From Salpingoeca rosetta (lineage: Eukaryota > Protista > Choanoflagellata): a stretch of 64,000 bases of DNA. How positions within the stretch are numbered: the first letter of the stretch is position 1; each line of letters opens with the position of its first letter. A program made the translations under genes and the position numbers. Under the pieces are notes generated by a model. That model had not been told where the DNA came from, ran no database searches, and saw only the letters and a list, made by a program, of their open reading frames with translations. The DNA lies in assembly GCA_033442325.1 (NCBI GenBank), contig JAWQFM010000007.1, forward strand, positions 634,765 through 698,764, in the 5' to 3' direction. Below, in pieces: positions 1 to 64,000 of the stretch.

Positions 1-358
1 ACAAGCAGCGCCATCAGTCATCCACCACACACAAGCACGTGCAGCGAATTCACCACCACCAACTTCACCACTGGCCGTTTACACACGTGCACGAGCTGCT
101 CGAGCTCCGTCAGCAAATTCGGGGGCGCATCATCCTCGCGGCGGCAGCTGGTGGTGACGGTGATGATGATGGTGGTGGTGATGATGGTGGTGATGATGGT
201 GGTTTGTAGGTGACAACACACACACACACACACACAAGACAAAAACACACACAAGACAAAAACACAAACGAGCGCGGTTGTGCAGTTGTTAGCAAGCAAA
301 ACAGCGGATAGAGGAGTGCTGCTGTCACTGTGTGACCGTGGCATATGGCAAGATATGA

Positions 359-1894
359 TTATGATTGATCGTACTCGATGCGAGATGTGTTCGCTGGTCG
401 CCCGTCGCTCTCAACATCACGCGCAATCTCCTATCGTCGTACACGCACGCACACACAAGCATGATACATGAGCACACGCACACAACCGCACGCACAAGCA
501 TGAGCACACGTACACAACCGCACGCACAAGCATGATGCATGAGCACACGCACACAACCGCACACGCACGCATACACAACAAAAACTGTCCAACCTCTGTG
601 ATGCTCAGGAGCGCATCTGAAATGTCTCGATATGAATGTCTCTGTCAGCAACAAAACAAAAGTCACATTGCACGTGCGTATGTGAGTGGGTGAGTGAGTC
701 TGTGTGTGTGTGTCTGTGTGTGTATGTGTGTTTGAAGGCACGACAAGCTTTCAAAAGAAGAGAGAAAGGAAAGCAAGCAACGGCGCACAAGCAATTGCAT
801 CTAGAATCCCTTCACACACACACACACACGTACTCAAACGTCGCGTGCAATCACAAACGCAATTGTTTCATCACCTCATACAGGGCGTCAACGACAGTCA
901 AGTCCTTCGTGGATGTATCGTGTTTGATGCCGTGCTTTGATGTCAATGCGACTGAAGGCAAAGAAACTGACACACACACAACGCAACACACGTGTGCGCG
1001 TAACACATGCACACATAGCATGCACATAGCACACACACACACATAGCGCATACACACACAACACACAAAACACACACACACACACGCACACACCATCAAA
1101 TTCACATGTCCCCGCAAACGCGTGTGAAGGTGTTCATGGTTCATACCAGCTTGTCGCTGTGCACAAGTTTCCTGAGCTCCTTCTAACAACGCACCACGAC
1201 GACCACGCACGCATGTGTGAGAGATAGCGATACGGTGAGTGCTTGGGGGTCAAGGCGCAACGACAGCACCTGTCAATCTCACCTGGCATTCACCTTCGGC
1301 GCCGTATCCATCCATGAGCAGCCGTTGCTTCTCCCTGATGGCACGATGCGAGCAAGGAATGCAACGTCATGGATGAGGGGACTGGACGGAGGGGACACTT
1401 TGCAATCTACACTGGACAGAGTGAACCGACCGCTGCAAACACACATACACACACACGCACACACACATACACACACACACAAGCAACATACACAAGCACA
1501 AGCAAAAATGCACACACAGTGCCGCTTACACTTCAAGGAGGCGGTGCTTCCCGTTGTACACATCAGCCATGACTGTTGCCAGCGCATCCAGCCGATCAAA
1601 GTGGTGCTGCATCTTATGTTGCGCGGCCTGCATAGCGATCACGACACAAAGGTGCACAATGAGGCGACTTGCTCAAGGTGGGCACCTGCACGACTAAAAT
1701 TCACTCTCACACACACACATATACACACGCATCACAACAAAACAAGGAAGCATTTGTCTTCGACGACAGCAAAAGGGGCACCGTACGCCTTGAATGTAGC
1801 GGTGAACGGCGTGCTCCTGCTTCTTCGACCTCAACTGCTGCGACTCTTGAGCTGTGAATTCATTGTCCCACAAACACGCACAGTCACATGCATA

Positions 1895-1941
<47 letters not shown>

Positions 1942-2172
1942 TGGGGGAGGCAAGGCAGCGACGTCAACGGCACAACCCTAGGCACAGCCCTAGGCACAAC
2001 GACGCAGACATGCCCGCGCACCTTGCTGACAGAGCTTGTGTTGGAGCAGACGCACTTCCTCCTCCAGCGCTTCAATTTCACGTTCCACCTCTTCCTCGCT
2101 CATCTCAGGGCCCTTCAGCGCCCTCTTCTTCTTGCCCGGCCCACCCCTCTTCCCTTTCGGTCCCTGCACCAT
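359..2172 (-). CDS. Hypothetical coiled-coil protein with basic N-terminus (multi-exon; resembles ciliary coiled-coil proteins such as CCDC153/DRC12)
   Basis: ATG at 2172 gives MVQGPKGKRGGPGKKKRALKGPEMSEEEVEREIEALEEEVRLLQHKLCQQ, then a GT donor. Further spliceable exons lie near 1851-1790 (AQESQQLRSKKQEHAVHRYIQG), 1627-1527 (AAQHKMQHHFDRLDALATVMADVYNGKHRLLEV), 1334-1283 and 1182-1147. The 3' exons and stop (about 359) are uncertain. Confidence 0.4.
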
Positions 2173-2305
2173 CGTGCTGGTGTTAGCGATGCCGTCCGAC
2201 TGCAAGCGAGCAAGCGAGGATGCAGGACCAGTTTCGATTGCTGTTGCCGGCAGTGACGGTTTCGGAAGATTATGAGAAAACATTCGTTGATTTTCAGCAT
2301 CCAAG

Positions 2306-2745
2306 ATGACGGCGATGACAGCGAGGTGTTGTGTGTGGTGGGCGGCTGTTTGGCTGGCTGCTAGCCACCTTGTTGTGCTGGATGGCCGTGTGGCTGCACG
2401 TGACCCGGACGACGTGGCCTCCTCCCTCATCGACGATGCAGAAAGCCTTCCAGTTGTTCAAGAACAGAAGTGAGCACCCGTCCTCTGCTTTGATGCGGAG
2501 ATATGGATGTGTATTTTATGGAGTGACATGATGTGTTTGTGTGCGGCTGTTTGAAGTGTGTGTTTGTGCTTGCGTTCCTTGGTTTGCATTCACGTGTCTG
2601 TGTGTGTTTGTGTGTGTGTGTGGGTGTATCAAACGGCTCGTGCTTGTTGCACTGTGTGCTTGATAACACCGCCGCTGTTCATTGCATTGACTTGCCGTGT
2701 TTGCTTGTTTTTGTTTTTTTGGTTGTAGCTCACCTGTCGGCCACG

Positions 2746-2806
<61 letters not shown>

Positions 2807-3358
2807 GCTCCACTGCTACACACTCCACCGGCAACAGGGATGACTTTCAGCCGTTTGATGTTGAGGAGCTGTTTGACGAGATCACCAAGGACGACGTTGG
2901 CGCCGTGCAACGCGCTATTGACTTGGGCTTCGATCCAGAGGGACACGCGGTGTGTTCCACAGCACAACAGCTGCTTCATGCCTTTCCTTTCGACATTGTT
3001 CAAAACCATACACTCCACAGGCAGTGCTTTCTATCACACACAGTGCTTTCTATCTCACGTACAACCATACCTCTGCACACACATGCACACACACGTTCAC
3101 ATGCACGCACATTCATACACATACACACGCACTCGTGCATGTGTTGACGGCCACCGCAGGACCGAAGTGGGGAACTGGCGTTCCATCATGCTGCCTCTGT
3201 GGGTGCGCTGAACGTGTGCAAGTTCTTTGTCAATGTGTTGCTCATGGATGTGAACACGCGGCACAGCGACGGCTCCACGCCTGCCATCGTCGCAGCGTGG
3301 CACGGCCACAAGGTGACCACAGTATGTCATTGGTCTGCTAATGTGCGTGTATGTCTGT

Positions 3359-3428
<70 letters not shown>

Positions 3429-4329
3429 GCTCTCTGCATGTATCGATGTCGACGCATGTATGTGCAACAATCCCATCAAACAAACACCTTGGCATATACA
3501 CACCACCGCTGCCGTGCGTGCCCTGCAAGGATGTGCTGGACTATCTGATTGAGAAAGGCGCTGACGCGCACGCGAAATGCTACAACGGCTGGAACGCCGT
3601 GATGGGCGCTGTGTATTGGAACGAATACGGTCAGTTGACAAGGGAACCACAAGAAGGATGTTTGGCACCACTGTCTCACCAGCCACAGATACGCCAACAA
3701 CGGATTAACACACCAGCAGTGGCGTTTGTCCAAATGCAGCCACGCGCATGCACGCAGCCACCGTAACATCAACCTCACGACCACTGCGCCACCACAACCT
3801 CACGACCACTGCGCCACCACTGCACAGATATGCTCCTTTATCTCGCATCGCTCGGTATTGCATTGGACGAACCGGAAAAGGATGGCGAGTGGACGCCCCT
3901 CAAAGTCGCGGCAGCCCGGGTAAACCATGGACACACACATGCAGTCGTAATTGGTGGTGCTGAATGTGTGTGCTCGTGCACGCACGTAGTTGTAGTGTGT
4001 GCTCGTGTACTTTCTTTGCCCTTGTCCTCGCCGCGTCTCTCTGTGTAAAAGTGTGTGTGTGTGTCTATGTTCCGCTCTCCTCCCCAGCTTTCCCTCATCC
4101 AACGTCCAAACACACACTACACACACACGCACGCACGCACGCACGATAGGGCCATGCGCATATGGTTGACTTTCTTCTTCGCCACGGAGCAGATCCGCTC
4201 TTCATCGACAGCAGGGGACGGACACCGAAGGTACCGCACAACTGGCGGTGGTCGCAATGGCGTGCACTTGTGATGCTGTGCAACCTTGTTAACGCGTGTG
4301 GCCTGTTGTGGCTACGGTTTGCTCATCTT

Positions 4330-4365
<36 letters not shown>

Positions 4366-4549
4366 GCACACACGCACACGCACGCACACACGCACGCATA
4401 CACAGATGCTTGCAGAATCGAAAGGGTTTCATCTGATTGCAGAGCGATTGGCTGTGGCGGAACGAGAGCGGCGGAAACACCTTGAACTTGAGGGAATGGA
4501 AACAGCACACACACGCACACATGCGCATGACATGCACGATGAACTGTGA
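2306..4549 (+). CDS. Ankyrin-repeat protein with N-terminal signal peptide and C-terminal HDEL (7 exons)
   Basis: ATG 2306 gives MTAMTARCCVWWAAVWLAASHLVVLDG (hydrophobic leader). Spliced exons contain ANK motifs GELAFHHAASVGALNVCKFFV, DGSTPAIVAAWHGHK-DVLDYLIEKGAD, GWNAVMGAVYWNEY, EWTPLKVAAAR-GHAHMVDFLLRHGADP and GRTPK. Ends ...HDMHDEL* (TGA 4547-4549). All junctions are GT-AG and in frame. Confidence 0.85.
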
Positions 4550-5050
4550 CGACGCAGGCGAGCGGCAGGACTCCTTCCCCCCTCCCCTCCCCCTCCATTG
4601 TACTTTCCGTTGCCTTGTGTTCATCTCAATGTTTTGTTTGTTACACACGCACACACACGCACACGCATATCGCCTTTGTTCTTCAAACACGCCGACACTG
4701 TGCAATTGTATCTTGTAATCGTACATTGCAACTATTCATATAAACAACCGTAGCACTACGCACCACGTGCCCCACAACACGCTCATGTCCATACAAACAC
4801 ACCCACCCAAATCTATGAACAACAGAACAACCAATTACTTGCTCCAAAAGCACCGCAACGCACCGAACAACTACGTGCATGTACATTCACACCCTTCCTT
4901 CCTCCGTCCCTCCCTCACACAACACAACACAACACAACACAAACACAGCACAACACAACACAACACAAACACAGCACAACACAACACAACACAAACACAG
5001 CACAACACAACACAAACACAACACAACACACACGCGCATATCCCCTGGCA

Positions 5051-8000
5051 TCAAATGACGGTTTCATATGAGACAACATCGCCCTCAACAGAGACGCGCG
5101 TCACGCCAAACTCAACCAAGCTCTCATCAAACCAGCCAGCACCCTCATCGTCCTCGTTGTTGTCAGTGCCATCGCTCGGGTGCCGCCCACTGGCGTGCGA
5201 TCCTGTGCTCGTGTTCACTTGCGACGATGACGACTGTGACAGCCGTTTTTTCACGTCTGTGGACGTGTTCACGCTCGCACCACTGTCACTGCCCCGCAGC
5301 TGGCGTGTGGGCCCTTCTGCGTGCACCGCGCTCCCATCACGTGGTTGTTGTGGTGCATGATCATGTCGGTGCTGATCCTGTTGCTGCTGGTGGTGCGTGT
5401 TGATGACGACGACGTTGTTGCCTGCACCCATACCGGGCACGTGCAGCGCGCACTCCGTAGCGGGGGAACAGTGTCCGCTCGAGGCTGAGGGCGACGCCGG
5501 CGAATCGACACCATGACGGCCACCACCACCGTCCCTGTGATACGAGGCTGCGTTGCTTCCATGTTGGCCGTTCGTGTGTCCTTGATGCTGCTGGTGATGG
5601 GTTGAGCTGCGACCTGCGAGCGAGAATGCTCTCGTCGTTGCAGCAACGGCCTGTTCGCCCCGCCTCAGCGCCTGCGCACATGTGCACGTGCACGTGCCCT
5701 TGGCGGCCGCCTGACCACTCTCGCTCGGCAGGGAGAGGGATCGACGTGCCTCGTCCACGTGCAAGGCACGCGCACCAACACGAGCACGACCATCTCCGCC
5801 ATCAGCAGCACCACAGGTGCACGCCCGGTGTGTGGCAGATGCGCCGCGCACACGCGCACGACGCGAGGATGGCGATGAGCGGCGAACAGGGCTCTGGCCA
5901 ACCATGGCACGCGCCTCCACGACAAGTTGCATCAGGCGAAGGCGGCGGCGGCTCCGCGGTGACAGCGGATTCGCACGAGAAATGTTGCATGCAGGCACAG
6001 TTGCTGCTGACGTCATTGTGTCTGTACCTGCTGTGACTGTGCCTGTTGCTGCTGCTGCTACTGCTGCTGTTGCTGTCACCGTGGCGGCATCGATGGGTGC
6101 CCCTTCGGCATCCTTGGCATCCTTGGCACCCAAGCCTGTTGGCGTAGCATCACTGCCATCTGCCGTGCTGGCAGTGATGGTTGATGCGGTGCTGTTGTTG
6201 TCCGCGCCAAGAGCATTACTGGATGCGTCACCATCACCAGCAACATCGTCGCCACCACCACCATCAGCGTCATCATCATCATTGTCGTCATCATCACATT
6301 CCTCGTGGCCACCGCAGGCGCTCGTCCCCTTCAGCTGTGCGGACAGCATTGCGTAATGCGCACCAAGCACCGAGCTGCGCAACTTCTGTGCTGTGTGAAA
6401 CGGTGACGCCATCAACGACAACCACGCGCGGTCGTGCTGGTGTTGGTGGTGTTGGTGGCTGTAGTGGTGTGACTCCTGGTAACCATGGCGCTGGGGACTG
6501 GTTGACGCGAGCTGTGTCGCTGCCAGCGCAACAGTGGAAGCGAGTGCATCATCTGCATGCCCGCCGTCTTCACACACCTGCGATGGTCCACTTTCTGCCC
6601 CGAAATGATGATTCTGCGCGTGAATGTGATCCTTCCCGCGTTGCTGAATCCACGGTCTGCCACGCCTGTCCTGTTGTGCCTCCCAATCACCGCCGCCGCC
6701 ACCTTGCTCTTGTTCTTGTTGTTGCTGCCAAAGCCACGGGCGCAGAACGGCTTCAATGTCCGCACCAACAGATGACGTGCGTCGACGCGGCTTCACACCC
6801 ATGCCTTTGCCATCACTATCATTGTAGCTGGCGATGGCATGCGCATCACAGCGTGCATTGGCGTTGCAGCTGCTACTGTTGCTTCTGTCCGTGTTCTTGC
6901 CGTTGCTGTTGGTGTTGGTGTTGGTGTTGTCGCTGTCGTGGATTCCGAGCAACTCCTCGCGTGTGATGCGTCGTCCACGCTGCTGCCGTCGAAGTCGCGC
7001 CTGGTCATCTGCGCTCACACCACGCCGCCGAACACCTTGCCGCTGTTGCTGGTGCCGCCCAAGATGGTGGTGGTGGTGGTGGTGATTGACCTGGTCACCG
7101 TCACGCTGTGATGTGTTCGGTCGCCCGCGCGTGGGTCGTGTGACCGCAAGGCGTGGTTCGCCTCCATAATTACCAAACCCAACACCACTACCATCAGCAC
7201 CATCATCGTCTGCATCGTCGACAGCGCGGATTGGTGAGAGGTCGCGCCACTGCTGCGCAAACTGGTCCTCAGTCTCCATACGAAGGCCGCTGTCCTGCAC
7301 ACGTGCACTGCCGCCATCGCCACCAACCGCTGACTCGAGAAACGACCCATTCATGGACTGTGCAGATGTGTTGAAGGAGGCGTTATGCTCGCCCAGATGT
7401 CCATTTGCTGTTCGCAGTCCCGACAACCACGAGCGCTCCCCTTCATCGAGCGACAGGTTGGCAGCCACGCCGCCTTGCTCTGTCCGGCAGTGAAAGCCAT
7501 CGGCGTCGCTGCTATTCTGCTTCATATCATCACGGGCTGTTGTTGTGGTGGCAAGCATCGATACAGACATCATGCGGTTGCCGCTATCATCCCTGCGCAG
7601 AGCAGAGGTTGACTGCCCGCACTTGTGCTGCTGGTGCTGCCGGTGCACGTGTGCGCGTTCCTCCACCGTTGTCAGTGCACGCGGCATGCGTCGTTTCGTG
7701 CGGGCACCCCGCGCAGATGCAGGCGACGTGAGTGTGGCGAGTGCAAACTGGCGCCGCCGCTGTGCGCTCATTCGCACAGGTGATGTTCGATTTGCCTTCT
7801 GCATGAGCGCAATGAGGGATGGGCTGCTTGGGATGTGATATGGAAGGCTCTCCTCCACAATGGTCTTGAGTGGTGTTGTTGCCACTGCTGACGCAGCATG
7901 TGCTCGAGCGAGAGTGGCGGCGCCGACGGGCGTGTGCGGTGCATCCTGCACAGCAGCATCACCTCCCTGCTGCCGGTAAGACTGAAATTCTTCAACACGC

Positions 8001-8249
8001 TCCTGTTCACCTTCTTGCTCTTCCGCGTCGCCTCCTTTCGCCGCTGTGCGTGCTTGGGCATGGGGTCTTCCCTTCAGCGGGTGCTGCTGTGGCTCTGAAG
8101 ACACAACCTGACTGCCATCATCACTATGAGCATCACCAACATTGGCATGTTGAGGCTGCTCCTCACGAGTGCCATCAACACTGCTGTCGCCCTTTTGTAC
8201 TGCCGCCGCTGCCACAGCTTCCTCCGTTGTGTTGTTGTTGGCGGTGTTG

Positions 8250-8281
<32 letters not shown>

Positions 8282-9377
8282 GGTGTTCTCCTCGGGTGTG
8301 GAGACGGGTCGGAGAGTTGCATCACCGCCACTTGTTGGCGTGTCTGCGAGTGCGGCCGTGTTGAGCGCAGCAGGTGTTCCCCTTTCACTGCCTGCCACCG
8401 AGGAGTGTTGCTTGTTGTTGTTACTGTTGCTATTGCTGTTGTAAGGGTGGCGGCTGCTGTTGGGAGTGGTTGCTGTGGCGGCCGCATCATCATCGGTGGT
8501 GCCTGTACTGCTTGGGCATGACGCCGTCTCACCCCTCTGTTCCATTCCTCCTCCTCCACCTTCTTCTTCTCCTCCTCCTCTGCCTGCTGCTGCTGCAGTT
8601 GCTGCTGACAACGGTGCCTTCCCACCCCGCACGTCGTACTCGCTCGCGTGCGTGCTGACGCTCCCGGCGATTGGCGGGCGCTGGGGTCGCCACGATGGCG
8701 AGCGCTCGGGACGGCCGCTGCGTGGCGGGGACGAGAGCACAGACTGGCGGCGCACAACAGCCGATGGCAGCGAATCTGGCTCACGTCGCAGCACAGACAC
8801 CTGCGCAAGCATAGGTAGGCGTTTGGGGAGGGAGGATATTGCGCTCATGTGAGCAAGTGTGTGCCCTTGCATGCGCACGTTCGCTTGTTTGTGTGCATGT
8901 GTGCATGTGTGTGAATGTCCAAGGAACGGTTGCGAGTGATTGTGACTCACCCTCAGGTATGACTGGAGGCCGTAATCGCAGTGCATCTTGTACGGATGCC
9001 ACATCATCAGTTCCTGTCAAGCGCAAGCATGCAAATGTCCCGCAAGACATGTCCAAATTAGTTGGCGTGTTCGTGCTGGCGTTTGTAAGCATACGTGTAC
9101 ATGTGCGTTTACATGCGTGTGTGTATGCGTGTGTGTGTGTGTGTGCTTGTGAGCGTGTGAAAAGGTGTGCGAGTGCGTGCGTGTGTGTGTTGTGTGTGTG
9201 TTTGTGTGTCTGTGTGTCTGTGTGAAAAGGTGTGCGAGTGCGTGCGTACATACCCTGATGATCTTGGCGACGAGCTGCCACGATTCAAGCGCTTCTTTCC
9301 ACGGCCGTTCGCTTGCGGACCACGCCTCCTTCGCAAACAGCAAATCCTAACGATCGCATTGTGTGCACATGTACGTA

Positions 9378-9421
<44 letters not shown>

Positions 9422-11072
9422 CGCCGCGTGAGGAAACCTGAGGCCGTAGCACATGCATGCATGCATGCATTCTGTTGCGCAAAGAAGACGCCGCAATACT
9501 GGTGCCATGACCTCTATCTCACCTTCAAGTGAAGCGGAAGAAACGGCAGTTTTGGTTTGTGGCCCGCATTTCTCCAAGCATCCCTGTTACATGAGATGAA
9601 ACAAAACAATTTCAGGTGAGCTATGCCTGCACGCGCAGAGTGGCACCCCTTCCCCCTGTTAGCTGCGCACGCACTCGGTCACGCAAGACACACACACACA
9701 CATACACTGCATGCTTTGTCAAGCAGCCCCATTTCACAATATTATGTTGCGCCAAGCTGCACTCCTTCCCTGCTACTCCTCCCCCAACCACCACCACCAA
9801 CCTGTATGCCTTCATGTTTCTGCTAGTGTCAGTAAGGCGGTCCAAAGATGCGTGCAAGCGCTTGTACTTGTCCGGCAAGTTGCGCCACGCCCGCTTCAGC
9901 GTCGAAACCTGATACCACGCCACAGAGATGCAAGAGCATTGCGTAAGTGAGTTAAAGCGTTGGTGCACACACACACGTGTTCGTATGTGTGTGTGTCTGT
10001 GTTGCAAGTGTTGCGTCATAGTGCTTGTGTATACATTTGTGCGCGCCCCGTGATGCGGTGTGTCTCGTTGCATGATGTTGAGTCATTTCATGGAACTTGT
10101 GCTTGGTGCTCAACCAGAAGTACACGCAACGCGCGACATACCTCGCGACACGCCAGCGCCCCCATGATGGCGAAGAAGGAAAAGTAGTTGTGCAGCTTCA
10201 AGCTTTCCTCTGCCACCCGTAGAAATTTCCTGCAGTAAATACCACCACCACCACCACCACCATCATCGCAACAACAGCAGCAGGCAATCGACATTGGTGA
10301 GGACATTGTTGACGGATTGGGTAGACACAGCACAAGTTGAAAAGGCGTGGCCGCGTGTCATGTGTGTGTGCGTAAACAGGCAACCATGCGCACACGAAGA
10401 ATATTGTAAGAAGCAGCACACACGTGCGCGCACGCACACACACACACACACATCATACGCGCGCGCACCATCACCAGCCGCACGTCCACAAAGCACAACA
10501 CGATGTCTCCAGAAATACACACTCGCACAGACATGTACTCAAGCAAGCAAGCAAGCAACTGCCATCCACGCTTACGCAATCATGGTGGCTTGTTCCTTGC
10601 GCGTCTTGTGCTGGACAATTTCAGCAGCAACCCACTGTCCTTCGTCCTCGAAACGCAGAATGAGCAAGTGAAGGTTTGGCGCAGTGGCGTTGAGGTCCTG
10701 CTTGCTGCCTGAAAACGCTTGCTCAATGTATTCGCGCGGATGCACGCGTTTAAACAGGTCATAGTCGTACAACGCCATCTGCTCCGCCAGCGTGTGTGGC
10801 GGAATCTGCAGCACGATGCCTGGTGTTGGGCCGACGCCCTGTTTCTGCGCGTGCAACACGGGCTTGGGGAGGCCGTGTGCCTGCTGGTACTCAACAGCGG
10901 CAAGCACCTCATCCCTCAGCCAGGCATGCGTCGTGTCACAGTGCAGGTCTTCGATGGTGCGGTGCAGTGCAGCCACGTACTCGGGGCGCTCCTCAAAGTC
11001 AACCCAATATGCAACCACCCAGTGCAACAACAGCTGTTCGCCATAGCGAATGAGTGCGTTTGTGTGTGTTTG

Positions 11073-11154
<82 letters not shown>

Positions 11155-14100
11155 TGTGTGTTGTAGTTGAAGGATGGTTTTAGTGAGCGACGCTTGGTCA
11201 ACAAATGGCAGCAAGATTGGTATTCAAAACAATTTCCACCACCACGCCCTCACATAACACCAGCATAGAAACATACACATTCACACAACACACCCGCACC
11301 CACGCCACACAAATGTACCTTAACACAAACAAGTGACACATCGCATATGTGCGCACCTCAAGCACGTGAACGGTGTTGTCCACGAAAGCCGGCGTCGATG
11401 CTGTGGATGCACGCGAGAGTGCTGCGCCGGTTGCGTCCGCGGACATGTGTGTTTGTCGCGGCTCAATTGGCGGCAGCATCGCCATTCGCACCAGCAGATC
11501 AAGCAGTGCTTCTGGGTCATACGCCATGCGGTAGCACAGCAAGAACACAGCCTGTGCATTTGTGTGTTTGCGTGTTGTGTTTTGTGTGTGTGTGTGTGTG
11601 TGTTTTGCGTGTCGAACAGGTGGCGTGTGAGCGAGAGGGGCGGTCCTTTGGTGTGCATCACAGATGTAAGCGTAATGCACACGCCCTTGCACTTTACACA
11701 TGTACCCACATATGCACATACACGCATGTGCGCGCACATACATACACACATGCACACATGCACACATACACACATGCACATATAAGCAGACATCTGCACA
11801 CAACACGCACCAGGGGCGATGTGGGAATGCCGCTGGAGGCAGCACTCGTGTTTTCAGACGTGGAAGATTGTGATGCAACGAGGCGAGCATTGCGTGGCTC
11901 TGCGTGTGACACCCACGGAAACGCAAATTTGAGCCACTGCTTGCACTTCTTCTCCACAATACGTGACAGCGCCTCTGCATCCTTCGCTGGCGAGTGTTTG
12001 CTTGCAAGCACCTGTAAAACACGCAAGGAGAGGACGGGCATGTACGACAAACACACAACAACAAACAGAGAGCGCATGAGAACATGAGAAATCATCTCGC
12101 AAAGCATGCAATAAAAGGAGACCAACCCCCCCCCCCCACCCACCACACACACACACACACACATGTAGACGTAGATGTAGATGGGCTTACGTGACAGACG
12201 CGAAGTGCCTCTTCTGCAAGTTCATCAAACGATTGAACATCAAGGGAGATGCCAGTGGCCAGCAACAGGTTCTCACGGCTGCCCGGCCTGAACAACACAT
12301 ACACAGGCAAGCACAAACACACATACAAGCACATGCACACGCAGCCGATAATGTGAGGCGCACAACTATTGTGGGTATGATGCAAACTTCACACGCATCG
12401 ACTTTAAACACACACACGACACTACACACACAACACAGACGCGCGCAAACTTCACTCTCGCACAAACCACCCGCGTGGTTCGTGCGCGCTCACCCTGATG
12501 CTCTGCTGGTCCAACTCATGTGCCTGTAGAGCGTTTCCGATGCAGATGAGACGCTGCCCCTGCGCACCACATCCTCGATGTTGGGTGGTGGCGGCAGCCC
12601 CTTTGGCGACGACGCCGCCGCCTGCGCGCTGGAGTGCTGACTCAGCATTCCTTTCACGGCGTCCATCAGGCGTGCGGATGTGCTGGCCATCTCCTTGAGC
12701 ACGTGTTCGCGCTGCTCCGCGTCTGCCATGCCCTGCGGCACGTATTCCACAATCTTCGAGAACTCGTGCCTCAGCGGGGCTATTGCTGCCGAGTAGCGCG
12801 CTGGTGTTGCATCACACGCGTCTTGCACAACCTGGCGCGTGCGGCGTGTGCGTGTGGAGGGAGGGAGTGGGGAACAATAGCGTGTGTGTGCATGTGTGTG
12901 CGTGTGTGTGTGTGTTTGTGTTTGTTTGTGTTTGTGTTTGTGTGTGTGTGTGTGTTTTGTGTTTTTGTGTGCGGGTGTACATGTATGTGCATGTGTGAGT
13001 GTGTGAGTGTGTGAGTGTGTGTGAGTGTGTGCGTGACAGTTGTTGAGTGCATTGTAAAGTGTAGCGAGCCGGTGAAACATGAACACACGTCCCTGCAAAC
13101 ACCCGCGTGTTTGCCCATCTCCTTCGGTGCAACGCACGCACGCATGCACACACGCACACACGCATGCACACACGCACACACACACATGAACATATATGTG
13201 CACGCACGCACCTTGAGGAGGGCCTTCGCGCTGGTGATTACGGTCATGGGCTGCGATGAGATGGCAGCAAGCAGCATGTCAATGTGCGCCTGACTCAGCC
13301 GCATCAGCAGCTGTCGTGTGTCTGCACCTGCTGCTCCGCTTGCCAATGCCGCAGCTGAAACACACAACAGCACGAGGCGCACACAAATGACACGCATACG
13401 TCATGAGTATTGGTGGTGGTAGTTTGGTCTGGGGAGGGGGGCCATAGCACAGCTTGCCACTCTCAAGGTGTGCAAAGTACCACAATAACACAACAACGAC
13501 CATTAAGCCTGCACTCTGGCTGGCTCTGCACAATGACAGTTGCCAACCTGATCGTGAAGCGGCAATGTCTTTGCGGACGCGTTGCGGGGAGAGGCTGTTG
13601 CTCTTTTTCCGAAGGATCTTTCGCTCCATCTTCTCCCGCTGCTTGATTTCCCACTCCTTGATGTTCTTCTTGTTGAGCGCTTCCTTCAGGAACGCCTGTG
13701 CTTCATATGCGTCCTGAAACTCAAACCCATACATGGTGCTTGACTCGCCCTCCTTCTTCAGCACCACGCACAACTGCACGACAGCGGCAAGAGAAGGAGG
13801 AGGTAAGGGGGGGGGTTCAGGGTGTGAGAGTGTGAAAATCAATCCAATAAAGTTCCCAGCACGTACAGAAGAAGAAGGCGTGACTGCTGTTATGTGTGTG
13901 TGTGTGTGCATACGAAAGGAGCGAGGGTCCCCACCAAGCCAGTGCAGCCAACAGGCCAGCAGTAAAAGGACACATTCACACATGCACATACATTCACACT
14001 TGCGCAGAGGCAGCAACATGTGTCTGTGTACCGTGTTGTGTGAGCTGAAGATGGAGATGCGCTCCATGGAGGGAAAGTTGCAGCTGAAGAGTGGCGGTGC

Positions 14101-14640
14101 GGTGGCCTGTTGCGGGTCACGTGCGTACACGCCTTCATCATCCACACCGCAGAGCACCTGAATTGCGCGCAACAACACACCAGGAATGTACACATCGCAA
14201 GTACAAGGCATGTTGCGTGAGAAGCAGCACAACTCAACCCATCATGCACATGGACACGCATACACACACATAACACACGTGCTCGTGCACACAAGTACAC
14301 GTACATACACACACATGCACACACATACACGATTGCGTGCATGTACGCGCCCACGCACGCACATGCACATACATGCACTAACTCTCGCATGCAAACACGC
14401 AACACTCAGCACGCATGTACACATACATGCACACATACATGCACACACACACACACACAGATAAAACACCCGCACAAAACATACCCCTCGCTTGCCGCGC
14501 TTGCTGGCTGTGATTGCCTTGAGACCCGCTTGCATGCGTACAGCAGCGGAAGTGCGGCCGTTCACGATGAGAGACCCTCGAAACACGGCCGGCAGCTCCA
14601 GCACCTCCTGCTGCCACAACTGGCTTCCTTGCGACTCCAT
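5051..14640 (-). CDS. Ras-family guanine nucleotide exchange factor (PTB-like N-terminus, helical region, REM, CDC25 domain, long low-complexity C-terminal tail)
   Basis: CDC25 motifs across exons: IPPHTLAEQMALYDYDLFKRVHPREYI, APNLHLLILRFEDEGQWVAAEIV, FLRVAEESLKLHNYFSFFAIMGAL, STLKRAWRNLPDKYKRLHASLDRLTDTSRNMKAYR, KPKLPFLPLHLK-DLLFAKE. REM-like AVFLLCYRMAYDPEALLDLL and LLHWVVAYWVDFEERPE. Start MESQGSQLWQQ at 14640; final exon of about 3.7 kb runs from about 8800 to 5051. Confidence 0.85.
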
Positions 14641-15580
14641 CGTCTCTCCCTCCTAGCGGTCGCGAGCTTGCCGTTCAGCAGCTGCTGGACGTTCCCACTG
14701 GGTTCCTCTGTGCGACAGGCGTGCTGCTGCTGCTTGCTTGCTTGCTTGCTTGCCTTCACACGGACTTGGTTTGGTGGCTTCTTTGTTGTTGTGTTGCAGT
14801 GCCAGTGGCCCGTGTCCAACCCAGCACCGAGCAGGGCTTCTGCTGCTGCTTGTTGTTGAGCTTGTATGCGAGCGGCAGGGTGTGTTATCTTCCCAGCCAG
14901 CCAAACGAGCCCCGCTATCTTCCCTTCTTCCCGTGCACCCACGCTGTTCCGCTTGTTCGTGTGCTCCTCGCTCGCACACTCACCAACTCCCCAACGAGCC
15001 GCAACCAATGCTGCCTGTTAACCTGTTAACGGCGATCTGCTGGTTGTTGTGTGCTCGTTGGCGCTGTTTTGTCAGCGAAAATCGGTTCGGTGCACCGAAA
15101 AATTTCGTTGAAATTAGAAAATCACTTCAAGTCTTTAAACAATCATCGCACAACGCAACTGGCACTGTCAACGAACAAGTGAGACCAAAAAAAAAAAAAA
15201 AAAGGCAGAAGCAAAGAAGGAAGGTTCGATATCAGCACCAACAAGCACACACACACCCACACACACACACACACTCACCCACACACACACCCACACCCAC
15301 ACACCAGCCTCGAAAGCAAAACGGTTCGATATCCCTCCAAGTCGTGTGCTCGTGTGGTGGTAACACGAGCAGGCAACTCGCATGTCCACAACAATGTCTC
15401 TCTGGCCTCACATCACCGTGCATACCACACACCTCCCCAACACCATCCCCAACACCATCACCATCACCATCAGACCATCATCGCTACCGCTGACGCCACT
15501 CATGCAGTGCTCACTCAAGTCTTCCATGCCCCCGTCCCTCCAAACCCTTTCGCCTCTCTGGGCCTCGCCGCCTCACCGTC

Positions 15581-18500
15581 TCAGGGCCATGACTCCAGGC
15601 TGATTTGCTCGCGGATGCGCCTGATGGTGGCCAGATCGCTCGTGGTGTAGCGCGCGTGCGGCGAAGCAACCAGCAGCTCGTGCTTGTGGATCACGTCGTC
15701 GAGGAAGTCCTTGAGCACCCGCCGCCCGCGCCCAAAGCGCTCCACAAAGTCGCGGCCCGTGTAAATGGCAAAGGCCATGATGAGTGAGAACCAGTCCTGC
15801 GCCGTGCTGTACACCTGCAGGCTGCTGCGACCCGCAGTCTGGCCGCAGCCGGCGTTGGCGTCGCTTGGCCCTGGCTTCATTGACGCCGTCAAGCTGGTGG
15901 TGGACGTGGAGTTGGTGCTGCTGAGCGAGCGCACCGGCGTGGTGCCAGTCATGCCCGTGTAGCCAACGCGCCGGCCAACCAGCTGCGGGTGCCGCTCAGC
16001 CAGCTCCGTGTCCAGGCTGGAGGGAAACGGGTCCCCTTCGTGCCGCACCGTCTCAAAGTCAATCAGGTACGCGTTGCGCATCCCGGCCATGACAATGTTG
16101 GCGTTGCGCACGTCGCCGTGGACAAGCCCGCGCAGGGACAGCCGCAGCAGCTGGCGCGCAACATCCAGCAACTGCTCCCGCGTGCTCACCCCGGTCGCGC
16201 TCCCGAGATACGTGGTGGCAAAGCCAACGTGCCTGCCGCCGCGCACTATCTTGGCCACGGAGAAGCGCCCGCTGCGGTCCGTCCACGCCTCTGTCAGCTT
16301 CTCTCCGCTAGGAGACTCCGCATCGGCATCGGCATCGGCATCGGCATTGGCCTCCACCTCCTCGCCGCTATCGCCACCACCCTCGCTCCCCTTTGCCCCG
16401 GGCTTCTCCGCCTGTGCTGCTCCGTCGCGTTGCTCGCCCGCCGTTTCCTCGTCCTCTGCTGCAATGCGCCGTGCAGCCGTTGCAGCGTCACCATCGCCAT
16501 CATCGCCGCTGCCGTCCTCGCTATCGACACCGTTGGCGCTCGTGATGCTGCGTTTGGCGCCTGTGGAGTGGCTGCCGGCGTGGATAGGCTCGCTGTCTTG
16601 CCTGTACCGCCGAGGAACGAGCGGGCTCGTTGCCTTGGGCTCGGTCACGTGGATGTCAATGTCCACACTCCCGCACCGCTGCATCCTGCCACTGTCGCCG
16701 TCACAGCCCTGCGACGATGCGAGCGGCGGCGGCGGCGGCGGGGACACCTCTGCGCCCTCGTTGGAGGTCGTGGACATGGTGGATGTGCACGAGAACGTGG
16801 ACATGACCGATGCCCGCCGCATGCACCGCACAGACGGCGACGATGTTCTGGAGCTGCACGCGCTGCGCGCTGCGTCCTCCCGTGCCGGGCTGAAGTCTCG
16901 CAGCCTGCCCAGTGGCGAGCGCCCGCGCTGGGCGCCATGCATGCCCTCCGGCACCTTGAGCTGGTGCTCTGGCGCGTGCACGATCCTCCACGCCTTCCAC
17001 ACGCGCTCTGCGGTGCGGCTGTACTGCCGCCAGGTGGTGGTGCCGCCGTCAAACAGCGTAATGTCGCTGTGCACGTGCCCGTCCGCGACGCGCACGCTGC
17101 ACTCCTTGATGAAACACAGCGCTTCGGGCTTGATGTCTGCGTGCTTGCGCCAGCCAAGCGCGTGCTCGTACGTGCGTGTGAGCAGCGGGAAGCCCTCGTC
17201 CAGCACGGCTGCGATGACTTCCTGGCATGCGGCGTGAGGGCCGATGAAGAGGTCGCGGCGATACACGCGCGGGTACGATGCGCGGTCGCTCGTGCGCTCG
17301 CCGAGCGCAAACGCGCAGACACCAACTTCGTCCCCGTGCTGCAGCAGACCAAATGCAAACACGTGGCCTTGCAGCTTGGCCCAGTTGCCACCGGGTGTGT
17401 TGTGGTGCAGGGCAACGGCTGCAGCATCTGCTAGGCCGTTCAGCGCCTGCCCGCGGTCCTCGTCTTCCCGCAGACGCTTGCCCACAACAAAGATCCAGCC
17501 TGGGTCGCCCGGCTGCCGTGCTGGCGGCTCACGCGTGCCCGTGGTGTTGCTGCCGGTGTCTTTGTCGGTGATCTTATCCTCGCACACGCAGTCGCTGGTT
17601 GGTGGTGGGCGGGGCGCAAGTGTCGACGCCGGCATGCTGTTGCCCTCGCTTCTTGTGTCGTGGGCGCTGATGCCGATGGTGATTGACGTAGTACAGCTGT
17701 GTCGATGCTCGTCTGGGTTCACAAGCTTCAGGTCCTCGTGCCATGCGAACCCGCGTGTCGTCGCTTCGCGTTGCCCAACGTGCTTGATTTCATTGAATGT
17801 CGTCGCTGGCGCTACCCCTGTCCATGTTCGTGCGTGTATGTGTATGTGTTTGGGGGTGGGGGTGGGACAGGCAATAATTACGAGATGTAAGCTTCAAGTG
17901 CTTAGGCTAGATCCCCAATTCAAGATATGCAGAACGCGAGAGGGCACGCACGCACACCCACGCGTACGCATACACACACACACTCTCACTCTCTCTCTGA
18001 CCTTGTACTGAGCCCATGGTCTCCTCTGCTTCTTCTTGCGGCTCTTCTGCATGGTTGTCGCTCACTTCGGCGAGACGCCTTGCAAGTGGTTGGCAGCTTC
18101 CGAGCAGATACGCAGGAAGTGGTGTTGTTGCGCAGATGCTGTACACGTGAAGGCGCTCGGTGTTGTCGCATGCATCGTCATTGAACTCGAGTTGTGGAAC
18201 CAAAGCTGTATGTGTATGCGTCGTGTGTGTGTGTGTGCCATATGTGCACGCACAAATGCTAGTGTGAGACAACGGATAAAACCTCAACAACCTTATCAGC
18301 CATCGCCGATGTAGGCCCAGGAACTCGAGCACACAAGCACACGCAATGTAGGTTAGGAAAATGAAGGGGGGGGGAGAGTTAAGTAGGGCGCGCGTGCCAA
18401 GGTTGCAGAGGCGTCTGCCTGGTTCGACAACCAGCAAGCGGCGTTTCGCGGCCACGACAAAGAAAGGCAAAACGGTGCATTCGATAGGGCAGGAAGGCCC

Positions 18501-19122
18501 TTAGAACAACGACGGTGGGTGTGTATGTGTGTATGTGTGCATGTGTGCATATGTGGGCATGTGCATATGCGTGCGTTTGATGGGTGTGCGTGCGTTTGAT
18601 GGGTGTGCGTGCGTTTGATGGGTGTGTGTGTGTGTGCGTTCGTCGTGTACCTTGCTGGTGGCGATGGTTTTGGGTGAGGAGCCGTCGCTTTGCGTCTCTG
18701 ACTCGCCGCACGGATGCCTGCAGCTTGGTGATGGAGGTGGCGTATGCGCTGAGCGATGCCGGGTCGTCCAAGCTCGCTGCGTTGCTAAGCTGGTTCAGGA
18801 CAGCATCTGCGGCATCGTTGAGATACTCAAATCGACAGCGGACGGTGTCGAGTTTCTTGCAGAAGAACCGACTGAGGTCTTGCCATGTGTTCACGCGCGA
18901 AAGCTGCTTTCTGTCATTCGTGAACACCTTAAAAACCTTCTTGAGGAGCTCGCGGGAAGGCACGCCGTCAGGTTCCGCGTGCATGTGTGTCCTGATCTCT
19001 GGGACGAACCTCTTGGCGGCAATGTCCAGCCGAACCACGGTCTCCCGGTATCGCTCAAGCAGAGCAATGTACTCCGTGGCCATCCCCACAGACCACCCCG
19101 TGGGCTTGTTCAGCATCGGCAT
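15581..19122 (-). CDS. Atypical protein kinase-like protein with upstream degenerate restriction-endonuclease-like region (Crinkler/CR-kinase-like architecture)
   Basis: A large GC-rich exon (about 17818-15581) has the catalytic loop LVHGDVRNANIV, LIDFE, then ERHP...QDWFSL. Upstream exons lie at about 19122-18650, 18500-18390 and 18205-18008. The start (MPMLNKPTGW, 19122) and upstream exon joins are less certain. Confidence 0.65.
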
Positions 19123-19624
19123 CTTCGCTGATCGCGTGCCACGCCTCTTCTTCTTGCCGTACCTCTGTTCTTCTGTGCGTGGTGGTATGCTGCTGCGTTC
19201 TGCCAACGAGAGTGAGCCTTGCTTGCTCCGACGCACGCCTTTTCTTTTTCCTTTGGGCCCGCGTTAAGCAAGAATGTGGTGGTGTTGTAACAAATTTCTC
19301 CCGCGATGACGTCAAGGACAAAGTCCTCTTGCGTCTCGAAGGAAGAAGAAGAGAAAGCGTTGAACGTGCTGGGTGGTTGGCTGCGCTTCAACCGTCAGCA
19401 TTTTTCTCCAGCGTGTCAGCATTTCTCCAGAACCGAAAGTTTGCGACGCTGTTAGCGATTCCTCGTTTGCTGCACCCTGCACCACACACCACAACAAACG
19501 TGGCACACAACACACAGCAGCCGCTGCACCCCACCATATCCACACACCCCTCCATACACCATCTCCAACTCTCTCCCTCATATCACCCCCAAGCAAGCAA
19601 AGCGCACCCCCTCACACCGCCACT

Positions 19625-22600
19625 ATGAGCCTGAACCAGGAGCAGATTGAGCAGCAGGTGCGTGGCGTGCTGTGTGCTTGCTTTGTGCCTGCTTTGTGCG
19701 TGTCCAACGCATGCCGGCTTGTGCGGCTCTCACCTTCCTGTGTGATGTGTCAGTGGGTGTGATCACACGCTTTTGCTTGTGCTAACATTCACTCGCTAAC
19801 CGACACCCACACTGCATCGCACATGCCTGTGGCTGCCTGTGTCTTGTCGGCAGATTGCTCACATGATCAAGTTTATCGAGAGCGAGGCAGACGAGAAGGT
19901 TACAGAAATCAAAGTCAAGGTATGCGCTGATGCGAGACGACAGCATGTGTGCATGCGCATGTGTGCATTTGTGCATGCGCGCGTGTGTGTGCGAGACAAC
20001 AGCATGCGTGCATGTGTGTGCATGTGTGTGCATGTGTGTGCATGCGTGCTGTTGTTGCTTCCTTTTTTTTGTACCTCAATATATCTGGCCCACGACCCCC
20101 AATGTTGTGTGGTTGCACGCATTCACCGACTCTGCTGCGCTCGTTTGCCTTCCTGCTTCGCTTTGTTTCGTGCAGGCCAAGGAAGAGTTTGACCGCGAGG
20201 TGGCACGAATGGTCAAGGATGAGGAGAGGAAAATCGTCGCCATGTATGAGCGCAGGGAGAAGGGCATGGAAACCCAGAAGCGCATGTGAGTCCCATGCCC
20301 GTCCCTGCAATGATGGCATGTGCACCCCATCCAACCTGTGTCGATGCAACCCTTCACGCTTTTGCTTTGCATCATTTGGGGTTGCCTGTCGAGCACCACC
20401 GCCTTGCGCTCTTGCGTGCCGTCGCGCACACTGCTGTGCACCTCCGCTACGCAAGTCCCTGTTCCTCGCGGCGCACTCGCACCTCTTTGCAACTTCCTCC
20501 TCCGTTTGTGTTTGCTCACACTGCCGTTTGCCACCCACACACAGTGCATACTCAAACAAGCTGAACGCAGCGCGTGTGAAGGTTCTGCAAGCACAGGACG
20601 AGTACCTTCAGGTGTGACGCTTGCTGCTGTTTCTGTTGCTGCAGCACTTACCCTTTGGTTTTCACACCACTTGTTGACTGCCTCATGCAACATCTGCCAC
20701 TCGATGCTTGCGCAGTGTGCCCGCGGAGTCGGCACGACATTCCATGTCCTCCTCACGCTCTGTGTGCGCTTGGTTGATGTGTATGTGTGCATTTCCTCTC
20801 CTAGCACATTGTGTCAGATGCCAAGGAGGAGGTGAAGAAGCTGGCCGGTAACAAGAAGAAGTACTCCAAGCTGCTTCGCGACCTCATCACACAGGTAGCC
20901 ACTGCTCTGATGACCCACCTATTTTGTGCCGGTGCTTGATGCAGTGTGGTGTGTGATGCGAGGCGTAACCCCATGGTCCGTCTGCAAGTGAAGGGAAGGC
21001 TTGTCATCAGCTCGCTCGCTCCTCTGCGTGTGTCGCTGTGTCGCTGTGTCGCTGCCGTTATCTCACTCGCCCACTTGTATGATAACAGACCGCTCACAAT
21101 CAATGCACACACACACAACACATGCACGGGTGCACCGGCCTCTCTGCAACTCTTATTACTTTGTTGCTGTGTTCTATGTAGGGCCTGTGCAGCCTGTTGG
21201 AAACACAGGTTGACCTGATGTGTCGCAAGAAGGACGTGGCCCTCGTCAAGGTGTGTGTCTAAGTTTCTTCTCGGCTGTTCCCACACCCGCATGCACCGCA
21301 TTCTCAGAGCACTTCCCAAGACCCAAATCGTGAGCAACCAAGCTCCCTCTCCCCCGCTCTCGCCTTTTGCAAACCTTTAGCTTTACCCCCCCCTTGCTCC
21401 TCCCTTCCCCCGCACTCCTTATCCCTCCTCTTTTTCCCTCGAGTCGGTGATGCGAATTTTTAATCGTTGCTACTCTTGATCGGACGTGGTTACCACGTTC
21501 ATGAAGCTACATTTATCACCAAGATCTCTGAGACTCGTCTGTTACCGAACCTAGCCCTTAAGGCACAGTTGCCTCAGCATGGTTTCTCTTCCTCCACTCT
21601 TCCGTTGCTGTTGTGATTGAGTCGGTGATGCGAATATTTAATCGTTGCTACTCTTGATCGGACGTGGTTACCACGTTCATGAAGCTACATTTATCACCAA
21701 GATCTCTGAGACTCGTCTGTTACCGAACCTAGCCCTTAAGGCACAGTTGCCTCAGCATGGTTTCTCTTCCTCCACTCTTCCGTTGCTGTTGTGATTGAGT
21801 CGGTGATGCGAATATTTAATCGTTGCTACTCTTGATCGGACGTGGTTACCACGTTCATGAAGCTACATTTATCACCAAGATCTCTGAGACTCTTTCCAAA
21901 CATGACATGCTCCTTGACGTTCATGCACAAACGTGCGCGCTCCGTGTACCCCCTTTCACTCCGCCCCCAACTATTTTTTCCCTCTGTCCTCCCTATCCCT
22001 TTGTGATTCGTTCTCTTTTTGTGTTGTGTTCCTCTTGTGCTCCTGCATTATGGACTGCTGGCTGTGAGTCGGTGATGCGAATTTTTAATCGTTGCTACTC
22101 TTGATCGGACGTGGTTACCACGTTCATGAAGCTACAATTATCACCAAGATCTCTGAGACTCTTTGGGTCGCGTGTCCACGTTGCTAGCGCGCACCACTGC
22201 CAGCCCTGCTCCACTCTCCCTGTTTCATCCCCTTACCTCCTTCATTCTTCTTTTTTTTATACGATGCACTGAGTCTTTGGGTCTGGTTTGCACCATCGGT
22301 CAACATCACACCCGCATCTCCCAACCGACCAGACATATCAGCACATCGCCAGCTTACAATCGCAAGCTCACAATGTCTTTGCTCTGAACATGCCTGGTGC
22401 TTGTGTGCTGTATGTGCGCTTAACAGGAGGTCTTGAGCGACGCTGTTGCAGACTTCAAGAGCAAGACAAAGCTGGACTGCACCGTCAACGTCAACGAGAA
22501 GAACTTCCTCAACGATGACTGGTACGTGCCAATATCCTCTCACGCAAACTGCTGCTGGCACTGTGTACACCACATGCACACGCATGCATGTACTCACACA

Positions 22601-23163
22601 CACACACACACTCTTACCCACCCACCATCACCACGCCCTTGTTTGTGCGCAGCGGTGGCGGCGTCGAGCTCTCTGTGCGAGGCAACACAAAGGTCACCAA
22701 CACACTCGACAAGCGCATGGATATGGCCGTGTCCCGGGTAAGCACCATGTTGCCCAAAAGTGCCCTGAAGTTACACGCTCCCTCCGCTCGTGTGTGTATT
22801 TTCTCGTTCCCCTTGTGTGCTGTGGCTTTCACAGCACACCCAAGCACTCGCAGTCGGTGATGCGAATTTTTAATCGTTGCTACTCTTGATCGGACGTGGT
22901 TACCACGTTCATGAAGCTACATTTATCACCAAGATCTCTGAGACTGGCCTCCAGTGCTTCACCACAACACAACACAACACAGCACAACACAGCACATGCA
23001 TGTGTCACGTTGTGCATCATCTCTAGTCTTCACACCTGCTGCCTTGACTCACGGGACGTCCTTGTTTTGTTGTCTTGTTTATCGCGCCTGCTGCCAACAG
23101 TTGATGCCTGCCATCCGGTACAAGCTCTTTGGCGCGTCAACCAGCCGTGCCCACTTCGACTAA
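19625..23163 (+). CDS. ATP6V1E: V-type proton ATPase subunit E (9 exons)
   Basis: Exons 19625-19657, 19854-19919, 20176-20285, 20545-20611, 20805-20894, 21182-21250, 22427-22521, 22653-22737 and 23101-23163 splice in frame to MSLNQEQIEQQIAHMIKFIESEADEKVTEIKVKAKEEFDREVARMV...QKRIAYSNKLNAARVKVLQAQDEYL...CGGVELSVRGNTKVTNTLDKRMDM...LMPAIRYKLFGASTSRAHFD*, a classic V-ATPase E sequence. Confidence 0.96.
21441..21536 (+). ncRNA. U24: Box C/D snoRNA U24 (snR24/SNORD24 family), copy 1, ATP6V1E intron 6
   Basis: Terminal stem GAGTC/GACTC, box C GTGATGC, D' TTGA, internal hairpin ACGTGGT/ACCACGT, box D CTGA. Guides TTGCTACT and TTATCACCAAGATCT are antisense to the conserved LSU rRNA segment AGATCTTGGTGGTAGTAGCAA. 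The 3' end matches yeast snR24 (...UUAUCACCAAGAUCUCUGA, recalled). Confidence 0.9.
21619..21714 (+). ncRNA. U24: Box C/D snoRNA U24, copy 2
   Basis: Same 96-nt unit 178 bp downstream of copy 1, with one difference (GAATATTT vs GAATTTTT). Confidence 0.88.
21797..21892 (+). ncRNA. U24: Box C/D snoRNA U24, copy 3
   Basis: Identical to copy 2, 178 bp further on. Confidence 0.85.
22066..22161 (+). ncRNA. U24: Box C/D snoRNA U24, copy 4
   Basis: Same unit with unique flanks; variant CAATTATCACC vs CATTTATCACC lies outside the pairing guide. Confidence 0.9.
22851..22946 (+). ncRNA. U24: Box C/D snoRNA U24, copy 5, ATP6V1E intron 8
   Basis: Same unit in a different intron (22738-23100). Terminal stem is CAGTC/GACTG, a compensatory change relative to GAGTC/GACTC. 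Confidence 0.9.
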
Positions 23164-23464
23164 CTGCATAACTCTCTCCGCCTCCCCTCTGTTTCTTTTG
23201 TTTGTTAGTCTGTTGCCGACTGTGTTCTTTGCTGTTGTTGGTTGTCTGGTTGTGAACTGCGTTGTCGTGGACCGCAGTGCTTCGCTCTCGTACTTTGTGC
23301 AATAATCCAGCTGCTGTGTGTTCCTTCCATCTTGTATCGTGTCCCATCGCCGTGCTTGTCCTCTTGTAGTTTTTCCTTTCGGTTGGCTTCTGTCGACGCT
23401 CAGTTGGCTCTCAGGATGTTTGTTACATTCCCTCCCCTTTCTCCTTCCAGCCAGTGAACCAAAC

Positions 23465-23465
<1 letters not shown>

Positions 23466-23518
<53 letters not shown>
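23466..23518. repeat. (CAA)n microsatellite
   Basis: Perfect trinucleotide run between the ATP6V1E 3' end and the OGDH start. Confidence 0.95.
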
Positions 23519-23637
23519 GTCGTGGTCATGGGTGGTGGTGTTTGTGTGCTTCAAAGCAAGACCGTCATTCACGCGCCGCACAAAAACGAAACACAAACAA
23601 AACCGTTTGCGCGGTGGTGCAACACCAAACAACGCTG

Positions 23638-33562
<9,925 letters not shown>

Positions 33563-33723
33563 AAACGAGATGTGCCGGCGAGCGAGGGAAGAGGAGAAGG
33601 AGGAGGAGGAGGAGGGGTGGTGGTGTGAGGAGAGGGATTGCTTGTGTGGTTGTGATGATGATGATGATGATGATGCTCGTCGTGTGGTTGATGATGATGA
33701 CGGTCAATCAATAAACGAACGCA

Positions 33724-35325
33724 ATGTCCGCTTTTTCCAGCAGATACAACACACACACTCGCTTCCATCCTTCTCCCCCTTCTTCCTTGCCCGGAGCGGT
33801 TGCCATGCGCGAGGTAGCTGTGCAGGCCAACTGCCTGATATGTGACGCACACTTCCTGGTGGTTGTCACGGCTGTGCCGCCCGCGTCCGCGTTCTCTGGT
33901 CGTCGTGGCACGCAGGAGTTTGAAGACCTCTTGGAAAAGGTGTGTGTGTATGTGTGTATGTGTGTGTATGCGTGTGTATGCGTGTGTATGTGTATGTATG
34001 TGTGTGTGCGTGTGTGTGTGTGTTGTGTGTTGTGTGTGTGTGTATGCGTGTGTGTATGTGTGTGTGCGTGTGTGTGAATGCGCTGCGAGGCTCGCGTGTG
34101 GGAGAACTGCACGCCCACTTCCCTCCGTGCTCCATCTCACTCTCCTCCACATCCTCCCATACACACACACACACACACATACACACACACGTACACATAC
34201 ACATACACACACACATGCACACACACATGCACAGATTCAACGTGAAGCGTCGCACCCTTTGCACCGGTTCTTGCGGTGCCCCACATGTACGGAGATTGTG
34301 GCCCATTGCGCGTATCAGGATTGGCTCGGCAGCAAGGACGAGGAATGCCACCTATCCCTCTGCAAGCTCTATTCCTACGCGCCCGACTCTGAAGTGTAAG
34401 CACGCATGCACTCCACTCATGCGAGTTGACGCCTTGCTGCGACCCTCTTGTTCCATGATGGCTGAACACCTATTTGATTCACACCAGCAGGTCTAACCTC
34501 CGGTCCTTCACGTCCGCACGTACATGCACTTACAACTGCAGGGAGGCTGAGCGCTTGCCGCCGCTGTTCATCAATGGCAAGAAGCCGGAAGAAAAGCCAA
34601 GGTGGCAACTGGCTCATGGCATTGGACCAAAGACGCTGGAAGTTGACAGGTCAGGGAAGAGAGTGGTGTTGCATGCATTGTATGGCGTAGTACACCGCGA
34701 TGAGCAACCACACACACACACTCACACACACACTCACCACACACACACACATATACACACATACACACCACACTCACACACACTCACACACACACACTCA
34801 CACACACATACACAACCACACTCACTCACTCACACACTCACTCACACACTCACGCACACGCCACACCCCTGCCCTCACGCGTTCGCCACAGGTCGCGCAG
34901 TGGCCGCTTGCACCGCCCGTCGCTGAAGCAGTTTGGCATCACCGGTCCGCGCATCCCTGCCGTGGAAGATCCAGCCAGTTTCGAATACACCATCGAAAGC
35001 ATCTACTCTCTGTGCGTTGCGCTCAGTGCGTGTGCGCGCGCGCGTGCGTGTGTGTATGAAGTGTTTGACAACTGCGGTTCACTGCGTACACTTCGAAGAC
35101 TTCCTCCAACCGCACACACACACACATGCACACACACACACCTGCACACACACACACACCAACTCACGCATGCGCGAGATGTCCACATCACCGTGCAGGG
35201 CGGAGCATCCTGCTCGGCTGGAGGCAGCGCTGCCACTCCTGGAGAAGAACAAGCCGCTCATCCACGCGTGGGACAATATCTCCAGCGATCCCATGATCAC
35301 TGGCGAGGCAGAGGACACAGCTTAG
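33724..35325 (+). CDS. Hypothetical protein with CxxC...CxxC motifs (5 exons)
   Basis: In-frame GT-AG exons: (M)REVAVQANCLICDAHFLVVV...EDLLEK / IQREASHPLHRFLRCPTCTEIVAHC...DSE / SNLRSFTSARTCTYNCRE...EVDR / ...IESIYSL / AEHPARLEAALPLLEKNKPLIHAWDNISSDPMITGEAEDTA*. Start could be 33724 or about 33805. Confidence 0.55.
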
Positions 35326-35681
35326 CCATTCAGCAGCTTGTGGTTCGCGCGTTTGCGTCATGCCCTTGTCTGCCATACACACTAACATACATACCTACGT
35401 GCACGCACGCACAAGCGCGCACACACATACACACACTCTCTCTTTGGCTCCATCTGTCTCTCTACTTGCTTGTGTTACATGCCATATGGCCTGCCTCGCC
35501 CCTCTCCGTCACGCCTTTGCTTGCTTGCCAACTCCCCTTATTTGAACTGTTCAATCATAACGAAGTCACGCGCCACTGGTTGGTCATTCAATACATGCAA
35601 CCTTGAGCCTAATCCAAAACACACAAGAAGTCACACGGGTGCATCAACAAGAAGTCACACGGGTGCATCAACAAACAACGC

Positions 35682-35727
<46 letters not shown>

Positions 35728-35819
35728 CACAACGCCACACACGCATGCACACACACACACATATGCACACACATGCACACACACACACACACAACACACA
35801 CAACACATCACATCACGTG

Positions 35820-38027
35820 CTACTTGAGAGATGCCAGCAGCGTGCGGGCAAGGTTGAGGATTGGAGCATCATCCCGGAAACGGTGAATGGCCTCGGTGGC
35901 CAGCTTGGCGGCTGTGGTGCGGACACATTGCCAGTCTTGTCGCTGTTGTTGCTGCTGTTGCATGATGGGTACGAGGGTGGTGAACACAGACAGTGAGGCA
36001 ACGTGCACACTTCTGCTGCGCTGGTGGTGGAGCGCTGTGGCAATTGCAGCGCTAGCTACATCACCACTCCAGTCACAAACAATTGCGGTGGTGCGTGCTG
36101 CAGCTGCCGTTTTGCCCGCACCCACAGCACCGCCACTGCTGCTGTCGCTGGTGGTACTTGTGCTCTTGCCACGAATGCAACCTAGGATACGCTTGAGAAG
36201 AGTGCTGATGCAGTGGCAGGCAGCACGCGCGATGCTGGCGTTGTCCTTGTGCTGCTGCAATGCCTCTGTCATCACCTCAACCCCGCCCAGATCAACCACG
36301 CTGGACACAGTGCTGGCACACCGACGCATGAGCTTGGCCAGCACTTTGCACCCAGCCCGTTGAATGGCTGGCACGCTCGAGTGCGTGTGCATTGCCGTGA
36401 TGATGGCTGCATAGCCGCCCTTTGCCACCATGTGGTTGAGCACGATTGAGCCATCGCAACTGCTGTCATCGTTGTCGTCGTCACGGTCACCGTCAGCATC
36501 ACGCACCAGCATATTCAGCACCCCACACCCACATGTCTGGATACACTCGTCTCCTTGATGATGCCACATTACCATCAGCATCAGCGCAGGAACTTTGCGC
36601 AGAAGCACTTGCCGCACCTCCACCCAGCCATTGCCTGGGTCACTGCCAGCGGCGTCCTCGCTGTTGGTGTTGTTACTGTTGTCGTTGTTGTCAGACACGC
36701 TATTGGTAATGCTGCTGTTGTTGTTAGACACGTCACCAACAGCTACGGTCGGGGCTTTGGTTGTGCGTGTGTGCGCTCGCTGCCTGGATTGAGATGTGTG
36801 TCTTCGAACGACGCGCTCAATGATGCAGCAGACGAGCCTCTGGGCTTCGTAATCGCCCGCATGCATGTGAGCGGCGTCGATGATGGTGTTGGTCGCATGT
36901 ACATCCGCAGCCAGGGCATTGACGATGGTGCTGGGGCTCTCAATCATGCAGGCAACGATACCTGTCAGCGCTGTTGTCAGCGCTTCCGCCCGCTTAGCAT
37001 ACACAGCAGGTGGGTCGCACAGGATGGAGCGAAGGCATTGCTGCGCAGCCCGCAACCCTTCACCCTGACTACCCGTGCTGTCATCGCCATCACCACCATT
37101 CACACCAGCTTCATCCACTGTGTTTTTCACGCCACCCCTTCCATCACAGACCCCTGTATCACCACCACCAGTGCCCCGCTCTTTGCTGCTGATGTCATCA
37201 CAGCTGGAGCGGCTGCTGCTGTCGCTGTACTTCGGCAATCTCCTCCTTGTTGACGCTCTGGCTGTGGCCCTGGCTGTGGTTGGGGTGAGTGTGGCTCCTG
37301 GGTTCCAATAACCCATCGACTCTGAGTACCGTGTGAGTTGAGAAGAGGCAGTCGCGCTTCCGACCTCACACTCATGCCCATGCGTTGCAGCCTGGCTGTG
37401 TCGGTGTGGAGTGGATGGGGCTGGGGACTGCTCTCCGCTCCTCGTTCTCGACACGTGCACTGCCACATCGTGGACGCGACTGGATGCACCGCTGACGAGA
37501 TGCAAGATGCTGCAGATGACTGCCTCTGGCGGCTCAGGCTTCCACAGGGTCAAGGTGGACACGGAGGACGAGGATGAGAATGCTGAGACGCTTGTTGTTG
37601 AAGACGACAGTGCTGTCATCGACGCGCACGCGCGGAGCGTGGCATACTGGTACTGGGGGAACCAGATACCAGAGTGGTGCTGAGAGCGCGTGAGCAGGTT
37701 CTGAGTGCTAATGTACTTGAAGTTGTGGCACATGTGGATCAGCAGCACCCGCTTCTGCTCCTTAATGATGAAGCTCAGCTCGTCGTGCATGCTGAACAGC
37801 TCTGCGGTGCGCTTGCCGTACAGCTTCGTGCCCAGGACCACGATGAGGTCGGCGTTGCGAATGTGGTCCTGGGTCAGGTCTGCAACACGCGCATCGTTGC
37901 GGGTGGCTGGGCTTAAGGCCACATGGTCGATACCGTGCGCTTGCAGTCTCTGTCGAAGTGCAACTGCCTCCCGTGCACCCTCAATTGACTGGAATGAAAT
38001 GAAGATGCGAGGTCCTGGTGAGGGCAT
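35820..38027 (-). CDS. Intronless TIR (TIR_2-like) domain + armadillo-repeat protein, about 735 aa
   Basis: The N-terminus RIFISFQSIEGAREAVALRQRLQAHGI...IRNADLIVVLGTKLYG...SMHDELSFIIKEQKRVLLIHM fits the TIR alpha/beta pattern. C-terminal ARM units: MVMWHHQGDECIQTCGCGVLNML, GGYAAIITAMHTHSSVPAIQRAGCKVLAKL, GGVEVMTEALQQHKDNASIARAACHCI. Confidence 0.75.
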   Translation of the reverse strand: MPSPGPRIFISFQSIEGAREAVALRQRLQAHGIDHVALSPATRNDARVADLTQDHIRNADLIVVLGTKLYGKRTAELFSMHDELSFIIKEQKRVLLIHMCHNFKYISTQNLLTRSQHHSGIWFPQYQYATLRACASMTALSSSTTSVSAFSSSSSVSTLTLWKPEPPEAVICSILHLVSGASSRVHDVAVHVSRTRSGEQSPAPSTPHRHSQAATHGHECEVGSATASSQLTRYSESMGYWNPGATLTPTTARATARASTRRRLPKYSDSSSRSSCDDISSKERGTGGGDTGVCDGRGGVKNTVDEAGVNGGDGDDSTGSQGEGLRAAQQCLRSILCDPPAVYAKRAEALTTALTGIVACMIESPSTIVNALAADVHATNTIIDAAHMHAGDYEAQRLVCCIIERVVRRHTSQSRQRAHTRTTKAPTVAVGDVSNNNSSITNSVSDNNDNSNNTNSEDAAGSDPGNGWVEVRQVLLRKVPALMLMVMWHHQGDECIQTCGCGVLNMLVRDADGDRDDDNDDSSCDGSIVLNHMVAKGGYAAIITAMHTHSSVPAIQRAGCKVLAKLMRRCASTVSSVVDLGGVEVMTEALQQHKDNASIARAACHCISTLLKRILGCIRGKSTSTTSDSSSGGAVGAGKTAAAARTTAIVCDWSGDVASAAIATALHHQRSRSVHVASLSVFTTLVPIMQQQQQQRQDWQCVRTTAAKLATEAIHRFRDDAPILNLARTLLASLK

Positions 38028-38645
38028 CGTTCCAAGAGAAGAAGAGGTCTGATGGATGACTATGAAAAGAGTCCTTGCTGCGCACAAAGGGAGCGGCTGT
38101 GGTCTGGCCTGGTGAGCAGGGTAGTGGGGTTGTGAAAGCAGCGTGCTGTGGTGCTGCTGTTGTGCTTGCTGTTGTGCTGTGGTCTGGCTCACATGCACTC
38201 ACGCTGCAGTCGAGTGCACGCTGATTGAAATGCGCAGCATGCTGCTGTCGCCTTCACACACCAGACCTCCTGTTGTCCCCCTTCCTCGTTGCCTCGCTAC
38301 CTCGAGTGCTGCTGCACTCTCAACGCCTTGAACAGGCCTGTGTGTGGCAGGTCGGCGAGGACGTGCAGCATGAAATCGCACCTATCAAGGCCCAACGCGA
38401 GAAGCACGCAAACTTGAGCGAGGCTTGCATACTTGCACGGCATTCTTCCCAAAATGACTGCTCATGACGTCCTCGGCCTTACGTTCGCGACGCTAACATT
38501 TACGTACTTTGGGTGGGAAATGTGCAATGTAAACAGGTAACGACAATGAGAACCTAACGCAAGGAACTGTACGACGAGGATATGGTTGCAGTGGTCACAT
38601 GTTGTTGTGTGATATGAGACCCCAACACGTCATAACGTCACGCCA

Positions 38646-39370
38646 TCAAACAAGGGCAGAGTGCACGGATTTCCAGTCGTCGGCCGTCATGTGTGGGGGG
38701 ATTGGCGTTGATGCTGACGAAGCGGCAATCGAAGCACGGCCAGAGTTGTCCTCCTCGTTCCACCTGTTTGGTGTTGGTGTCACATCACGTGTCAATCAAT
38801 GTTTGTGGTTGGTGCGATGCGTCAGTGCAATGTTCAACAGGCAGACGTCAATGATTAGAAGAAGGTTGGTTCTCCACACACCGGCAGAGCCAAAAGAGAT
38901 GGAGGGCGTGCACGATGCCTCGCTGCAGTGCATGCCTTCGTACCGGTAGAAGTAGTGTGCGTCATGGAAGTGATGTTCCTGCGTCACATGGCTCAGCACA
39001 CCGTGGGCAACCAGTGCCCTATGCAAGCAACGTGAAACAGAAGGGGGGGGGGAGGAGGGGAAGATGTTGGTGATATTGTGACGACACGGAAGAGACAGGG
39101 ATACACAGAGAGTCATATTCTTCCCCCCCCCCCAAACACGCACGGTCATTATCACCACGTCAGCAGATGCACACACCTTCCAATGCGGCTAGCGTGTTGT
39201 TTGGAGGATGCGATCTTTGTGTCACAGAGATGGGTGACAAGTTCCGATCCCACCAGAACACCGTTGTACTTGCGTAGTCGGTGTGTCCTCGTCCCAATGA
39301 GCTCATCCCGGGTCGCAGCCAGCGCCTATGGTTGCCGCACATGCCACAACACATGTTAGTGAAACAACCA

Positions 39371-39421
<51 letters not shown>

Positions 39422-40007
39422 CACACACAAGCAAGCAAACTTGCACATTCACAAACGCGTGCCACATAGACACACACACACATACACAGAGACACACACC
39501 TGGCGCATGCCCCGGACGTCGAGCACATCGTTCAGGGCCTGGTCCGTATCCAGGACTGCGACCTCCTCTGTGCCGTAGATGACAGAGCGCACGCGTGCTT
39601 CGATGCGGTTGTACACGCGTCCAATGACGGCAAGCAGGTCACCACGTGTTCCCAGCGCAAGGAAGAGAACCACGCCCTGTGCGTTGAGCAGTGCGTAATC
39701 GAGAAACAGCACCTCAAAGTAGATGCCAGATGTCTGCCATGTCCATGTGTATGCAAGTGTGGGCACAACAAGGCAAATTGCAGATGTCATAACCGTGGAA
39801 TGATGGCGCGCGCGGGAGCACACGGAGGCATCACAAGCATGATCAGGCATGCACAGGTTCACCATGGAAAAGCACGCACATCCATACACGCAAAGATGAA
39901 CATACCACACATCACAACGCACCCTGCCGTTGGTCAGCACCCACAAGCAGGAGCACATGCCAAGTAGGGATGACAAGGCTGCAGTGCGAAACAGTTGAAC
40001 ACAACAC

Positions 40008-40094
<87 letters not shown>

Positions 40095-41371
40095 GGACAG
40101 CGGCCGAGGGGAGGGGGGGGGGTTAGCCACCAAGTAATTGGTGAGCTCATGACGCGTCACACACCAATCACAAATGAGCATTAGCTCGTATGTTGTCCTC
40201 GCAAGCACCGTCGCACAGGAGGTGTGGAGGAGCAACACACAGCCGCGCTCTTACCCCAGTAGCTGAGAACAGCAAGATGGCGCAAGCCCATTGGTGACGC
40301 AGGTGCAACCTGTGTCGACAAGGGGTGGGCAATTTGTTACCCGCAGCAACAGCAGCAGCAACAGCAGCAGCAACAGCAGCAGCAGCAGCGTGAGGACAAC
40401 ACATCAGCTCGACATAGCACTCAAGCCCAACCTCAAACGTCAAGAACACACACAGACACACAGACACACAGACACAGACACACAGACACACACACACATA
40501 CACACACACACAAAGACACACACACAAAGACACACACAAAGACACAAAACAGACAGATGTCCGGGTTATCTGTACACACAACAGGCGCGCGAATACAAGC
40601 CACGCACGTCACTCTCAGATGTTTGTGAAACGGCAAAATTGGTGCCGCCGCTGTCTCCCGTGGCGTTGATGGATGATCTTGTGCGTTGGCCCAGCAGCAG
40701 TGGTTGTGTTTCGTCATCTCCTGTCCCACCACTGTCGCTGCTGTGGCGATGGGTGTGCGCACGTCTCGAGGTGCTGGGCTGTCCGCCGTTCGTGTCATCG
40801 AGCGGAACACCGTTCACTGTGATCACGACTTGCGCTTCAGTCCCTGCTGATGTGTCTGGACACTGGCAGCAGTTGGCGCACGCACCGTGTTGCATACCAC
40901 TGGCGGCGTTGTGCGCGCCACAGGAGTGTCCCCTCTCACACGTCATGCGTCTCGTCGTCGTTGTCGGTGTTGGTGGGGGCAATGATCGCGCCGAACGGCT
41001 GTTGTGCATGTGTGCGGCATTGTGTTGCATGCGTGTGTGTGCATGTTTGTGTGAACGTGCGTGTGTGTGTGTGCGTGTGTGTATGTGTGTGAGAATGTAT
41101 GTTTGTGTATGTGCGACCGGACATGCAAAAGTCCAGGGCGATGAACAGAGTGGCACCCACGGTGAAGCCGTGAGCCCGCATGAGGAAAGCCCTGGTTCAA
41201 GCTTTGTGCACATCGTCGCTGTCGTGTCGCACCTTCGATGCCGCCCGAGCGAAAGGATGATATAGACCAGCGACAGCGTGCATAGGCACAGGATCGTCAG
41301 GGCGGTGTAAAACGATGCAGTGCCTGCAAGCAAACTGCAGGTGATGCCTTTTCCCGGTGCTGTCATGACAC

Positions 41372-41432
<61 letters not shown>

Positions 41433-42562
41433 AACGTGTGCACAAACGAATCAGTCAGGCCAGGATTGAGTGAGCAGTTAAATGCAATGCACCACAGGCA
41501 TCACACGGCACAGCACGTGGGTGCTGCGATGGTATCAAGGCTGATGCAGATCAACGGCACGCACAGCCAGACGTACAAATGGTTGGTTCGATGAGAAAGA
41601 CCAAGCCAACCAATAAAAGTGGTAAGCACTGCAGCATGCGGGCACGCATACAGCGAGGGTGTGAGTGAAAGGTTTGTGTTTGCGTGCGTCTGCGAGAGGG
41701 AAAGAGAGTGCGCGCGCGTGTGTGTGTGCGCGCGTGTGTGCGTGTGTGCGCATGGGAAGATGGTACAGTGGGCGTCGTAATGAAAACATCACATGTGGTG
41801 CGTGGACAAGTGCGAGTTGGCAGTTTGAGATCTTACAACGCTGATGCCAATGGTCGTGGTTGAGGAGCACGCACGAAGGCGGAAGCGAACAGAGTTCTTA
41901 GCCAGCGCCAGCTGAGAGGCAGGGGGCAAGTGGATACACAACGCATTGTAGGGTACACGTGGGCTTGAGCATTGCAGGACAACGACAAAGAACCCGGGGG
42001 TGACGAGCACAAGGCACAAGGAGACCAAGCAACTGCATGTGCATACATATGGGTACAAGCACGCACGCCTGAACACATGCATGTGCAAACATGTACACAG
42101 ACATACATTCGCACTGGCGCTTACAAGGTGAAAGCCAATGACAATGGCGGTGATGCGCGTTGCGAAGATGAAGAACCAAGAAGCGGAAAAGCGGAGGTCG
42201 GATCCAAGCGTCTACCCAAGCAGCAGGTTGGTGCGCAATTGCATCATGTCAGTCAGCAACAACATCATGCTCTCCCCAGCACGAGACTGACGAGTGTGTG
42301 CGAGACTTAGGCGGGCACATACACTCACACACACGCACACACACAGCCGCAAAGGCAAGCAGCACATGAACACCCTCTCCCTCCCCACATGTGCGAAGAG
42401 ACTCACAGGGCTGTCGATGGTGCACGTGTTGGCGGTGATGCCGAGGCCAACACACAGCACGGCAAACAACACATACAGGCGGTCGATGGTGCGGGAGAAC
42501 CTGGAGCAGAGATGACGCCACGAGCAATACGGAACGCAATGCAGAGCACCACGTGCCAACAA

Positions 42563-42632
<70 letters not shown>

Positions 42633-42978
42633 GAACAAACAACATGGGTGCATGCCACACCGCAGCGTGAGCAGGAAGGAGAGACAACGACCAGTGCAGG
42701 GTTCGAATGCATCTGTTTCAATGACACGGCACAGACTTGTTGTTTGCGGCGTAAAGGGCGATGAAGAGAACGGCGGCAACAATGGATGCGGTGCTGAGGT
42801 TGATGCCTGCGTCGCTCACCAAGTCTATGCGAGCAAAGCCCACGGCATGGGGGTGGGATGATAGAGGGAAGTTGACCGGCACGGGTGGGTCAGAAACGAA
42901 GCAGCACACGACTAACACACAGCATAAGAAAGACACCACAACACGCGCAACCAAGCACGCCAAGACAGGCATTCATCG

Positions 42979-43043
<65 letters not shown>

Positions 43044-43683
43044 TGCAGGCTTGCAACTTTGGCGTTTGTCACGGTGATAGTTGCCATTTTTGCTGAGATG
43101 AACATGAGCGGGGCAGCAATGACGGTGCCAACGACCACCACGGAGGCAGCCAGGTCGATGTCAACGCCTGCGGCCGTGCGGGGGTGAAGATGATCGATGA
43201 GGGGGCGGGGGAGAGGTTTGTGGGGTATGAGCACGCGGACAGCATAATTCGGTGCATAGCGCTCACACAGACACAAGTACAGACACAGGTCAAAGATGGA
43301 GACGGACGGCAAACACACATTGACGCAGACACACAGACACACACAGACAGACAGACAGACACACAGGCAGACAGACAGACACACACACACACACACGCAC
43401 AAACGCACGCACAAAGCAGCAATAACAGCAGCAGCGCTGTGTGACATGATGTGTGCTCACCGTATTGCTGGGCGAAGGGAAGTGCTCCTGGAGCAGAAGG
43501 AAACGTGCCGTAGATGAAGCCAAACAAGTTGAGAAAGTACTTGTCCTTCATGCTGCCATGATCATCATCGTCATCACCAGCAGCCCCACTGAAATAGTTG
43601 GCTGTGTCTGTTGTGAACATGACTGTATCGTCATCATCATCTGGCCGCTCAGGCAACGAGATCTGCCGTGACGATGATGATGG

Positions 43684-43733
<50 letters not shown>

Positions 43734-44325
43734 GTGGTGGCGGAATGCAGACGGTAGCGACATGAATGCGAGACAAGGTAGGCAGTCAACACGCGTTTCA
43801 TCACAGCAGCAGACGGGCGTGCATACCATGCGCTGGTTGAGGAGGGAGAGGAAGAGCGCGATGAGGATGGGAAGCAGAACGCTTTTCGCAAGAACAACAG
43901 CGAGGGACTTCATCAGATTGGGGCCTGATTCAGCACAGTGTTGATTGTTGAAGATGTTCATGGATGAGATGTGCGTGAAGATGTGACGAAGCCAACGATC
44001 ACAACAACAAAACAAAACTCAAAACAGCACAGGTACACGCAAACACTCACACCCACACTCACACATGCATAAGGTAACAGACCTTTGAGCTGTGACGCCT
44101 TGCCGACCATGTTGGCTCCAAGGTTGAGGAGTGCGAGAGCGTTGAAGGCAGACCCGATAAGCTGGTAATGGGGTGACATGATGGTGGTTGCATCGGCACA
44201 AAGGATGTGAGGCTTGTGGGAGAGGGGCAAACGTGCACAGACACACGGACACACGGACACACGGACACACGGACACACACATACACACACAGAGACACAG
44301 ACACACACACACACACAGAGACACA

Positions 44326-44368
<43 letters not shown>

Positions 44369-45059
44369 ACAGACACACCGCGAGCGGCTGCTCGATAATG
44401 GCGGGGAGATTCTGTTTGAAGATGAAGTTGAGGGCGACGCCGAGGAATGTGGCGATGACAACCGGGGACTTGAAGATGGCAATGACGATGGACAGGCCAA
44501 AGCCCAGCCTGCCCCATGCAGAGGTGGTGGTAGCAGCGACGGTGGTGAGCAGGGGAATCACGTGGAAACGAAATAAAGATATGTAAACATGACACAGACA
44601 GACAGACAGACACACACACACACAGACACACACACACACACAGACACACACACAGACACACACAGACACAGACACAGACACAGACACAGACACAGACACA
44701 GACACAGACACAGACACACACACACGTGTGGCGTACCGCGAGGGCGGGCGCATGCCGGCTTTGCGGGTGCCGAATTCGAGGAGAAAGAGGGATATGGGAT
44801 ACACCATGAGGAAGTTGATGGGCGCAAAGAGGTAGAGATAGTTGGTCAGCTCAACAGGATACAGTGCAGACAGGATGGGCAGTCCGAGGGCAAAGTCGTT
44901 GCTCTGTGGCAGCCGTGGTGGAGAGGCAATTGTTAGGGGTTGAATGATGGCGACATTATTACAAGAGAGTGTGGAGCAAGGTGAGTGCCAGCACAAGTGC
45001 ATGTGGGTGCAAGGGTGGCAGTGTAAAAAGGAGAATTTGTACTCCGGCACGAGTGCATT

Positions 45060-45129
<70 letters not shown>

Positions 45130-46266
45130 GTATTGAGACTGCGGTTAGAAGCGCGATGTAGTGGCTGCGACACCTGTACGCCGAGGATGCCACGAAGGCC
45201 GCCCTGCGCAAAGCTCACAAAGGAGAACCTGGGAAGGCACAGTTGAAGGCATCATGCGATGGTGTTGAGGTTTCCGTTGGTCGGGGCAGCGGTATCAGAA
45301 ATGTCAGGAAATGGGGTCATGCAGTTTACACGCACGCGCATGCAACGCAGCAATCAATGTTCCATCTTTATCCATGCAAAAAGCGAACTGGTTTCGTGCA
45401 CATCTGACGCTGGTGTAATGTAACATACCCAGAGGCGATCATGGTGACGAAGATGACGATGAGCAGCACTGCCAGCTTGCCCAGTGCCACGCCGAGGATC
45501 AGCAACCATCTCACGGAGCTAAAGCGGAACGGGAGAGAGTGAATGTGTGTATATTTGCGTGTGAATGTGTGGGTGAGTGTGTGTATATTTGTGTGTGAAT
45601 GTGTGTATATTTGCGTGTGTATGTGTGTGTATGTAAGAGCACAAGCTGTTCCGTTGAAGCTGCGGGTCCTATGGGCTGGCTGTCAACACGGGGGTCAGTG
45701 CGTGTACCTGAAGTCGAGGGTGGCCATGGCCTTGAGGATGAGGCAGGGCAGGACGAGTTTCACAATCAGTGCACCGACCACCTGTCGCCCACTCCTGTCT
45801 AAGATGTTCATCCTTCCGAGGCAAGCGAGTGAGTGCGTGCGTGCGTGAGTGAGTGAGTGAGTGAGTGCGTGCGTGCGTGAGTGAGTGAGTGAGTAAGTGA
45901 GTGAGTGAGTGAGTGAGTGAGTGAGTGAGTGAGTGAGTGAGTGAGTGAGTGTGTGTGTGAGTGAGTGAGTGAGTGAGTGAGTGTGTGAGTGAGTGAGTGA
46001 GTGAGTGAGTGAGTGAGTGAGTGAGTGAGTGAGTGAGTGAGTGAGTGAGTGAGTGAGTGAGTGAGTGAGTGAGTGAGTGAGTGAGTGAGTGTGTGTGTGA
46101 GTGTGTGTGTGTGTGAGTGTGTGTGAGTATGTGGCGTGCATGCGTGTGTACTTCTCTTGTTGCCTCTCCCTCCTTCGCTTCTTTCTTACTTTCCAAGGAT
46201 GAAACCAAAGATGATGACCAAAAAGGTTGTGCACAGGGCAATGAGCAGCCCGCCCGTCACGTCCAT
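38646..46266 (-). CDS. GPR155: GPR155/LYCHOS homolog (PIN/auxin-efflux-like transporter domain + GPCR-like domain + DEP domain)
   Basis: Start MDVTGGLLIALCTTFLVIIFGFILGK-MNILDRSGRQVVGALIVKLVLPCLILKAMATLDF. Crossover motifs SNDFALGLPIL and FIYGTFPSAPG. Also YLYLFAPINFLMVYPISLFLLEF, GIYFEVLFLDYALLNAQGVVLF and DEP motif LVAHGVLSHVTQEHHFHDAHYFYR. Likely last exon WNEEDNSG...SVHSALV* with stop at 38646-38648. Confidence 0.9.
42566..42632. repeat. (GCAA)n microsatellite
   Basis: Perfect tetranucleotide run in a GPR155 intron. Confidence 0.95.
45845..46090. repeat. (GAGT)n tetranucleotide microsatellite
   Basis: About 250 bp near-perfect run in GPR155 intron 1. Confidence 0.95.
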
Positions 46267-46399
46267 CGTGGCGCTCTTGTTGCTCCTCGCAGTGCCGCGC
46301 GATGGGTCTGAGGAGATGGCGGAGTGCGCACAACAAACAAGCGAGAGTCCTTCCTCCAACGCATTTTGTGGTGTCGCATCGAACTTATCAACGTGGATC

Positions 46400-53822
<7,423 letters not shown>

Positions 53823-54198
53823 CAGCACGCCAAGCAAAGCAAGCCTGCGAGCAGAGCAAGCAACTGTGGCTCACTCTGTTCGAGTTTTCAATGAAAACGT
53901 TCACCAATATTCGTCAACTCTCAACTGTGGAGCAAAGACGACGCAAAGAAGGAGAAAGGAAGACAGCAGACAGACAAGAAGCAATAAGTGTGACGCTGAG
54001 GAGGGCATGGAGAGGCCGAGAGCATCGCGCTCACAACGCAAGGAAGTGAAGATTGGAGGTGTTGAGGTAGGGACATCAGCGCCAGCAAACAGTGGTGGTA
54101 TTGAAAGCACAGCCAACACGAACGCAGCGACAGCAGCAGCAAGTGCTGGGCAGCAGCGCAGATTACAACAGTCGAAACGTGCAGCAGGAGGCAAGAAG

Positions 54199-55438
54199 AT
54201 GGCACCGCCGAGAACATTTTCGGGTCAGGGGCGAAACAAGACGCTCGCCGTCGCGGAGAGGGTGCGCAAGGCTGTTGACGGGCACCTGGATGCAGCAGAT
54301 AAAGCCATGGAGCTTGCCGCAAAAGCAAGATCAAGGCTCAAACATTCCATCGAGGTGAGTGAGTGTGCGTATGTGTGTGAGTGTGTATGTGAGTTGGTCT
54401 GAGTGCGTATGTGAGTTGGTTTGAGTGTGTGCGTGCGTGTGTGTGCGCGAGTGAGTGTGGGGAAACACAGAGGGGAAGTAAGTTTACGTGTGTCTTTTCT
54501 GTGAGTGTCTTTTCTGTGAGTGTCTTTTCTGTGAGTGTCTTTTCTGTGAGTGCCAGAGGTACTGGGGGGGCGGGGGCGGCTTTTGTTGTGCGTGGATGCC
54601 GGTGGGTGTGTGGCGAGAGCTGATCCCAATGTGCATGGGACTGTATGCAGGTGAAGGCTGCGTTGAGAGATGTAACGGCCGTCAAGGGCGAATCCAAGGC
54701 CACCCAAGCGACGGTGGGTGCCATTTTGATGTCTGCTTAGAGTAGGGGTGCTTAGACGTGCTTGTGGCATCCTGTGTACATTTTGTATTGCCAACCGCAT
54801 CTCCTTTGCACATCGCTCACACACACGAGCATGATTTACTGACACACACACACACATACACACACGTACACATTCACATACATGCACACAACGCGCAACT
54901 ATCAGGACACAAGCAGCGGCGATGCACAGTTCCTGAAGGATCTCGTGCACGAGAATCGTGAGCTGCATGCGTTTGTGGGTGAAATGAAGACGACAATGCA
55001 AGTGGTGGTGGACCATCGTCGAAAGCAGGTGAGCTATCGACCACACACGTTTGCTCCGTCGGTTGTAACCCCAACTGCCAAATACACACACAGACAGACA
55101 CACAGAGATACACATACACACATATACACAAACACACACACACACATACACACATACACACACACACCACAAAGCACGTGCCAAACTCGCGCTCCATTGC
55201 ACGGGTCATCGCCTCTGCCCTCCTCTCTCCCATTCCACATGCCCCTGTGTGCTCACGGCACTGCACGTGTGCTGTCGGGTGGAGCAGATTGACGAGCTGC
55301 TGCGCATCCAAGATGAAGCGCGTGCCGACGCCGCCAGGACGAAGCAGGAGGCCGATGACAAGGTCGCAGCCCTCGAAAAGGTTCGCGCCCCGTGCTCCTC
55401 TTGTTGACCTTGCAGTATGTGTGTGTGTGTATGTGTGC

Positions 55439-55492
<54 letters not shown>

Positions 55493-55728
55493 GCGTGGTT
55501 GTTTGCGGACAACTGCACACGTGAGCCAGCAATGTGAGCGCATGGTGGTCGCTGTTTGTCCCCCCCCCCACACACATCCTCGGTTGCTCTTGTTGCTTCC
55601 TTTCTTCGTGCAGGAGGTGACCCGCCTGAACGCCAAGATTGAGGAAATGCAGCAGGTACGCTCGCCTGTCGTTTTGACACACGCATGGACACGGCATTGC
55701 ACACAGCAGAACCTTCCCACGTGTCTCT

Positions 55729-55809
<81 letters not shown>

Positions 55810-56079
55810 CAGGTGATGTGTGCCGCGGTTGAGGCGGATGCAGGGACGAGCGTGGATGCGCTCGCACAAGAGATTGCGCGTGTGGAAACGGAGAACAGCC
55901 AACTGCGCGAGCTGCTGTTGGTGTGTGACACATCCATCGCACCAGAGGGGGTGCACCCGCGCAGCGGTGGTGATGGTGGTGATGGTGGTGATGGTGGTGA
56001 TGGTGGTGATGGTGGTGATGGTGGTGGTGAGACGGACAGTAATGAGGATGGTGCGGAAGGGAAGAGCGAAGAGGAATGA
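54199..56079 (+). CDS. FGFR1OP2: SIKE/FGFR1OP2 family coiled-coil protein (STRIPAK component), 6 exons
   Basis: Spliced product ...KTLAVAERVRKAVDGHLDAADKAM...LKDLVHENRELHAFVGEMKTTMQVVVDHRRKQ...KIEEMQQVMCAAVEAD...EIARVETENSQLRELL parallels recalled FGFR1OP2 motifs (DHDDAAESL, LQQENKELR...LELIMSKYREQ, ITEMAAVMRKAIEID, LEQENKGLREIL). Confidence 0.75.
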
Positions 56080-56611
56080 GACTTGGGCGTGACATGAGGG
56101 AGGTGCATATGTGCACCATTGCATCTTGACGCTGTGGATTTGGTTGCCATTGTCCTGTCTGCTCTGATGATTTGTTACGTTATGTTACAGCGAAGCATGA
56201 ATGTGTTGACTGTTTGGGGGGTTTTTGGTTGAGCTTTCCGTCGCATTTGTTGTTGCATTCCTCTCTTCTTCTTGGTCTTGATAACGAAATGTACAATACA
56301 CATAGAAGCCAATCATCCCGCCTCTCAGCCAAGCAAAAGGGTCAGGCAGTCAACATGGTAAACGCCACGTGCCACTGAACACAGCCCAGGAGGTGAGGGC
56401 AAGAGCAGTGTCGTGCCATTTGCGCTGGTAACATGGAATGAGCGCGCGAAACAGGTGCATGGGGTGTTGGTTGGAGGAGGTGTGTTGATTGAGCGAGCGA
56501 CAAGCCACAAGGGTCGCAATCACATCGTGCAGTTAACTAGTACTTAGACGACAGAAACGGTTATGAGAATGGCGGAAAGAAGAAATTCGTCTTGTGCATG
56601 TGTATTGTGCA

Positions 56612-56643
<32 letters not shown>

Positions 56644-56705
56644 TGTTGTGCATGTGTGGGTGGGTGCGTTGATTGGGTTGGAGTGTGGTGATTGGTGTTG
56701 TGATG

Positions 56706-61284
<4,579 letters not shown>

Positions 61285-61579
61285 CGTCGTCGTTGTCTTT
61301 CAATTCCTTTTGTTTTTGTGCAAAGTGTGTGTGTTCTTCTGACTCACTTCGCTCTCTCTTTTCTGTCTCTCTCACACTCTCGCAGAAAGCAGCAGCTTGC
61401 TTGTTGTGACTTGTGGCATTCGTTTGACACCTCCTTGGCTCGTTTATGCGATGACAGACGCGCGCGAGTCACACATGGTGTGGGCTCGCCGCGGACGGCA
61501 CAACAACAAAGGGAACCAGCAAGGAGAGCTCAGCCACAGGGAACAGAGAGAGGGACAACAGACAAAGAGGGGTGGATGC

Positions 61580-62684
61580 TTAGTCGAAGAGCGAGAAGCC
61601 GTCCATGTCGTCGTCAGACTCCTCCTCGGGCTCGGGCTCCTTCTCCTCCTCCTGGAATTGCATCAAACAGCAACAAGAGCATCGTGGGTGAGCACATGCG
61701 AGTGACAAAAGGCGGGAAACAACTCAAGTCGACCATGGCCTCGGCAGCCACGTGCAGAAACATGTAGGCGTCAAGTGCACATACCCTTGCCGCACACAGC
61801 GCCATCACGAAACATTCCCTCAAAATAGACACACACAACCACGCACCTTGGACTCCTCGGCAGCACCACCGGTGGCGGCAGGGGCGGCGACGGCGGGGCC
61901 AGAGGCAGAGCCAATGTTGGAGATGATGTCCTTGACGTCCTTGCCCTCAAGAGCCTTGGCGAAGAGGCTGGGCCAGTACTTCTCAACCTCTGCATTGGTG
62001 TCAGTCAATGTTAAGCACGTGAAGAAATGGTGGCGTTCGTGTGTGTGAGCATGTGTGCAGCAATGGACGTAGGAGAGGTAGAGAGACAGGGTGAGAGAAG
62101 GCGAGGCCAGGCATAGACGAGCAAACAAGCACTGCAAGAGGGAGTGAGGTTGCTCACACACGTGCCGTGAAAGAGGCTGAGTACGTACCGACGTTGGCGG
62201 TGTCAATGAGGGTGGCGATCTTGTCAGCCTGCACACACACACACACAAAAAGAAAGTGTAAAGCAAACAGGACACGTCCATCAACAAGGAGCGAGCGAGA
62301 TACCACATGTGTGAGTGCAAGGCACAGCAGACATGGGTTGTGCACAGTCGTGGGTTGTGGTGTGAGGCTTGTTTGCATCCATGCAAAACAACACAGCAAA
62401 GGCGCCAAGCAAACACACACACACACAAACAACCACATGGAAGCGGGTTCAGTGTGTGTGCAGCCCACCACAGCTATCATCAATCAAGCAACATTGGGCA
62501 CGTGCGACTGCAGCCACCAGCAGTCACCACAACCACCACTCGATATGAGCACAAGTCGCACACGACCGCCGCGCACACTGTTCACACGAGTCTGCTTTTT
62601 GTCTTCCCCACGCACCGTGATCTCAATGCCGTCATCCGCGAGGATGAGGGAGGCGTACACACAAGCCAGCTCGGACGAACTCAT
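61580..62684 (-). CDS. RPLP1: 60S acidic ribosomal protein P1 (4 exons)
   Basis: Exons 62684-62616, 62228-62189, 61989-61847 and 61651-61580 give [64 protein letters not shown]...[15 protein letters not shown]. Confidence 0.97.
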
Positions 62685-63109
62685 CTCTGCGTTAGATGTG
62701 TGGATGGGAACGATTTAACCGAGGTGTTGAAGGTCTGTGTGGATCAAAGGCGACGGAAAGTGGGATTCACGGTGTTCGCGTGGAAAAAGGCACACTCACA
62801 CGCGCACCCGCTGCTGCTGCTGCTGTTCTTGTGGCTGCTGGGCGAGAGTTATGATGGTTCTATGTATTGCGGCAAATCTGCGACATTTTCATATAATCAT
62901 CCACAGTATGTGGATTGTTAGGTGATGATTTGCTCCAATTTTCCTCTCGTACCTCAGTATCCACCGTTCGCTCGCCTAATGCGTCTCCCAGTGGGGATCC
63001 GTGTGCACTGCCTCGTGTTCAAGCAGCAAAAGGCTGCTGTATTCATTCACCCTTCTGCCAGCTGCTCATCCTGCTGCCCCTGATCCCTCTCACACACACA
63101 AGAGACACA
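62685..63109. promoter_or_regulatory. Putative bidirectional promoter shared by RPLP1 and RPL3
   Basis: About 425 bp between divergent start codons. A relatively AT-rich core with ATATAA (62891-62896) and the inverted repeat ATCCACA-GTA-TGTGGAT (62899-62915) sits at the midpoint. Confidence 0.6.
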
Positions 63110-64000
63110 ATGTGAGTTGTGGTTGTTGTGGGTTGTTCACTGGTGCCATCAAGAAGGGGGTTGTGTCGCCGTGGCCCTGCTGATCTTGGACTGCCTTCTT
63201 GCTTGCACGAGTGACATGCACATGTACACAACATACTCACACACACACACGTACAACACCACACCACAACACACACGTACAACACACAACCACTCACATG
63301 CACTCACACACACACACACAACCACTCTCACATGCACACCCACTCACAACCACTCACAACCACTACGCCTCACTCAAACACACCGCCACAGGTCCCACCG
63401 CAAGTTCCGCGCGCCCCGCCACGGTTCTCTCGGCTTCCTGCCGAAGAAGCGCACGAAGCATCATCGCGGCCGCGTCCGCTCCTTCCCGCGCGACAACAAG
63501 GAGGACAAGCCCCACCTGACGGCCTTCATCGGCTACAAGGCCGGCATGACCCACATTGTGCGCGAGATGGACCGCACAGGCTCCAAGGCGCACAAGAAGG
63601 AGGTCGTCGAGGCCGTGACCGTTGTCGAGACCCCGCCCATGGTCGGCGTCGGCATCGTCGGCTACGTCGAGACCCCGCGCGGCCTGCGCCAGCTCACCAC
63701 CGTCTTCGCCGGCAACATGTCCGAGACGTGCATGCGCCGCTTCTACAAGAACTACGTCAAGAGCAAGAAGAAGCAGTTCTCCAAGTACTTTGCGCGCCTC
63801 AAGACCGAGGAGGGCAAGAAGAACTTTGAGGACCAGCTGCGCCGCCTGGCCAAGTACTGCACCGTCATCCGCGTCATTGCCCACACCAAGATTGACGTGC
63901 TCAACCTGCGCCAGAAGAGGGCCCACATCATGGAGATCCAGGTCAACGGCGGCACCCCCCGCGGAGAGGTCGCCTTTGCCAAGGGGCTCCTCGAGCAGGA
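63110..64000 (+). CDS. RPL3: 60S ribosomal protein L3 (uL3), 5' portion; truncated by window end
   Basis: AT (63110-63111), intron 63112-63391, then G TCC CAC CGC gives [21 protein letters not shown]...[18 protein letters not shown]...[32 protein letters not shown]...[12 protein letters not shown]. Confidence 0.97.

Follow-up and report, generated by a model that had tools for sequence, protein, structure and literature searches.

The one-snoRNA-per-intron rule describes a tendency of vertebrates and yeast, and the locus analysed here raises the question of what is to be made of a single intron that holds four nearly identical box C/D units, with a fifth unit in a further intron of that gene. 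The sequence comes from Salpingoeca rosetta (GCA_033442325.1, contig JAWQFM010000007.1, positions 634,765-698,764 of the forward strand), and the window is the whole stretch of 64,000 nt that was analysed. We conclude that the units are very probably five copies of one dual-guide U24/snR24-type box C/D snoRNA, transcribed with the host gene, which encodes V-ATPase subunit E, and freed from introns 6 and 8 of its pre-mRNA. Several questions follow, namely whether the units are indeed U24, which rRNA sites they would guide, how the copies arose and how those lying inside the array could be freed.

The host gene and the five units

The features of the locus, in window positions, are the following:

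19625..23163, + strand: host CDS, V-ATPase subunit E, nine exons (19625-19657, 19854-19919, 20176-20285, 20545-20611, 20805-20894, 21182-21250, 22427-22521, 22653-22737, 23101-23163)
21251..22426, + strand: intron 6, 1,176 nt, phase 0, GT..AG, joining exons 6 and 7 in frame; holds copies 1-4
21441..21892, + strand: 178-nt tandem repeat (snoRNA plus 82-nt spacer), 2.5 units; repeat family D1, 99-100% for the first units
21441..21536, + strand: U24-type copy 1, intron 6; SNORD24 37.4 bits; box C UGAUGC, D' UUGA, C' UGAAGC, D CUGA, stem GAGUC/GACUC
21619..21714, + strand: U24 copy 2, intron 6; SNORD24 38.7 bits; one base (position 18) from copy 1; second unit of the 178-nt tandem
21797..21892, + strand: U24 copy 3, intron 6; SNORD24 38.7 bits; identical to copy 2; final partial tandem unit
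22066..22161, + strand: U24 copy 4, intron 6, dispersed; SNORD24 38.1 bits; one base (position 72) from copy 1
22268..22284, + strand: possible remnant of a lost copy, 17 nt resembling the box D, stem and 3' flank of copy 4
22738..23100, + strand: intron 8, 363 nt, donor GTAAGC, acceptor CAACAG; holds copy 5
22851..22946, + strand: U24 copy 5, intron 8; SNORD24 37.4 bits; inner 94 nt identical to copy 1; outermost stem pair G-C changed to C-G

The gene model was derived from the sequence and from exon-wise homology. Exons 3, 4, 5 and 8 match PF01991 colinearly (profile positions 17-52, 55-75, 77-105 and 162-187) with 18.2, 16, 19 and 14.1 bits, 67 in sum, each exon alone scoring below the 24.2-bit whole-protein cut-off; for exons 2 and 6 the sole matches among solved structures are V-ATPase subunit E1 chains (residues 12-32 and 123-145). 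All eight introns are GT..AG and, apart from introns 6 and 8, they measure 131-287 nt, so that the size contrast of intron 6 (1,176 nt against 131-363 nt elsewhere) is as had been described, and so are its coordinates and the distribution of the copies, four in this intron and one in intron 8. All five lie on the strand of the host, and intron 6 thus contains a sense-strand cluster of four units.

The five 96-nt units start exactly where the preliminary description had placed them (21441, 21619, 21797, 22066 and 22851) and show 0-3 differences between one another over 96 nt (98-100% identity). Positions 18 and 72 vary, each being T or A, and copy 5 has its outermost stem pair swapped. When the whole S. 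rosetta assembly was searched, both at the DNA level and with the SNORD24 covariance model, these five copies alone were recovered; a sixth, weak SNORD24 match on C17 was rejected, as it falls in a coding-like, Asp-rich stretch that is rich in GAT and GAC and has no box D. The tracts upstream of the units are pyrimidine-rich, with a pyrimidine fraction of 0.65-0.92, slightly higher than that of the introns in general (0.57-0.64).

Identity of the snoRNA

Each unit combines boxes C and D with degenerate D' and C' boxes, is closed by a terminal stem of 5 bp and contains an internal hairpin; GUGAUGC at positions 7-13, CUGA at 88-91 and the GAGUC/GACUC stem are present in all five, as in a box C/D snoRNA. 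The final position of box C is C instead of A, and the A is also absent there in the Rfam U24 consensus. The elements that had been read in the units, namely terminal stem, boxes C, D' and D and two rRNA guides, were all recovered, and the units are of the U24 type.

The Rfam comparison, which had been proposed as a check, was a near miss and not a failure of identity. SNORD24 (RF00069) is the only credible Rfam family match in the window and spans the full model (positions 1-76; E 1.5e-4 to 3e-4 locally), but its scores of 37.4-38.7 bits remain 2-4 bits under the 41-bit gathering cut-off. In a calibration on 20 environmental loci picked by U24 guides, 19 gave a SNORD24 match, at 28-68 bits, and six of these were below the cut-off. 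The other Rfam matches in the window (mir-297, mir-466, MIR2646 and SCARNA2) were discarded, since they score far below their cut-offs and coincide with TG/CA microsatellites.

Like U24/SNORD24/snR24, the S. rosetta snoRNA is of the box C/D class, intron-encoded and endowed with two guides to neighbouring sites in the same LSU stretch. It differs in being present in five copies instead of one, in guides adapted to lineage-specific rRNA bases and in length, 94-96 nt against the 76 positions of the SNORD24 model, mainly because of an 8-bp hairpin between D' and C'. A similar internal hairpin is found in 79 of 121 environmental U24 units.

Guides and predicted rRNA targets

Both guides pair with the LSU rRNA of the same genome over 12 and 13 bp, all Watson-Crick and including lineage-specific rRNA bases. 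The rRNA stretch reads AGAUCUUGGUGA-C-AGUAGCAACGAUU (L016 1500-1525); its first 12 nt pair with the D guide and its last 13 nt with the D' guide. A guide was required to be complementary over at least 10 nt and to end beside box D or D', and the target was taken as the fifth paired nucleotide. The 12-bp guide abuts box D, and the 13-bp guide lies one nucleotide from the D' sequence UUGA. This rule predicts two targets in the AGAUCUUGGUG...AGUAGCAA stretch, C 1504 and A 1516 of L016, which are 12 nt apart. On this basis, the guide before box D would direct 2'-O-methylation of the C preceding the hyphen in AGAUC-UUGGUGA, and that before box D' methylation of the A preceding the hyphen in AGUA-GCAACGAUU; a shift of the D' register by one would move this second target to the G that follows. 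Yeast snR24 targets Cm1437 and Am1449, likewise 12 nt apart (PMC5027498); the S. rosetta guides are arranged as for the neighbouring sites of snR24 (Cm1437; Am1449/Gm1450), and the predicted LSU targets are the homologues of these yeast positions.

A search of the rRNA with the yeast-type pattern GGUGGU / AAAUAUU gave no match, while the GGUGAC / AACGAUU version did match. The corresponding guide segments read AUCACC and AAUCGUU in the snoRNA, against ACCACC and AUAUUU in the Rfam consensus. Since the guide bases match the lineage-specific rRNA bases, guide and target have changed together, and the locus is a clear-cut example of such joint change in a guide RNA and its rRNA target.

Origin of the copies

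Copies 1-3 are 99-100% identical including the spacer, the spacers themselves being identical. Copy 3 has its upstream spacer in common with copy 2 and an unrelated downstream flank, and the flanks of copy 4 are unrelated to those of any other copy, as are those of copy 5. Local duplication gave rise to the copies, in the form of the 178-nt tandem (copies 1-3) and of two dispersed copies. As copies 2 and 3 do not differ at all, even in the spacer, their integrity is uninformative on function.

This raises the possibility that the amplification was recent and neutral, with one or two copies supplying U24 and the others being young functionless duplicates, likely to decay. The identity of copies 2 and 3 and of the tandem spacers (99-100%) would be expected in this case. 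So would a lost copy, whose candidate relic at 22268-22284 (local alignment CTGAG--TCTTTGGGTC against 22152-22169) is a weak, single short match; moreover, U24 is single-copy at 114 of 117 environmental U24 loci. On the other hand, copies 4 and 5 keep 98-100% identity over the whole unit despite fully diverged flanks, which requires selection or gene conversion. Multi-copy arrays also recur in the S. rosetta genome: at the PSMA7 locus there are three tandem box C/D units, putatively intronic, which are about 80% alike and keep their boxes. Units that are only about 80% alike indicate that such arrays persist in this genome. We consider neutral amplification possible but doubtful.

The 117 environmental loci, collected from metagenomes with a looser U24 pattern, include none that is close to the S. 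rosetta units in sequence outside the guide and none with V-ATPase E exons nearby; the strict pattern built from both guides had no metagenome match. Three of them (L033, L083 and L074) are arrays in which two or three U24 units with an internal hairpin follow one another in the same orientation over 0.3-1.4 kb, and in L083 the D' region is UUGCUACUCUUGA, as in the S. rosetta units.

Proposed release of the snoRNAs from the introns

The preferred reading, that of host-transcribed copies released from introns 6 and 8, would begin with transcription of the units within the V-ATPase subunit E pre-mRNA. Each RNA of about 94-96 nt would be bound by the core proteins of box C/D snoRNPs, namely the methyltransferase fibrillarin with Nop56, Nop58 and Snu13. 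To free the inner copies, the spacers would most likely have to be cut and the pieces then trimmed by exonucleases as far as the ends protected by protein, as happens with intronic clusters in plants. In vertebrates, splicing-coupled assembly has its optimum at about 70-80 nt from the 3' splice site. Here the distances from the copy ends to the 3' splice sites are 154 and 265 nt, farther than this optimum, and this counts against the preferred reading. Recursive splicing, which would restore one snoRNA per excised piece, was rejected, as intron 6 contains no AGGT site.

It is also conceivable, but in our opinion unlikely, that only the outer ends are matured, the exonucleases halting at copies 1 and 4 once the intron has been spliced out and debranched, so that intron 6 would give mainly a sno-lncRNA of about 721 nt with a snoRNP at either end instead of four separate snoRNAs, and that free U24 comes mostly from intron 8, in which copy 5 is alone. 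In mammals, introns with at least two snoRNAs yield sno-lncRNAs (PMC11028025, PMC4234469). In addition, the 82-nt spacer contains no notable stem-loop of the kind cleaved by RNase III (its fold is no better than that of shuffled sequences, z -0.5), and an exon-wise genome search, which is insensitive, gave no clear match to an RNase III domain (none for PF00636, one exon match of 18.7 bits for PF14622); both results also speak against the preferred reading. By contrast, individual snoRNAs have been reported from the intronic clusters of rice, Drosophila and Plasmodium (PMC2780460, PMC2656528), and the boxes kept in the diverged units of the PSMA7 locus suggest selection on inner copies. Such outer-end products could, besides, coexist with normal maturation. 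Compared with the mammalian sno-lncRNAs (Prader-Willi region and others), the precondition of at least two box C/D snoRNAs per intron is common to both (PMC11028025), the product here being a prediction; the S. rosetta spacers are short (82-173 nt) against typical sno-lncRNA bodies, and there are four units, not two. Endonucleolytic separation and sno-lncRNA products, both of which had been put forward in the preliminary description, can be regarded as reasonable predictions.

That the copies are separate genes, each under a promoter of its own and merely situated inside an intron, is very unlikely. Independently transcribed snoRNAs do exist in yeasts and plants (PMC2780460), but nothing common was detected upstream of copies 1, 2/3, 4 and 5 (z -0.8 to 2.1), and every copy is on the sense strand of the host; a separate promoter per copy is disfavoured because the non-tandem copies have no flank similarity. 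Finally, it is hardly credible that the near-perfect 178-nt tandem of copies 1-3 was created by the assembly and that intron 6 really contains fewer copies, since the repeat totals about 450 nt and is easily spanned by short or long reads, copy 1 is unlike copies 2 and 3 at position 18, the unique flanks of copies 4 and 5 show that these are not an assembly duplication, and the assembly is highly contiguous (68 contigs, 55.4 Mb).

Relation to known snoRNA clusters and hosts

Reviews recognise intronic snoRNA gene clusters as a category (PMC11028025), and examples have been described in rice, Drosophila and Plasmodium (PMC2780460, PMC2656528). In these too, a single spliceosomal intron of a protein-coding gene contains several snoRNA genes with the orientation of the host (PMC2780460, PMC2656528, PMC11028025), whereas the S. 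rosetta array is a homo-cluster of one snoRNA and partly a perfect tandem. The earlier view that four units in one intron are an exceptional breach of the one-snoRNA-per-intron rule is not supported, given these documented clusters, and a five-copy locus alone overturns no rule. The U24 annotation is sound, and plants, flies and other protists already provide examples of this gene layout.

As for the host, U24 resides in ASC1 in yeast, in RPL5 in sponges and in RPL7A in humans (PMC3412847, PMC5027498), and in a V-ATPase gene in S. rosetta. The host switch that had been suggested stands insofar as the V-ATPase host differs from these three (PMC3412847), but it is not unusual; since the host already varies among lineages, a different one here is expected from snoRNA mobility, and the direction of change would have to be read from relatives.

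We advance only tentatively the idea that multi-copy arrays in single introns are a regular route of snoRNA production in S. rosetta, a close relative of animals. If this were true, it would imply either abundant snoRNP-capped intron RNAs or a plant-like route with cleavage between the units, which might not depend on splicing, and the one-snoRNA-per-intron habit of animals and yeast would be a derived simplification, not the ancestral state for the animal lineage. The locus also provides a confident U24 annotation and two predicted methylation sites for choanoflagellates, a lineage for which our literature search found no snoRNA survey. Moreover, with four units sharing an intron and a fifth by itself in another intron of the host, it is a compact system in which the release of the inner copies of an array, and the nuclease responsible, could be tested in a close relative of animals.

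Arrangement of the U24 Copies within the Host Gene

Five near-identical 96-nt units had been claimed in the preliminary description, and all five of their starts were confirmed, on the + strand, by a repeat search and by a reading of positions 20400-23600:

21441, + strand, U24 copy 1, intron 6
21619, + strand, U24 copy 2, intron 6; T/A difference at position 18 of the unit
21797, + strand, U24 copy 3, intron 6; T/A difference at position 18
22066, + strand, U24 copy 4, intron 6; T/A difference at position 72
22851, + strand, U24 copy 5, intron 8; G1-C96 exchanged for C1-G96

In a flank-inclusive alignment and a base-by-base comparison, the 96-nt units showed 0-3 differences between copies. 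Copies 1-3 are part of a 178-nt tandem, consisting of the unit and an 82-nt spacer, which extends over 2.5 units and is 99-100% identical, spacer included. DNA and covariance-model searches of the organism's own assembly (55.4 Mb, 68 contigs) found these five copies alone; one further weak SNORD24 match in the genome was rejected, since it lacks box D and falls on coding-like sequence rich in GAT/GAC.

The host gene has nine coding exons (19625-23163) and eight GT..AG introns of 196, 256, 259, 193, 287, 1176, 131 and 363 nt; intron 6 is therefore the outlier it had been described to be, with 1176 nt versus 131-363 nt for the other seven. Homology was searched exon by exon, so that every score refers to a single exon and not to the whole protein. 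Exons 3, 4, 5 and 8 matched the PF01991 profile (V-ATPase subunit E) at positions 17-52, 55-75, 77-105 and 162-187, respectively; for exons 2 and 6, V-ATPase subunit E1 chains were the sole solved-structure matches (residues 12-32 and 123-145), and exons 7 and 9 gave no match when searched singly. These matches, together with the GT..AG borders, bear out the proposed placement in a V-ATPase E gene, intron 6 holding copies 1-4 and intron 8 holding copy 5, all on the host sense strand. The distance from the 5' splice site to the first copy is 190 nt in intron 6 and 113 nt in intron 8, and that from the end of the last copy to the 3' splice site is 265 and 154 nt, respectively.

Around the gene, a perfect (CAA)18-like trinucleotide run (23466-23519) occurs some 300 nt past the stop codon, and a divergent 285-aa open frame (18379-19236, minus strand) is found just upstream. 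Since the start regions of this frame and of the V-ATPase E gene are less than 400 nt apart, they may have a common bidirectional promoter region.

Identity of the Units and Their Predicted rRNA Targets

No family reached the Rfam curated cut-offs anywhere in the 64-kb window. With E-value reporting, SNORD24 (RF00069) matched all five units across the full model at 37.4-38.7 bits; the U24 assignment was thus upheld as to the match itself, but the score fell narrowly below the curated cut-off of 41 bits. SNORD24 was the one credible Rfam family in the window, the other sub-threshold matches (mir-297, mir-466, MIR2646, SCARNA2) being spurious, on TG/CA-type microsatellites. Long microsatellites of this type, many of them intronic, occupy 9085-14466, 18519-20060, 25486-25695, 29309-35156 and 47996-48243.

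A GAGUC/GACUC terminal stem closes each unit, in which box C reads GUGAUGC and box D reads CUGA; the internal boxes D' (UUGA) and C' (UGAAGC) are separated by an 8-bp hairpin. The low score is due to the extra length around this hairpin and to the altered guides. In a calibration on 20 environmental loci picked by U24 guides alone, SNORD24 matched 19, at 28-68 bits, 6 of these below the cut-off; an internal hairpin of at least 4 pairs was present in 79 of 121 environmental U24 units. Despite the narrow miss, the U24 identity of the units is well supported by function-level evidence.

The yeast-type LSU target string was not found in the genome, and a looser pattern revealed the target in the rDNA copies as GAUCUUGGUGACAGUAGCAA, in a locus that is eukaryotic LSU rRNA by Rfam. 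There the rRNA reads AGAUCUUGGUGA-C-AGUAGCAACGAUU (rDNA locus L016, 1500-1525; G000:C8:2020746-2020771), of which the first 12 nt form 12 Watson-Crick pairs with the guide before box D, and the last 13 nt form 13 with the guide before D'. In place of the yeast-type GGUGGU and AAAUAUU, this LSU rRNA shows GGUGAC and AACGAUU, and the guides have AUCACC and AAUCGUU versus ACCACC and AUAUUU in the Rfam consensus. These matching changes indicate that guide and target have altered in step, and sequence alone can offer no stronger sign of function. By the fifth-nucleotide rule, methylation is predicted at C 1504 and A 1516 of L016, with G 1517 in place of the latter in the event of a one-nucleotide shift of the D' register. 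The predicted targets are 12 nt apart, as are yeast sites Cm1437 and Am1449/Gm1450, which are lost upon snR24 deletion (PMC5027498). A longest-run shuffle test of the guides against the whole 12-kb rDNA stretch was non-discriminating, since simple repeats of the rDNA spacer are matched by T-rich shuffles; the assignment is based, instead, on the adjacent placement of the two guides at the homologous U24 sites.

The LSU target string occurs at 11 places, on contigs C3, C8, C14, C23, C24, C25, C30, C35 and C36 (loci L015-L018). Several of these are near contig starts (a few hundred to ~25,000 bases) or at most ~3.4 kb from contig ends, for example C23:74, C25:516, C35:6672 and C8:2020747 of 2024178. 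Hence, rDNA units, which seem to occupy the ends of many contigs, may be subtelomeric.

Origin of the Copies

Identity between copies ends exactly at the unit borders, and the dispersed copies have unrelated flanks: in the base-by-base comparison no likeness above shuffled sequence was observed on either side of copies 4 and 5, upstream of copy 1 or downstream of copy 3. Gene conversion restricted to the snoRNA would explain this, as would a copying mechanism moving only the mature-sized unit; copies 4 and 5 show neither a poly(A) tail nor a target-site duplication. A 17-nt echo of the 3' end of copy 4, at 22268-22284, may be the relic of a lost copy.

Probable Expression and Release from the Introns

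The snoRNAs are probably derived from the host pre-mRNA, to judge by their strand, which is that of the host, by their place within introns and by the flank comparison, in which no common upstream sequence was seen. Copy 5 would need no more than the usual route of splicing, debranching and exonucleolytic trimming to protein-protected ends. In intron 6 this route alone would stop at copies 1 and 4 and give an RNA of ~721 nt with snoRNP ends, and mammalian sno-lncRNAs arise by such stops at the outer snoRNAs of one intron (PMC11028025). The release of copies 2 and 3 would need cuts in the spacers. On balance, separate maturation of the intron 6 copies appears the likelier outcome.

A second array was found elsewhere in the genome:

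L138 1545-2063 (G000:C7:2102044-2102562), minus strand, three tandem box C/D snoRNA-like units (GUGAUGA ... CUGA) at a spacing of 170-240 nt

These units match no Rfam family. As they have diverged to ~80% identity to each other, yet have kept their boxes, they suggest that the inner copies of such arrays stay under selection.

As for the nuclease, the 82-nt spacer showed no notable hairpin in a fold check, and PF00636 (RNase III domain) had no match in an exon-wise genome search, in which a blank does not show absence; the sole RNase III-like signal in that search was PF14622 (18.7 bits, G000:C16:1213968-1214090, locus L139), with one in-frame TGA. Spacer folding and exon-wise searches thus gave no support for any particular spacer-cutting enzyme. 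Recursive splicing as the separator of the copies is unlikely, because intron 6 contains no AGGT.

Comparison with Known Arrangements

The intronic multi-copy arrangement is of a kind already known: two snoRNAs lie within one intron in Plasmodium falciparum (PMC2656528), and intronic snoRNA clusters are a standard category in a recent review, animals having predominantly one per intron (PMC11028025). Nor is the U24 host fixed across eukaryotes. Yeast U24 is intronic, as reported in ASC1 papers (PMC5027498), intron 3 of RPL5 carries it in sponges and intron 2 of RPL7A in human (PMC3412847), and Neurospora has two U24 homologues, one intergenic and the other intronic (PMC2780460). No choanoflagellate snoRNA survey turned up in the literature search. 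V-ATPase E exons were near U24 in 0 of 117 environmental loci, so that V-ATPase E is at any rate no widespread U24 host. Multi-copy U24, by the same survey, is not unique, since 3 of the 117 loci, all on eukaryotic metagenome contigs, have two or three units within 1.4 kb:

L033 847-1235, two or three U24 units
L083 1983-2684, two or three U24 units
L074 2235-3610, two or three U24 units

In other metagenome loci, U24 adjoins different snoRNA families, namely snoR12 in L054, L073 and L026, and the Tetrahymena-type TtnuCD8-11 in L039. These environmental groupings look like polycistronic clusters.
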